A DNA stretch of 64,000 nucleotides. Source: a phage. Below the pieces are notes generated by a model, which was not told the origin of the DNA, ran no database searches, and saw only the letters and a program-made list of their open reading frames with translations. The position numbers were made by a program, and so were the translations under genes. Position 1 is the stretch's first letter. Every line of letters starts with the position of its first letter. The stretch lies in the sequence record PX880102.1. The stretch is one strand, 5' to 3'. Below, piece after piece: positions 1 through 64,000 of this stretch.

Positions 1-2314
<2,314 letters not shown>

Positions 2315-2342
2315 TATTAAAGCATATTAAAGAGGATTAAAA

Positions 2343-4322
2343 ATGACTTTATTATCTCCGGGCATTGAGCTCAAAGAAACTACGGTTCAAAGCACCGTGG
2401 TTAATAACTCTACTGGTACAGCAGCTTTGGCCGGTAAATTCCAGTGGGGTCCTGCTTTTCAAATTAAACAGGTTACGAATGAAGTAGATTTAGTTAATAC
2501 TTTTGGTCAACCTACAGCTGAAACTGCTGACTATTTTATGTCTGCAATGAATTTCTTACAATACGGAAATGATTTGCGAGTTGTGCGTGCTGTCGATAGA
2601 GATACCGCTAAAAACTCATCTCCGATTGCCGGTAATATTGAATACACTATTTCTACCCCAGGTAGTAACTACGCGGTTGGAGATAAAATCACGGTTAAGT
2701 ATGTTTCAGAAGATGTTGAAACAGAATGTAAAGTTACCGAAGTAGATGCTGATGGAAAAATTAAGAAAATTAATATTCCTACCGCAAAAATTATCGCTAA
2801 AGCGAAAGAAGTAGGCGAATATCCAGCATTAGGTTCTAACTGGACCGCGGAAATTTCTTCGTCTTCCTCTGGTTTAGCTGCAGTAATAACTCTTGGAAAA
2901 ATTATTACTGATTCTGGTATTTTATTAGCTGAAATTGAAAATGCTGAAGCTGCTATGACAGCCGTTGACTTTCAAGCAAATCTCGAAAAATATGGAATTC
3001 CAGGAGTAGTAGCTCTTTATCCAGGCGAGTTGGGCGATAAAATCGAAATTGAAATCGTATCTAAAGCTGACTACGCAAAAGGTGCTTCTGCATTACTTCC
3101 AATTTATCCAGGTGGCGGAACACGCGCATCTACTGCCAAAGCAGTGTTTGGATATGGACCACAAACTGATTCACAATACGCTATCATAGTTCGTCGCAAT
3201 GATGCTATTGTTCAAAGCGTTGTTCTTTCGACAAAGCGAGGTGAAAAAGATATTTACGATAGTAACATCTATATTGACGACTTTTTCGCAAAAGGTGGTT
3301 CAGAATATATTTTCGCAACTGCACAAAACTGGCCAGAAGGCTTCTCTGGAATTTTAACTCTGTCTGGTGGATTATCATCAAATGCTGAAGTAACAGCAGG
3401 AGATTTGATGGAAGCTTGGGACTTCTTTGCTGACCGTGAATCTGTTGATGTTCAGTTGTTTATTGCGGGTTCTTGTGCCGGTGAATCTTTAGAAACAGCA
3501 TCTACTGTCCAAAAACACGTCGTTTCAATTGGGGATGCTCGCCAAGACTGCTTAGTATTATGCTCGCCACCGCGTGAAACTGTAGTTGGAATTCCTGTAA
3601 CTCGTGCTGTTGATAACTTAGTCAATTGGAGAACTGCAGCAGGTTCATACACTGATAATAACTTTAATATCAGTTCAACCTACGCAGCAATTGATGGTAA
3701 CTACAAATATCAGTATGACAAATACAATGATGTCAATCGCTGGGTTCCATTAGCAGCTGATATTGCCGGTTTATGTGCAAGAACCGATAACGTTTCTCAG
3801 ACTTGGATGTCTCCAGCTGGTTATAATCGCGGCCAGATTCTTAACGTTATTAAACTTGCTATTGAAACTCGCCAAGCTCAGCGCGACCGTTTATACCAAG
3901 AAGCTATCAACCCAGTGACTGGTACAGGTGGTGATGGTTACGTATTATATGGTGATAAAACAGCTACTTCTGTTCCTTCTCCATTTGATCGTATTAACGT
4001 TCGTCGTCTGTTTAATATGTTGAAAACGAATATCGGACGTAGTTCAAAATATCGTTTGTTCGAATTAAACAACGCGTTTACTCGTTCATCATTCCGCACA
4101 GAAACTGCCCAATACTTACAGGGAATTAAAGCTCTCGGTGGAATTTATGAATATCGTGTAGTTTGCGATACAACAAATAACACTCCGTCAGTAATTGATA
4201 GAAATGAGTTTGTTGCAACATTCTACATCCAACCTGCGCGCAGTATAAATTATATTACTTTGAATTTCGTCGCAACGGCTACTGGTGCAGATTTCGATGA
4301 GTTAACTGGTCTTGCAGGTTAA
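2343..4322 (+). CDS. 18: Tail sheath protein gp18 (659 aa)
   Basis: 659 aa as in T4 gp18; late promoter TATAAATA 30 bp upstream; synteny. Confidence 0.95.
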   Translation: MTLLSPGIELKETTVQSTVVNNSTGTAALAGKFQWGPAFQIKQVTNEVDLVNTFGQPTAETADYFMSAMNFLQYGNDLRVVRAVDRDTAKNSSPIAGNIEYTISTPGSNYAVGDKITVKYVSEDVETECKVTEVDADGKIKKINIPTAKIIAKAKEVGEYPALGSNWTAEISSSSSGLAAVITLGKIITDSGILLAEIENAEAAMTAVDFQANLEKYGIPGVVALYPGELGDKIEIEIVSKADYAKGASALLPIYPGGGTRASTAKAVFGYGPQTDSQYAIIVRRNDAIVQSVVLSTKRGEKDIYDSNIYIDDFFAKGGSEYIFATAQNWPEGFSGILTLSGGLSSNAEVTAGDLMEAWDFFADRESVDVQLFIAGSCAGESLETASTVQKHVVSIGDARQDCLVLCSPPRETVVGIPVTRAVDNLVNWRTAAGSYTDNNFNISSTYAAIDGNYKYQYDKYNDVNRWVPLAADIAGLCARTDNVSQTWMSPAGYNRGQILNVIKLAIETRQAQRDRLYQEAINPVTGTGGDGYVLYGDKTATSVPSPFDRINVRRLFNMLKTNIGRSSKYRLFELNNAFTRSSFRTETAQYLQGIKALGGIYEYRVVCDTTNNTPSVIDRNEFVATFYIQPARSINYITLNFVATATGADFDELTGLAG

Positions 4323-4357
4323 TACGGTGCATTCTAAAGGCCTGTTTCGGCAGGCCA

Positions 4358-4365
4358 TATAAATA
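4358..4365 (+). promoter_or_regulatory. Late promoter TATAAATA, distal of two upstream of gene 19
   Basis: Exact TATAAATA directly after GGCCTG/CAGGCC hairpin. Confidence 0.6.
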
Positions 4366-4416
4366 CACTATATCCTTAATTCTTTAATTCTATATGCCCT
4401 AGGTTAAACATAGGGA

Positions 4417-4424
4417 TATAAATA
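4417..4424 (+). promoter_or_regulatory. Late promoter TATAAATA, proximal, for gene 19
   Basis: Exact TATAAATA 14 bp upstream of gene 19 ATG. Confidence 0.7.
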
Positions 4425-4438
4425 CTACAGAGGCTAAT

Positions 4439-4930
4439 ATGTTTGTAGATGATGTAACACGAGCGTTTGAATCTGGTGATTTTGCTCGACCTAACTTATT
4501 CCAAGTAGAAATTTCTTATCTTGGACAAAATTTTACGTTTCAATGCAAAGCCACTGCTTTACCAGCTGGTATTGTAGAAAAAATTCCAGTCGGATTTATG
4601 AACCGTAAAATTAACGTAGCAGGCGATCGTACATTCGATGACTGGACTGTTACAGTAATGAACGATGAGGCACATGATGCTCGCCAGAAGTTTGTTGATT
4701 GGCAAAGCATTGCTGCTGGGCAAGGGAACGAAATTACTGGTGGAAAACCAGCAGAGTATAAAAAGAGCGCTGTTGTTCGCCAATACGCTCGTGATGCTAA
4801 AACTGTAACAAAAGAAGTCGAAATTAAAGGCCTGTGGCCTACTAACGTGGGTGAACTTCAATTAGATTGGGATTCAAACAATGAAATCCAAACCTTTGAA
4901 GTAACTCTTGCTCTCGATTATTGGGAATAA
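4439..4930 (+). CDS. 19: Tail tube protein gp19 (163 aa)
   Basis: 163 aa as in T4 gp19; two late promoters upstream; synteny. Confidence 0.95.
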   Translation: MFVDDVTRAFESGDFARPNLFQVEISYLGQNFTFQCKATALPAGIVEKIPVGFMNRKINVAGDRTFDDWTVTVMNDEAHDARQKFVDWQSIAAGQGNEITGGKPAEYKKSAVVRQYARDAKTVTKEVEIKGLWPTNVGELQLDWDSNNEIQTFEVTLALDYWE

Positions 4931-4962
4931 AATGAATGGGGAGAAATCCCCATCCTGCTTAA

Positions 4963-6587
<1,625 letters not shown>

Positions 6588-6588
<1 letters not shown>

Positions 6589-6845
6589 TGGAAGGTTTAA
6601 TTGAAGCTATTAAATCAAACGACCTCGTAGCCGCTCGTAAATTCTTTGCTGAAGCCATGGCTGCAAGAACGATTGATTTAATTAAAGAAGAAAAAATCGC
6701 TATCGCTCGTAATTTCTTAATCGAAGGTGAAGAACCTGATGATGAGGATGACGAAGACGAGGATGATGACGAAGATAGCGATGATAAAGACGACAAAAAA
6801 GACAAAGACTCTGACGAAGATGACGAAGACGAGGATGATGAATAA
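6588..6845 (+). CDS. 67: Prohead core protein gp67 with highly acidic C-terminal tail
   Basis: 85 aa, D/E-rich C-terminus; TAATG overlap with gene 20 stop; synteny 20-67-68-21. Confidence 0.85.
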
Positions 6846-7270
6846 TGCTTCTGATCCCTGAAACTCATGAATTAGTTCTCGAGAATGTCGAAGCACTTAT
6901 TCCTGAAGCACAGGGTCGCTTTGACGAATTGTCTTCTGCTTTAAATAAAGACGATATAAATACAATTGTCGAGAATATGCTTGATGATGAAACTGATTTA
7001 GCGATTGCATTAGCTTCTATTAATGAAGATATGCCGCTAAATGAATTCATCGTTAAACATGTTTCTGCTCGTGGTGAAATTACACGTACTAAAGACCGCA
7101 AGACGCGTGAACGTAATGCATTTCAAACCACCGGGCTGTCTAAAGCAAAACGTAGACAAATTGCTCGCAAAGCTACCAAAACGAAGATTGCCAACCCAGC
7201 AGGTCAATCTCGTGCTCAGCGTAAGCGTAAAAAAGCTCTTAAACGCCGTAAAGCATTAGGATTAAGCTAA
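6845..7270 (+). CDS. 68: Prohead core protein gp68 (141 aa) with basic C-terminal tail
   Basis: 141 aa as in T4 gp68; overlapping stop/start with 67 and 21. Confidence 0.85.
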
Positions 7271-7908
7271 TGAATGAACCCCAATTACTAATTGAAACTT
7301 GGGGTCAACCTGGCGAAATTATTGATGGTGTGCCAATGCTTGAATCTCATGATGGAAAAGACCTCGGTTTAAAACCTGGTTTATACATCGAAGGAATATT
7401 CATGCAAGCGGAAGTCGTCAATAGAAATAAACGTCTTTATCCAAAACGCATATTAGAAAAAGCGGTAAAAGACTATATCAATGAGCAAGTTTTAACAAAA
7501 CAAGCTCTCGGAGAATTAAATCATCCTCCACGCGCTAATGTTGACCCGATGCAAGCCGCTATCATTATAGAAGATATGTGGTGGAAAGGAAATGACGTAT
7601 ACGGACGAGCTCGTGTTATTGAAGGTGACCATGGTCCTGGAGATAAATTAGCAGCTAATATTCGTGCCGGATGGATTCCAGGAGTTTCTTCTCGTGGATT
7701 AGGTTCATTGACTGACACAAATAAAGGTTATCGTATCGTAAACGAAGGATTCAAATTAACTGTAGGTGTTGATGCAGTATGGGGTCCAAGTGCTCCAGAT
7801 GCATGGGTAACTCCTAAGGAAATTACCGAATCACAGACGGCGGAAGCCGATACAAGTGCCGATGACGCCTATATGGCTCTCGCAGAGGCCATGAAAAAAG
7901 CGTTATAA
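7270..7908 (+). CDS. 21: Prohead core protease gp21 (212 aa)
   Basis: 212 aa as in T4 gp21; synteny. Confidence 0.9.
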   Translation: MNEPQLLIETWGQPGEIIDGVPMLESHDGKDLGLKPGLYIEGIFMQAEVVNRNKRLYPKRILEKAVKDYINEQVLTKQALGELNHPPRANVDPMQAAIIIEDMWWKGNDVYGRARVIEGDHGPGDKLAANIRAGWIPGVSSRGLGSLTDTNKGYRIVNEGFKLTVGVDAVWGPSAPDAWVTPKEITESQTAEADTSADDAYMALAEAMKKAL

Positions 7909-7911
7909 ATA
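7904..7911 (+). promoter_or_regulatory. Late promoter TATAAATA for gene 22 (overlaps gene 21 stop)
   Basis: Exact TATAAATA 27 bp upstream of gene 22 ATG. Confidence 0.7.
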
Positions 7912-7938
7912 TTATTATCTAAACAACAGGACTACAAA

Positions 7939-8748
7939 ATGCTTAAAGAACAACTGATTGCTGAAGCGCAAAAAATTGATGCTTCCGTTGCTCTTGATAG
8001 TATTTTCGAATCAGTTAATATTTCTCCGGAAGCAAAAGAAACTTTCGGCACTGTATTCGAAGCTACCGTCAAGCAGCACGCCGTTAAATTAGCTGAATCT
8101 CATATCGCTAAAATTGCTGAAAAAGCAGAAGAAGAAGTAGAAAAAAATAAAGAAGAAGCCGAAGAAAAAGCTGAGAAGAAAATCGCTGAGCAAGCTTCTA
8201 AATTCATCGACCATCTTGCGAAAGAATGGCTCGCTGAAAATAAATTAGCAGTTGATAAAGGCATCAAAGCCGAACTGTTTGAATCCATGCTTGGTGGATT
8301 AAAAGAGCTCTTTGTTGAACACAACGTTGTTGTTCCAGAAGAATCAGTTGATGTTGTAGCTGAAATGGAAGAAGAGCTGCAAGAACATAAAGAAGAATCA
8401 GCTCGTCTGTTCGAAGAACTCAATATGCGCGACGCATATATCAATTATGTGCAGCGTGAAGTGGCATTGAGCGAAAGTACTAAAGATCTGACTGAGTCTC
8501 AAAAAGAAAAAGTCTCTGCTCTGGTCGAAGGTATGGATTATTCAGATGCATTCTCAAGTAAATTGAGTGCCATCGTAGAAATGGTGAAGAAATCTAATAA
8601 AGATGAAAGCACTATTACTGAGAGTATAAATACTCCTGATACTGAAGCAGCCGGACTGAATTTCGTCACTGAAGCTGTAGAAGATAAAACTGCACCTGGT
8701 GCAGAAGATATTGTAAGTGTATATGCGAAAGTCGCATCTCGTTTCTAA
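7939..8748 (+). CDS. 22: Prohead core scaffold protein gp22 (269 aa)
   Basis: 269 aa as in T4 gp22; coiled-coil, E/K-rich; late promoter at 7904. Confidence 0.9.
   Translation: MLKEQLIAEAQKIDASVALDSIFESVNISPEAKETFGTVFEATVKQHAVKLAESHIAKIAEKAEEEVEKNKEEAEEKAEKKIAEQASKFIDHLAKEWLAENKLAVDKGIKAELFESMLGGLKELFVEHNVVVPEESVDVVAEMEEELQEHKEESARLFEELNMRDAYINYVQREVALSESTKDLTESQKEKVSALVEGMDYSDAFSSKLSAIVEMVKKSNKDESTITESINTPDTEAAGLNFVTEAVEDKTAPGAEDIVSVYAKVASRF
8625..8632 (+). promoter_or_regulatory. Late promoter TATAAATA for gene 23, embedded in gene 22 coding sequence
   Basis: Exact TATAAATA ~135 bp upstream of gene 23 ATG; no box in the 18 bp intergenic gap. Confidence 0.6.
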
Positions 8749-8766
8749 TTTTAAAGGTTAACACAA

Positions 8767-10332
8767 ATGACTATCAAAACTAAAGCTGAACTTTTGAACA
8801 AATGGAAGCCATTACTGGAAGGTGAAGGTTTACCGGAAATTGCTAATAGCAAACAAGCGATTATCGCTAAAATCTTTGAAAACCAGGAAAAAGATTTCCA
8901 GACAGCTCCAGAATACAAAGACGAAAAAATCGCTCAGGCGTTCGGTTCTTTCTTAACAGAAGCTGAAATCGGTGGTGACCACGGTTACAACGCTACTAAC
9001 ATCGCTGCTGGTCAAACTTCTGGCGCAGTAACTCAGATTGGCCCAGCTGTTATGGGTATGGTACGTCGTGCTATTCCTAACCTGATTGCTTTCGATATTT
9101 GCGGTGTTCAGCCGATGAACAGCCCGACTGGTCAGGTATTCGCACTGCGCGCAGTATATGGTAAAGACCCAATCGCTGCCGGCGCTAAAGAAGCATTCCA
9201 CCCAATGTATGGTCCAGATGCAATGTTCTCTGGTCAGGGTGCTGCTAAGAAATTCACAGCTCTGGCTGCTAGCACACAAACCACAGTAGGTGATATCTAT
9301 ACTCACTTCTTCCAGGACACTGGTACTGTGTATCTGCAAGCTTCTGCTCAAGTAACAATTAGTGCAAGCGCAACTGACGCTGCTAAATTAGATGCTGAAA
9401 TTAAGAAACAAATGGAAGCTGGTGTACTGGTAGAAATCGCTGAAGGTATGGCTACTTCTATCGCTGAACTTCAGGAAGGTTTCAACGGTTCTACCGATAA
9501 CCCATGGAATGAAATGGGCTTCCGTATCGATAAACAAGTTATCGAAGCTAAATCTCGTCAGCTGAAAGCTGCTTACTCTATCGAATTAGCACAAGACCTC
9601 CGCGCTGTTCACGGTATGGATGCTGATGCTGAACTGTCTGGTATTCTGGCTACCGAAATCATGCTGGAAATCAACCGCGAAGTTGTTGATTGGATTAACT
9701 ACTCAGCTCAGGTTGGTAAATCTGGTATGACCCTGACTCCGGGTTCTAAAGCTGGTGTATTTGACTTCCAGGATCCGATTGATATTCGTGGTGCTCGCTG
9801 GGCGGGTGAATCCTTTAAAGCTCTGTTGTTCCAGATTGACAAAGAAGCAGTTGAAATTGCTCGTCAGACTGGTCGTGGTGAAGGTAACTTCATTATCGCT
9901 TCCCGTAACGTAGTTAACGTTCTGGCTTCAGTTGATACTGGCATTTCTTATGCTGCACAGGGTCTGGCTACCGGCTTTAACACTGATACTACCAAGTCAG
10001 TATTTGCTGGTGTTCTGGGTGGTAAATACCGTGTATATATCGACCAGTATGCTAAACAGGATTATTTCACTGTAGGTTATAAAGGTCCGAACGAAATGGA
10101 TGCTGGTATTTACTACGCTCCATATGTAGCTCTGACTCCGCTGCGTGGTTCCGATCCGAAGAACTTCCAACCAGTAATGGGATTCAAAACTCGTTACGGT
10201 ATCGGTATCAACCCATTTGCAGAATCCGCTGCTCAGGCTCCGGCTTCTCGCATCCAGAGCGGTATGCCTTCTATTCTGAATAGCCTTGGTAAAAACGCTT
10301 ACTTCCGCCGTGTATATGTTAAAGGTATCTAA
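8767..10332 (+). CDS. 23: Major capsid protein gp23 (521 aa)
   Basis: 521 aa, sequence recognisably T4 gp23; hairpin terminator downstream. Confidence 0.97.
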   Translation: MTIKTKAELLNKWKPLLEGEGLPEIANSKQAIIAKIFENQEKDFQTAPEYKDEKIAQAFGSFLTEAEIGGDHGYNATNIAAGQTSGAVTQIGPAVMGMVRRAIPNLIAFDICGVQPMNSPTGQVFALRAVYGKDPIAAGAKEAFHPMYGPDAMFSGQGAAKKFTALAASTQTTVGDIYTHFFQDTGTVYLQASAQVTISASATDAAKLDAEIKKQMEAGVLVEIAEGMATSIAELQEGFNGSTDNPWNEMGFRIDKQVIEAKSRQLKAAYSIELAQDLRAVHGMDADAELSGILATEIMLEINREVVDWINYSAQVGKSGMTLTPGSKAGVFDFQDPIDIRGARWAGESFKALLFQIDKEAVEIARQTGRGEGNFIIASRNVVNVLASVDTGISYAAQGLATGFNTDTTKSVFAGVLGGKYRVYIDQYAKQDYFTVGYKGPNEMDAGIYYAPYVALTPLRGSDPKNFQPVMGFKTRYGIGINPFAESAAQAPASRIQSGMPSILNSLGKNAYFRRVYVKGI

Positions 10333-10345
10333 TCTTTGACGATTT

Positions 10346-10376
10346 AAGGGACCTTCGGGTCCCTTTAGTTGTTTTT
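10346..10376 (+). terminator. Rho-independent terminator after gene 23
   Basis: GGGACC-TTCG-GGTCCC hairpin followed by T-rich tract. Confidence 0.75.
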
Positions 10377-10380
10377 ATGG

Positions 10381-10388
10381 TATAAATA
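10381..10388 (+). promoter_or_regulatory. Late promoter TATAAATA for gene 24
   Basis: Exact TATAAATA 27 bp upstream of gene 24 ATG. Confidence 0.7.
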
Positions 10389-10415
10389 AATCATATAAAC
10401 CAAAAGGAAAGCGCA

Positions 10416-11699
10416 ATGGCTAAAATCAACGAACTTCTGCGCGAATCAACCACAACGAATAGCAACTCAATCGGTCGCCCAAATCTCGTTGCTTTGACTC
10501 GCGCTACCACTAAATTAATATATTCTGACATTGTAGCAACGCAAAGAACTAATCAACCTGTTGCTGCTTTTTATGGTATCAAATACCTTAACCCAGATAA
10601 CGAATTTACATTTAAAACTGGTGCTACTTACGCCGGCGAAGCTGGGTATGTAGACCGAGAACAAATCACAGAATTAACAGAAGAGTCTAAATTAACTCTC
10701 AATAAAGGCGATTTATTCAAATATAATAATATCGTTTATAAAGTATTAGAAGATACACCATTTGCTGATATTGAAGAAAGCGATTTAGAATTAGCTCTTC
10801 AGATTGCAATCGTTCTTTTAAAGGTTCGTCTATTTTCTGATGCTGCAGTAACAAGCAAATTTGAAAGCTCTGATAGTGAAATTGCGGATGCTAGATTCCA
10901 GATTAATAAATGGCAAACCGCAGTTAAATCTCGTAAACTTAAAACTGGCATCACAGTCGAATTAGCACAAGATTTAGAAGCAAATGGATTCGATGCTCCT
11001 AATTTCTTGGAAGATTTGCTTGCAACTGAAATGGCGGATGAAATCAATAAAGATATTCTACAGTCTTTGATTACAGTATCAAAACGCTATAAAGTTACAG
11101 GAATTACTGATACTGGATTCATTGATTTGAGTTATGCATCTGCACCTGAAGCTGGTCGTTCATTATACCGAATGGTGTGTGAAATGGTTTCACATATCCA
11201 GAAAGAATCAACTTATACAGCAACGTTCTGTGTTGCTTCAGCTCGCGCCGCTGCGATTCTTGCTGCATCAGGTTGGTTAAAACATAAACCAGAAGATGAC
11301 AAATATCTTTCACAAAATGCCTACGGGTTCTTAGCTAATGGTTTACCGCTTTATTGCGATACCAACAGCCCATTAGATTATGTAATCGTGGGTGTAGTAG
11401 AAAATATAGGTGAAAAAGAAATTGTTGGATCAATTTTCTATGCTCCGTATACAGAAGGCCTTGACTTAGATGACCCTGAACATGTAGGTGCATTTAAAGT
11501 TGTGGTTGATCCAGAAAGCTTACAACCGTCTATCGGTTTATTAGTTAGATATGCTTTATCAGCAAATCCTTATACTGTAGCAAAAGATGAAAAAGAAGCA
11601 AGAATAATTGATGGTGGAGACATGGATAAAATGGCGGGTCGTTCAGATTTGTCTGTTTTATTAGGTGTTAAATTACCAAAAATTATTATTGATGAATAA
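10416..11699 (+). CDS. 24: Capsid vertex protein gp24 (427 aa)
   Basis: 427 aa as in T4 gp24; late promoter at 10381; terminator downstream. Confidence 0.95.
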   Translation: MAKINELLRESTTTNSNSIGRPNLVALTRATTKLIYSDIVATQRTNQPVAAFYGIKYLNPDNEFTFKTGATYAGEAGYVDREQITELTEESKLTLNKGDLFKYNNIVYKVLEDTPFADIEESDLELALQIAIVLLKVRLFSDAAVTSKFESSDSEIADARFQINKWQTAVKSRKLKTGITVELAQDLEANGFDAPNFLEDLLATEMADEINKDILQSLITVSKRYKVTGITDTGFIDLSYASAPEAGRSLYRMVCEMVSHIQKESTYTATFCVASARAAAILAASGWLKHKPEDDKYLSQNAYGFLANGLPLYCDTNSPLDYVIVGVVENIGEKEIVGSIFYAPYTEGLDLDDPEHVGAFKVVVDPESLQPSIGLLVRYALSANPYTVAKDEKEARIIDGGDMDKMAGRSDLSVLLGVKLPKIIIDE

Positions 11700-11702
11700 A
11701 GT

Positions 11703-11730
11703 AAAGGGACCGAAAGGTCCCTTTTTATTT
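11703..11730 (+). terminator. Terminator between convergent genes 24 and rnlB
   Basis: GGGACC-GAAA-GGTCCC hairpin followed by TTTTTATTT. Confidence 0.8.
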
Positions 11731-12733
11731 AGCTCACCAACTCAATCCAAGCTGGACGAAGTACATCTTGCACCATTTTAACTAATTCCTTTTTAATCAA
11801 AGAAGGATTATCTGCTTGAGTTAGAGTAATACCTTCACGAGAAGTTTCTTCCAAAATATCTTGAACAGTTAGCCCCATCACCTTTCCAAAATCCTTTGGA
11901 CCAATTTCGCCAATTTTAGAAATTACGTTATTTACCCGGTTCAGTGTAACGTAACAAGCTAAAATTCCCACCAATTTGTTATCAGCTTCTGATAGCTCAA
12001 CTTTAGCTTTAATAGGCTTATCAGACTTTTTCTTTTCACTAAATTTGGAATTCTTGCATTTAATTGCTACACGATTGCGATTAGGCAGCCAAGAAGGATA
12101 ACAAGGTTTCAATACATATCCTTCAGCGGTAAATACTTCACCTTTTGCTTCGGCATTCCAAACACATTTATTTGCATCAACTAATCCAGCATGGTCTACT
12201 GTAAAATTATAATCCTGTACGACAGAATCTAAATCATTTGGCAATTTAATAAGCTCTTCAAATTTACCGCGACCTAAAAGTGGAGCCATTTTAAATTTAA
12301 ATGTATTGCAGAATGATTCCATCATATAATCATCGACATAAGTCACATCACCGCTTTCGGTAGTAACAATAATGTCAAATACATAAAAATCTTTATCACC
12401 ATAATCGACATTCTTCTGAATGCCAGGTCCGGCGAATTCACCGAAGACTTGATAAGATACAACCGCTGAAGTTTCCATAATATCTTGTACTGCTTTAATG
12501 GAATCAGCGTAATTCTTCAAAATAATTTCATACCCAAAGAAATCTTCAGCAGGAAGAATAGGACCAGTGCGTTTAGCACAAGTTACTTTATCACGCTCAA
12601 TAATCAACGAGAAATTTGTGCCATGAATCTTTTCACGAGCTACCCATTCACCGCCAGTCAATCCTAAACTGTAAAGTTTTTCAATAAATTTAGAGTTGTA
12701 ATGATTTTCAAGACTGCTATACTTTTTAAACAT
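11729..12733 (-). CDS. rnlB: RNA ligase 2 (334 aa)
   Basis: 334 aa as T4 Rnl2; nucleotidyltransferase lysine motif KIHGTN near N-terminus; position after gene 24. Confidence 0.9.
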
Positions 12734-12742
12734 AATTAATCC

Positions 12743-13021
12743 TCAAAATGTAATTTCTAACCAATCACCATCACGCTGATCACTATTGACTTTAAAGCTA
12801 AATCCTTCTTTTCTCAGCCAATCACCAATTTCTTCAGTAATCAATTTATCACGAGCAATACAATAATAATTAAAATGTGTTTTACCTTGTTCAGCTGCTT
12901 TATTAGCAAGTTCCGAAAAATCTTTAATAAAACACTCTAGCTTAAACTGTTTACTTTTAAGTGCTTTTTCACGCAATTGATTAGCAAAAGATTCATTTTC
13001 ATAAAGATCATACTGTTCCAT
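12743..13021 (-). CDS. Small hypothetical protein (92 aa), T4 24.2 position
   Basis: ORF in compact minus-strand array between rnlB and hoc. Confidence 0.55.
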   Translation of the reverse strand: MEQYDLYENESFANQLREKALKSKQFKLECFIKDFSELANKAAEQGKTHFNYYCIARDKLITEEIGDWLRKEGFSFKVNSDQRDGDWLEITF

Positions 13022-13223
13022 TTTTCACCTTTTTATTAATATGCCTTTTTCTATAAACAACTTTTTCTCGAGTTTCAAATTTATTCTTAGCAGTCATAGC
13101 TCGAGCCCATAATACAGCCACTTCCTTTGCCTGTAAGTTTAATTCACGAGCAATTTCAATGAATGACTTTCCAGACTCATGAAGAGTAAACACCACAACC
13201 TCAGTTCGCATAATCAATCTCAT
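13008..13223 (-). CDS. Small hypothetical protein (71 aa) with helix-turn-helix-like segment, T4 24.3 position
   Basis: ORF overlapping downstream gene start; HTH-like SFIEIARELNLQAKEV. Confidence 0.5.
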   Translation of the reverse strand: MRLIMRTEVVVFTLHESGKSFIEIARELNLQAKEVAVLWARAMTAKNKFETREKVVYRKRHINKKVKNGTV

Positions 13224-13280
13224 GTTATCGAGTTGGTGCCATTATATACATCATTTTCTGAGTGTGTTTTGTGTGCTTTC

Positions 13281-13306
13281 AAAATGAAGAAAGGGGCCGA
13301 AGCCCC
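13281..13306 (-). terminator. Terminator downstream of hoc
   Basis: Minus strand GGGGC-TTCG-GCCCC then TTTCTTCATTTT. Confidence 0.7.
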
Positions 13307-13312
13307 TTATGA

Positions 13313-14731
13313 TTATGGATAGGTATAGATGATACCAGTTTCTAAAGCAGTTTTATGAATGATGTATCCATTACGTGATTCTTGAACATCAACTTCTGGA
13401 TAGTCTTTCATCATCTTCTGAAGAGTGTAACGATGCAGGTAGTATTTACTATCTGGATCTTCAGTTTTCCAATCTTTACCTTCTTCAGTCATTTTTTGGA
13501 TTTCATCCATAACCCACCAACCGCACCAGATATAAGCCGAAGTACGATGTGGAAGAGGATGAACATAAGGTAATTCACCTTCTGGTTCCGGAGCAACTTT
13601 ATCAGTTACCTGAACTTGACCCGTTGCTTTAACTGTTTTACTATCATAGTCAGTTGCTGTAACGACAGCAGTAACTTCAATAGTTTGACTTCCAATAGAT
13701 GAGGTGTCAACGGTGTATACGTTAGTTGACCCTTCCACAGGAGAAGAATCTTTCTTCCATGAATAAGTAATTTGTGCTGCTTCAGGTGCTCCAGTAACAT
13801 TAGCTGTAAATGTAGCCGAAGCATCTTGCTGAACGTTAATAGAAGGAGGAGTCAATGCAACCTGTGGATTCATTGTCTTCTTATTAACCGTCAGTGACAC
13901 TTCGTTGGAAGTAACTTCCTTTTCATTGTAATTTTCTGCAGTTACTTGCGCTACGCATTTAATTCTTTTTACTCCACTTGTAGTTGGAGTATAGTTAAAT
14001 GTAGAGTTAGTTTCTCCACCAATTTGAGAATCATCTACATACCACTTATATGTAGCAGACGCTCCATCAGGTTGAGAAACCAAGGCAGCAGTAAATTGAA
14101 CTGGGGTTCCAATTACTCCAGCTGAAGGACTATCAGGAGTTACAGCTAAAGTAGTCGCTTGGGTTTTCTTGTTAACAGTCAGTGACACTTCATTAGAAGT
14201 AACGCTCAATGTATCATAATCAGTTGCGGTTACTTGAGCTATGCACTTGATTTTTTTAACTCCGCTTGTGGCAGGAGTGTAATTGAATGTAGCAGAAGTT
14301 GCTTCGCTTACAGGAGAACCGTCAACGTGCCATTGATACGTAGCGTTTGCACCTGATGGCTGTGAAGCTAAGGCAGCAGTAAATTGGACAGCTGTTCCGA
14401 TTACTCCAGCATCAGGGCTATCAGGAGTTACGGCTAATGTAGTTGTCTGTGTTTTATTTTTGACTGTGATAGTTGTCGTAGTTTCTGCTGTTTCAGGTTC
14501 AGATTCTGGAACTGTATTTGTTGCAACGACTTTAATAGTCTTTTGACCGGCAGGTCCTTTTAATACATAATCAAAAGTTGCTTCAGCTCCATCTTGTGGA
14601 ACATCGTCTACAGTCCAAGCATAGGTAATAGTTCCACCTCCAGTTTCACCATTGGGTGTAGCAGTAAACTGCTTAGTTTCATCAATAACCCCTGTTGGTG
14701 TTTTAGGAGTTATATCAACTGTAAAAGCCAT
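13313..14731 (-). CDS. hoc: Hoc outer capsid decoration protein (472 aa) with four tandem Ig-like domains
   Basis: Tandem ~96 aa Ig-like repeats, capsid-binding C-terminus, position as T4 hoc; longer than T4 Hoc (376 aa as recalled). Confidence 0.88.
   Translation of the reverse strand: MAFTVDITPKTPTGVIDETKQFTATPNGETGGGTITYAWTVDDVPQDGAEATFDYVLKGPAGQKTIKVVATNTVPESEPETAETTTTITVKNKTQTTTLAVTPDSPDAGVIGTAVQFTAALASQPSGANATYQWHVDGSPVSEATSATFNYTPATSGVKKIKCIAQVTATDYDTLSVTSNEVSLTVNKKTQATTLAVTPDSPSAGVIGTPVQFTAALVSQPDGASATYKWYVDDSQIGGETNSTFNYTPTTSGVKRIKCVAQVTAENYNEKEVTSNEVSLTVNKKTMNPQVALTPPSINVQQDASATFTANVTGAPEAAQITYSWKKDSSPVEGSTNVYTVDTSSIGSQTIEVTAVVTATDYDSKTVKATGQVQVTDKVAPEPEGELPYVHPLPHRTSAYIWCGWWVMDEIQKMTEEGKDWKTEDPDSKYYLHRYTLQKMMKDYPEVDVQESRNGYIIHKTALETGIIYTYP
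13886..14461 (-). repeat. Tandem in-frame duplication of a 288 bp Ig-like domain unit within hoc
   Basis: Two adjacent 96-codon units (Hoc residues 91-186 and 187-282), ~75 percent identical at protein level with near-identical DNA stretches. Confidence 0.8.
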
Positions 14732-14740
14732 AAGTTATCC

Positions 14741-15421
14741 TTATTTTAATGTTACGAAAGAAGAATTACGTGTTTCACGAATTAGAACTGATCCGTCGCG
14801 ATTAATGTAATAAATTAAGCTAAACAAAGTTTGATGCGCAGACGCATGTTCAAAACTGGTTGGGCGAGATTTCCAATCCGGAGTTTCAGCAATCCACTGG
14901 TAAATCCACCAAGGAACAGTACAGAATCCTGGATTTTTTCCAATCAGCTGAAGATTCGGACTAAAGTTTTCCGGAAGAGTAAATACAGACGGCTTTTCAG
15001 ATTCAATAATCTCAGCTACAGCCTGTTCGAATTTTTCTTCAACAAAAGGAGTATCTTCAATCAAAACATCGGTATTTTCAGGAATTTTATCCGTTTCTAC
15101 TACTTCAATTTTAATGTCAGATTTAACCGGAGAATCAATCAGAAGTGCTGCCTCTGGATTGACTTCTTCATCGTCATATTTTAATCCGTCTGCGGCATCA
15201 GCAGCATCAATTAAGTCTTTAATAGATAACCCATCAGTCTCTGGCATAGGTTCACTAGCGAGCTTCTGGAGGGCTTCTTCAATATCATTAACGATATTAT
15301 CAAAAGATTTGTTCTTTTTGACCTTTATACCAAACTGTTCAGCATATTCAGCTAATTTAGCTTTAGCTTCTTTATTATCATCAAGAGCCTTCAACTCTGC
15401 AATATAATCTTTATCTATCAT
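14741..15421 (-). CDS. inh: Inh, inhibitor of prohead protease (226 aa)
   Basis: 226 aa, position between hoc and uvsW as in T4. Confidence 0.75.
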   Translation of the reverse strand: MIDKDYIAELKALDDNKEAKAKLAEYAEQFGIKVKKNKSFDNIVNDIEEALQKLASEPMPETDGLSIKDLIDAADAADGLKYDDEEVNPEAALLIDSPVKSDIKIEVVETDKIPENTDVLIEDTPFVEEKFEQAVAEIIESEKPSVFTLPENFSPNLQLIGKNPGFCTVPWWIYQWIAETPDWKSRPTSFEHASAHQTLFSLIYYINRDGSVLIRETRNSSFVTLK

Positions 15422-15434
15422 AATATTTCCTCAG

Positions 15435-15442
15435 TATAAATA
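15435..15442 (+). promoter_or_regulatory. Late promoter TATAAATA for uvsW
   Basis: Exact TATAAATA 29 bp upstream of uvsW ATG. Confidence 0.65.
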
Positions 15443-15471
15443 TAGATATATTTATTACATGGTATTTAGAC

Positions 15472-16983
15472 ATGACTGACATTAAAGTACATTTTTATGA
15501 TTTTAGTCACGTGAGAATTGATTGTGAAGAAAGTACATTTCATGAACTCCGTGATTTCTTTAGCTTTGAAGCTGATGGTTATCGTTTTAATCCGAAGTAC
15601 AAATATGGTCACTGGGATGGACGAATCCGTCTTTTAGATTATAATCGCCTTCTTCCGTTTGGCTTAGTCGGGCAAATTAAAAAGTTCTGTGATAACTTTG
15701 GCTATAAAGCCTGGATTGACCCACAGATTAACGAAAAAGAAGAATTATCAAGAAAAGATTTTGATGAATGGCTTTCTAAATTAGAAATCTATTCAGGAAA
15801 TAAAAGAATTGAACCGCACTGGTATCAAAAAGATGCAGTGTTCGAAGGATTAGTTAATCGTCGTAGAATTCTTAATCTTCCAACATCCGCAGGTAAATCT
15901 TTAATTCAAGCTTTGCTTGCTCGGTATTATTTGGAAAATTATGAAGGTAAAATTCTTATCATTGTTCCAACAACTGCTCTGACAGCTCAGATGGCTGATG
16001 ACTTTGTTGACTATCGTTTATTCAGTCATGCAATGATAAAGAAAATCGGCGGTGGAGCATCAAAAGATGATAAATATAAAAATGATGCACCGGTCGTTGT
16101 TGGTACATGGCAAACTGTAGTAAAACAACCGAAAGAATGGTTCTCACAGTTTGGAATGATGATGAATGATGAATGCCATCTTGCTACAGGAAAAAGTATT
16201 TCATCTATCATATCAGGTTTAAATAACTGTATGTTTAAATTTGGTTTGTCTGGTTCATTGCGCGATGGCAAAGCTAATATCATGCAGTATGTTGGAATGT
16301 TTGGTGAAATATTTAAGCCAGTAACGACTTCTAAATTAATGGAAGATGGACAAGTAACTGAGTTAAAAATTAATAGCATTTTTCTTCGCTATCCCGATGA
16401 GTTCACTACTAAATTAAAGGGAAAAACTTACCAAGAAGAAATAAAAATTATTACTGGGCTCAGTAAAAGAAATAAATGGATCGCTAAATTAGCTATTAAG
16501 CTTGCGCAAAAAGATGAAAACGCTTTTGTCATGTTTAAACACGTATCGCACGGTAAAGCTATTTTCGATTTAATTAAAAATGAATACGATAAAGTTTATT
16601 ACGTATCAGGGGAAGTTGATACCGAAACCCGCAATATAATGAAAACCTTAGCTGAAAACGGTAAAGGAATAATTATAGTAGCTAGTTATGGTGTGTTTTC
16701 TACTGGTATTTCAGTTAAAAATCTGCATCACGTTGTTTTAGCACACGGTGTTAAATCTAAAATTATTGTATTGCAAACAATAGGTCGCGTATTACGTAAG
16801 CATGGTTCTAAAACAATCGCAACAGTCTGGGACCTCATCGATGATTGTGGTGTTAAGCCAAAATCTGCTAATACGAAAAAGAAATACGTTCATTTGAACT
16901 ATCTTTTAAAACACGGCATTGATCGTATTCAGCGCTACGCAGATGAAAAATTTAATTACGTAATGAAAACAGTTAATTTATAA
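15472..16983 (+). CDS. uvsW: UvsW SF2 helicase (503 aa)
   Basis: Walker A LPTSAGKS, DECH box; length about that of T4 UvsW; late promoter upstream. Confidence 0.92.
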   Translation: MTDIKVHFYDFSHVRIDCEESTFHELRDFFSFEADGYRFNPKYKYGHWDGRIRLLDYNRLLPFGLVGQIKKFCDNFGYKAWIDPQINEKEELSRKDFDEWLSKLEIYSGNKRIEPHWYQKDAVFEGLVNRRRILNLPTSAGKSLIQALLARYYLENYEGKILIIVPTTALTAQMADDFVDYRLFSHAMIKKIGGGASKDDKYKNDAPVVVGTWQTVVKQPKEWFSQFGMMMNDECHLATGKSISSIISGLNNCMFKFGLSGSLRDGKANIMQYVGMFGEIFKPVTTSKLMEDGQVTELKINSIFLRYPDEFTTKLKGKTYQEEIKIITGLSKRNKWIAKLAIKLAQKDENAFVMFKHVSHGKAIFDLIKNEYDKVYYVSGEVDTETRNIMKTLAENGKGIIIVASYGVFSTGISVKNLHHVVLAHGVKSKIIVLQTIGRVLRKHGSKTIATVWDLIDDCGVKPKSANTKKKYVHLNYLLKHGIDRIQRYADEKFNYVMKTVNL

Positions 16984-16999
16984 GGGCTTCGGCCCTTTG
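16984..16999 (+). terminator. Short GC hairpin (UUCG loop) between uvsW and uvsW.1; attenuator or weak terminator
   Basis: GGGC-TTCG-GCCC followed by TTT, then the uvsW.1 start. Confidence 0.45.
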
Positions 17000-17008
17000 G
17001 AGAAAAAG

Positions 17009-17239
17009 ATGTTACTAGAATTTAAACAATTTCTTTATGAAGCTTCTATTGATGAATTTATGGGTAAAATTGCCTCTTGTCAAACGATAGAAGGTCTAGA
17101 AGAACTTGAAGCTTATTATAAGAAAAGAGTTAAAGAAACTGAATTAAAAGATACTGATGACATCTCAGTCAGAGATGCTTTGGCAGGAAAAAGAGCTGAA
17201 TTAGAAGATTCAGACGATGAAGTAGAAGAAAGCTTTTAA
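17009..17239 (+). CDS. uvsW.1: UvsW.1 small protein (76 aa from ATG 17009; ORF track starts at TTG 16997)
   Basis: 76 aa from first ATG as recalled for T4 UvsW.1; follows uvsW after a short hairpin. Confidence 0.7.
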   Translation: MLLEFKQFLYEASIDEFMGKIASCQTIEGLEELEAYYKKRVKETELKDTDDISVRDALAGKRAELEDSDDEVEESF

Positions 17240-17294
17240 ATTAAAAAAGGCCCAACCAAAAAGGAAGGGCCAAAACTATAGACTAAAGGTCACA

Positions 17295-17462
17295 CTATAG
17301 CAAAAGTTGTGTTTCATTTAATTGTTCTTCCGAACTTTCTGAAACTGGTAGTTCTTTAATGTAATTATAACAAGGCCCAGGATGTACAGGACCTTTGTCT
17401 GTTTCAACAACCAATGCAGAATCGATTGGAGTTTTACAGACAACACAAATCTTATCTGACAT
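17295..17462 (-). CDS. Small Cys-rich protein (55 aa from internal Met; putative zinc ribbon), T4 uvsY.-2 position
   Basis: CVVCKTP...GPCYNY cysteine pairs; late promoter TATAAATA on minus strand 26 nt upstream of this ATG. Confidence 0.55.
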   Translation of the reverse strand: MSDKICVVCKTPIDSALVVETDKGPVHPGPCYNYIKELPVSESSEEQLNETQLLL

Positions 17463-17487
17463 GATTGTCTCCTTTTGAATATAGTAA

Positions 17488-17495
17488 TATTTATA
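17488..17495 (-). promoter_or_regulatory. Late promoter (TATAAATA on minus strand) upstream of the small Cys-rich ORF
   Basis: Plus-strand TATTTATA 26 nt upstream of ATG at 17462. Confidence 0.55.
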
Positions 17496-17585
17496 AACCC
17501 ATTTTAATCCGCATTTCTTGCACACGGATTAAGCAAGCTTCCATCTCTGCTAATAGTCGAAATACTTCTTTATAATCTGTCATAT

Positions 17586-17813
17586 TTACCCCATATCTCT
17601 CATATGCATATCAATGCCCATATCTTTAGAATAAAAATATTCATCAAGATATCCGGCAAATTTTCCTTTAACATAAAGTACATCTTCACCGCATGGATGA
17701 TCGGCCAGGATACGAATATCCTGACGCTTGAGATTATACTTTTTCATTAAGAATTGAATTTCCGTTTCGAATTCTTCTTCATAATTAAAAGCATCATCAA
17801 TGCTATATCTCAT
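17586..17813 (-). CDS. Small hypothetical protein (75 aa), T4 uvsY.-1 position
   Basis: ORF immediately downstream of uvsY with 1-nt stop/start overlap. Confidence 0.6.
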   Translation of the reverse strand: MRYSIDDAFNYEEEFETEIQFLMKKYNLKRQDIRILADHPCGEDVLYVKGKFAGYLDEYFYSKDMGIDMHMRDMG

Positions 17814-18226
17814 TATTTTCCAGCCTCAAATGCTCGCATGTCTTGAATATGCTTAATAGCAAATCCGCGTGATTTAATAGCATCAAGAGCTCCGCTACAG
17901 AAATCCAATAAAATTCCCCAATATTGCAATGAAGTATCAACTTTTAAAACATCCTTATCAGCTGATAGAACTGTCTTCATTTCTGATTTCTCATAACGGT
18001 CCATACTAAATTCATCACCATCTCCTCGTCCCGAGTAGTAGTCTAATCTAGCTTTAAGAGCAACTTTTTTCTGTGCGTCAATTCTAAGCATTTCCTTTTT
18101 AATACTTGAATGCTTATTGAGCCATTTACTATATAACATCACATTATTAGCTGCTTCATACTGTAATTTAGTCGAATCTATAAACACATCTTTCTTCAAT
18201 TCTTCTTGAAGATCTTCTAATTTCAT
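17813..18226 (-). CDS. uvsY: UvsY recombination mediator (137 aa)
   Basis: 137 aa as T4 UvsY; canonical MotA-box middle promoter upstream. Confidence 0.9.
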   Translation of the reverse strand: MKLEDLQEELKKDVFIDSTKLQYEAANNVMLYSKWLNKHSSIKKEMLRIDAQKKVALKARLDYYSGRGDGDEFSMDRYEKSEMKTVLSADKDVLKVDTSLQYWGILLDFCSGALDAIKSRGFAIKHIQDMRAFEAGK

Positions 18227-18266
18227 ATTGTTCTCTATTCAATTGTTATTGGATGGACTTAGATTC

Positions 18267-18294
18267 ATTATACCACGTTTATACGTGAAGCATT
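18267..18294 (-). promoter_or_regulatory. MotA-dependent middle promoter for uvsY: MotA box AATGCTTCA plus -10 TATAAT
   Basis: Minus strand reads AATGCTTCA-13 nt-TATAAT about 35-65 nt upstream of uvsY ATG. Confidence 0.65.
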
Positions 18295-18691
18295 ATACTC
18301 TGTTACTGGAAGCCAGTTGTAGTTTTATCTGCTCAATATCATCAGGGTTATCGATGACTGAAAAGCGTATTTCTACTATCAGAGTATAATCATCATAAAC
18401 CGGTATTACATTAACTGCTAATTTATCAATACGTGGCTCGTAGTTTCTTACTGCGCTTTCAATGTTACGCTCAACAGTATCAGCAGTAAGAGGAGTCATA
18501 TTCTCAAAAAGTTGGTCAGATAAATCGCATCCAAATTCTGGGTCAAATGGCCTTGACCCTTTCCTGGTTGTAATAATTCCTAAAAGGCTATTTTTAATTG
18601 ACCTTAATCCAAGAGATCTTGAAACATCTTTGTCCCAATCCATTTTCATCTCTGGGTCAATATCAGAATAAAGCTTATTAATATTTGCCAT
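18293..18691 (-). CDS. 25: Baseplate wedge protein gp25 (132 aa)
   Basis: 132 aa as T4 gp25; synteny. Confidence 0.9.
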   Translation of the reverse strand: MANINKLYSDIDPEMKMDWDKDVSRSLGLRSIKNSLLGIITTRKGSRPFDPEFGCDLSDQLFENMTPLTADTVERNIESAVRNYEPRIDKLAVNVIPVYDDYTLIVEIRFSVIDNPDDIEQIKLQLASSNRV

Positions 18692-19317
18692 TACAATAGC
18701 TCAAAGAATTCTTTGAGTCCTCTTATTACATGAGCGTGAGTTTTTCCACACTCTGGACACTTAATTGGAACAGCCAAATAAACAGTAGGCTTTAAAAGCA
18801 TATCTTTTATAGCTACAATATCTGACTCTGTGATGATAGAATATAAATCTTCCAACTCTTTTTCATTCAAGTCTTCAACTGGAATGCTTTCCCCGTTAGC
18901 GTGAATCGTTTCTATACATGATACTATCATGTGGGCTATATTTTTATCATCAAAAATTTTAGGGTAATGGAATTTAATTTTAATGTCACCCAGTGTATAC
19001 CAGAGATCTTCTGGTGCATCTATTTGTGTATGTAATAGATTTATATGGGTTGGTATTTCAGTTCCGCAGGTGCACTTCCAGGAGTTTTCGTGATTAACTT
19101 CGCCAAGAGAATGTGCCCATAAATGAATCAGCAGTAGTTCTGATTCTTGACGATTTAAATCTTTTGCATTTGTGCAGTCTTTGATTAGCTTTTTAACAAT
19201 TACTTCTACGGAACCATTATTTTTGGCAGTAATAAGTTCTAGATATTCTTTAAGCGTGAATGTGCGACAATTGATTATTTTAGAACCAACTCTCACATCA
19301 AATTTGTATTCATACAT
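18691..19317 (-). CDS. 26: Baseplate hub protein gp26 (208 aa)
   Basis: 208 aa as T4 gp26; divergent from gene 51 across a palindromic late promoter. Confidence 0.85.
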
Positions 19318-19338
19318 ATTTAGCTCCTTTATTTATCA

Positions 19339-19350
19339 TATTTATAAATA
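19339..19350. promoter_or_regulatory. Palindromic TATTTATAAATA holding back-to-back late promoters for genes 26 (-) and 51 (+)
   Basis: 12 bp perfect palindrome in the 50 bp divergent intergenic region; TATAAATA readable on both strands. Confidence 0.65.
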
Positions 19351-19367
19351 GAATAAAAGGAGCATCT

Positions 19368-20120
19368 ATGGCAAACATTATTCGTTGTAAATTACCGGAT
19401 GGTGTTCATCGTTTTAAACCATTTACGGTAGAAGATTATCGAGATTTTTTGTTAGTTCGAAACGATATAGAACATCGGTCACCACAAGAACAAAAAGAAG
19501 TAATTGCTGATTTAATTGCTGATTATTTTGGAGACTATCCAAAGACTTGGCAACCATTTATATTTTTGCAGGTATTTGTAGGTTCAATAGGTAAAACTAA
19601 AGTACCAGTCACATTCATATGTCCAAAATGTAAAAAAGAAAAGACAGTTCCATTTGAAATATATCAAAAAGAATTAAAGGAACCTATTTTTGATGTAGCT
19701 AATGTTAAAATTAAATTAAATTTTCCTTCTGAGTTTTATGAAAATAAAGCAAAGATGATTACTGAAAATATTCATTCTGTTCAAGTAGATGAAATGTGGT
19801 ATGATTGGAAGGAAATTAGTGAATCAAGTCAAATAGAACTTGTTGACGCCATCGAGATAGAAACATTAGAAAAAATTCTCGATGCAATGAATCCTATTAA
19901 TTTAACATTGCACATGTCGTGTTGTGATAAGTACATTAAAAAATACACTGATATAGTAGATGTGTTTAAGCTATTAGTTAATCCAGATGAGATATTTACT
20001 TTTTATCAAATTAATCACACGCTTGTAAAAAGTAATTATAGCTTAAATTCAATAATGAAAATGATTCCTGCCGAGCGCGGATTCGTATTAAAACTGATTG
20101 AGAAGGATAAACATCAATGA
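19368..20120 (+). CDS. 51: Baseplate hub assembly protein gp51 (250 aa)
   Basis: Length and position as T4 gp51; late promoter 18 bp upstream. Confidence 0.85.
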
Positions 20121-21292
20121 GTATGTTACAACGTCCTGGATATCCAAATCTCAGCGTTAAATTATTTGAGAGTTATGACGCTTGGAGTAATAATAGATTT
20201 GTTGAATTAGCTGCTACTATTACCACATTAACTATGCGGGATTCTCTTTATGGTCGAAATGAAGGAATGCTACAGTTTTATGATTCTAAAAATATCCATA
20301 CAAAAATGGATGGAAATGAAATAATTCAGATTTCTGTAGCTAATGCAAACGATATTAATAATGTTAAAACAAGAATTTATGGATGTAAGCATTTTTCCGT
20401 GTCAGTAGATTCAAAGGGCGATAACATCATTGCTATTGAATTGGGAACTATTCATTCCATAGAAAATCTTAAATTTGGTAGACCGTTTTTCTCTGATGTA
20501 GGTGAATCTATAAAGGAAATGCTTGGCGTAATTTATCAAGACCGTACGCTATTAACTCCAGCAATAAATGCTATAAATGCTTATGTTCCTGATATTCCAT
20601 GGACTAGCACATTTGAAAACTATTTGTCATATGTAAGAGAAGTTGCTCTAGCGGTAGGAAGCGATAAGTTCGTGTTTGTATGGCAAGACATCATGGGAGT
20701 TAACATGATGGACTATGATATGATGATAAATCAAGAACCATATCCAATGATTGTCGGTGAGCCAACTTTAATAGGTCAATTCGTCCAAGAATTGAAATAT
20801 CCATTAGCATATGATTTTGTTTGGTTGACTAAATCAAACCCGCATAAACGCGATCCAATGAAAAATGCTACTATCTATGCTCATTCATTTTTAGATTCTT
20901 CATTACCAATGATTACTACAGGAAAGGGTGAAAACTCTATTGTAGTGTCAAGGTCAGGTGCTTATTCTGAAATGACTTATAGAAATGGATATGAAGAAGC
21001 TATTCGTCTTCAGACTATGGCGCAGTATGATGGTTACGCTAAATGTTCTACTGTCGGTAATTTTAACTTGACTCCTGGCGTTAAAATTATTTTTAATGAT
21101 AGTAAAAACCAATTTAAAACAGAATTTTACGTTGATGAAGTTATCCATGAATTATCCAATAATAATTCAGTAACTCATCTATATATGTTCACTAATGCAA
21201 CGAAACTGGAAACAATAGACCCAGTTAAGGTTAAAAATGAATTTAAATCTGATACTACCACTGAAGAAAGTAGTTCTTCCAATAAGCAATAA
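20117..21292 (+). CDS. 27: Baseplate hub protein gp27 (391 aa)
   Basis: 391 aa as T4 gp27; ATGA overlap with gene 51. Confidence 0.9.
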
Positions 21293-21770
21293 AGAAGTTT
21301 CTATTCCTAAAATGGGTCTTAAACATTATAACATTTTAAAAGATGTTAAAGGTCCTGATGAAAATTTAAAACTTCTTATTGATTCTATTTGTCCGAATTT
21401 ATCACCAGCAGAAGTTGATTTCGTTTCCATTCATTTATTGGAATTTAATGGAAAGATTAAATCTCGTAAAGAAATAGATGGTTATACTTATGACATTAAT
21501 GATGTTTATGTGTGCCAAAGATTAGAATTTCAATACCAAGGAAATACATTTTATTTTAGACCTCCTGGAAAATTTGAACAATTTTTAACGGTGAGCGATA
21601 TGTTATCCAAATGCTTGCTTAAGGTCAATGATGAAGTTAAAGAAATTAATTTTCTTGAGATGCCAGCATTCGTTTTAAAATGGGCAAATGATATTTTTAC
21701 AACTTTAGCAATTCCTGGCCCTAATGGTCCAATAACCGGAATTGGCAATATTATTGGATTATTTGAATGA
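21237..21770 (+). CDS. 28: Baseplate hub distal protein gp28 (177 aa)
   Basis: 177 aa as T4 gp28; 56-nt overlap with gene 27 end. Confidence 0.85.
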
Positions 21771-23539
21771 AAAAGCCACAAGAAATGCAAACGATGCGTA
21801 GAAAAGTTATTTCAGATAATAAACCAACACAGGAAGCGGCTAAATCCGCTTCTAACACTTTATCTGGACTTAACGATATATCTACGAAATTGGATGATGC
21901 TCAAACTGCTTCTGAATTAATTGCTCAAACTGTTGAAGAAAAATCGAATGAAATAATTGGAGCAATTGACAATGTAGAAAACGCAGTGAGTGATACTACT
22001 GCTGGTTCTGAGTTAATTGCTGAAACTGTCGAAATTGGCAACAATATTAATAAAGAAATCGGTGAATCACTCGGAAGTAAATTAGATAAATTAACAAGTT
22101 TACTAGAGCAAAAAATCCAGACAGCCGGAATTCAACAAACAGGAACTAGTTTAGCTACGGTTGAAAGCGCTATTCCTGTTAAAGTTGTTGAGGACGATAC
22201 AGCTGAATCCGTGGGTCCTTTATTACCGGCTCCTGAAGCAGTTAATAATGATCCTGATGCTGATTTTTTCCCTACCCCTCAGCCAGTTGAACCCAAACAA
22301 GAATCGCCAGAAGAAAAACAGAAAAAAGAAGCATTTAATTTAAAATTATCTCAAGCTTTAGATAAATTAACAAAGACTGTTGATTTTGGATTTAAAAAAT
22401 CCATTTCAATTACTGATAAAATATCAAGTATGCTATTTAAGTATACTGTCAGTGCTGCTATTGAAGCTGCTAAAATGGTTGCATTAATAATGGCTGTTGT
22501 TATTGGAATAGACCTACTGATGGTTCATTTTAAATATTGGTCAGATAAATTTTCAAAAGCCTGGGATGTGTTTAGCACTGATTTTAAAACTTTTTCAAGC
22601 GAAACCGGAACTTGGGGTCCTTTATTACAGAGCATCTTTGAATCTATTGATGAAATTAAAAAGTTCTGGGAAGCTGGAGACTGGGGTGGATTGACAGTAG
22701 CTATTGTGGAAGGACTTGGAAGTGTTCTTTATAATTTAGGAGAACTTATTCAACTTGGAATGGCTAAATTATCAGCAGCAATTCTTCGAGTTATTCCTGG
22801 TATGAAGGATACCGCTGATGAAGTAGAAGGAAGAGCATTAGAAAATTTCCAAAATTCTACTGGAGCATCTCTCAATAAAGAAGACCAAGAAAAAGTAGCA
22901 AATTATCAAGATAAACGAATGAATGACGATCTTGGTCCAATAGCAAAAGGATTAGATAAAATTGCTAATTGGAAAACCCGTGCATCTAACTGGATTCGTG
23001 GTGTTGATAATAAAGAAGCGTTAACAACTGATGAAGAACGCACAGCAGAAGAAGAAAAATTAAAGCAACTTTCACCAGAAGAAAGAAAAAACGCTTTAAT
23101 GAAGGCTAATGAAGCTCGTGCTGCGATGATTCGTTTTGAAAAATATGCCGATTCAGCTGATATGAGTAAAGACTCAACAGTTAAATCAATTGAAGCCGCT
23201 CATGAAGACCTTAAAAAACGGATGAATGACCCGGATTTAAATAATTCACCTGCAGTTAAAAAGGAGCTTGCTTCTAGATTTGCTAAAATTGATGCTACTT
23301 ATCAAGAGCTTAAGAAAAATCAACCTGAGGCCAAACCTGAAACTTCTGCTAAATCGCCAGAAGCAAAACAAGTCCAGGTAATAGAAAAGAACAAAGCGCA
23401 ACAAGCTCCTGTTCAACAAGCATCTCCTTCAATCAATAATACTAATAATGTTATTAAGAAAAATACTGTCGTTCATAATATGACACCTGTTACGAGTACA
23501 ACTGCTCCTGGTGTATTTGGCGCGACTGGAGTTAATTAA
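21767..23539 (+). CDS. 29: Baseplate hub / tail length determinator gp29 (590 aa)
   Basis: 590 aa as T4 gp29; ATGA overlap with gene 28. Confidence 0.9.
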   Translation: MKKPQEMQTMRRKVISDNKPTQEAAKSASNTLSGLNDISTKLDDAQTASELIAQTVEEKSNEIIGAIDNVENAVSDTTAGSELIAETVEIGNNINKEIGESLGSKLDKLTSLLEQKIQTAGIQQTGTSLATVESAIPVKVVEDDTAESVGPLLPAPEAVNNDPDADFFPTPQPVEPKQESPEEKQKKEAFNLKLSQALDKLTKTVDFGFKKSISITDKISSMLFKYTVSAAIEAAKMVALIMAVVIGIDLLMVHFKYWSDKFSKAWDVFSTDFKTFSSETGTWGPLLQSIFESIDEIKKFWEAGDWGGLTVAIVEGLGSVLYNLGELIQLGMAKLSAAILRVIPGMKDTADEVEGRALENFQNSTGASLNKEDQEKVANYQDKRMNDDLGPIAKGLDKIANWKTRASNWIRGVDNKEALTTDEERTAEEEKLKQLSPEERKNALMKANEARAAMIRFEKYADSADMSKDSTVKSIEAAHEDLKKRMNDPDLNNSPAVKKELASRFAKIDATYQELKKNQPEAKPETSAKSPEAKQVQVIEKNKAQQAPVQQASPSINNTNNVIKKNTVVHNMTPVTSTTAPGVFGATGVN

Positions 23540-23547
23540 GGAATAAT

Positions 23548-24642
23548 ATGGCAATTGTTAAAGAAATAACTGCTGATTTAATTAAAAAGTCTGGCGAGAC
23601 AATTTCAGCTGGACAGAGTACTAAATCAGAAGTAGGAACTAAAACATACACAGCCCAGTTTCCAACTGGGCGTGCTAGTGGAAATGACACTACAGGGGAC
23701 TTCCAGGTAACAGATCTATATAAGAATGGATTATTATTTACTGCATACAATATGTCATCTAGGGATTCTGGAAGTCTCAGAACGATGAGATCTAACTACT
23801 CTTCTTCATCTTCTAGTATTTTACGTACAGCCCGAAACACTATCAGTAATACAGTATCAAAACTGTCAAATGGATTAATATCAGATAATAATTCAGGAAC
23901 AATAAGTAAAGTTCCTGTTGCAAATATTCTTTTACCGAGATCTAAATCCGATGTTGATACATCATCACATAGATTTAACGATGTTCAAGATAGTCTTATT
24001 ACAAAAGGTGGAGGTACTGCTACTGGCGTGTTAAGCAATATGGCTTCAACTGCAGTATTTGGAGCACTGGAAAGTATAACACAAGGTATAATGGCTGATA
24101 ATAATGAACAGATTTATACGACAGCCAGAAGTATGTATGGTGGTGCTGAGAATAGAACTAAAGTGTTCACTTGGGATTTGACTCCGCGCTCCACAGAAGA
24201 TTTAATGGCTATTATTAATATCTATCAATATTTTAACTATTTTTCTTATGGTGAAACGGGTAAATCTCAATATGCTGCTGAAATAAAAGGATATCTAGAT
24301 GAGTGGTATCGCTCTACTTTTATTGAGCCATTAACTCCAGAAGATGCAGTTAAAAATAAGACGTTATTTGAGAAAATGACATCGAGTTTAACTAACGTTC
24401 TTGTAGTTTCAAACCCGACAATTTGGATGGTTAAAAACTTTGGCGCAACTTCTAAATTTGACGGAAAAACAGAAGTGTTTGGACCGTGTCAAATTCAAAG
24501 TATTAGATTTGATAAAACTCCGAATGGTAATTTTAACGGATTAGCTATTGCTCCTAACCTTCCAAGTTCTTTTACACTCGAGATTACTATGAGAGAGATT
24601 ATCACGTTAAACCGTGCTTCTTTATATACGGGGACTTTCTAA
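23548..24642 (+). CDS. 48: Baseplate tail tube cap gp48 (364 aa)
   Basis: 364 aa as T4 gp48; synteny. Confidence 0.9.
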   Translation: MAIVKEITADLIKKSGETISAGQSTKSEVGTKTYTAQFPTGRASGNDTTGDFQVTDLYKNGLLFTAYNMSSRDSGSLRTMRSNYSSSSSSILRTARNTISNTVSKLSNGLISDNNSGTISKVPVANILLPRSKSDVDTSSHRFNDVQDSLITKGGGTATGVLSNMASTAVFGALESITQGIMADNNEQIYTTARSMYGGAENRTKVFTWDLTPRSTEDLMAIINIYQYFNYFSYGETGKSQYAAEIKGYLDEWYRSTFIEPLTPEDAVKNKTLFEKMTSSLTNVLVVSNPTIWMVKNFGATSKFDGKTEVFGPCQIQSIRFDKTPNGNFNGLAIAPNLPSSFTLEITMREIITLNRASLYTGTF

Positions 24643-25607
24643 TGTATTCTTTAGAGGAATTTAATAACCAAGCAATAAACGCAGACTTCCAACGTAATAA
24701 TATGTTTAGCTGCGTTTTTGCCACTACTCCATCAACTAAAAGCTCATCATTAATAAGCTCAATTAGTAACTTTGCTTATAACAACTTGGGGCTAAATTCA
24801 GACTGGTTAGGATTGACTCAAGGCGATATTAATCAGGGAATTACCACGCTAATTACTGCTGGTACACAAAAACTGATAAGAAAATCAGGGGTTAGTAAAT
24901 ATCTTATTGGTGCAATGAGTCAACGCACAGTTCAAAGTTTATTAGGTTCATTTACAGTTGGTACATATTTAATTGACTTCTTTAACATGGCATATAACTC
25001 ATCTGGATTGATGATATACTCTGTAAAAATGCCAGAGAATAGATTATCCTATGAAACCGACTGGAACTATAACTCTCCTAATATTCGTATAACTGGGAGA
25101 GAATTAGACCCTTTGGTTATTTCATTTAGAATGGATTCAGAAGCTTGTAACTATCGTGCAATGCAAGACTGGGTTAACGCTGTTCAAGACCCAGTAACTG
25201 GACTGCGTGCTTTGCCACAAGATGTCGAGGCAGATATTCAGGTTAATCTTCATGCTCGTAATGGATTACCACATACTGCGGTGATGTTCACTGGATGCAT
25301 TCCAATATCAGTGAGCGCTCCTGAGTTATCATATGATGGAGATAACCAAATAACTACATTTGACGTTACTTTTGCGTATAGAGTGATGCAGGCTGGAGCA
25401 GTTGATAGACAAGCTGCCCTTGAATGGCTTGAATCTGCTACTATAAATGGTATTCAAAGCGTTCTCGGAAATAGTGGAGGTGTTACTGGATTATCTAATT
25501 CGCTTTCACGACTTAGTAGATTAGGGGGAACTGCTGGAAGCATTTCAAACATTAATACTATGACAGGAATTGTCAATTCGCAAAGTAAAATATTAGGAGC
25601 AATATAA
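24642..25607 (+). CDS. 54: Baseplate tail tube initiator gp54 (321 aa)
   Basis: Length and position as T4 gp54; strong terminator downstream. Confidence 0.9.
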   Translation: MYSLEEFNNQAINADFQRNNMFSCVFATTPSTKSSSLISSISNFAYNNLGLNSDWLGLTQGDINQGITTLITAGTQKLIRKSGVSKYLIGAMSQRTVQSLLGSFTVGTYLIDFFNMAYNSSGLMIYSVKMPENRLSYETDWNYNSPNIRITGRELDPLVISFRMDSEACNYRAMQDWVNAVQDPVTGLRALPQDVEADIQVNLHARNGLPHTAVMFTGCIPISVSAPELSYDGDNQITTFDVTFAYRVMQAGAVDRQAALEWLESATINGIQSVLGNSGGVTGLSNSLSRLSRLGGTAGSISNINTMTGIVNSQSKILGAI

Positions 25608-25611
25608 CAAT

Positions 25612-25641
25612 GGGGACCGAAAGGTCCCCATATTTTTATTT
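25612..25641 (+). terminator. Rho-independent terminator after gene 54
   Basis: GGGGACC-GAAA-GGTCCCC then ATATTTTTATTT. Confidence 0.8.
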
Positions 25642-25926
25642 ACGGAATGAAATAAAAGCAGCAACTGAAGCAACTAAACTGTCTTCAATATAAACTTCAA
25701 TTTTTACCGGAGCTTCTGACTCAAATTTACCTGTTACTACACCTTGGAAAATGCTTTCAGTCTGTTCTGGCTTTGAAAAATTTTCAGAAGGAAAAATTCC
25801 GAACTTTTTATCTGTTCCAAAAATTTTGATAAATTCATCATAAACTGCTTCATTAAAAGCGTTATCAGCAGGAATAACGCCTTCAACTACAAGTTCTTGA
25901 CCTAAAAAGCGTAAAGAAGATTTCAT
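25636..25926 (-). CDS. Small hypothetical protein (96 aa) downstream of the Alt paralogs
   Basis: ORF with its own early-type promoter and GAGGA ribosome-binding site. Confidence 0.55.
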   Translation of the reverse strand: MKSSLRFLGQELVVEGVIPADNAFNEAVYDEFIKIFGTDKKFGIFPSENFSKPEQTESIFQGVVTGKFESEAPVKIEVYIEDSLVASVAAFISFRK

Positions 25927-25934
25927 TTTGTGTT

Positions 25935-25987
25935 CCTCATGTTATGTCAGTAAGACTACTATAACACAACACGAGGGACTTGTAAAC
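25935..25987 (-). promoter_or_regulatory. Early-type promoter (GTTTAC -35, TATAGT -10) plus leader with GAGGA Shine-Dalgarno; copy A of repeated cassette
   Basis: Minus strand GTTTAC-18 nt-TATAGT, then leader ending in GAGGA before ATG at 25926. Confidence 0.6.
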
Positions 25988-28044
25988 TACATCTTGAACT
26001 TTTTAGACATTCCGTTGATGTTAACCAGAGAAGCCAAGATTTGAGAAACTTCGTTTTCCTCTTCTTTTGATTCTTCTACAAGGAATTGATTAAACCCAGC
26101 CATTGGACGAACTTCACCAGTTTCCATTAGATGATCGCCATCATATACTGATTCTTCTAATTGTTCAGAAGGAGGAACGATTGTGCCTTCGATTAGATAC
26201 TTGTTATAAGCAGTTTCTTTCATCATGTACGTGCTTACTTTATTAATCTTCAACAAAATTCCACGCGGTAGAATAACTTCAGCTTCTGATGGAAATCCTG
26301 ATAAATGACCTGGAACGATAACTTTGATTCGCTCAGCCCCTTTAATTACCATACCTACACTAGTTTCAGCATCTTCATTAGCATATGTAGAATGACTACC
26401 CATATGCATTAAATCTTCGGCATCAACGGAACCTTCTCCTTCACCAGAAAATACTGCACCGGAATCATCTAGAGCCATATAGTTTTTACCATGCTCACCG
26501 AAGATATTTGGTTTAAGCGATGTTGATACGAAGTTCTTGAAATAGAACATTTTATTTTCAATATTATGGCGTAAAGTTTTAAAAGTAACTTCTTGACCAC
26601 GATAAAGCGTAGTTCCCGGAGGAAGAACTGATCCTTTGGCGAATGCAGAATCCATTGTCTCGATGTGTTTAATAGCTCGTTCCATGTATTCTTCACGGGT
26701 AGAATCTGGTTTACCCAAGAGGAACGAGTTCATTTCAACATATGAATCTGCACAATAATCTTCAATTGCATCAGACTCAGCCTGAGTCAGTCCTTTTGGA
26801 GTTACTTCGGTGCTTGCGTATTCATATGCCTGAGCAGCAGATTCATTAATCAATTTATAAATGCCATTCATGACAAATTGAATAATAGCTACCTTTTCGT
26901 CTGGTGTGGCTTTAGAACCTTTAACTAAATCATTGATAATTTTCTTAATAACATCAAAGCTATTAGAAATATTAATGTCAGCGAGATCGCTTAAAATTTT
27001 ATCGGTTTTATAATCAAAGAATTCTTTATTCTTTAAATATTCTTGAGAACCTTGATGTGTTATATCGCTCTGCAGTCTGATAGACGGATCACGTAAACGT
27101 GCATGGGCCAATGCAATATGATTTCGGAAGCTTTCTAGTTCATAATCGTTAGATTTAAAACGAGAAGCACTTCTCATACCACCGATAGCTCCTTTGCCGA
27201 AGTTTGAACCAATCTGAATAACGCCAGAGTTCATTGGTCCTTCTGCTTTATATACCGGAACTTTAGATTCAAACTCTTGATATTTCTTAGCAGCGAAGCT
27301 ATCACCCTGTAGCGAAGCATCGACAGTAGAATATTGAGCTTGTGCTGCTAATCGACGACTAATTTTAGTTTTCTGAATAACAGCTTGATCCGTGCGCTTA
27401 TCATTTTCTAAAGCAATAGAAGCAGCAACAGCAACAGCTTTAGGAACAGCATTACCTGTTTTAACATCTACATAAACATCACCAACCTTTGATTCAACTT
27501 TTGTGAATAACTCAGTTGAAATAGGAGGTACACCTGGAATGTCTTCTAAATTGGCATTTTTACGGTAAACCATAATATATGCATACTTTTTATCGTAATC
27601 CCAGATTTCCTTTAAAAGAACATATCGACCTACTCCTTTAGTACGTACTAAACGGTCAGCAATAACTTGCATTTGACGAGCAGCGCCATTTGTTTTACTC
27701 TTTAGTACGCGGAATAGGCATGCGTCAATTTTATACTGTTTCATTGTTTGAAGAGCAGTATCAAAAACTGCATTAATGACACCAATTGGATTTCCACCCA
27801 AGTTTTTAAGTTTAACTAATGATAGTTTCTCATTAACACCTATCATTACGATATGCATCATTTTATCGCCTGGCTTAACGTTTTTATTTGTATCACCGCC
27901 AGAGGTGTATGTACAAAATCTAAATCCAGGAAGCACGCTTTCTTCACCGGCTTGAATAGCAAAAATTTGAGGTATTTTATGCTTAGGATTTAAGTTAACA
28001 ACCGGCGCCGAAGCGCCGTCAAATAATTCTGTAATAAGTTCCAT
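25987..28044 (-). CDS. Alt-family ADP-ribosyltransferase paralog (685 aa)
   Basis: N-terminus MELITELFD and first ~230 aa closely similar to neighbouring Alt; C-terminal R-S-E motifs YRGQ / FVSTSL / EAEVILPRG. Confidence 0.8.
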   Translation of the reverse strand: MELITELFDGASAPVVNLNPKHKIPQIFAIQAGEESVLPGFRFCTYTSGGDTNKNVKPGDKMMHIVMIGVNEKLSLVKLKNLGGNPIGVINAVFDTALQTMKQYKIDACLFRVLKSKTNGAARQMQVIADRLVRTKGVGRYVLLKEIWDYDKKYAYIMVYRKNANLEDIPGVPPISTELFTKVESKVGDVYVDVKTGNAVPKAVAVAASIALENDKRTDQAVIQKTKISRRLAAQAQYSTVDASLQGDSFAAKKYQEFESKVPVYKAEGPMNSGVIQIGSNFGKGAIGGMRSASRFKSNDYELESFRNHIALAHARLRDPSIRLQSDITHQGSQEYLKNKEFFDYKTDKILSDLADINISNSFDVIKKIINDLVKGSKATPDEKVAIIQFVMNGIYKLINESAAQAYEYASTEVTPKGLTQAESDAIEDYCADSYVEMNSFLLGKPDSTREEYMERAIKHIETMDSAFAKGSVLPPGTTLYRGQEVTFKTLRHNIENKMFYFKNFVSTSLKPNIFGEHGKNYMALDDSGAVFSGEGEGSVDAEDLMHMGSHSTYANEDAETSVGMVIKGAERIKVIVPGHLSGFPSEAEVILPRGILLKINKVSTYMMKETAYNKYLIEGTIVPPSEQLEESVYDGDHLMETGEVRPMAGFNQFLVEESKEEENEVSQILASLVNINGMSKKFKM

Positions 28045-28047
28045 GAT

Positions 28048-30144
28048 TTATCCTTGAACGAACTTGTAAGGCATGTTTGCAATATCTATGCAAGATGCAA
28101 TAATTCCAAGAGATGATTCTACTTTTTGTTTAACATTTGATGAAACAAATGATGCAAAATCAACTCTGTCTTCTATTTCAATATCACCTGTCATTGCAAC
28201 TACTTCACCGGTTTCCATTAAATGGTCTCCGTCATAGATTACCGATTCGGTGAGCTCTTCCGTGGTCATAACTTCAGCTTGAATGAGTTTTGTATTATTA
28301 GATGTTGTTCCGTCATTATTAGAAGCATCAGTTATTTTATTAACTTTGACCATCAATCCACGCGGTAGAATAACTTCAGCTTCTGTTGCTATTCCGAGAC
28401 TTCCTGGATATACAACATTAACTTTATGAGCTCCATCAATTGCCCATCCTATTTGAACTTTAACGTATTCAGGATTTTCTTTATACGCTCTTATTTCGTT
28501 TGGATTAATAGTTATTCCTTCTTCATTTTTATCAACTGTTAATTCATTGCGAGCTTCTGGTTCTAAAAGACCAATACCAGCATGTGTGATTCCAAAACGT
28601 CCAAAAATGATAGGAGTTAAAGAAGTAGATACAAAATTTCTGAAGTAGAACACTTTATTTTTAACTAACGCTTCATATATAGGAGCAGTCATACTTTGAG
28701 CACGATAAACTGTAATGCCTTCTGGTATACGGTCACCATTTTCAAAAGCTGAATCTAAGTTATTTATAGCAGATTCAATTTCTTTTTCACTCATTACATC
28801 ATATCGTTCTGGATTGTAACGACCTAAAAGAAGATTATTGATGTCAGTATATCCTGAACCGCAATATTCTCTAATGCCGCGCTTTTGTGATGGAGTATAT
28901 TTAGAACCATCACGGGCAATAGTAATATCAATCATTGGACCTGCACCAATTCCAGAAAAGCTATAAATCATTCGTTTGAGGAATTTAGTTTTTGCTGCGT
29001 TCCAGGAATTTTTAGTTATTTCTTCCCAGACTTCATCTGGCTGTCCTTTACGTGTTTTATTATGTTTATCAAGCCAATTATCTTTATATTCTTCAAAGAG
29101 TTGATTAACAGCTGCTGCGTATTTTTCTAAACATTTTATTGAAGTAGTTGGTTCATTTTTAATCGCATTAAGAATTACATCTTTAATTTTTTCAGAAACT
29201 TCACCAACCTCACTCATTGGAAAGAATTTATAGTCATAATGAAGTTCATCTGCAGTTCCTTCAGCAATAATTTTTGCTGCCTTAGTTTTAGAAGCCAATG
29301 AATTAATTCCAAGTTTCATTTCTTCCGCTTCGGGAATTAAAGGAGCTGTAGCAGGTTTATTGAAATTAGCTGCGGTAGATTCATACTTCTGGAATAATTC
29401 ACTTTCAAATCTAGAAGATTCCAATGACTGACTTTGTGCAATTGCTCTACGGGAAATTTTAACTTTAACGATTACAGCTTGGTCAGAACGTTTATCGTTT
29501 TCTTGTGCAATAGATGCTGCAATTGCCTCATTTTTAGTTACTTGAGCTCCGGTATCTTTATTGATATAAACATCACCGACCTTCGATTCAACTTTAGTAA
29601 AGAGCTCTGTACTAATTTCCGGAACTCCTGGAATGTCTTCTAATGATACATTTTTGCGATGTATAAGAATATATGCGTACTTTTTATCGTAATCCCAGAG
29701 TTCCTTAAGAAGGACGTATCTGCCACCTGAACGACTACGGATAAGTCTATCAGCAATAAGTTGAATTTGACGAGCTTGACCAGCAGTTTTAGACTTAAGA
29801 ATACGGAGCATACAGGCATCAATTTTATACTGACGCATCGTCTGCATCGCAACAGTAAAAACTGAATTGATGTAATTAATTGGGCTTGGACCGAGACCTT
29901 TTAATTTAGCAATTGAACCTTTAGCAGTTAATGTAAAAGGAACAATATGCATCATTTTATCACCCATTTTTAAATCGCGATTAGTATCACCTCCAGATGT
30001 ATAGGTACATAAACGAAAGCCTGGTTGTTCAATTGCGTCATCAACATGAACTGAAAAAATTTGCGGTATTTTCTTCTTTGGATTTAAGTTTGTAATCGGA
30101 AGAGTAGTATCTTCGTCAAATAATTCTGTAATGAGTTCCATCAT
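28048..30144 (-). CDS. alt: Alt ADP-ribosyltransferase (698 aa), packaged head protein
   Basis: Alt-like sequence with YRAQ / FVSTSL / EAEVILPRG motifs; late promoter and Shine-Dalgarno directly upstream; adjacent to ligase gene. Confidence 0.8.
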   Translation of the reverse strand: MMELITELFDEDTTLPITNLNPKKKIPQIFSVHVDDAIEQPGFRLCTYTSGGDTNRDLKMGDKMMHIVPFTLTAKGSIAKLKGLGPSPINYINSVFTVAMQTMRQYKIDACMLRILKSKTAGQARQIQLIADRLIRSRSGGRYVLLKELWDYDKKYAYILIHRKNVSLEDIPGVPEISTELFTKVESKVGDVYINKDTGAQVTKNEAIAASIAQENDKRSDQAVIVKVKISRRAIAQSQSLESSRFESELFQKYESTAANFNKPATAPLIPEAEEMKLGINSLASKTKAAKIIAEGTADELHYDYKFFPMSEVGEVSEKIKDVILNAIKNEPTTSIKCLEKYAAAVNQLFEEYKDNWLDKHNKTRKGQPDEVWEEITKNSWNAAKTKFLKRMIYSFSGIGAGPMIDITIARDGSKYTPSQKRGIREYCGSGYTDINNLLLGRYNPERYDVMSEKEIESAINNLDSAFENGDRIPEGITVYRAQSMTAPIYEALVKNKVFYFRNFVSTSLTPIIFGRFGITHAGIGLLEPEARNELTVDKNEEGITINPNEIRAYKENPEYVKVQIGWAIDGAHKVNVVYPGSLGIATEAEVILPRGLMVKVNKITDASNNDGTTSNNTKLIQAEVMTTEELTESVIYDGDHLMETGEVVAMTGDIEIEDRVDFASFVSSNVKQKVESSLGIIASCIDIANMPYKFVQG

Positions 30145-30164
30145 ATCCTCTCTAGTGTTTATTC

Positions 30165-30172
30165 TATTTATA
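30165..30172 (-). promoter_or_regulatory. Late promoter (TATAAATA on minus strand) for alt
   Basis: Plus TATTTATA 21 bp upstream of alt ATG; GAGAGGA Shine-Dalgarno between. Confidence 0.7.
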
Positions 30173-30177
30173 AAATT

Positions 30178-30195
30178 AAAGGCCCGAAGGCCTTT
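30178..30195 (-). terminator. Hairpin terminator between the 62 aa ORF and the alt late promoter
   Basis: AAA-GGCC-CGAA-GGCC-TTT palindromic hairpin flanked by A/T runs. Confidence 0.55.
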
Positions 30196-30382
30196 AATAA
30201 TCTATTGGTAAGAGAGTACGGTATATTTCAAACTTTGGACCTTTTTCATAGGCATCAAATGTTTCTGTGAATTTATTATAAGCATATGCATCTATAAATT
30301 CAATCATAATTTGTGATACAGAAGTAGAAACATCTCCACCTTCTTTTTGAGCAACGACAATTGTTTCTAAGTAAGCTTTCAT
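30194..30382 (-). CDS. Small hypothetical protein (62 aa) between ligase and alt
   Basis: ORF overlapping ligase stop by ATGA, followed by hairpin terminator. Confidence 0.45.
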   Translation of the reverse strand: MKAYLETIVVAQKEGGDVSTSVSQIMIEFIDAYAYNKFTETFDAYEKGPKFEIYRTLLPIDY

Positions 30383-31839
30383 AGACCAGTTACCTCATGA
30401 AAATCACCAAATACATCCTCGAATGTATTAGCTTTAGTTTTATCTTCACGTAAACGAATCGCAATCGGAAGAAATAATTTAACGTAATCAGTGCGGCCAT
30501 CAGATTTTAACCAACCGTTGCATTCGCACTCTAGAATTTTTCCAATATAATAATTTTGGTTTTCCATAATGCGAGTACGGTCAAGTTCATGCGATTTTAC
30601 ACCGGCTTTATCTTTTAAACCTGAACCAGCATTTACTTTAATTTTTCCACACTCTGATTCAAGAATAAATCCACCTGCTTTAGTAGGGTCTTTACGGTGA
30701 GGATAAATTCCTACAATTTTTAAATCAACATCAATTACTTCTTTAAATTTATAAAGATTTTTTGAACGAGCATTTTCCCATAATCCATCGATATTTTTGA
30801 GAATAATACCTTCAAGACCTTGGTCAATATACTTTTTATAAATTACCTTAGCTTCATCTAGGTTATTTACTACTTGGTTTTCAATTAAAATTACTTTATC
30901 ATATCCTGATGTCATTTGTTCTAGTTTAGAAAAACGTACATCATATTTTAAACGAAACGCCGGAAGACCGTATATTTCTACTAACGGGACATAATCCCAG
31001 ACCTGAAACTTCATGCATTGAGCTTCTTTTTCTGAAATAGTTCCCTTTAAAGATTTATTGGCAATTCCATTAGAAGCAGTACGAGATTCAGCTACTTCGG
31101 CAAACTCTTTAGCTTTACTGATTTCAGGAGCATCAAAAAGAAAATCTAGACCTTCTGGCTCTTTTTCAACTTGCTCATGGTATACCAATTCGCCATCAAT
31201 TAACACGCCTTCTGGATGAATCTGGCGGGCTTCAGCGGTCATTTTGATTAACTCTTCCTTAAGAAGATCTAATCCTAGATATTCATTACCAGCTCGTGAT
31301 AAAAGACGAACATCATCTAATTCATTACCTCTAACTTCAGCAAAACACCGAGCTCCATCAGCTTTTAACTGGGCAAAGGCTGGAAATTTGATATTCTTAC
31401 TAATGCCTTTTTCATCATAAGAACTTGCCAACATTTGAGGTTGTTCAGGAATTAAACCTGGCCAAACTTTATTTGCAATAGATACTGAAGCACCGCATTC
31501 AAGATCTCGCATCATAACTCGACGCAAAACTTCAACATCATCCTTTTTACCATCAGTGATATATCCAGTTAATTCCTCGATTGCAGCATTTCCAGTCAAT
31601 TTCCGAGTAGCTAACGTGAATTCAATGAAGTCAAGCATATCGGTAATAGTCAGCATCCCAAAACTCTGGGTAGCAATACCAGGTTTAGGCCATTTCTTGA
31701 TATAATACTGTAACCCACGAGAATAAGTCAGACGATATACTCGTTTAAGCAATTCATTATCTTTATTCTTTTCAAGAATTGCTTGCTTCTGCTTAGTTGA
31801 TCCAATAGATGCTATTTCGTTCAGAATTTTAAGAATCAT
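30379..31839 (-). CDS. 30: ATP-dependent DNA ligase gp30 (486 aa)
   Basis: Adenylation motif KADG in AQLKADGARC; length about that of T4 ligase; synteny. Confidence 0.92.
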   Translation of the reverse strand: MILKILNEIASIGSTKQKQAILEKNKDNELLKRVYRLTYSRGLQYYIKKWPKPGIATQSFGMLTITDMLDFIEFTLATRKLTGNAAIEELTGYITDGKKDDVEVLRRVMMRDLECGASVSIANKVWPGLIPEQPQMLASSYDEKGISKNIKFPAFAQLKADGARCFAEVRGNELDDVRLLSRAGNEYLGLDLLKEELIKMTAEARQIHPEGVLIDGELVYHEQVEKEPEGLDFLFDAPEISKAKEFAEVAESRTASNGIANKSLKGTISEKEAQCMKFQVWDYVPLVEIYGLPAFRLKYDVRFSKLEQMTSGYDKVILIENQVVNNLDEAKVIYKKYIDQGLEGIILKNIDGLWENARSKNLYKFKEVIDVDLKIVGIYPHRKDPTKAGGFILESECGKIKVNAGSGLKDKAGVKSHELDRTRIMENQNYYIGKILECECNGWLKSDGRTDYVKLFLPIAIRLREDKTKANTFEDVFGDFHEVTGL

Positions 31840-32105
31840 TGTTCATCCTTTAGAGTTTGGTTTACAACTCTATTATAAATCAATTCATCATTAAGCTCAG
31901 TCAAAGACCTGTGGTACGTGGTTCTAACTTTATTTCCTTGCATCCAGTGCTTGACGTAAATGAAACCTTGCTCTACACATTTTTTAAAAATTCGTTCGTC
32001 TTTTTGAGCTCGGAATTCTGGATTGCATCTAAAAAATTGATTTACGTGACCGTAATCACGTGTAGTATTACCTTCATTTTCATAAATAGTGTGAACAACA
32101 AACAT
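31836..32105 (-). CDS. Small hypothetical protein (89 aa), first of the 30.x series
   Basis: ORF with overlapping stop/start in operon-like array. Confidence 0.5.
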   Translation of the reverse strand: MFVVHTIYENEGNTTRDYGHVNQFFRCNPEFRAQKDERIFKKCVEQGFIYVKHWMQGNKVRTTYHRSLTELNDELIYNRVVNQTLKDEQ

Positions 32106-32941
32106 TAGAATGCTCCTTGGAAAATATTATCACCACTAGTAGGTCTATTATACAAATACTCTATGCCACCGGGTTTAATATAGTTCCATGTCTGAAATGG
32201 ATGTGTCTGATATGGATGATATAGATTATAAGGATTAAATCCAGGAGTTCTCCAGGTAGTGTTCCAAGGAAAAGAATCGTTTTTAACCATCTTCTCAATT
32301 ACATCTTTTATAGCTTTTTCACTATCAAAACTTTCTTTATTTTCCTTCGGTGAAAAAAGCTTATTCTCTACATCATTCCATGTATAAACTCGCTGAGCAG
32401 TTTTTGGAATATTGTCACGTTCCCCTCGAGCCATCCAATAAACAGGAACACTTAATATTTCACTCGCATGATCGCAGTGATGAGCGAGATCGTCGATATA
32501 ACAAATTACGTTATATTTCTCTTTTGCCTTTTTGAACAACTCTTCTTTTGAAGAATCATGACCACACATCATTACTTCCGAGAAGGCACCAGGAAAAAGA
32601 GCATTCAAATTAAATTGACGATTCAGCAGAGCGTCAATAGAATCACCCAATGCTGTAACAGCAACAAAATTATAATCTTCTTTTAATTTGTTAATTACAC
32701 ACAGAGCATCTTTATACGGAGACAAGTAACGAATAAAATCTGAACGATTGTATTTTTCAATTAACTTGACACCAAGTTCTTCATCACAATTAAAGAGTTT
32801 ACCAGGAGAAATAAATTTCTCATCCTGGATCATTTTTAAAATATGTTCTAACGGAAGATTATATTTCTGAGCAAAATAAGGAAGGCCTGATTGCCAGCTT
32901 AAACATACTCCATCAATATCAGTTAAAATAGTAGGCTTCAT
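32105..32941 (-). CDS. HAD-superfamily hydrolase-like protein (278 aa)
   Basis: N-terminal HAD motif I LTDIDGV; overlapping start/stop with neighbours. Confidence 0.55.
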   Translation of the reverse strand: MKPTILTDIDGVCLSWQSGLPYFAQKYNLPLEHILKMIQDEKFISPGKLFNCDEELGVKLIEKYNRSDFIRYLSPYKDALCVINKLKEDYNFVAVTALGDSIDALLNRQFNLNALFPGAFSEVMMCGHDSSKEELFKKAKEKYNVICYIDDLAHHCDHASEILSVPVYWMARGERDNIPKTAQRVYTWNDVENKLFSPKENKESFDSEKAIKDVIEKMVKNDSFPWNTTWRTPGFNPYNLYHPYQTHPFQTWNYIKPGGIEYLYNRPTSGDNIFQGAF

Positions 32942-33402
32942 AAAGAGTCTCTTAATAGGTTTAACACATCAATAAATTCAGCTTCGGTTAGTATTGTATC
33001 ATCTTTTGTTAGACCACTAGCCATGCTATGCTTCAAAACTTTTCCTTTCGAGGCTTGTAATGCATCACGAAAGCCCTTGTTTTGGATCGCTGCTTCAAAA
33101 TATGCATTTGTGTATAATTCTTTCCACGCCGGGGAGTATCTTGAAAATGGAACTCCAAGCCAGAAGAGGGTCCCACGGTCCTGAGCTCTAGCATAAGACC
33201 TTCCAGCTTGTTGGGCGGCAAGCCCGGATAACCCAAATATACGACGTTGTTGTTCAACGTTTTTCACCTTGCACCCTTGGAGGAATCCTTCAAGACCTCC
33301 AAATTGAATACCATCCATAACGAAAGGCCAATGGGCGAAATTACTTAATGCACATGATGGCCACCTAAAATTACTTCTAATCTCTAACTCAGACATTTTC
33401 AA
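32938..33402 (-). CDS. NADAR / YbiA-like (DUF1768) domain protein (154 aa)
   Basis: Signature SNFAHWPFVMDG...LEGFLQGCK resembles E. coli YbiA FSNFAAWPIKVDG...SEHYFQAQK. Confidence 0.6.
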   Translation of the reverse strand: MKMSELEIRSNFRWPSCALSNFAHWPFVMDGIQFGGLEGFLQGCKVKNVEQQRRIFGLSGLAAQQAGRSYARAQDRGTLFWLGVPFSRYSPAWKELYTNAYFEAAIQNKGFRDALQASKGKVLKHSMASGLTKDDTILTEAEFIDVLNLLRDSL

Positions 33403-33595
33403 TGCTTATAATTTCAACATCAGCCCAATGACCATAGTTTGGTAGACGAAATTCAACTGGCCAGTCACTGCCTTTTTCTAATATAATAGACTTAACTTGT
33501 GGTTCTTCGTGTTCATCAGTATACGGATTTTTATCTGTTACTTTATATGTGACCTTAATGTACTGAATTCCAAAAATCTTATTAATTATATTCAT
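33389..33595 (-). CDS. Small hypothetical protein (68 aa)
   Basis: ORF in array. Confidence 0.5.
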   Translation of the reverse strand: MNIINKIFGIQYIKVTYKVTDKNPYTDEHEEPQVKSIILEKGSDWPVEFRLPNYGHWADVEIISIENV

Positions 33596-33789
33596 ACTAT
33601 TTCCTTTAATCCGTAGATAGGAGATAATTCATCGCCCATACGAAGGTCTTCATTTCCATCTACCCAAGAAACAATATAAGCCTTTTTTACTTGAACATCT
33701 CCCAATTTAAATGCGGGTAAAACCTTAGAAATTAATCCAGGTATACCAACTCCCTTTAATTCAACAGTTTGGCCTAAAAAGAATTTCAT
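33592..33789 (-). CDS. Small hypothetical protein (65 aa)
   Basis: ORF in array with ATGA-type overlap. Confidence 0.5.
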   Translation of the reverse strand: MKFFLGQTVELKGVGIPGLISKVLPAFKLGDVQVKKAYIVSWVDGNEDLRMGDELSPIYGLKEIV

Positions 33790-34076
33790 TAGAACCTCAT
33801 CTGAAAACCATGTGATTTAACATTACCACCATTAATATCAGAACTATTAATTTCACGTGCAATTGAGGGATCAATGTCAATTTCGCCATTAAGTTTAATG
33901 ATAGACAAAGTATCACGCCCATTTACTGTGCGGAACTCTAAAGGACAAACCACATCAACGTAGTTTTTAATCGATTCACTGGTAGGCTGCAAATGAGCAG
34001 GAAGGTCTTTAGGTGCCTTTGAGAAAACCACTTCACAGAAATTTTTACGAGTATCAAAATAAGTAGTCATAAACAT
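33789..34076 (-). CDS. Small hypothetical protein (95 aa from internal Met 34076; ORF track extends to 34127)
   Basis: GAGG Shine-Dalgarno 8 nt upstream of Met at 34076; hairpin between it and upstream gene. Confidence 0.5.
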   Translation of the reverse strand: MFMTTYFDTRKNFCEVVFSKAPKDLPAHLQPTSESIKNYVDVVCPLEFRTVNGRDTLSIIKLNGEIDIDPSIAREINSSDINGGNVKSHGFQMRF

Positions 34077-34116
34077 AATATTTTCCTCAGTAAGGGGCCG
34101 AAGCCCCTGTTTTATT

Positions 34117-34548
34117 TTAAATATCAAATTCGTTAAGAACTACATCAAAGATTGCTTCAAGATGCTCAGGTTTAGCTTTGTTAATCAGAATATGACGAAT
34201 CCAAGTTTTAACCAGAAGCTTGCGATTAGCACCATTCCAGCAAGGATGAGTCCCTAAATCGCGTCGACGGAAATCATCATCTAGAGCGACTTTAAAGTTG
34301 GAACCTTCCATCGTGATTGAAACCGTGATACCGTTTTCAAATCGCATATAAACGTAGTTAGGAGTCATATACTGTTCAATTTCGCATACTGATCCATTTT
34401 GATGTTTCCAAAGGCAAATAGTATCAATAGAACCTGCAATACCGTTAGAAACATATTTACGTTCAAAGTTGATGTAGTTCATTTTATTCTCCAGATGTTT
34501 AATTGCGGTACAGGTATATAATATCATATCCTGTACCAAAGTAAACAA
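34117..34548 (-). CDS. Hypothetical protein (143 aa)
   Basis: ORF in array. Confidence 0.5.
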   Translation of the reverse strand: MFTLVQDMILYTCTAIKHLENKMNYINFERKYVSNGIAGSIDTICLWKHQNGSVCEIEQYMTPNYVYMRFENGITVSITMEGSNFKVALDDDFRRRDLGTHPCWNGANRKLLVKTWIRHILINKAKPEHLEAIFDVVLNEFDI

Positions 34549-34881
34549 TTATTTTACTACTTTCCAGTGCTGCATGTCAAGTTTACCAACTTTTTTCATC
34601 TTCTCAATTAAGCGTTCGGCGCGTTGGCGAGCTGTAACATAATACCATTCACCCAATTCATTTTGTTCAATTTTTCCAACGATTACTGTGTTCAATTCAT
34701 AAATCCAACCAGTAAAGAAATTATGAACTTGAATTGTAAAGGTGAAATCTGTTCCCATACCTTCTGTTGTTTCTACTTCAATAATATCACCTTCAACTGC
34801 CATTAAGAACCACATAGTTTCATCATATTTACCGTTGAAGCATTTAGTTTTAACTGCAGCGTTCAGATTAATCGTTTTCAT
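34549..34881 (-). CDS. Hypothetical protein (110 aa)
   Basis: ORF preceded by early-type promoter (GTTTAC -35) and terminator. Confidence 0.5.
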   Translation of the reverse strand: MKTINLNAAVKTKCFNGKYDETMWFLMAVEGDIIEVETTEGMGTDFTFTIQVHNFFTGWIYELNTVIVGKIEQNELGEWYYVTARQRAERLIEKMKKVGKLDMQHWKVVK

Positions 34882-34908
34882 TTTATTCTCCTTTGTTTGT
34901 GTAAGATA

Positions 34909-34938
34909 ATACTATCACAAAGGAACCATACTGTAAAC
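34909..34938 (-). promoter_or_regulatory. Putative early promoter (GTTTAC -35, TAGTAT -10) for the 110 aa ORF
   Basis: Minus-strand GTTTAC with -10-like hexamer at 18 bp spacing, 28 bp upstream of ATG. Confidence 0.45.
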
Positions 34939-34960
34939 AACTTTGTGCAATCTTTGGAAA

Positions 34961-34986
34961 ATAAAAAAGGACTCCCGAAGGAGTCC
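34961..34986 (-). terminator. Rho-independent terminator downstream of the basic small ORF
   Basis: Minus strand GGACTCC-TTCG-GGAGTCC then TTTTTTATTTT. Confidence 0.75.
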
Positions 34987-34991
34987 TCAAC

Positions 34992-35210
34992 TTATGCTTT
35001 CTGCTTACCAAAACGAGAAGCATCATCTCGAAGAACCGCACGTGCTCGGCGCATGATCTTCTCAACAGTTTGATTGATACGAGAGTTCGACCCACGCTTG
35101 TAGCCAGCGCGTTTAGAATCACCAACTTTCTTTTCAACTGCTTTCTTTGCTTTAGCTTGTTTTGCCATTATAAATTCTCTTTTAAATGAAAATGCAGGAC
35201 TTATTGGCAT
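34992..35210 (-). CDS. Small lysine/arginine-rich protein (58-72 aa, start uncertain)
   Basis: Basic ORF MAKQAKAKKAVEKK...; hairpin terminator immediately downstream. Confidence 0.45.
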   Translation of the reverse strand: MPISPAFSFKREFIMAKQAKAKKAVEKKVGDSKRAGYKRGSNSRINQTVEKIMRRARAVLRDDASRFGKQKA

Positions 35211-35456
35211 TGCCTGCGCAAGCCCTCAAGGGGAACATAGGTTTTTGAATATTTAACGACCAGGATAACCATAAACCCGTCATCATACACCAAGACTTAC
35301 ACAGATAACACTTTTCTGACGTATGATAGTAACATTCAAGAGGTACACCATAAAACTGCCGGGGTCTTAAAACTATAATGATTCGCAAATCATTAATCAG
35401 ACAGTTCGATGGCTCCTCGATTTTAGCTCACACTAAGGCAGTGAATCTCCAATAAA

Positions 35457-35705
35457 TTACTTCAGTGTTACCACAAAGTGACGAACTGCTTTTCGTGCAG
35501 CAGAAGCCAAAGGCTTAGCATATTTAAGTTCATCTTTTTCCTGAAGCTCAGCAGCTAATGCAGTTTGAGCAGGATTCAGATGTTTGAAATAACGCAGGAT
35601 TTCAAGAGCTTCGGCTTCAACATCAATAGATGCGCCATAGTTTTCGTGACCATTATTCCATGCGTTTCGTTGCAGTTCAAGAGCGTGTTGTAATTGTTTA
35701 ATCAT
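35457..35705 (-). CDS. rIII: RIII-like lysis inhibition accessory protein (82 aa)
   Basis: 82 aa ORF at the position adjacent to gene 31 where T4 rIII lies; length matches T4 RIII as recalled. Confidence 0.55.
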   Translation of the reverse strand: MIKQLQHALELQRNAWNNGHENYGASIDVEAEALEILRYFKHLNPAQTALAAELQEKDELKYAKPLASAARKAVRHFVVTLK

Positions 35706-35852
35706 TTAAAAATTCTCGTTAGAGATTAAAACTCGGTAGTCACGTTCTTCTGAATTTCATCTTCTTTCGACAGATCTCTCAGTTGTAGACTACCACATAG
35801 AATTGTTCGGTTAACTTATTATTCCGACACCCAATTCATATTATTATTTATA

Positions 35853-36188
35853 TCACTTATAAAGACACGGAATAGCTTTATAGTGACAAGTGACGAATTT
35901 TTGTTTAATTTCTTTTGGCTGCTTAAGACCCAGAGCTACAAAAGGATGCGGAACGTTTCGAATTTGACCAACTGGAAGAGAAGTCAAATCACCAACTTCG
36001 CAGAAACCTTCAGGAACATCAGGACCAACAGAGTGAACTACACACAGTTCAGGAACTTCACCTTGAACACGTTTACCGATAATAAGTCCTGATTCTGTAA
36101 CTTCTTCATCACCGGCTTGTGCAGGTTCAGAAACTAAAATAACATATTCACCGACAGCACGAATTGGTAGCTGTTGTACTTCAGACAT
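35853..36188 (-). CDS. 31: Co-chaperonin gp31 (GroES analogue, 111 aa)
   Basis: 111 aa as T4 gp31; synteny. Confidence 0.88.
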
Positions 36189-36244
36189 CGTTTTTCCTTT
36201 TTGTTAACAGATGAATTAATAATAACAAATAATTCTTAAAGCAT

Positions 36245-36553
36245 TTATTTACCAATAAATTGGAGCAAATGCTCAACTTTCATACCATTAACGGAAATCA
36301 ATTTGTCAATAGAAAAACCTCGCCATGCACCAAGCTCAACATCAAATACTGGAATCATGTCAGTAGATTCTTTCCGAGTAGATTCAGTCAATTTACCAGT
36401 TTGCATGGTTGGCATAAAGTCCGCATCACGAGTGCCTTTCATAGTACGAATAGTACCATCAGACTTTTCAAAAACTACGTTTGAAACCCCCATGGACAAT
36501 TTAGTTTTCAAAATTTCACGAATTGCTACTTTTTGTTCAGTCGTCAGTTTCAT
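36245..36553 (-). CDS. Hypothetical protein (102 aa), T4 31.1 position
   Basis: ORF in array. Confidence 0.55.
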   Translation of the reverse strand: MKLTTEQKVAIREILKTKLSMGVSNVVFEKSDGTIRTMKGTRDADFMPTMQTGKLTESTRKESTDMIPVFDVELGAWRGFSIDKLISVNGMKVEHLLQFIGK

Positions 36554-36790
36554 TTATTTACCTATTACAGTTTTAATATGAGTTGTTCCACGTTCTTTAA
36601 GAGTGGAAAGCAATTTTTGGCATTTTTCTAAATCAGATTTCCAACTATACGGCCTATCAATACTAGTCCAATCAGTTTTATAATACTGTTTCCATTTAGA
36701 GAAAAAATATTTCTTATACTCTACAGCAAATGAGATGTTCTCGTTGGAATAAGAACTAATTGCTGTGAGCTGTACCAAACGAAATTTCAT
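36554..36790 (-). CDS. Hypothetical protein (78 aa), T4 31.2 position
   Basis: ORF in array. Confidence 0.5.
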   Translation of the reverse strand: MKFRLVQLTAISSYSNENISFAVEYKKYFFSKWKQYYKTDWTSIDRPYSWKSDLEKCQKLLSTLKERGTTHIKTVIGK

Positions 36791-37371
36791 TATTCACCAC
36801 AGAATTCGTTGATATTTTCCCAGTTTAACTTATTCAAGTTTTTCTTAGGAACATTAAACACTTCAATACCTGCATTTCGCAGAATATCATCCCAGCCAGG
36901 TTTATTTTTATCGTATGTTTCGCAATAAACCAGCTTTTTAATTCCAGATTGAGCTATCGCTTTTGCACAATCTGGGCAAGGAGAAAGTGTTACATACATA
37001 GTAGCACCTTCAATTGAAGAACCGTTTCGTGCAGCAAACAAAATCGCATTTAGTTCAGCATGAATTTCATTTTTAGACGACCATTCAGAGTGAGCGCTAC
37101 GGTGTTCTTTCGCTAAGACAAAACGATCAGTTGAACCAAATGATACACATTCAGGCTTATGACCTTGAATGATAGTATGTTTAGGCTTATTCAGCAACCA
37201 TCCTTGCTCAGCAGCATAATCACAACAGTTCACACCCCCTGCGGGTGAACCATTATACCCAGTAGAAATAATACGTCCATTCTTTTCAATTACTGCTCCT
37301 ACCTTCCAGGAGCAACATTTTGATTCTTGTGATACTAAATATGCAATTTGAAGTACTGTACTCGCTTTCAT
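36790..37371 (-). CDS. cd: dCMP deaminase (193 aa)
   Basis: Cytidine/dCMP deaminase zinc motifs HAELNAI and PCPDCA; 193 aa as T4 Cd. Confidence 0.92.
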   Translation of the reverse strand: MKASTVLQIAYLVSQESKCCSWKVGAVIEKNGRIISTGYNGSPAGGVNCCDYAAEQGWLLNKPKHTIIQGHKPECVSFGSTDRFVLAKEHRSAHSEWSSKNEIHAELNAILFAARNGSSIEGATMYVTLSPCPDCAKAIAQSGIKKLVYCETYDKNKPGWDDILRNAGIEVFNVPKKNLNKLNWENINEFCGE

Positions 37372-37706
37372 TTCATAATCACCAGATAAGCAGATTTAGC
37401 AGTTTCAACACGATAAATTTCGTGACGAAGTTTAGTTATACTTTTAATAACAGAACTAATTATATTCTGCCCATCTTTAAAGCGGTTTTTCTTGTCAATA
37501 AAAATTGCGCCAATCATCTTTTTGTGAAGCTCAACTGGATACTTCGTCACAATAATAGCATCATATACAGAAGGATGAATACTATTTACTAGAGTGTCAT
37601 TCATTAAAGTTATTCTAATGAACTGTGCCGTTTCAGAGTCAAGCGCTCTATGATCGCCAGTATCATTTTCAAGACAATTATCAATTATATCAGTTAAATT
37701 CATCAT
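37368..37706 (-). CDS. Hypothetical protein (112 aa)
   Basis: ORF with ATGA overlap. Confidence 0.5.
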   Translation of the reverse strand: MMNLTDIIDNCLENDTGDHRALDSETAQFIRITLMNDTLVNSIHPSVYDAIIVTKYPVELHKKMIGAIFIDKKNRFKDGQNIISSVIKSITKLRHEIYRVETAKSAYLVIMK

Positions 37707-37939
37707 AGTACGCCATACACCCTTTGTGCTTCAACTAATCCATCAAAATCCAATTTGAGATGTGTTATTTGGTCACCATCACCTGGATTCACAATTACTA
37801 ATACTGAACGAGGAGTTTCGGTAATAACACGAACCGATGTTTCAGGAAATCGTTCAGAAACCTTATTTACCAATTCCTGAGCAAATAGTTTAACTTTTTC
37901 TTGGAATTCTTTGACAGTAATTGGTTTTTCACTTAGCAT
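37703..37939 (-). CDS. Hypothetical protein (78 aa)
   Basis: ORF with overlap. Confidence 0.5.
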   Translation of the reverse strand: MLSEKPITVKEFQEKVKLFAQELVNKVSERFPETSVRVITETPRSVLVIVNPGDGDQITHLKLDFDGLVEAQRVYGVL

Positions 37940-38463
37940 GTTGATCCCAGCTCCTTACTTTCAACGTTTTTGACTAATTTAACAGAAACTAATTCAGCAT
38001 CTTGTGTAATCATTACCGGGCCTTCTTCATACTCTTCAAGATATTCTAGAGCTTTCTTTTTAGCTTCTTCCTTCGTGTCAGTTTGAGCATAGATATAAAA
38101 CATGCAACCACCAGTAATACCTACTACTTTCCACTTAATTTCTTTATCAGTTTTAATTTCAAATTTACTGACAGAATCATCTTTTTGAACTTCTTCGAAA
38201 AAAGAATATTCTAACATATAAGCAATTGAAAATAGCGGGCTAACTTTATAGGATTCGCCCATTACATCAACAGCTTTATACCAGCGGTCATCAATTTCGC
38301 GTTTAATGCTAATAACATTTTTCGCAGGATCTATTTTTACTTTAAATGAATTTTCCCCAATAAACTGGGCAATTCGTTTATTAGCCCCGCAAGTTTCATT
38401 AAAAATATCTTTATATCCAGCTTTAAAGCGATAAACCTTATCTTCTTCAAACCATTCGCTCAT
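37933..38463 (-). CDS. Hypothetical protein (176 aa)
   Basis: ORF in array. Confidence 0.5.
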   Translation of the reverse strand: MSEWFEEDKVYRFKAGYKDIFNETCGANKRIAQFIGENSFKVKIDPAKNVISIKREIDDRWYKAVDVMGESYKVSPLFSIAYMLEYSFFEEVQKDDSVSKFEIKTDKEIKWKVVGITGGCMFYIYAQTDTKEEAKKKALEYLEEYEEGPVMITQDAELVSVKLVKNVESKELGSTC

Positions 38464-38525
38464 TTCAATTTCCTCATTTGTTTTGGTAGAGCTATAATAT
38501 CACAACTCTACCGTAAAGTAAACTA

Positions 38526-38807
38526 TTAAATTGCTTTGAATTCTGCTGTCTGTGATTTAAAGCGAATATCGCCTTTGATGACTAGCTCAGCATCAAGACC
38601 GAATACGACAATGATATGCGCGGAACCTGGATACAGCGTAATTGCAATAGAATCCACTTGGTCTGGAAGCAAAGCGTTCAATACATGAGTCACTTGAGCG
38701 TGGATTCGAAGTTCAGCTGCATTATCAAGCTTTTCAAACATGTTATTAGCGATAATTTGGCTAAACACTACTTCTACGATTTTAGAATAAGTCGGAAACA
38801 TACTCAC
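38526..38807 (-). CDS. Hypothetical protein (93 aa)
   Basis: ORF in array. Confidence 0.5.
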   Translation of the reverse strand: MSMFPTYSKIVEVVFSQIIANNMFEKLDNAAELRIHAQVTHVLNALLPDQVDSIAITLYPGSAHIIVVFGLDAELVIKGDIRFKSQTAEFKAI

Positions 38808-38996
38808 CCCACATAATTTTCTTCAAGCCAATTAATAACATCCAACGCATTATCAAAAGTTGAACCATCTACTATGTCTTCTGTTTCATAATCAAGAATA
38901 TCTAAGTCTATTCTTCCATCAACAATAGGCCATAAACAAAATAGATATTTCTTTTCTTTTTCAATTTTATCGCAAAGTTGATAAATCTTTTCTATG

Positions 38997-39004
<8 letters not shown>
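38804..39004 (-). CDS. Hypothetical protein (66 aa)
   Basis: ORF in array. Confidence 0.45.
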
Positions 39005-40416
<1,412 letters not shown>

Positions 40417-40644
40417 TTATTTTTTCTCAACCAATGATTGAATATAATCATGGAGGTCTTTAGATGCTTTACCCCACTTATTTTGGTATTCATTTTTAAG
40501 ATTAGCACGTGATTGAGCTAATAAAACATCATTAGTTGGAGGTAAAGATTCTAATCGCTGAATCTGGCGTCCATAAATCATTGCAGCCATCTCGGATTCA
40601 TAAATCAATCCTTTGAGATGTTCAAATTGATGCCATGAAATCAT
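40417..40644 (-). CDS. Hypothetical protein (75 aa)
   Basis: ORF in array. Confidence 0.5.
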   Translation of the reverse strand: MISWHQFEHLKGLIYESEMAAMIYGRQIQRLESLPPTNDVLLAQSRANLKNEYQNKWGKASKDLHDYIQSLVEKK

Positions 40645-40940
40645 TTACATTTATCCTCTTTTAACTCTTGACGATAATAACATATCATAGTTTTCTGATC
40701 ATGTACATATCGTTTTACATCATTAAGCCAAATACGAAATTCCTGAGAATCTTCAAATGGCATACCGACCCAAGCTTTACCATCGATAACTTTAACTTGC
40801 CAAGATAGTTTAGCTTCGTCATATGACTTTATTTGTACAGGCCAATTAGGATGAACTGTTTCTTTCTTTACTTCTAGAGGCTTTGTCGAACAACCAACTA
40901 GAAGACCAATAGATAATATTACTGCTGATAGTTTAATCAT
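40641..40940 (-). CDS. Outer-membrane spanin-like lipoprotein (99 aa)
   Basis: Signal peptide with lipobox LLVGC then Cys; adjacent to inner-membrane partner; T4 pseT.2 position. Confidence 0.7.
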   Translation of the reverse strand: MIKLSAVILSIGLLVGCSTKPLEVKKETVHPNWPVQIKSYDEAKLSWQVKVIDGKAWVGMPFEDSQEFRIWLNDVKRYVHDQKTMICYYRQELKEDKCK

Positions 40941-41290
40941 TTAGAAAGGTCCTGGATGTCTTCTGCGAACTTGTTGAAGGAGTTGTTGATTTGTTTTTCA
41001 ACCAATCCTGGCTTATGAGCCACCACATCCGCCTTCTTTGCGTCTTTGCGCAGTTTTTCATTTTCACGCTCAATAGCAGCAATTGCCTCACGATTTTTAT
41101 TATTCATCGCATCAATATAATTATACTGAATTCGCAAATTATTTAATGCTAAGGCGTTTTCATTGGCTGTTTTTGTAATTTCAGTAACTGATGTTTCTAA
41201 TCTTTCTACCTTATTTTTTAAAATAATAGATGTTCCGCCAAATGCTATTACAAGTAATAGCAATCCAGCTGTAAAATTACTTACATGCAT
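40937..41290 (-). CDS. Inner-membrane spanin-like protein (117 aa)
   Basis: N-terminal transmembrane helix GLLLLVIAFGG then coiled-coil; T4 pseT.3 position. Confidence 0.65.
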   Translation of the reverse strand: MHVSNFTAGLLLLVIAFGGTSIILKNKVERLETSVTEITKTANENALALNNLRIQYNYIDAMNNKNREAIAAIERENEKLRKDAKKADVVAHKPGLVEKQINNSFNKFAEDIQDLSK

Positions 41291-41784
41291 AAAGTTTTAA
41301 TAACCTCTATAATATCGTCTTGAGAAAGACCGTTAATTAAAATATGATGTTCCGCCGGAGATTTAGAAATTTTAAAGCATGCCGCAACATCTTCTGCCAT
41401 ATCCGATGCGCTACGATTTGGATTACTAATTCCAAGACGATGTTTTCCCGTTAAAGGATTAACGATGATATAGCATTTACAGTTGTTAATATGAACATTA
41501 GGTTGAGTCTGATTAATGAACACATCGCAATCATATTTCGCAAGCTGATTTTCTAAAAAGACTTTCATCTCCTCAACTGCATCAGGAAGCATATCACGGG
41601 CTTGCTCAAGACGACGATTTCGATATTCTTTAATGGTCGTTTTCCGCTTGACTTGTTTAGCTAAATCTTTCTTAAGATCGGTGATATATCCAACTCGACG
41701 ATTTCCTTTAAATACAGAAATCCCATCTGTAGTATCACCATATGCTTCAACGACCATCTCAGTAGTAATAAGCTGCAAATCCAT
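41281..41784 (-). CDS. alc: Alc-like protein (167 aa from second Met)
   Basis: 167 aa ORF between spanins and rnlA, as T4 alc; early-type promoter upstream. Confidence 0.65.
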   Translation of the reverse strand: MDLQLITTEMVVEAYGDTTDGISVFKGNRRVGYITDLKKDLAKQVKRKTTIKEYRNRRLEQARDMLPDAVEEMKVFLENQLAKYDCDVFINQTQPNVHINNCKCYIIVNPLTGKHRLGISNPNRSASDMAEDVAACFKISKSPAEHHILINGLSQDDIIEVIKTLCM

Positions 41785-41792
41785 CATAAAGT

Positions 41793-41845
41793 CCTCATGT
41801 TATGTCAGTAAGACTACTGTAACACAACACAAGGGACTTGTAAAC
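41793..41845 (-). promoter_or_regulatory. Early-type promoter plus leader; copy B of repeated cassette, upstream of alc
   Basis: 51 of 53 bp identical to 25935..25987; GTTTAC -35, TACAGT -10, GAGGA Shine-Dalgarno. Confidence 0.6.
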
Positions 41846-41848
41846 AGC

Positions 41849-43436
<1,588 letters not shown>

Positions 43437-43463
43437 AATAAAATGGGCCTTGCGGCCCACTCC

Positions 43464-44642
43464 TTAAAAATATTTTTTAAAACTCATCATAACTTTATCA
43501 TCAACGTCATTATCAATCTGTGCTACAAGATAAGATGACAGTTCTACTTCTTGTGGCGCGGATTGAACATTATCAGAATTAAGATATTCACGAATCCAAG
43601 GATACGGATGTTTAACCGGAGCATCGGTAATTGGGCATGGAAGACCGCACTGTTTCATACGAGATACAGTTAAGTAATCAATAAAGCTCCACATGCTATT
43701 TGTATTTAATCCAGGAACATCGCCATCTTTAAATAAATGAACTGCCCAGTCTTTTTCTTGGCGGTTAACTTCCATGAAAATATCAACTGCTTCTTGTTCA
43801 CACTCTTGGGCGATTTTAACCCATTCATCACCATCAGTACCAAGTTGAAGTTGACGAATAATATATTGGGTGCCTTTAAGGTGAAGCTGCTCATCACGTG
43901 CAATGAACTTCATAATCTTAGCATTACCTTCCATGATTTCCATGTTCTTATGGAAGTTAAAGGTACATGCGAAAGATACATAAAAACGAATAGCTTCCAA
44001 TGCGTTGATTACGTGCAGGCAGAGGTAAAGAGATTTCATTAGCTCACGCTTCCAATATGTCTCATGCTCAATAGCATCTTCAATAACGTCTTCGTCTGCA
44101 TTAATTTCTTTTTGGTATTCGATATCAGCTTTAGCGTTTTCCCAATAACGAGTTTTAATCAGAACATCATCATAATAACGTCCAATGGATTCAGCACGTT
44201 TCATAATAGCTTCATCTAATACAATTTCATCAAATACCTTCGATGGATCAGTATAAAGATTTCGCATGATATGCGTATATGAACGGCTGTGAATAGTTTC
44301 ACTAAAAGTCCACGTAGCAACCCATGTATCAAGGCTTGGGTCTGAAATTAATGACATAAGTACAGCAGACGGCGCACGACCCTGAATGCTATCCAAAAGT
44401 GATTGATATTTCAGATTATTAGTAAAAATATTTTGCTGATACTGAGGAAGCTTATTAAACTGTGCAGCATCCATCATCAAGTTTACTTCTTCAGGACGCC
44501 AGAAAAATGATAATTGCTTTTCGGTCAAATCTTCAAAAACTTTATGGCGGTGAATATCATAACGCGCAATACCAAGACCTGAACCAAAAAACATAGGTTC
44601 TTTTAAAACATCAACTGGATTTGTATTAAAAACTGTGCTCAT
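43464..44642 (-). CDS. nrdB: Ribonucleotide reductase small subunit NrdB (392 aa), uninterrupted
   Basis: Class Ia R2-like sequence; continuous ORF without intron. Confidence 0.92.
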   Translation of the reverse strand: MSTVFNTNPVDVLKEPMFFGSGLGIARYDIHRHKVFEDLTEKQLSFFWRPEEVNLMMDAAQFNKLPQYQQNIFTNNLKYQSLLDSIQGRAPSAVLMSLISDPSLDTWVATWTFSETIHSRSYTHIMRNLYTDPSKVFDEIVLDEAIMKRAESIGRYYDDVLIKTRYWENAKADIEYQKEINADEDVIEDAIEHETYWKRELMKSLYLCLHVINALEAIRFYVSFACTFNFHKNMEIMEGNAKIMKFIARDEQLHLKGTQYIIRQLQLGTDGDEWVKIAQECEQEAVDIFMEVNRQEKDWAVHLFKDGDVPGLNTNSMWSFIDYLTVSRMKQCGLPCPITDAPVKHPYPWIREYLNSDNVQSAPQEVELSSYLVAQIDNDVDDKVMMSFKKYF

Positions 44643-44693
44643 AAATTTTCCACTTAGTTAATAGATAGTGACTCGTCCATGAGTCAAATTATA

Positions 44694-46958
44694 TCATAAT
44701 TTACAGGATGAACAATCTTCAGCTTTTGGAGTTTCTATTTCATAATCATCAGTACCAGAACCATCACGGGTATTATGATAATAGAAATTTTTAATGCCAT
44801 AATACCATCCGTATAGCATGTCATCAATCATTATTGACATTGGAACCTTTCCTTTTGGAAAAATCTGCGGGTCATAGTATGTATTTGCTGAAGCTGATTG
44901 ACATACCCATTTCAGCATAATAGCTACCTGCGTAAGATAAGGTTTATTACCTTTCTTAGCTAATTTCCACGTATAATCATATAGGTCTATGTTATGCTCA
45001 ATATTGGGCACGACTTGATTAAAGGAACCCTCTTTTGATTCTTTAACAGAGACTGGTCCACGTGGAGGCTCGATACCGTTTGTACTGTTAGAAACTTGGG
45101 AAGATGACTCACATGGCATAAGTGCTGATAATGTGCTATTACGGATGCCAAAGAGCTTAAGGTCTTCCCGCAGCGCCGACCAGTCACAAACGTATTTTGG
45201 AGCTGCGATTTGGTCAATCTTTTTATTGTACCAGTCGATAGGTAATTCGCCTCGAGACCAACGAGTGTCTGAATAATATTCGCAAGGTCCTTTTTCTTTG
45301 GCGAGCTTAATGGATGCTTTAATGAGTCCATACTGTAATCTCTCAAATAGTTCATGTGTTAAATCGTTAGCATCTTCATAAGAAGCAAAGTTACTTGCCA
45401 GCCAAGCTGCATAGTTAGTAACACCTACGCCAAGGTTACGACGCTTTTTAGCTTTTTCTGCTTCAGGAACTGGATATCCTTGGTAATCCAAAAGATTATC
45501 AAGAGCACGAACTTGAACTTCTGCCAATTCATTAATTTTATCTTGGTCTTGCCAGTCAAAATTATCTAATACGAATGCAGAGAGAGTACACAATCCAATT
45601 TCAGCATCAGGACTATTCACATCATTTGTTGGAATAGCAATTTCACAGCACAAGTTACTCTGACGAATAGGTGCCTTTTCACGAATAAACGGAGTGTAGT
45701 TATTCGTATTATCAATGAACTGCACATAAATCCTTGCTGTTCCTGAACGTTCAGTCATGAGCAATTCAAATAGTTCACGAGCTTTAATACGCTTTTTACG
45801 AATATTAGGGTCTTTTTCTGCTGCTTCGTATAATTCACGGAAACGGTCTTGGTCTTTAAAATAAGAATAATAAAGCTCTCCACCCATTTCATGTGGACTG
45901 AACAAAGTAATGTAATCATTCTTTCCAAAACGTTCCATCATCAAATCATTCAGCTGAACACCATAATCCATATGACGAATGCGGTTTTCTTCTACGCCTT
46001 TGTTATTTTTCAAAACGAGAAGATTTTCAACTTCCAAATGCCAAATAGGATAATAAGCAGTAGCAGCGCCGCCACGAATTCCACCCTGTGAGCATGATTT
46101 AACTGCAGTCTGAAAATGTTTCCAAAAAGGAATAACACCGGTATGGCGTACTTCACCCATGCCAATCTTAGAACCTTCAGCACGAATCATACCAACGTTA
46201 ATACCAATTCCAGCGCGTTTAGAGATATATTCAACAATTGAAGCAGAAGCCTTATTGATAGACTTCAGTGAATCGCCTGCCTCAATAACAACACATGAAC
46301 TAAACTGTCGAGTCGGAGTACGACAACCAGCCATAATAGGAGTTGGCAATGAAATCTGTCGAGTAGATACTGCTTCATAAAAACGAATAACATGTTTTAA
46401 TCTATCAACAGGTTCATCTTGATGCAATGCCATTCCAATAGTCATAAATGCAAACTGTGGAGTTTCATAAATTTGACCAGTGGTTTTATCTTTAACTAGA
46501 TATTTTTCTTTTAATTGCATCGCCCCGGAATAAGTAAATTCCATATCCCGCTCGTGCTTAATTTTTGATTCTAAAAATGTAATTTCTTCTGCTGAATATT
46601 TTGACAGCAGTTCAGGGTCATATTTACCTTCATTTACACAGTAAGAAATATGGTCAATAAATGAACGTGGTTCATATTGTCCGTAAACATGCTTACGAAG
46701 AGCAAACATTAAACAGCGAGCGGCTACGTATTGATAATCAGGCTCTTCAACTGAAATAGAATTCGCAGCAGCCTTAATTACAATGGTTTGAATGTCATCA
46801 GTGGTCATTCCATCACGGAGATAAGATTTAATATTTTCATATAATTCATAAGGATCTACAGATGTTCCTTCAGCTGCCCAAGATAAAACTTTAATAATTT
46901 TTTGTGGGTCAAAGCTCTGAGAAACACCACTACTTTTGATAACATTAATTAATTGCAT
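44694..46958 (-). CDS. nrdA: Ribonucleotide reductase large subunit NrdA (754 aa)
   Basis: 754 aa as T4 NrdA; N-terminal ATP-cone; C-terminal CxxC tail. Confidence 0.95.
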   Translation of the reverse strand: MQLINVIKSSGVSQSFDPQKIIKVLSWAAEGTSVDPYELYENIKSYLRDGMTTDDIQTIVIKAAANSISVEEPDYQYVAARCLMFALRKHVYGQYEPRSFIDHISYCVNEGKYDPELLSKYSAEEITFLESKIKHERDMEFTYSGAMQLKEKYLVKDKTTGQIYETPQFAFMTIGMALHQDEPVDRLKHVIRFYEAVSTRQISLPTPIMAGCRTPTRQFSSCVVIEAGDSLKSINKASASIVEYISKRAGIGINVGMIRAEGSKIGMGEVRHTGVIPFWKHFQTAVKSCSQGGIRGGAATAYYPIWHLEVENLLVLKNNKGVEENRIRHMDYGVQLNDLMMERFGKNDYITLFSPHEMGGELYYSYFKDQDRFRELYEAAEKDPNIRKKRIKARELFELLMTERSGTARIYVQFIDNTNNYTPFIREKAPIRQSNLCCEIAIPTNDVNSPDAEIGLCTLSAFVLDNFDWQDQDKINELAEVQVRALDNLLDYQGYPVPEAEKAKKRRNLGVGVTNYAAWLASNFASYEDANDLTHELFERLQYGLIKASIKLAKEKGPCEYYSDTRWSRGELPIDWYNKKIDQIAAPKYVCDWSALREDLKLFGIRNSTLSALMPCESSSQVSNSTNGIEPPRGPVSVKESKEGSFNQVVPNIEHNIDLYDYTWKLAKKGNKPYLTQVAIMLKWVCQSASANTYYDPQIFPKGKVPMSIMIDDMLYGWYYGIKNFYYHNTRDGSGTDDYEIETPKAEDCSSCKL

Positions 46959-47275
46959 AAGTCCTCAACTTGAAAATCGTCTTTAAACAATCGGTTAACT
47001 ATATGAGCTATTATATCACCATGACACGGCTTTGGTTTACATGTGCATCCTAGCCTCATTCCACGTAAAGGCTCTAAATGTGCTTTAGTTATTTCTCCGG
47101 ATTTAATTCGACGTATAAAATCTTTTTTGAATAATTCAATGGCAGCCTCCCGGCTGCCAGCATCTTTACCGACGTAATTTCCCCAAAATGTACCACGGTG
47201 AATATTAACATCAAAGTCGGATTTATATTTATTCACTACTCGGCATATACGGCCTGCGCGGTTGTAAGTGTTCAT
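46949..47275 (-). CDS. DUF4326-like small protein (108 aa)
   Basis: C-terminal motif [15 protein letters not shown] typical of DUF4326. Confidence 0.5.
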
Positions 47276-47504
47276 ATTGTTCTTCCGTTAAAACAGTAAT
47301 ATCGTAGTAACAGTCAGAAGAAGTTTTAACTGTGGAAATTTTATTATCAAAATACTCACGAGTCATTTTATGAGTATAATATTTTTTGCCATAAATGATA
47401 ATAGGCTGATTTGGTCCTGGAACTTCTAACTCGCTTGGGTTAGGAAGTGTAAAAAGAACGGCACCAAAAGTATCTTTAAATCGTAAAATCATATATCCTC
47501 TCAA
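47229..47504 (-). CDS. Hypothetical protein (about 87-91 aa)
   Basis: ORF between td and nrdA. Confidence 0.5.
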
Positions 47505-47515
47505 TTAAATTAAAA

Positions 47516-48376
47516 TTATACCGCCATCTTTCCTTTAATTGACGGATGAGATACATAGTTGTTAAGAACAAAATTATGAGGCTTTGCAAATTGACTCAAC
47601 CAAAATACCTGCGATTCTGTGTCCCATTCATCAAATTCATCTGGAAATTTTAATTGTAATTCGCATAAATCCATAGGTTCACGACGTAAAATTTCTTTAC
47701 ATTGTTCTACGTGATTCATATAGATATGAGTATTACCACCAGAAAATATCAAATCTCCAGGAATAAGATTACACATTTTAGCTACAATATGAACTAACGT
47801 AGCATATGATGCAATATTAAATGGAAGACCGAGGAAAACATCTACCGAACGTTGATACCACTGCAAATCTAAATAGCCATTACGCACATTAAACTGATAG
47901 AACATATGGCAAGGCGGTAATGCCATATATTTAAGTTCAGCTGGATTCCATGCAGAAACAATTTGACGCCTATCATTTGGCAATTTTTTAATACGATCAA
48001 CAACTTCTATAATTTGGTCTACACCGCCAAAATCACGCCATTGTTTTCCATAAATTGGACCAAGTTCACCGCTATGGTATCCTAAATCTTTTGCTTGATT
48101 TTCGTAATTTTCATCCCAAACTGTTTTGCCTTGGATTAACGAATCATGTTGAATTAATCGTAAATCATTGACATTTGTGCTTCCTGATAAAAACCATATT
48201 AGCTCAGCAATGCATGCATTCCAGGCGAGCTTTTTAGTTGTTACTGCAGGAAAGCCTTTAGTTAAATCCCAACGCAATTTAGTACCGAACAGAGCAATTG
48301 TTCCTGTGCCCGTTCGGTCATCGGTTTCATAGCCATTTTCAAAAATGTCTTTAATTAAATCTTGGTATTGTTTCAT
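47516..48376 (-). CDS. td: Thymidylate synthase (286 aa), uninterrupted
   Basis: 286 aa ThyA-like, active-site region LPPCH; continuous ORF without intron. Confidence 0.95.
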   Translation of the reverse strand: MKQYQDLIKDIFENGYETDDRTGTGTIALFGTKLRWDLTKGFPAVTTKKLAWNACIAELIWFLSGSTNVNDLRLIQHDSLIQGKTVWDENYENQAKDLGYHSGELGPIYGKQWRDFGGVDQIIEVVDRIKKLPNDRRQIVSAWNPAELKYMALPPCHMFYQFNVRNGYLDLQWYQRSVDVFLGLPFNIASYATLVHIVAKMCNLIPGDLIFSGGNTHIYMNHVEQCKEILRREPMDLCELQLKFPDEFDEWDTESQVFWLSQFAKPHNFVLNNYVSHPSIKGKMAV

Positions 48377-48421
48377 TTAGTACCTTATATAAATTATAAT
48401 ACATTTTATGAAGCTAAATAA

Positions 48422-48769
48422 TCAATACGGTTTAGCATCAAATTTTCTCTCAATTTCAGGCGTGAAATATAATTCTTTACCACGTTTGGAAAAGCGACCA
48501 ATAATATGATAATTATTCTCATCAAACGTGATATTACCAATATCCATAGCTTTCAACCAAATATCAATATTTCTATCCAGTTTTATGTCAAAATTCCAAT
48601 ACGGAGAACTATTACCGAAAATACTGCAAGCGGATTCAGTGAAACAACTGCTATAAATCTTGTCTTTAGGAACTACTAATTGATAGACACCTTTAATAAA
48701 CTGAGGACCCTGCCACTTTGGCTGTTTCTCGTCTTTTTCTAATAGAATAGGGTAATAATTAAAATTCAT
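48422..48769 (-). CDS. Hypothetical protein (115 aa) inserted between frd and td
   Basis: ORF with no recognisable motifs; occupies a junction that in T4 is a direct frd/td overlap. Confidence 0.5.
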   Translation of the reverse strand: MNFNYYPILLEKDEKQPKWQGPQFIKGVYQLVVPKDKIYSSCFTESACSIFGNSSPYWNFDIKLDRNIDIWLKAMDIGNITFDENNYHIIGRFSKRGKELYFTPEIERKFDAKPY

Positions 48770-48788
48770 ATTTCCGCCACGTGTTATT

Positions 48789-49611
<823 letters not shown>

Positions 49612-49627
<16 letters not shown>

Positions 49628-49971
49628 TGAAAAGGGTCATGAGCATATCCGCTAGCGTCAATCATTTTAACTAAAGTTACCATTCCTTTGTTAACTGCTT
49701 GTGCGATTTCATCAAAAACTTCGTCACTATCGTCGTAAAGGTCATTAAAAAATTCTAATACGTTCTTCTGAACTTTTAATTTACGGCCGACAATTTCGCC
49801 TACAGTAAATTCGTTTCCGCCAAATCCAGCGTAAAATGTAATTACACCCATTAACTGGCTTTCACGGGAATCTATGTCGTGTGATAAATTAATAAAAGCC
49901 GTCCCAGGCGCGGTTTTAAGTTGGCAACGAATTTTTACTTGGGTAATTCCAGTTATATGAATGTTAGACAT
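49612..49971 (-). CDS. Hypothetical protein (119 aa)
   Basis: ORF in array. Confidence 0.5.
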
Positions 49972-49981
49972 AATATTTTTC

Positions 49982-50224
49982 TCAAACAGACTTTTTCACA
50001 ATTTTCCAATCAGCTTTAAACTGATCAACATCAGAATGATAAATCCAGAATCCTGCGCTTTCTCCATCCTCATAAAGAGGGCATCTATCACATTCATCTT
50101 CCCATCCCATATCACGCAAAAGATGTTCAGCTTTTTCAACAAGTTCAGAATCTTTACCGATGATATTAAAATACCATTTACCTCTAACTTCTGAATCTTT
50201 AATACTCTGACGTTGTAATCTCAT
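49982..50224 (-). CDS. Hypothetical protein (80 aa)
   Basis: ORF in array. Confidence 0.5.
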   Translation of the reverse strand: MRLQRQSIKDSEVRGKWYFNIIGKDSELVEKAEHLLRDMGWEDECDRCPLYEDGESAGFWIYHSDVDQFKADWKIVKKSV

Positions 50225-50278
50225 TTTATTCTCCTTAGTTGATAGGGTAATAGTATCACACTACTACCCTTCTGTAAA

Positions 50279-50644
50279 CTACTTTTTGAAAGTTTTTCGC
50301 AAAAGTTCAATGATTTCGTCTACATTGTTTTCGTCAACAATGCAATGAATTTTTGTTACGCCAGAAACCTTGTCTTTGACTTCATCTTCTTCAGAAGTCG
50401 GTTCTTTATACTCACGAAAACAATGAAATTCGTCTTCGCAAACGTTAAAGTAAAAATGCTTTCCATTTGCGCATTCAATATGTTTTATTACTCTAAATCC
50501 ATCAGCAAAGAAAGCTTCTTTAACTTCAAACCATCCGCCATTTTCTTGAATAATTTTAACTATTGATGAATTAGAACGTGGGCGATAATTAATAAATGTA
50601 TCAATAAGTCTTGGAACAAGTTCATACTTTTTGCCAATATACAT
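50279..50644 (-). CDS. Hypothetical protein (121 aa)
   Basis: ORF in array downstream of gene 32. Confidence 0.5.
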   Translation of the reverse strand: MYIGKKYELVPRLIDTFINYRPRSNSSIVKIIQENGGWFEVKEAFFADGFRVIKHIECANGKHFYFNVCEDEFHCFREYKEPTSEEDEVKDKVSGVTKIHCIVDENNVDEIIELLRKTFKK

Positions 50645-50687
50645 TACGTTTTCCTCATTTTAACGGGCTGTAATAGCCCCTTGATAA

Positions 50688-50915
50688 TTATTGTTCAATC
50701 AATCCCATGTAAAATTCTGCGTCTTCAGAATCCATACCATCACAATATTCATTAGCCATAAAGCGGGTAAGGTCTTCAAGAGGACCTTCAATAACGATTT
50801 GAATACTCCAAAACTTAGAATCTTGCACACTTGTGATACTAAGTTCAGGATAACGATTACGAATAATTTCTTCAATGTATTCAAAATCAACGATGTCAAT
50901 ATCAACTTTAGCCAT
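50688..50915 (-). CDS. Hypothetical acidic protein (75 aa)
   Basis: ORF with early-type promoter and AAGAGGAAAA ribosome-binding site. Confidence 0.5.
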
Positions 50916-50958
50916 ATCATTTTCCTCTTTAATCGTCAGCAGTATTGCTGATAGTTGT

Positions 50959-50988
50959 ATAGTACCACAGTTCTTATAGTATGTAAAC
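50959..50988 (-). promoter_or_regulatory. Putative early promoter (GTTTAC -35, TACTAT -10) for the 75 aa acidic ORF
   Basis: Minus-strand GTTTAC-18 nt-TACTAT; lies just downstream of gene 32 terminator. Confidence 0.45.
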
Positions 50989-51002
50989 CGTTTTGTGAAA
51001 AA

Positions 51003-51038
51003 ATTTTTAAAATAAAAAAGGGGACCTCTAGGGTCCCC
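51003..51038 (-). terminator. Rho-independent terminator downstream of gene 32
   Basis: Minus strand GGGGACC-CTAGA-GGTCCCC then TTTTTTATTTT. Confidence 0.8.
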
Positions 51039-51060
51039 AATTAATTAGTAATATAATCTA

Positions 51061-51969
51061 TTAAAGGTCATTCAAAAGGTCATCCAGGTCCGTGTCATCA
51101 GCACTAGATGAACTGCCAGAGCTTGAGCTCATAAAATCATCTTCAGTTTTTGTATTGAAGTCATCAACATTGAATGCATCCAAATCATCAGCAACTTTAT
51201 CAGCTTTCTTAGCGGCAGTCGCTGCAGCACCACCCATAGCAGCAGTTCCCATAACTTGACTGAACTTAGTGCTCAGCTCTTCAAACGATTTGAATTTATC
51301 TTTAGAAGTCATTTCAGAAAGGTCAACCATTTGTTCGAACAGTTCTTTTTGGAAAGATTCATCGTCAATGTTTGGAATCGCAGATTGATTCAGGAATTTA
51401 GATTCGTCGTAGTTACTAAAACCAGAAACTTGTTTAACTTTCAGTACAAAGTTAGCACCTTCCCACGGACAAGTTACATCAACCGGAGTTTCACCCATTT
51501 CAACATCAACTGCAATCATTGCATTGATTTTATCCAAGATTTTCTTACCGAAACGGTATTTAAATACTTTACCTTCATTTTCTGGAGCAGCTGGGTCTTT
51601 TACTACAAGAATGTTAGCCCAGTAAGAAGTTTTACGTTTAACAAGACCATACTCTTTATTGTCAGTGTTGTACAAATCATTTTTACTGATGTACTGACAT
51701 ACTGGGCAAGAATCGTAATCACCGTGGGTAGATGAACAGTTTTCAATATACCATTTACCATTTTTCTTGAAACCGTGATTTACAAGAATTGCGAATGGTG
51801 CTTGTTCATCATTTTTAGACGGAAGAAAACGAATTACTGCTTGACCGTTACCCGCATTGTCGAGTTTCAGTTTCCACTCGCCTTTATCTTCAGAAGAAAA
51901 ACCACCTTTATTTCCAGCCAGTTTAGCCATTTGTGCAGCGAGTTCAGCAGTAGATTTACGTTTAAACAT
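51061..51969 (-). CDS. 32: Single-stranded DNA-binding protein gp32 (302 aa)
   Basis: Sequence recognisably T4 gp32 incl. acidic Ser/Asp-rich C-terminus; strong terminator downstream. Confidence 0.96.
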
Positions 51970-52052
51970 TTTTATTTCCTTTTTAATTTAATTAACAGTT
52001 GGTGCTATGACGATGTATGACCTCATAGCTGGTCAGTGAGATAATTATAATC

Positions 52053-52060
52053 TATTTATA
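52053..52060 (-). promoter_or_regulatory. Late promoter (TATAAATA on minus strand) upstream of gene 32
   Basis: Plus TATTTATA ~85 nt upstream of gene 32 ATG, in the 99 bp 59-32 intergenic leader. Confidence 0.6.
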
Positions 52061-52068
52061 ATAAGCAA

Positions 52069-52722
52069 TTAATACTTGCAAGATTTCACAGTTTCAATGA
52101 AAACACTTTTAGCTTTCTGCGAATCAATATTTAAAATTTTTCTATAAGCCTTTAACTTTATAGAATAATTATTCCAGACTAAATTATCAGTCTGTTCATC
52201 ATGTTTATCAATTATATTTAAAAACGAATCAAGCAAGATAAACGTCTCAAACGAAATTATATTCGATTGAAGTAGTTTAAAAATATAACTTGATTGAACT
52301 TTTGGATTATACTCAAAGATTTCTTTAAAAGCAGAAACTTCAACTTTTTTACTAAAATAATAAATGTTGCGAATATCTTCTTCAAACTTAAATTTAATTT
52401 GCTTTAAGCGTCCGATATATTCACGATAAAACACAAGTGCATCAGCGTCAGAGATGTCACCAATCCAAGCATCTTGGTTAGCAACCAGATTGCTTATAAA
52501 GATTAAAGCAAGTTCCTTTAATTTATATTTTTCTGATAACTTCTGGAAAAAATACTTATCCCTTCGCTTTTGATAAGCGGCATCAGACACCCGCATGCAC
52601 CAATTATACTTAATTACATCATACTTTCCATTCATATGCTGTTTTATCATTAAGTATAATTTATAAACTGATTTACCATCAATATATCTTTCACCACCAG
52701 CAGGCATGCGGAGTTTAATCAT
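52069..52722 (-). CDS. 59: Helicase loader gp59 (217 aa)
   Basis: 217 aa as T4 gp59; synteny. Confidence 0.9.
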   Translation of the reverse strand: MIKLRMPAGGERYIDGKSVYKLYLMIKQHMNGKYDVIKYNWCMRVSDAAYQKRRDKYFFQKLSEKYKLKELALIFISNLVANQDAWIGDISDADALVFYREYIGRLKQIKFKFEEDIRNIYYFSKKVEVSAFKEIFEYNPKVQSSYIFKLLQSNIISFETFILLDSFLNIIDKHDEQTDNLVWNNYSIKLKAYRKILNIDSQKAKSVFIETVKSCKY

Positions 52723-53057
52723 AGTAGAAAATCTAATGTATTAGTTTTTTCACAACGAACAACAGAAGGACGTAAAAGATTTTCGTCAATAGCTTCTGAC
52801 TGAATTTTTTCAATTATACCCGAAGGAATAAATTTAGCAAATTGAGTTTCAGGAATAGAATTTTCTTCCAAGAATGCTGTTGTAGCTTCAAGATAACTCA
52901 TTCCAAACTCTTCTACCATTTTTTCAATAATAAATCCATTTTCTTGACGGTCAAGAAGCTTTGCAATTTCATCCTTTTCTTTCTTAATTGAAAGTTCTTT
53001 TTCTGAAAGACCGGTCTCATCGACCGGACGAATATCATTTAGAGAAAACTGTGTCAT
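52719..53057 (-). CDS. 33: Late transcription co-activator gp33 (112 aa from internal Met)
   Basis: 112 aa from Met 4 as T4 gp33; synteny. Confidence 0.85.
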   Translation of the reverse strand: MTQFSLNDIRPVDETGLSEKELSIKKEKDEIAKLLDRQENGFIIEKMVEEFGMSYLEATTAFLEENSIPETQFAKFIPSGIIEKIQSEAIDENLLRPSVVRCEKTNTLDFLL

Positions 53058-53304
53058 AAAGTTCAACTACCTCTTCAGTTTCAGCTTCAAACACATCACG
53101 GTTATCTTTATGATACAAAGCTAACAGACGATTAAACATCTTGCCATCAACACCAAGTTCATCTTTGGCACGAATTCGAATATCTTTAATCAATTCATTA
53201 TAACCAGAAATTTTCAGTTTATGATCAGATGCTTCTTTAATAAATTTAGCCAAATCTTCGCCATGGATAGCTTCATCAAATTCAACCATTTCTTTTTTAG
53301 CCAT
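53035..53304 (-). CDS. dsbA: Double-stranded DNA-binding protein DsbA (89 aa)
   Basis: 89 aa as T4 DsbA; position between rnh and 33. Confidence 0.8.
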   Translation of the reverse strand: MAKKEMVEFDEAIHGEDLAKFIKEASDHKLKISGYNELIKDIRIRAKDELGVDGKMFNRLLALYHKDNRDVFEAETEEVVELYDTVFSK

Positions 53305-53312
53305 TATTCACC

Positions 53313-54230
53313 TCAAAATTCATTAATGCTATTAGTTAATTTAGAAAGACCCGCTTTTACAAAATATGAATAAATTTTGCCACGCGGTGGTAATTTATAT
53401 GAATTATAATAATTCACAATGTTTGAAGCAATATTATCAGGAATATAATCAAAATCAATTAGAACTAAATTTTCTTTATAACGATTATATTCAGATTCTG
53501 TGAGAAGCACCTTAGCTTGATCACGGTCATTAGCAATAGCTTCGACAATAGATGTTTTCATTGAAGGAGTTCGTTCACCTTCAACTCTGGTAAACCAAAA
53601 GTCAGATCGTACTTTAACTGAAGCAACGTTATCCTTTTTGTCACCTTTAAGGATTTTAGTCATACAGTCAATTTCAGCAGAACCGCTTTTAATTTTAACC
53701 CATTTCTTGTGCATCGGTGACCATTGCTTAACATTTGGGTATTTATGAAGTTGAGTAAAGTCACCATCCGATGAAATGATTAAAATCTTATGTCCTTCTA
53801 AAGAGAACTTTTTAACAAGAACAGCAATATGGTCATCTGCTTCATACTTATCAATATCCATAACGATGTATGGCATATAAGCTTTCAGTTCATCTATAAC
53901 TTTATGACTGGATTCAAAATAACCTTCCCAGTCCCAAGTAGATTCTTCTCGTGCTTTTCCACGGTTTTTCTTATAATAATAAGCAAAATCACGACGCCAG
54001 TATCCAGATTTCGCGTTATCAATACACAGTACAATTTTAGTGTATCCAAGAGTTTTTGCTTTTTTGACATTAAACTTAATTGAGTTCAATATCAAATGAC
54101 GAACCATTGATAAATTAATTTTTTCTTTATCTGGAAAGTTTACCAAAGCAGTTGAAAGCGCAATCTGACTAAAGTCAATTAAGCAGATTCCTTCTTTGTA
54201 ATCTTCATCCAGCATCATTTCTAAATCCAT
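53313..54230 (-). CDS. rnh: RNase H / 5'-3' flap exonuclease (305 aa from ATG 54230; ORF track starts at TTG 54245)
   Basis: 305 aa as T4 RNase H; GAGG Shine-Dalgarno before ATG at 54230; early promoter upstream. Confidence 0.9.
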   Translation of the reverse strand: MDLEMMLDEDYKEGICLIDFSQIALSTALVNFPDKEKINLSMVRHLILNSIKFNVKKAKTLGYTKIVLCIDNAKSGYWRRDFAYYYKKNRGKAREESTWDWEGYFESSHKVIDELKAYMPYIVMDIDKYEADDHIAVLVKKFSLEGHKILIISSDGDFTQLHKYPNVKQWSPMHKKWVKIKSGSAEIDCMTKILKGDKKDNVASVKVRSDFWFTRVEGERTPSMKTSIVEAIANDRDQAKVLLTESEYNRYKENLVLIDFDYIPDNIASNIVNYYNSYKLPPRGKIYSYFVKAGLSKLTNSINEF

Positions 54231-54259
54231 ATGAACCTCGTTCAATTAGTGAGATTTCT

Positions 54260-54289
54260 ATTATATACTATCAAAATCTTAAAGTAAAC
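54260..54289 (-). promoter_or_regulatory. Early promoter (GTTTAC -35, 18 bp spacer, TATAAT -10) for rnh
   Basis: Minus strand GTTTAC-18 nt-TATAAT, ~30 nt upstream of rnh ATG. Confidence 0.6.
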
Positions 54290-54292
54290 AAG

Positions 54293-54300
54293 TATAAATA
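54293..54300 (+). promoter_or_regulatory. Late promoter TATAAATA for gene 34
   Basis: Exact TATAAATA 34 bp upstream of gene 34 ATG. Confidence 0.7.
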
Positions 54301-54334
54301 CTTATTATTGAAAACACAATAGGAGCCCGGGAGA

Positions 54335-57300
54335 ATGGCCGAGATTAAAAGAAAGTTCAGAGCAGAAGATGGTCTGGACGCAGGTGGCGATAAAATAATC
54401 AACGTAGCTTTAGCTGATCGTGCCGTAGGAACTGACGGTGTTAACGTTGATTACCTAATTCAAGAAAACACAGTTCAACAATACGATCCAACTCGTGGAT
54501 ATTTAAAAGATTTTGTAATCATTTATGATAACCGTTTTTGGGCTGCTATAAATGATATTCCAAAACCAGCGGGAGCTTTTAATAGCGTACGCTGGAGAGC
54601 ATTACGTACTGATGCTAATTGGACAACTGTTTCATCAGGACCTTATCAATTAAAGTCAGGTGAATCAATTTCAGTTAATACTGCAGCAGGAAATGATATC
54701 ACATTTACTTTGCCAACTTCTCCAATTGATGGAGATACTATCGTTCTTCAAGATATTGGTGGAAAACCCGGAGTTAACCAAGTTTTAATTGTAGCTCCAG
54801 TGCAAAGTATTGTAAACTTTAGAGGCGAACAAGTACGATCAGTACTAATGACCCATCCAAAATCACAGATAGTTTTAATTTTTAGTAATCGTCTGTGGCA
54901 AATGTATGTGGCTGATTATAGCAGAGAAGCGGTAGTTGTGACGCCAGCAAGTCTCTACCAGGCGCAGTCAAACGATTTTATCGTGCGCAGATTTACTTCT
55001 GCTGCACCGATAAATATTAAACTTCCAAGATTTGCTAATCATGGCGATATTATTAATTTCGTTGATTTAGATAAATTAAATCCTCTTTATCATACAATTG
55101 TTACTACATATGATGAAACTACATCAGTACAAGAAGATGGAACTCATTCCATTGAAGGCCGTACATCTATTGATGGTTTCTTGATGTATGATGATAATGA
55201 GAAATTATGGAGATTATTTGACGGGGATAGTAAAGCACGTTTACGCATTATAACAACTAATTCTAATATTCGTCCAAACGAAGAAGTTATGGTATTTGGT
55301 GCGAATAATGGAACAACCCAAACAATTGAACTTCAGCTTCCGACTGATATTTCTGTTGGTGATACTGTCAAAATTTCCATGAATTACATGAGAAAAGGAC
55401 AAACAGTTAAAATCAAAGCTGCAGGTGAAGATAAAATTGCTTCTTCAGTTCAATTGCTGCAATTCCCAAAACGTTCAGAATATCCACCTGAAGCTGAATG
55501 GGTGACTGTTCAAGAATTAGTTTTTAACGGTGAAACTAATTATGTTCCAGTTTTACAACTTGCTTATATCGAAGATTCTGACGGAAAATACTGGGTTGTA
55601 CAGCAAAACGTTCCAACTGTAGAAAGAGTTGATTCTTTAAATGATTCTACTAGAGCAAGATTAGGCGTGATTGCTTTAGCTACACAAGCTCAAGCTAACG
55701 TCGATTTAGAAAATTCTCCACAAAAAGAATTAGCAATTACTCCAGAAACATTAGCTAACCGTACTGCTACAGAAACTCGTAGAGGTATCGCAAGAATAGC
55801 AACCACTGCTCAAGTGAACCAGGACACTACATTCTCTTTTGCTGATGATATTATCATCACTCCTAAAAAGCTGAATGAAAGAACAGCTACTGAAACTCGC
55901 AGAGGTGTTGCTGAAATTGCTACGCAGCAAGAAACTAATGCAGGAACCGATGATACTACAATCATCACTCCTAAAAAGCTTCAAGCTCGCCAAGGTTCTG
56001 AATCATTATCTGGTATTGTAACTTTTGTATCTACTGCAGGTGCTACTCCAGCTTCTAGCCGTGAATTAAATGGTACGAATGTTTATAATAAAAACACCAA
56101 TAATTTAGTTGTTTCACCTAAAGCTTTAGATCAGTATAAAGCTACTCCAACACAGCAAGGTGCGGTAATTTTAGCAGTTGAAAGTGAAGTAATTGCTGGA
56201 CAAAGTCAGGAAGGATGGGCAAATGCTGTTGTAACGCCAGAAACGTTACATAAAAAGACATCAACTGATGGAAGAATTGGTTTAATTGAAATTGCTACGC
56301 AAAGTGAAGTTAATACAGGAACTGATTATACACGTGCAGTCACTCCTAAAACTTTAAATGACCGTAGAGCAACTGAAAGTTTAAGTGGTATAGCTGAAAT
56401 TGCTACACAAGTTGAATTCGACGCAGGCGTCGACGATACTCGTATCTCTACACCATTAAAAATTAAAACTAGATTTAATAGTACTGATCGTACTTCTGTT
56501 GTTGCTCTATCTGGATTAGTTGAATCAGGAACTCTCTGGGACCATTATACCCTTAATATTCTTGAAGCAAATGAGACACAGCGTGGTACACTTCGTGTAG
56601 CTACACAGGTTGAAGCTGCTGCAGGAACATTAGATAATGTTTTAATAACTCCTAAAAAGCTTTTAGGTACTAAATCTACTGAAGCGCAAGAAGGTGTTAT
56701 TAAAGTTGCAACTCAGTCTGAAACTGTGGCTGGAACGTCAGCAAATACTGCTGTATCTCCAAAAAATTTAAAATGGATTGTGCAGAGTGAACCTACCTGG
56801 GCAGCTACTACTACAGTAAGAGGCTTTGTTAAAACTTCATCTGGTTCAATTACATTTGTCGGTAATGATACAGTCGGTTCTACCCAAGATTTAGAACTGT
56901 ATGAGAAAAATAGCTATGCAGTATCACCATACGAATTAAACCGTGTATTAGCAAATTATTTACCGTTAAAAGCAAAAGCTGCTGATAGTAATTTATTGGA
57001 TAGTCTAGATTCATCTCAGTTCATTCGTAGGGACATTGCGCAGACGGTTAATGGTTCACTAACCTTAACCCAACAAACGAATCTGAGTGCCCCTCTTGTA
57101 TCATCTAGTACTGCTACGTTTGGTGGATCAGTTTCGGCAAATAGTACACTAACTATTTCTAATACTGATAGAACAGCAACTCGTCTGATTTTTGAGAAAG
57201 GATCTCAAACTGGAACGAACCCGGCTCAAACGATGACAGTCAGCGTGTGGGGGAATCAATTTAGTGGGGAATCAAACACAACACGTTCTACCGTATTTGA

Positions 57301-58207
57301 AGTTAGTGATGAAACATCTTATCACTTTTATTCTCAACGCGATAAAGATGGTAATATAGCATTTAGCATTAATGGTACTGTAATGCCAATAAATGTGAAT
57401 GCTTTAGGAACATTGAATGCAAATGGTGTAGCAACATTTGGTAATTCAGTCACTGCAAGTGGTGAAATTATTTCTCGAAGCGCAAATGCTTTCCGTGCTA
57501 TTAACGGAAATTATGGTTTTATTGTTCGCAATGACGGGTCAGTAACGAATTTTATGCTTACTGCATCGGGCGATCAGACTGGTGGATTTAATGGATTACG
57601 TCCATTAACTATTAATAATGCATCTGGTCAAGTAACGATTGGTGAAAGCTTAATCATTGCCAAAGGTGCTACTATAAATTCAGGCGGTTTAACTGTTAAC
57701 TCGAGAATTCGTTCTCAGGGCACTAAAACATCTGACTTATATACCCGTGTGCCGACATCTGATACTGTAGGATTCTGGTCAATTGACATTAATGATTCAG
57801 CTACTTATAACCAGTTCCCGGGTTATTTTGAAATGGTTGAAAAAACTAATGAAGTGACTGGACTTCCATACTTAGAACGTGGCGAAGAGGTTAAATCTCC
57901 TGGTACATTGACTCAGTTTGGTAACACACTTGATTCGCTTTACCAAGATTGGATTACTTATCCAACTACCCCAGAAGCTCGCACCACTCGCTGGACACGC
58001 ACATGGCAGAAAACCAAAAATTCTTGGTCAAGTTTTGTTCAGGTATTTGATGGAGGTAACCCTCCTCAGCCATCTGATATTGGTGCTTTACCATCTGATA
58101 ATGCTATAATGGGGAATCTTACTATTCGTGATTTCTTACGAATTGGTAATGTTCGCATTATTCCTGACCCAGTGAATAAAACGGTTAAATTTGAATGGGT
58201 TGAATAA
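54335..58207 (+). CDS. 34: Long tail fibre proximal subunit gp34 (1290 aa)
   Basis: Length as T4 gp34; internal ~40 aa fibre repeats; late promoter upstream. Confidence 0.95.
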   Translation: MAEIKRKFRAEDGLDAGGDKIINVALADRAVGTDGVNVDYLIQENTVQQYDPTRGYLKDFVIIYDNRFWAAINDIPKPAGAFNSVRWRALRTDANWTTVSSGPYQLKSGESISVNTAAGNDITFTLPTSPIDGDTIVLQDIGGKPGVNQVLIVAPVQSIVNFRGEQVRSVLMTHPKSQIVLIFSNRLWQMYVADYSREAVVVTPASLYQAQSNDFIVRRFTSAAPINIKLPRFANHGDIINFVDLDKLNPLYHTIVTTYDETTSVQEDGTHSIEGRTSIDGFLMYDDNEKLWRLFDGDSKARLRIITTNSNIRPNEEVMVFGANNGTTQTIELQLPTDISVGDTVKISMNYMRKGQTVKIKAAGEDKIASSVQLLQFPKRSEYPPEAEWVTVQELVFNGETNYVPVLQLAYIEDSDGKYWVVQQNVPTVERVDSLNDSTRARLGVIALATQAQANVDLENSPQKELAITPETLANRTATETRRGIARIATTAQVNQDTTFSFADDIIITPKKLNERTATETRRGVAEIATQQETNAGTDDTTIITPKKLQARQGSESLSGIVTFVSTAGATPASSRELNGTNVYNKNTNNLVVSPKALDQYKATPTQQGAVILAVESEVIAGQSQEGWANAVVTPETLHKKTSTDGRIGLIEIATQSEVNTGTDYTRAVTPKTLNDRRATESLSGIAEIATQVEFDAGVDDTRISTPLKIKTRFNSTDRTSVVALSGLVESGTLWDHYTLNILEANETQRGTLRVATQVEAAAGTLDNVLITPKKLLGTKSTEAQEGVIKVATQSETVAGTSANTAVSPKNLKWIVQSEPTWAATTTVRGFVKTSSGSITFVGNDTVGSTQDLELYEKNSYAVSPYELNRVLANYLPLKAKAADSNLLDSLDSSQFIRRDIAQTVNGSLTLTQQTNLSAPLVSSSTATFGGSVSANSTLTISNTDRTATRLIFEKGSQTGTNPAQTMTVSVWGNQFSGESNTTRSTVFEVSDETSYHFYSQRDKDGNIAFSINGTVMPINVNALGTLNANGVATFGNSVTASGEIISRSANAFRAINGNYGFIVRNDGSVTNFMLTASGDQTGGFNGLRPLTINNASGQVTIGESLIIAKGATINSGGLTVNSRIRSQGTKTSDLYTRVPTSDTVGFWSIDINDSATYNQFPGYFEMVEKTNEVTGLPYLERGEEVKSPGTLTQFGNTLDSLYQDWITYPTTPEARTTRWTRTWQKTKNSWSSFVQVFDGGNPPQPSDIGALPSDNAIMGNLTIRDFLRIGNVRIIPDPVNKTVKFEWVE
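55655..56840 (+). repeat. Array of ~40-codon tail-fibre repeats within gene 34
   Basis: Recurring motif RRG..xIAT..E.xAGT...xITPKKL about eight times in gp34 residues ~440-830. Confidence 0.7.
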
Positions 58208-58215
58208 GAGGTATT

Positions 58216-59331
58216 ATGGAAAAATTTATGGCAGAGTTTGGACAAGGATATGTCCAAACGCCATTTTTATCGGAAAGTAATTCAGTAAGATATAAAATAA
58301 GTATAGCGGGTTCTTGCCCGCTTTCTACTGCAGGACCATACGTCAAATTTCAGGATAATCTTGTTGGAAGCCAAACATTTAGCGCAGGTCTTCATTTAAG
58401 AGTTTTTGACCCTTCTACAGGAGCATTAGTTGATAGTAAGTCATATGCTTTTTCAACTTCAAATGATACTACATCAGCTGCTTTTGTTAGTTTCATGAAT
58501 TCTTTGGCGAATAACAGACTTGTTGCTATATTAACTAGCGGAAAGGTTAATTTTCCTCCTGAAGTAGTATCTTGGTTAAGAGCAGCAGGAACGTCTGCTT
58601 TTCCATCTGATTCTTTATTGTCAAGATTTGACGTATCATATGCTGCCTTTTATACTTCTTCCAAAGGAGCTATTGCATTAGAACATGTTAAACTAAGTAA
58701 TAGAAAAAGCACAGATGACTATCAAACTATTTTAGATGTTGTATTTGACAGTTTAGAAGACGTTGGAGCTACGGGATTTCCTAAAAGAACATATGAAAGC
58801 GTGGAGCAATTTATGTCAGCAGTCGGTGGAACTAATAACGAAATTGCACGTTTACCAACTTCATCCGCAATAAGTAAACTCTCTGATTATAATTTAATTC
58901 CTGGCGATGTTCTTTATCTTAAAGCGCAGTTATATGCTGATGCAGATTTACTTGCGCTTGGAACTACAAATATATCTATCCGTTTTTATGATGAATCGAA
59001 TGGATATATTTCTTCAACACATGCCGAGTTTACTGGTCAAGCTGGGTCATGGGAATTAAAGGAAGACTATGTAGTTATTCCAGAAAATGCAGTAGGATTT
59101 ACGATATATGCACAAAGAACTGCGCAAGCAGGTCAAGGTGGCATGAGAAATTTAAGCTTTTCTGAAGTATCAAGAAATGGAGGAATTTCAAAACCTGCTG
59201 AATTTGGCGTCAATGGTATTCGAGTTAATTATGTCTGTGAATCTGCTTCACCTCCGGATATAATGGTACTTCCTACACAAGCATCGTCTAAAACTGGTAA
59301 AGTGTTTGGACAAGAATTTAGAGAAGTTTAA
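58216..59331 (+). CDS. 35: Long tail fibre hinge protein gp35 (371 aa)
   Basis: Length and position as T4 gp35. Confidence 0.9.
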   Translation: MEKFMAEFGQGYVQTPFLSESNSVRYKISIAGSCPLSTAGPYVKFQDNLVGSQTFSAGLHLRVFDPSTGALVDSKSYAFSTSNDTTSAAFVSFMNSLANNRLVAILTSGKVNFPPEVVSWLRAAGTSAFPSDSLLSRFDVSYAAFYTSSKGAIALEHVKLSNRKSTDDYQTILDVVFDSLEDVGATGFPKRTYESVEQFMSAVGGTNNEIARLPTSSAISKLSDYNLIPGDVLYLKAQLYADADLLALGTTNISIRFYDESNGYISSTHAEFTGQAGSWELKEDYVVIPENAVGFTIYAQRTAQAGQGGMRNLSFSEVSRNGGISKPAEFGVNGIRVNYVCESASPPDIMVLPTQASSKTGKVFGQEFREV

Positions 59332-59336
59332 ATTGA

Positions 59337-59360
59337 GGGAGCCTTCGGGTTCCCTTTTTC
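59337..59360 (+). terminator. Terminator after gene 35
   Basis: GGGAGCC-TTCG-GGTTCCC hairpin (one G-U pair) then TTTTTCTTT. Confidence 0.7.
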
Positions 59361-59362
59361 TT

Positions 59363-59370
59363 TATAAATA
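59363..59370 (+). promoter_or_regulatory. Late promoter TATAAATA for gene 36
   Basis: Exact TATAAATA 23 bp upstream of gene 36 ATG, right after a terminator hairpin. Confidence 0.7.
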
Positions 59371-59393
59371 CTATTAAAATAAAGGGGCATACA

Positions 59394-60050
59394 ATGGCTG
59401 ATTTAAAAGTAGGTTCAACAACTGGAGGCTCTGTCATTTGGCATCAAGGAAATTTTCCATTGAATCCAGCCGGTGACGATGTACTCTATAAATCATTTAA
59501 AATATATTCAGAATATAATAAGCCACAAGCTGCCGATAACGATTTCGTTTCTAAAGCTAATGGCGGTACGTATTTAAATAAAGTAATTTTTAATAAAGGA
59601 ATGACTGTTCCTGGCGCAGGGTCAGGTGATAATGGTATTTTTGCTGGTCCTGGTGATAGTGCCACGTATGATACTACAAATATGGATATTGTTTCGTGGT
59701 ATGGTATTGGTTTTAAATCATCACAAGGAACAGCAGGTAGAACTGTAGTAATTAACACGCGAAATGGAGATATTAGCTCAAAGGGTGTAATTGAAGCATC
59801 ACAAATCCGTGTAACTTCGTTATCACCAGTAAATAATTATGACCTTACGCGGAAAGATTATGTTGATGGAGCAATAAATATTGTTACAGCAAACGCAAAC
59901 TCTAGGGTATTACGCTCTGGAGACACTATGACAGGAAATTTAACTGCGCCAAACCTTTTTTCACAGAATCCTGCATCTCAACCCTCGCATGTTCCACGAT
60001 TTGACCAAATTGTTATTAAGGATTCTGTTCAAGATTTCGGCTATTATTAA
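59394..60050 (+). CDS. 36: Long tail fibre distal connector gp36 (218 aa)
   Basis: Length and position as T4 gp36; late promoter upstream. Confidence 0.9.
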   Translation: MADLKVGSTTGGSVIWHQGNFPLNPAGDDVLYKSFKIYSEYNKPQAADNDFVSKANGGTYLNKVIFNKGMTVPGAGSGDNGIFAGPGDSATYDTTNMDIVSWYGIGFKSSQGTAGRTVVINTRNGDISSKGVIEASQIRVTSLSPVNNYDLTRKDYVDGAINIVTANANSRVLRSGDTMTGNLTAPNLFSQNPASQPSHVPRFDQIVIKDSVQDFGYY

Positions 60051-60058
60051 GAGGACTT

Positions 60059-63000
60059 ATGGCTACTTTAAAACAAATACAATTTAAAAGAAGCAAAACT
60101 GCAGGAGCACGTCCTGCCGCTTCAGTATTAGCCGAAGGTGAATTGGCTATAAACTTAAAAGACCGTGTACTTTTTACTAAAGATGACCAAGGAAATATTA
60201 TTGATCTGGGTTTTGCTAAAGGCGGTAGTATTGACGGGAATGTTATTCATACAGGCAATTATAACCAAACTGGCGATTATACTTTAAATGGTGTCTTCAC
60301 TCAGACTGGTAATTTTAATTTAACTGGTATTGCTCGAGTAACTCGCGATATTATTGCCGCTGGGCAGATTATGACTGAAGGCGGAGAACTTATTACAAAA
60401 AGTTCAGGTACAGCGCATGTTCGTTTTTTCGATAACAATAGTCGCGAACGCGGAATCATTTATGCCCCGGCTAATGATGGTTTAACTACACAAGTACTTA
60501 ATATCAGGGTTCAAGACTACGCCGCTGGTAGCGAAAGCACTTATGCATTTTCAGGCAGTGGACTATTTACTTCACCTGAAGTATCAGCATGGAAATCTAT
60601 TTCGTCTCCACAAATTCTAACCAACAAAGTCATTACTAATAATAAATCTACGGGTGATTATGACATCTATTCGATGGCAGACAATGTTCCATTGTCTGAA
60701 AGCACTACTGCTATTAATCATCTTCGTGTCATGCGTAATGCCGTTGGTTCTAGTATTTTCCATGAAGTTAAAGATAATGATGGAATAACTTGGTATGCAG
60801 GTGATGGACTTGACACCTATCTTTGGTCATTTACTTGGAGCGGCGGAATTAAATCGAGTCACTCAATTTCTATTGGTTTAACACCTGGTAATAAAGATTA
60901 TTCAATATTAGGACCATCTAGTATTGCTTTAGGAGATAATGATACTGGATTTAAATGGCATCAAGATGGATATTATTTTAGCGTTAATAATGGAACAAAA
61001 ACGTTTTTATTTAGTCCTAGCGAAACAACTAGCCTAAGAAAATTTGTAGCTGGATATTCTACTAACGGAACCGATTTAACTACTCCTCCAACTGAAAACT
61101 ATGCATTAGCCACTGTTGTTACTTACCATGATAATAACGCATACGGCGACGGTCAAACTCTTTTAGGATATTATCAAGGCGGTAACTATCATCATTATTT
61201 CCGCGGTAAAGGTACTACAAACATTAATACTCACGGCGGTTTGTTAGTTACTCCTGGTAATATTGACGTTATTGGTGGTTCTGTTAATATCGATGGTAGA
61301 AATAATAATTCAATTTTAATGTTTAAAGGCTATACCATGGGTCAAAGCTCCGTTGATAACATGTATATAGCTGTTTGGGGAAATACTTTTACTAATCCAA
61401 GTGAAGGCACCCGTAAAAATGTCATGGAAATTTCTGATGATATTGGATGGATGCATTATATTCAACGAACAACTGCAGGTAAAGTCGAATCGGTTCTAAA
61501 CGGCACCCAGATTGTTAATGAAAACTTGACCGTAGTAAAAAATGCTACATTTGATGGTACAATCAGCGCAGCAGGTGAAATTTCATCTGGGGCTGTGAAT
61601 GCGCTTCGTATTTGGAACGCAGATTATGGAGCTATTTTTAGACGTTCAGAAGGCAGTCTTCATATTATTCCAACTGCTTACGGTGAAGGTAAATATGGCG
61701 ATATCGGTCCACTTCGCCCGTTTAGTATGGCTTTAGATACCGGTAAAGTTACTATTCCAGATTTACAATCAAGTTACAATACGTTTGCTGCTAACGGCTA
61801 TATTAAATTTGTTGGTCATGGAGCGGGTGCCGGCGGTTATGACATTCAATATGCTCAAGCGGCTCCTATTTTCCAGGAAATTGATGATGATGCTGTAAGC
61901 AAATATTATCCTATTGTTAAACAGAAGTTTTTAAATGGTAAAGCCGTTTGGTCTTTAGGTACTGAAATTAATTCGGGTACATTCGTTATTCATCATCTGA
62001 AAGAAGATGGTTCACAAGGCCATACGTCTCGTTTTAATCAAGACGGTACTGTTAACTTCCCAGATAACGTTTCTGTCGGCGGCGGTGAAGCTACTATTGC
62101 TCGCAATGGTAATATCTGGTCTGATATCTGGAAAACGTTTACTTTAGCAGGCGACGTAACTAATATTCGCGATGCAATAGCTACTCGTGTTGCTAAAGAA
62201 GGTGATACGATGACCGGTAGGTTGACTTTATCTGCTGGAAATGATGCCCTTGTTTTAACTGCAGGCACGGGCGCTTCATCGCACATCCGTAGTGATGTAG
62301 GTGGTACAAATAATTGGTTTATAGGCAAAGGCGGCGGCGACAATGGTCTAAGTTTTTACAGTTACATTACACAAGGCGGTGTGAACATAACAAATAACGG
62401 CGAAATAGCGCTTTCTCCTCAAGGACAAGGAGCGTTTAATTTTAATAGAGACCGCCTTCATATAAACGGTACACAATGGACCGCACACCAGGCTGGCGAT
62501 TGGGGAAATCAATGGCGCCAGGAAGCTCCTGTATTTGTGGATTTTGGTAATGTCGGTAATGATAGTTATTATCCTATTATTAAAGGAAAATCTGGTATTA
62601 CTAATGAAGGGTATATATCTGGTGTAGATTTTGGTATGCGACGCATTCCTAATAACTGGGCACAAGGTATTATTCGTGTAGGTAATCAGGAAAACGGTTC
62701 CGACCCACAAGCTATCTTCGAATTCCACCATAATGGAAACATGTGCGTTCCTGACATGGTTAAAGCTGGAGTAAGAATATCAGCCGGTGGAGGTGACCCT
62801 GTATGGACAGGCGCATGTGTTGTTATTGGTGATAATGACACCGGATTAGTTCATGGTGGTGACGGCCGAATCAATATGGTTGCCAATGGTATACATATTG
62901 CAAACTGGGGAGCAGGCTATCAATCTCATCCTGGGCTTTGGGATTCAACCGGTGCTTTTTGGACAGAAGTTGGAAGAGCTATCGTTTCTCATGGGCATCT

Positions 63001-63388
63001 CGTTCAGGCAAATGATAGTTATTCAACGTTTGTCCGTGATGTTTATGTCCGTTCTGATATTCGTGTTAAAAAAGACCTTGTTAAATTTGAAAATGCTTCT
63101 GAGAAGCTTTCAAAAATTAATGGTTACACTTATATGCAGAAGCGAGGCCTAGATGAAGAAGGTAATCAAAAATGGGAACCTAATGCCGGTTTAATTGCCC
63201 AAGAAGTTCAAGCTATTTTACCTGAATTAGTTGAAGGCGATCAGGATAGTGAAGCTTTACTTCGTTTGAACTATAACGGTGTAATTGGTTTAAATACAGC
63301 TGCAATCAATGAGCATACTGCAGAAATTGCAGAACTTAAATCAGAAATTGAAGAACTTAAAGCATTAGTTAAATCATTGTTAAAATAA
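60059..63388 (+). CDS. 37: Long tail fibre distal subunit gp37 (1109 aa) with C-terminal self-cleaving chaperone-like domain
   Basis: Position after 36; C-terminal SDIRVKK motif and coiled-coil tail; followed by gene 38. Confidence 0.9.
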
Positions 63389-63393
63389 TAAGA

Positions 63394-63407
63394 GGGGCTT
63401 CGGCCCC
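63394..63407 (+). terminator. Intercistronic GC hairpin between genes 37 and 38 (attenuator or RNA stability element)
   Basis: GGGGC-TTCG-GCCCC immediately followed by GGAGG Shine-Dalgarno of gene 38. Confidence 0.5.
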
Positions 63408-63419
63408 TTGGAGGTTTAT

Positions 63420-64000
63420 ATGGCAGTAACAGGACCGTGGGTAGGATCGTCTGCAGTAGTTAATACAGGACAAAATTGGATGGGTGGTGCCGCGCAGAGA
63501 TTGAGAATGGGAATTCCGTTTTGGATGAGTAATATGATAGGTAGATCTGTTGAAATAATTCACACGCTTGGAGCAGACCATAACTTCAATGGTCAATGGT
63601 TCCGAGATAGATGTTTTGAGGCAGGTAGTGCACCTATAGTGTTTAATATCACTGGAGATTTAGTATCATATTCTAAAGATGTTCCTTTATTCTTCATGTA
63701 TGGAGATACACCGAATGAATATGTTCAGTTGAATATACACGGCGTAACGATGTATGGACGTGGCGGTAATGGCGGTAGCAATAGTCCTGGTTCAGCTGGA
63801 GGTCATTGTATTCAAAACGATATTGGTGGGAGACTAAGAATTAATAATGGCGGAGCTATTGCTGGAGGTGGCGGCGGTGGCGGTGGCGGATATTATTCTC
63901 CTTTTTCACAAATGAGATTGACTTTTGGAGGTGGCGGCGGGCGTCCGTTTGGCGCACCGGGCGGATCTATTGATATGCAATCAGGAGCAACTGCTGGTAC
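63420..64000 (+). CDS. 38: gp38, T2-type receptor-recognising adhesin (5' part; runs off window end)
   Basis: N-terminus [13 protein letters not shown]... and polyglycine blocks typical of T2-family gp38. Confidence 0.85.

Follow-up and report, generated by a model that had tools for sequence, protein, structure and literature searches.

Within a 64,000-nucleotide stretch of phage DNA (sequence record PX880102.1; this whole stretch is referred to as the window), positions 63420-64000 very probably encode the start of gp38, 193 residues out of about 258. In T2/T6/S16-like Tevenvirinae this protein is a monomeric adhesin that caps the long tail fibre and binds the receptor, which here is most likely Tsx. 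On translation, this 5' part of gene 38 reads on the plus strand for 193 codons plus 2 nucleotides free of stops, and the frame exits at the window end; the full gene is expected to have 258 codons, with its stop near 64194-64196, beyond the window. The original prediction had given the coordinates, start and glycine motifs of this partial frame correctly, and the glycine string it quoted falls inside a run of nine glycines (residues 149-157, nucleotides 63864-63890; part of an 11-residue string at residues 149-159). A second glycine block of 13 residues follows at residues 170-182, and the glycine content is 38% over residues 113-193 but 12% over residues 1-112. The glycine blocks are not a chance effect of composition, given the Pfam matches, the two solved structures and the 100% identity to seven phages in GenBank that are described below; Tandem Repeats Finder, applied to 63000-64000, reports short trivial repeats only (for example, (GGCGGT)x2.8 in the glycine run). 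The features of the region are collected in Table 1.

Table 1. Features of the tail-fibre region and their positions in the window (GRM, glycine-rich motif; HVS, hypervariable segment; aa, residues of the protein concerned)
Feature	Position	Strand	Basis or remark
Gene 34	54335-58207		
Gene 35	58216-59331		
T4 late-promoter consensus TATAAATA	59363..59370	+	31 nt before gene 36 ATG; nearest such motif upstream of gene 38
Gene 36	59394-60050		
Gene 37, distal long-tail-fibre subunit, 1109 aa, partner capped by gp38	60059..63388	+	ORF list; Pfam Gp34_trimer, Peptidase_S74
gp37 C-terminal tip (from aa 918) and intramolecular chaperone domain (aa 999-1109, nt 63053-63385)	62810..63385	+	6f45_A, Peptidase_S74
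C(UUCG)G tetraloop hairpin GAGGGGC-UUCG-GCCCCUU, between gene 37 stop and gene 38 ribosome-binding site	63392..63409	+	stem in both MFE and centroid structures
Shine-Dalgarno GGAGG	63410..63414	+	5-nt spacer to gene 38 ATG at 63420; read from sequence
Gene 38, 5' part, codons 1-193 plus 2 nt	63420..64000	+	translation; Pfam GP38/Gp38_N; PDB 9v85_A/6f45_D; 100% DNA identity to MK327937 gene 38
N-terminal attachment domain, aa 1-45	63420..63554	+	Gp38_N aa 1-40; W7/W20/W35; docks on gp37 trimer tip
Beta-helix domain, N-terminal part, aa 46-112	63555..63755	+	aligned to 6f45_D, 9v85_A
GRM1, GRGGNGG, aa 113-119	63756..63776	+	conserved in 10/10 aligned sequences
HVS1, SNSPGSA, aa 120-126, complete	63777..63797	+	identical in T6, RB27, FL23, KarlGJung, Paracelsus
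GRM2 with conserved strand, aa 127-157	63798..63890	+	ends in nine-glycine run
HVS2, 12 residues, aa 158-169, complete	63891..63926	+	identical in RB27, FL23, KarlGJung, Paracelsus; 1 difference from T6
GRM3, 13 residues, aa 170-182	63927..63965	+	alignment, segment map
HVS3, first 11/26 residues, aa 183-193	63966..64000 (codons to 63998)	+	cut by window end; identical in RB27, KarlGJung, Paracelsus

Homology confirms gene 38 of the window as a gp38 adhesin of the T2/T6/S16 type. The 193 translated residues match Pfam GP38 (PF05268) with 185.1 bits (cut-off 25, E=2e-54), and residues 1-40 match Gp38_N (PF21721) with 76.9 bits (cut-off 25, E=1e-21); on a full-length relative the GP38 score rises to 238 bits, with the whole model covered. 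Both of the only two solved gp38 structures, which we compared by sequence homology, are matched: PDB 9v85_A is the best solved-structure match (E=3e-68), followed by 6f45_D, the gp38 of Salmonella phage S16 (E=5e-43, residues 1-183). The 9v85_A chain is a GFP-gp38 fusion whose gp38 part agrees with PP01, AR1 and HY01 at all 158 aligned residues; gp38 of this PP01/AR1 type (PDB 9V85) has a beta-helix domain near-identical to that of the window gp38, but its HVS1-HVS3 are unrelated in sequence. PP01 reportedly uses OmpC of O157:H7, and S16 is said to bind OmpC of Salmonella. The S16 protein (PDB 6F45; Dunne et al. 2018) has the same three-domain architecture, three tryptophans and position of the poly-glycine helix 3 as the window gp38, to which it is about 52% identical overall, although all of its hypervariable segments differ. 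The three tryptophans (W7, W20 and W35) are invariant across the 10 gp38 adhesins that we aligned, S16 included; their docking role is taken from the description of the S16 structure (PMC6851490).

Segment boundaries were placed by conservation in our own alignment, after the scheme of five glycine-rich motifs and four hypervariable segments of Trojet et al. 2011 (PMC3157838). By the resulting map and the conservation pattern, the window gp38 shows the expected alternation through GRM1-3, HVS1-2 and the start of HVS3. The glycine run of GRM2 corresponds to helix 3 of S16, 151-GGGGGGGG-158 (S16 numbering per PMC6851490), and the beta-helix part that precedes GRM1 (residues 46-112) has zero or one difference relative to RB27, FL23 and KarlGJung. 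Most of the hypervariable segments had been thought to lie beyond the window end, and this does not hold: HVS1 and HVS2 are complete inside the window, HVS3 is interrupted with 11 of its 26 residues inside, and HVS4 is the only one wholly beyond (with the wider segment boundaries of Lutz et al. 2025, PMC12032242, the conclusion does not change). Outside the window fall the remainder of HVS3, GRM4, HVS4, GRM5 and the C-terminal end, amounting to the last 65 codons as judged from relatives of 258 residues. The missing portion nevertheless matters for function. Position G208 of T6, which is altered in the Yersinia-adapted adhesin of phage PST (PMC3157838), is residue 205 here, and also lies beyond the window.

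We aligned the segments between the glycine blocks with gp38 proteins of known receptor specificity, as had been proposed with the original prediction, counting differences per alignment column against the gp38 of phage vB_EcoM_G10400 and taking the 11 visible columns as HVS3. No difference is found in HVS1, HVS2 or visible HVS3 for the Tsx-dependent phages RB27, KarlGJung and Paracelsus; FL23 has a single difference, in visible HVS3 (none in HVS1 and HVS2), and T6 has none in HVS1, one in HVS2 and two in visible HVS3. The corresponding counts, for HVS1, HVS2 and visible HVS3, respectively, are 6/8, 10/13 and 10/11 for Ox2 (which recognises OmpA), 5/8, 12/13 and 9/11 for T2 (FadL), and 7/8, 11/13 and 10/11 for S16. 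Overall gp38 identity in the alignment is 84% to T6 and 48% to T2. The specificity domain of the window gp38 is, on these comparisons, of the T6 subtype and not the T2 subtype; the label 'T2-type' that had been attached to the gene is thus right at the level of the family and wrong for the part of the protein that confers specificity. T6, RB27, FL23/FL44, KarlGJung and Paracelsus, which have Tsx-recognising T6-type gp38 proteins, have a specificity domain like that of the window gp38. The T2 protein (FadL/OmpF) belongs to the same family and shares the scaffold of glycine-rich motifs, but differs from the window gp38 in every hypervariable segment, and Ox2 gp38 (OmpA) has a beta-helix part near that of the window (4 of 68 columns differ) but does not share the hypervariable segments.

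The literature ties this subtype to one receptor. T6-like adhesins, including that of RB27, recognise Tsx (Trojet 2011, PMC3157838); FL23 and FL44 require tsx (Lutz 2025, PMC12032242); and KarlGJung (Bas37) and Paracelsus (Bas36) are given as users of Tsx in PMC13353012, which cites Maffei 2021. More generally, gp38 subtypes cluster cleanly by receptor, both in Lutz 2025 (PMC12032242) and in a 2026 preprint covering 54 typed adhesins (bioRxiv 10.64898/2026.04.02.716166). The receptor of the window gp38 is therefore most likely the nucleoside channel Tsx, because its visible hypervariable segments are identical to those of Tsx-dependent phages, because subtype predicts receptor, and because Q164 and M165 are kept; the prediction rests in part on residues beyond the window. 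Q164 and M165 are the equivalents of T6 Q167 and M168, residues that are altered in PST and unchanged here. The visible part of HVS3 (its first 11 residues) is T6-type, and those relatives that are identical over the visible part are all T6-type.

A different outcome, which we regard as unlikely, is that this protein belongs to the same adhesin family but binds a receptor that is not Tsx, or not Tsx alone (for example, OmpA, LPS or a Yersinia protein), through the unseen distal part of HVS3, through HVS4 or through some subtle difference. Small changes can have such effects: the T6-like adhesin of PST, through three changes located in HVS2 and HVS3, has a range widened to include Yersinia and OmpA (PMC3157838), and the single substitution Q206L in HVS3 of RB51/RB68 switches specificity from OmpF to OmpW (bioRxiv 10.64898/2026.04.02.716166). 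Close relatives of the window gp38 do vary beyond the window, at residues 201, 208, 211, 229 and 232, and in HVS4 of the G10400 type position 229 is a tyrosine (Y229), as opposed to the serine of those Tsx phages that were typed by experiment. Against this stand the identity of every visible hypervariable residue to that of Tsx-dependent phages, the retention of the two residues that are changed in PST, and the clustering of gp38 subtypes by receptor. Tsx accordingly remains our predicted primary receptor. The broader statement that host range is set by the hypervariable segments of gp38 can be kept for the choice of primary receptor but not for host range as a whole, because phages with identical Gp38 differ in their infection patterns (Lutz 2025, PMC12032242).

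The rest of gene 38 can be read in relatives. The last 621 nucleotides of the window show 100% identity to Escherichia phage vB_EcoM_G10400 (MK327937) and 99.7% identity (2 nucleotides differ) to Escherichia phage 4E10, and genes 37-38 together have 12 mismatches in 3942 nucleotides relative to G10400 (99.7% identity), gene 38 itself being free of them. The 193 visible residues recur unchanged in seven GenBank phages (G10400, 4E10, GEP001, BMB16, P8, KMB40 and IME537), whose full gp38 proteins are 98.8-100% identical to that of G10400, equivalent to 0-3 differences in the last 65 residues. Translation of five of these genes (all but those of BMB16 and P8) gives 258 residues each, with GRM4, HVS4 and GRM5, so that the architecture of glycine blocks and variable segments, the absence of which from the complete frame would have counted against an adhesin, is present in five of five; for BMB16 and P8, a like continuation is implied by 99.6% identity over the full length in tblastn. 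Extending the reading to 12 close relatives, we find in 12 of 12 a T6-type protein of 258 residues with GRM4, HVS4, GRM5 and a conserved C-terminal end, but a single difference among the first 193 residues (99.5% identity) can go with up to about eight in the last 65. For G10400 (QBO63769.1) and 4E10 (OQ689735, WJJ57653.1), the likeness to the window extends from the visible residues to the flanking gene 37, the hairpin and the ribosome-binding site.

The source of the window is, by nucleotide comparison, a T4-like phage of E. coli, a Tequatrovirus close to vB_EcoM_G10400, with a genome that is mosaic relative to it. Over the last 25 kb (39001-64000) identity to MK327937, the best record, is 97.0%, compared with 99.7% in genes 37-38, which argues for a different isolate with nearly the same fibre module; outside this module the G10400 genome differs from the window source by about 3%. 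An exact-product look-up returned no product identical to the window gp37, and a 50-mer with three window-specific variants had no match in IMG/VR, while a 50-mer taken at the very end of the window matches only phiE142 and Yersinia phage ZN18, neither of which is the source.

A mosaic genome of this kind raises the question of whether gene 38 of the source might be chimeric or disrupted past the window end, either by acquisition of another HVS3/HVS4 cassette through recombination at glycine-rich motifs or by a frameshift in a run of glycine codons, in which case the G10400 continuation would not apply. We consider this very improbable. The glycine-rich motifs have been proposed as recombination hot-spots, and among natural T6-type versions of gene 38 there is one with a perfect 51-nucleotide duplication at HVS2/GRM3; however, genes 37-38 follow G10400 to the last base of the window with the few mismatches given above and none in gene 38, every one of the close relatives that we read continues as a T6-type protein of normal length, and 14 selected recombinants showed no exchange between GRM1 and GRM5 (Trojet 2011, PMC3157838). 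It would be a long shot, then, for the last 65 codons to hold a different HVS3/HVS4 cassette, or a duplication mediated by glycine-rich motifs like that of ZN18, and so to make a chimeric adhesin; were it so, T6-type HVS1 and HVS2 would be combined with other distal loops, and the receptor would not be predicted by the T6 subtype.

Two of the records compared have features of their own. Yersinia phage vB_YepM_ZN18 (IMGVR_UViG_2974787500_000001 = MN716856, 43980-44813; L020:388-1221) has a T6-type gene 38 of 277 codons, in which a perfect 51-nucleotide tandem duplication (2.3 copies, 100% match) repeats HVS2 and the first half of GRM3; this is the sole record aligning in one piece among 405 matches. 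The host of ZN18 is Y. pseudotuberculosis, and HVS2 is among the segments tied to Yersinia tropism in T6-like adhesins; the duplication may add a genuine loop and helix, or it may have arisen during sequence assembly. In the G10400 record (MK327937, 161213-161905), a coding sequence annotated as 'holin' starts 17 nucleotides inside gene 38, whereas in the records of 4E10, T6, T2 and T4 gene t begins about 20-31 nucleotides after the gene 38 stop; the G10400 start is probably a mis-called start codon.

The fibre subunit encoded immediately upstream is consistent with an adhesin of this kind. The last 192 residues of gp37 match 6f45_A (E=3e-44), the gp37 tip in the S16 crystal structure that also contains gp38, and a Peptidase_S74 domain is found at residues 999-1058 (E=1e-12), with an SDIRVKK motif at residue 999; both the tip and the chaperone domain of S16 are homologous to those of the window gp37. 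An S16-like tip with a putative self-cleaving chaperone domain fits capping by gp38. T6 gp37 likewise carries Peptidase_S74, whereas T4 gp37 has Collar and Phage_fiber (fibre repeats) domains and no S74. The T4 gp38 is a tail-fibre assembly chaperone that is not a virion component (NC_000866 annotation; PMC6851490). That the window gene could encode such a chaperone of gp37, absent from the virion and leaving receptor binding to gp37, has a negligible probability: it is favoured only by the position after gene 37 and the common gene name, which are all that the T4 gene shares with the window gene, whereas T4 gp38 (from NC_000866) has no similarity to the window gp38 (BLASTP E=1.9), a Pfam search of T4 gp38 gives no GP38 match, and the window gp37 has S74 and an S16-like tip but no Collar. 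The earlier reading of gene 38 as a receptor-recognising adhesin rather than the T4 assembly chaperone is therefore upheld, with both Pfam domains and both structures matching and the T4 protein unrelated. As a separate observation, residues 450-556 of gp37 match Gp34_trimer (PF21446, E=7e-8), as do the gp37 proteins of T4 and T6, which suggests a module common to the proximal and distal half-fibres.

The attachment end of gp38 comes in two kinds. The N-terminal module of the window gp38 is of the RB27/FL23/S16 kind (PWVGSS), as opposed to the T6/Ox2/KarlGJung kind (MAVVGVPGWIGSS; VPGWIGSS in T6 and Ox2); it differs at 20-21 of 49 columns from the kind found in T6, Ox2, KarlGJung and Paracelsus, while RB27 and FL23 share the type of the window. 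The gp37 tip follows the same division: in the 100 residues immediately preceding the S74 domain, the window gp37 is 83-94% identical to RB27/FL23 and about 30% identical to T6/Ox2. The N-terminal type of gp38 co-varies with the type of the gp37 tip and chaperone domain, and the same Tsx specificity domain is thus carried on two attachment modules, each matched to its fibre. Two attachment modules with one specificity domain are part of the modular picture already published (Trojet 2011, PMC3157838).

These homologies allow a mechanism to be proposed for the window fibre. The gp37 chains would trimerise with the help of their own C-terminal Peptidase_S74 domain, which would then be cut off at about Ser999, as suggested by the SDIRVKK motif and by the behaviour of T2 gp37 and of S74 domains elsewhere. 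S74 domains self-cleave, and the gp37 of T2 is processed, as has reportedly been described for that phage. If the window proteins behave as in the S16 structure, the three helices of the gp38 N-terminal domain would fix one monomer to the exposed tip of gp37, with W7, W20 and W35 in three equivalent pockets. By homology, the glycine-rich motifs pack as a polyglycine-II sandwich projecting from the beta-helix, with the hypervariable segments as its distal loops, and these loops would bind extracellular loops of the outer-membrane beta-barrel, here predicted to be Tsx. Reversible contact between gp38 and its receptor may then start the T-even cascade, in which the short tail fibres bind the LPS core and the sheath contracts.

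Gene 38 is probably read from the late transcript of gene 36. The consensus TATAAATA was not found between genes 37 and 38, and the nearest upstream occurrence precedes gene 36, so we infer that genes 36, 37 and 38 form one late transcript; the window as a whole has 19 matches to the consensus, versus 7.8 expected by chance. The exact motif also occurs at 54293-54300, 41 nucleotides before gene 34. Within the 31 nucleotides that separate the gene 37 stop codon (63386-63388) from the gene 38 ATG, the hairpin at 63392-63409 is annotated in MK327937 as a 'putative transcriptional terminator'. We rejected it as a plus-strand terminator, because no T-run follows the hairpin, and terminator prediction did not call it; more likely, the hairpin serves to stabilise or process the late transcript that contains it. 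An Rfam scan of the whole 64-kb window found no family reaching its gathering score. A 75-residue antisense reading frame at 63369-63596 (minus strand, TTG start) was set aside as mechanical, lying inside a strongly conserved plus-strand gene and being unannotated in related records. Further upstream, residues 58-123 of gp35, the hinge protein, match Pfam ILEI (PF15711, interleukin-like EMT inducer; E=5e-8) with 33.8 bits where the cut-off is 27, a domain whose name one would not expect to meet in the fibre of a phage.

Published work already covers the gp38 family and its structure, the logic of its glycine-rich motifs and hypervariable segments, and how subtype relates to receptor, and the same 193 residues are already in GenBank for the seven phages named above, so the import of the assignment is small beyond annotation. 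It places primary receptor recognition of this Tequatrovirus in gp38, not gp37. With a T6-subtype adhesin and Tsx as its likely receptor, loss of tsx would be the expected first route to bacterial resistance, and a subtype and receptor call of this kind may be useful when phages are chosen for cocktails.
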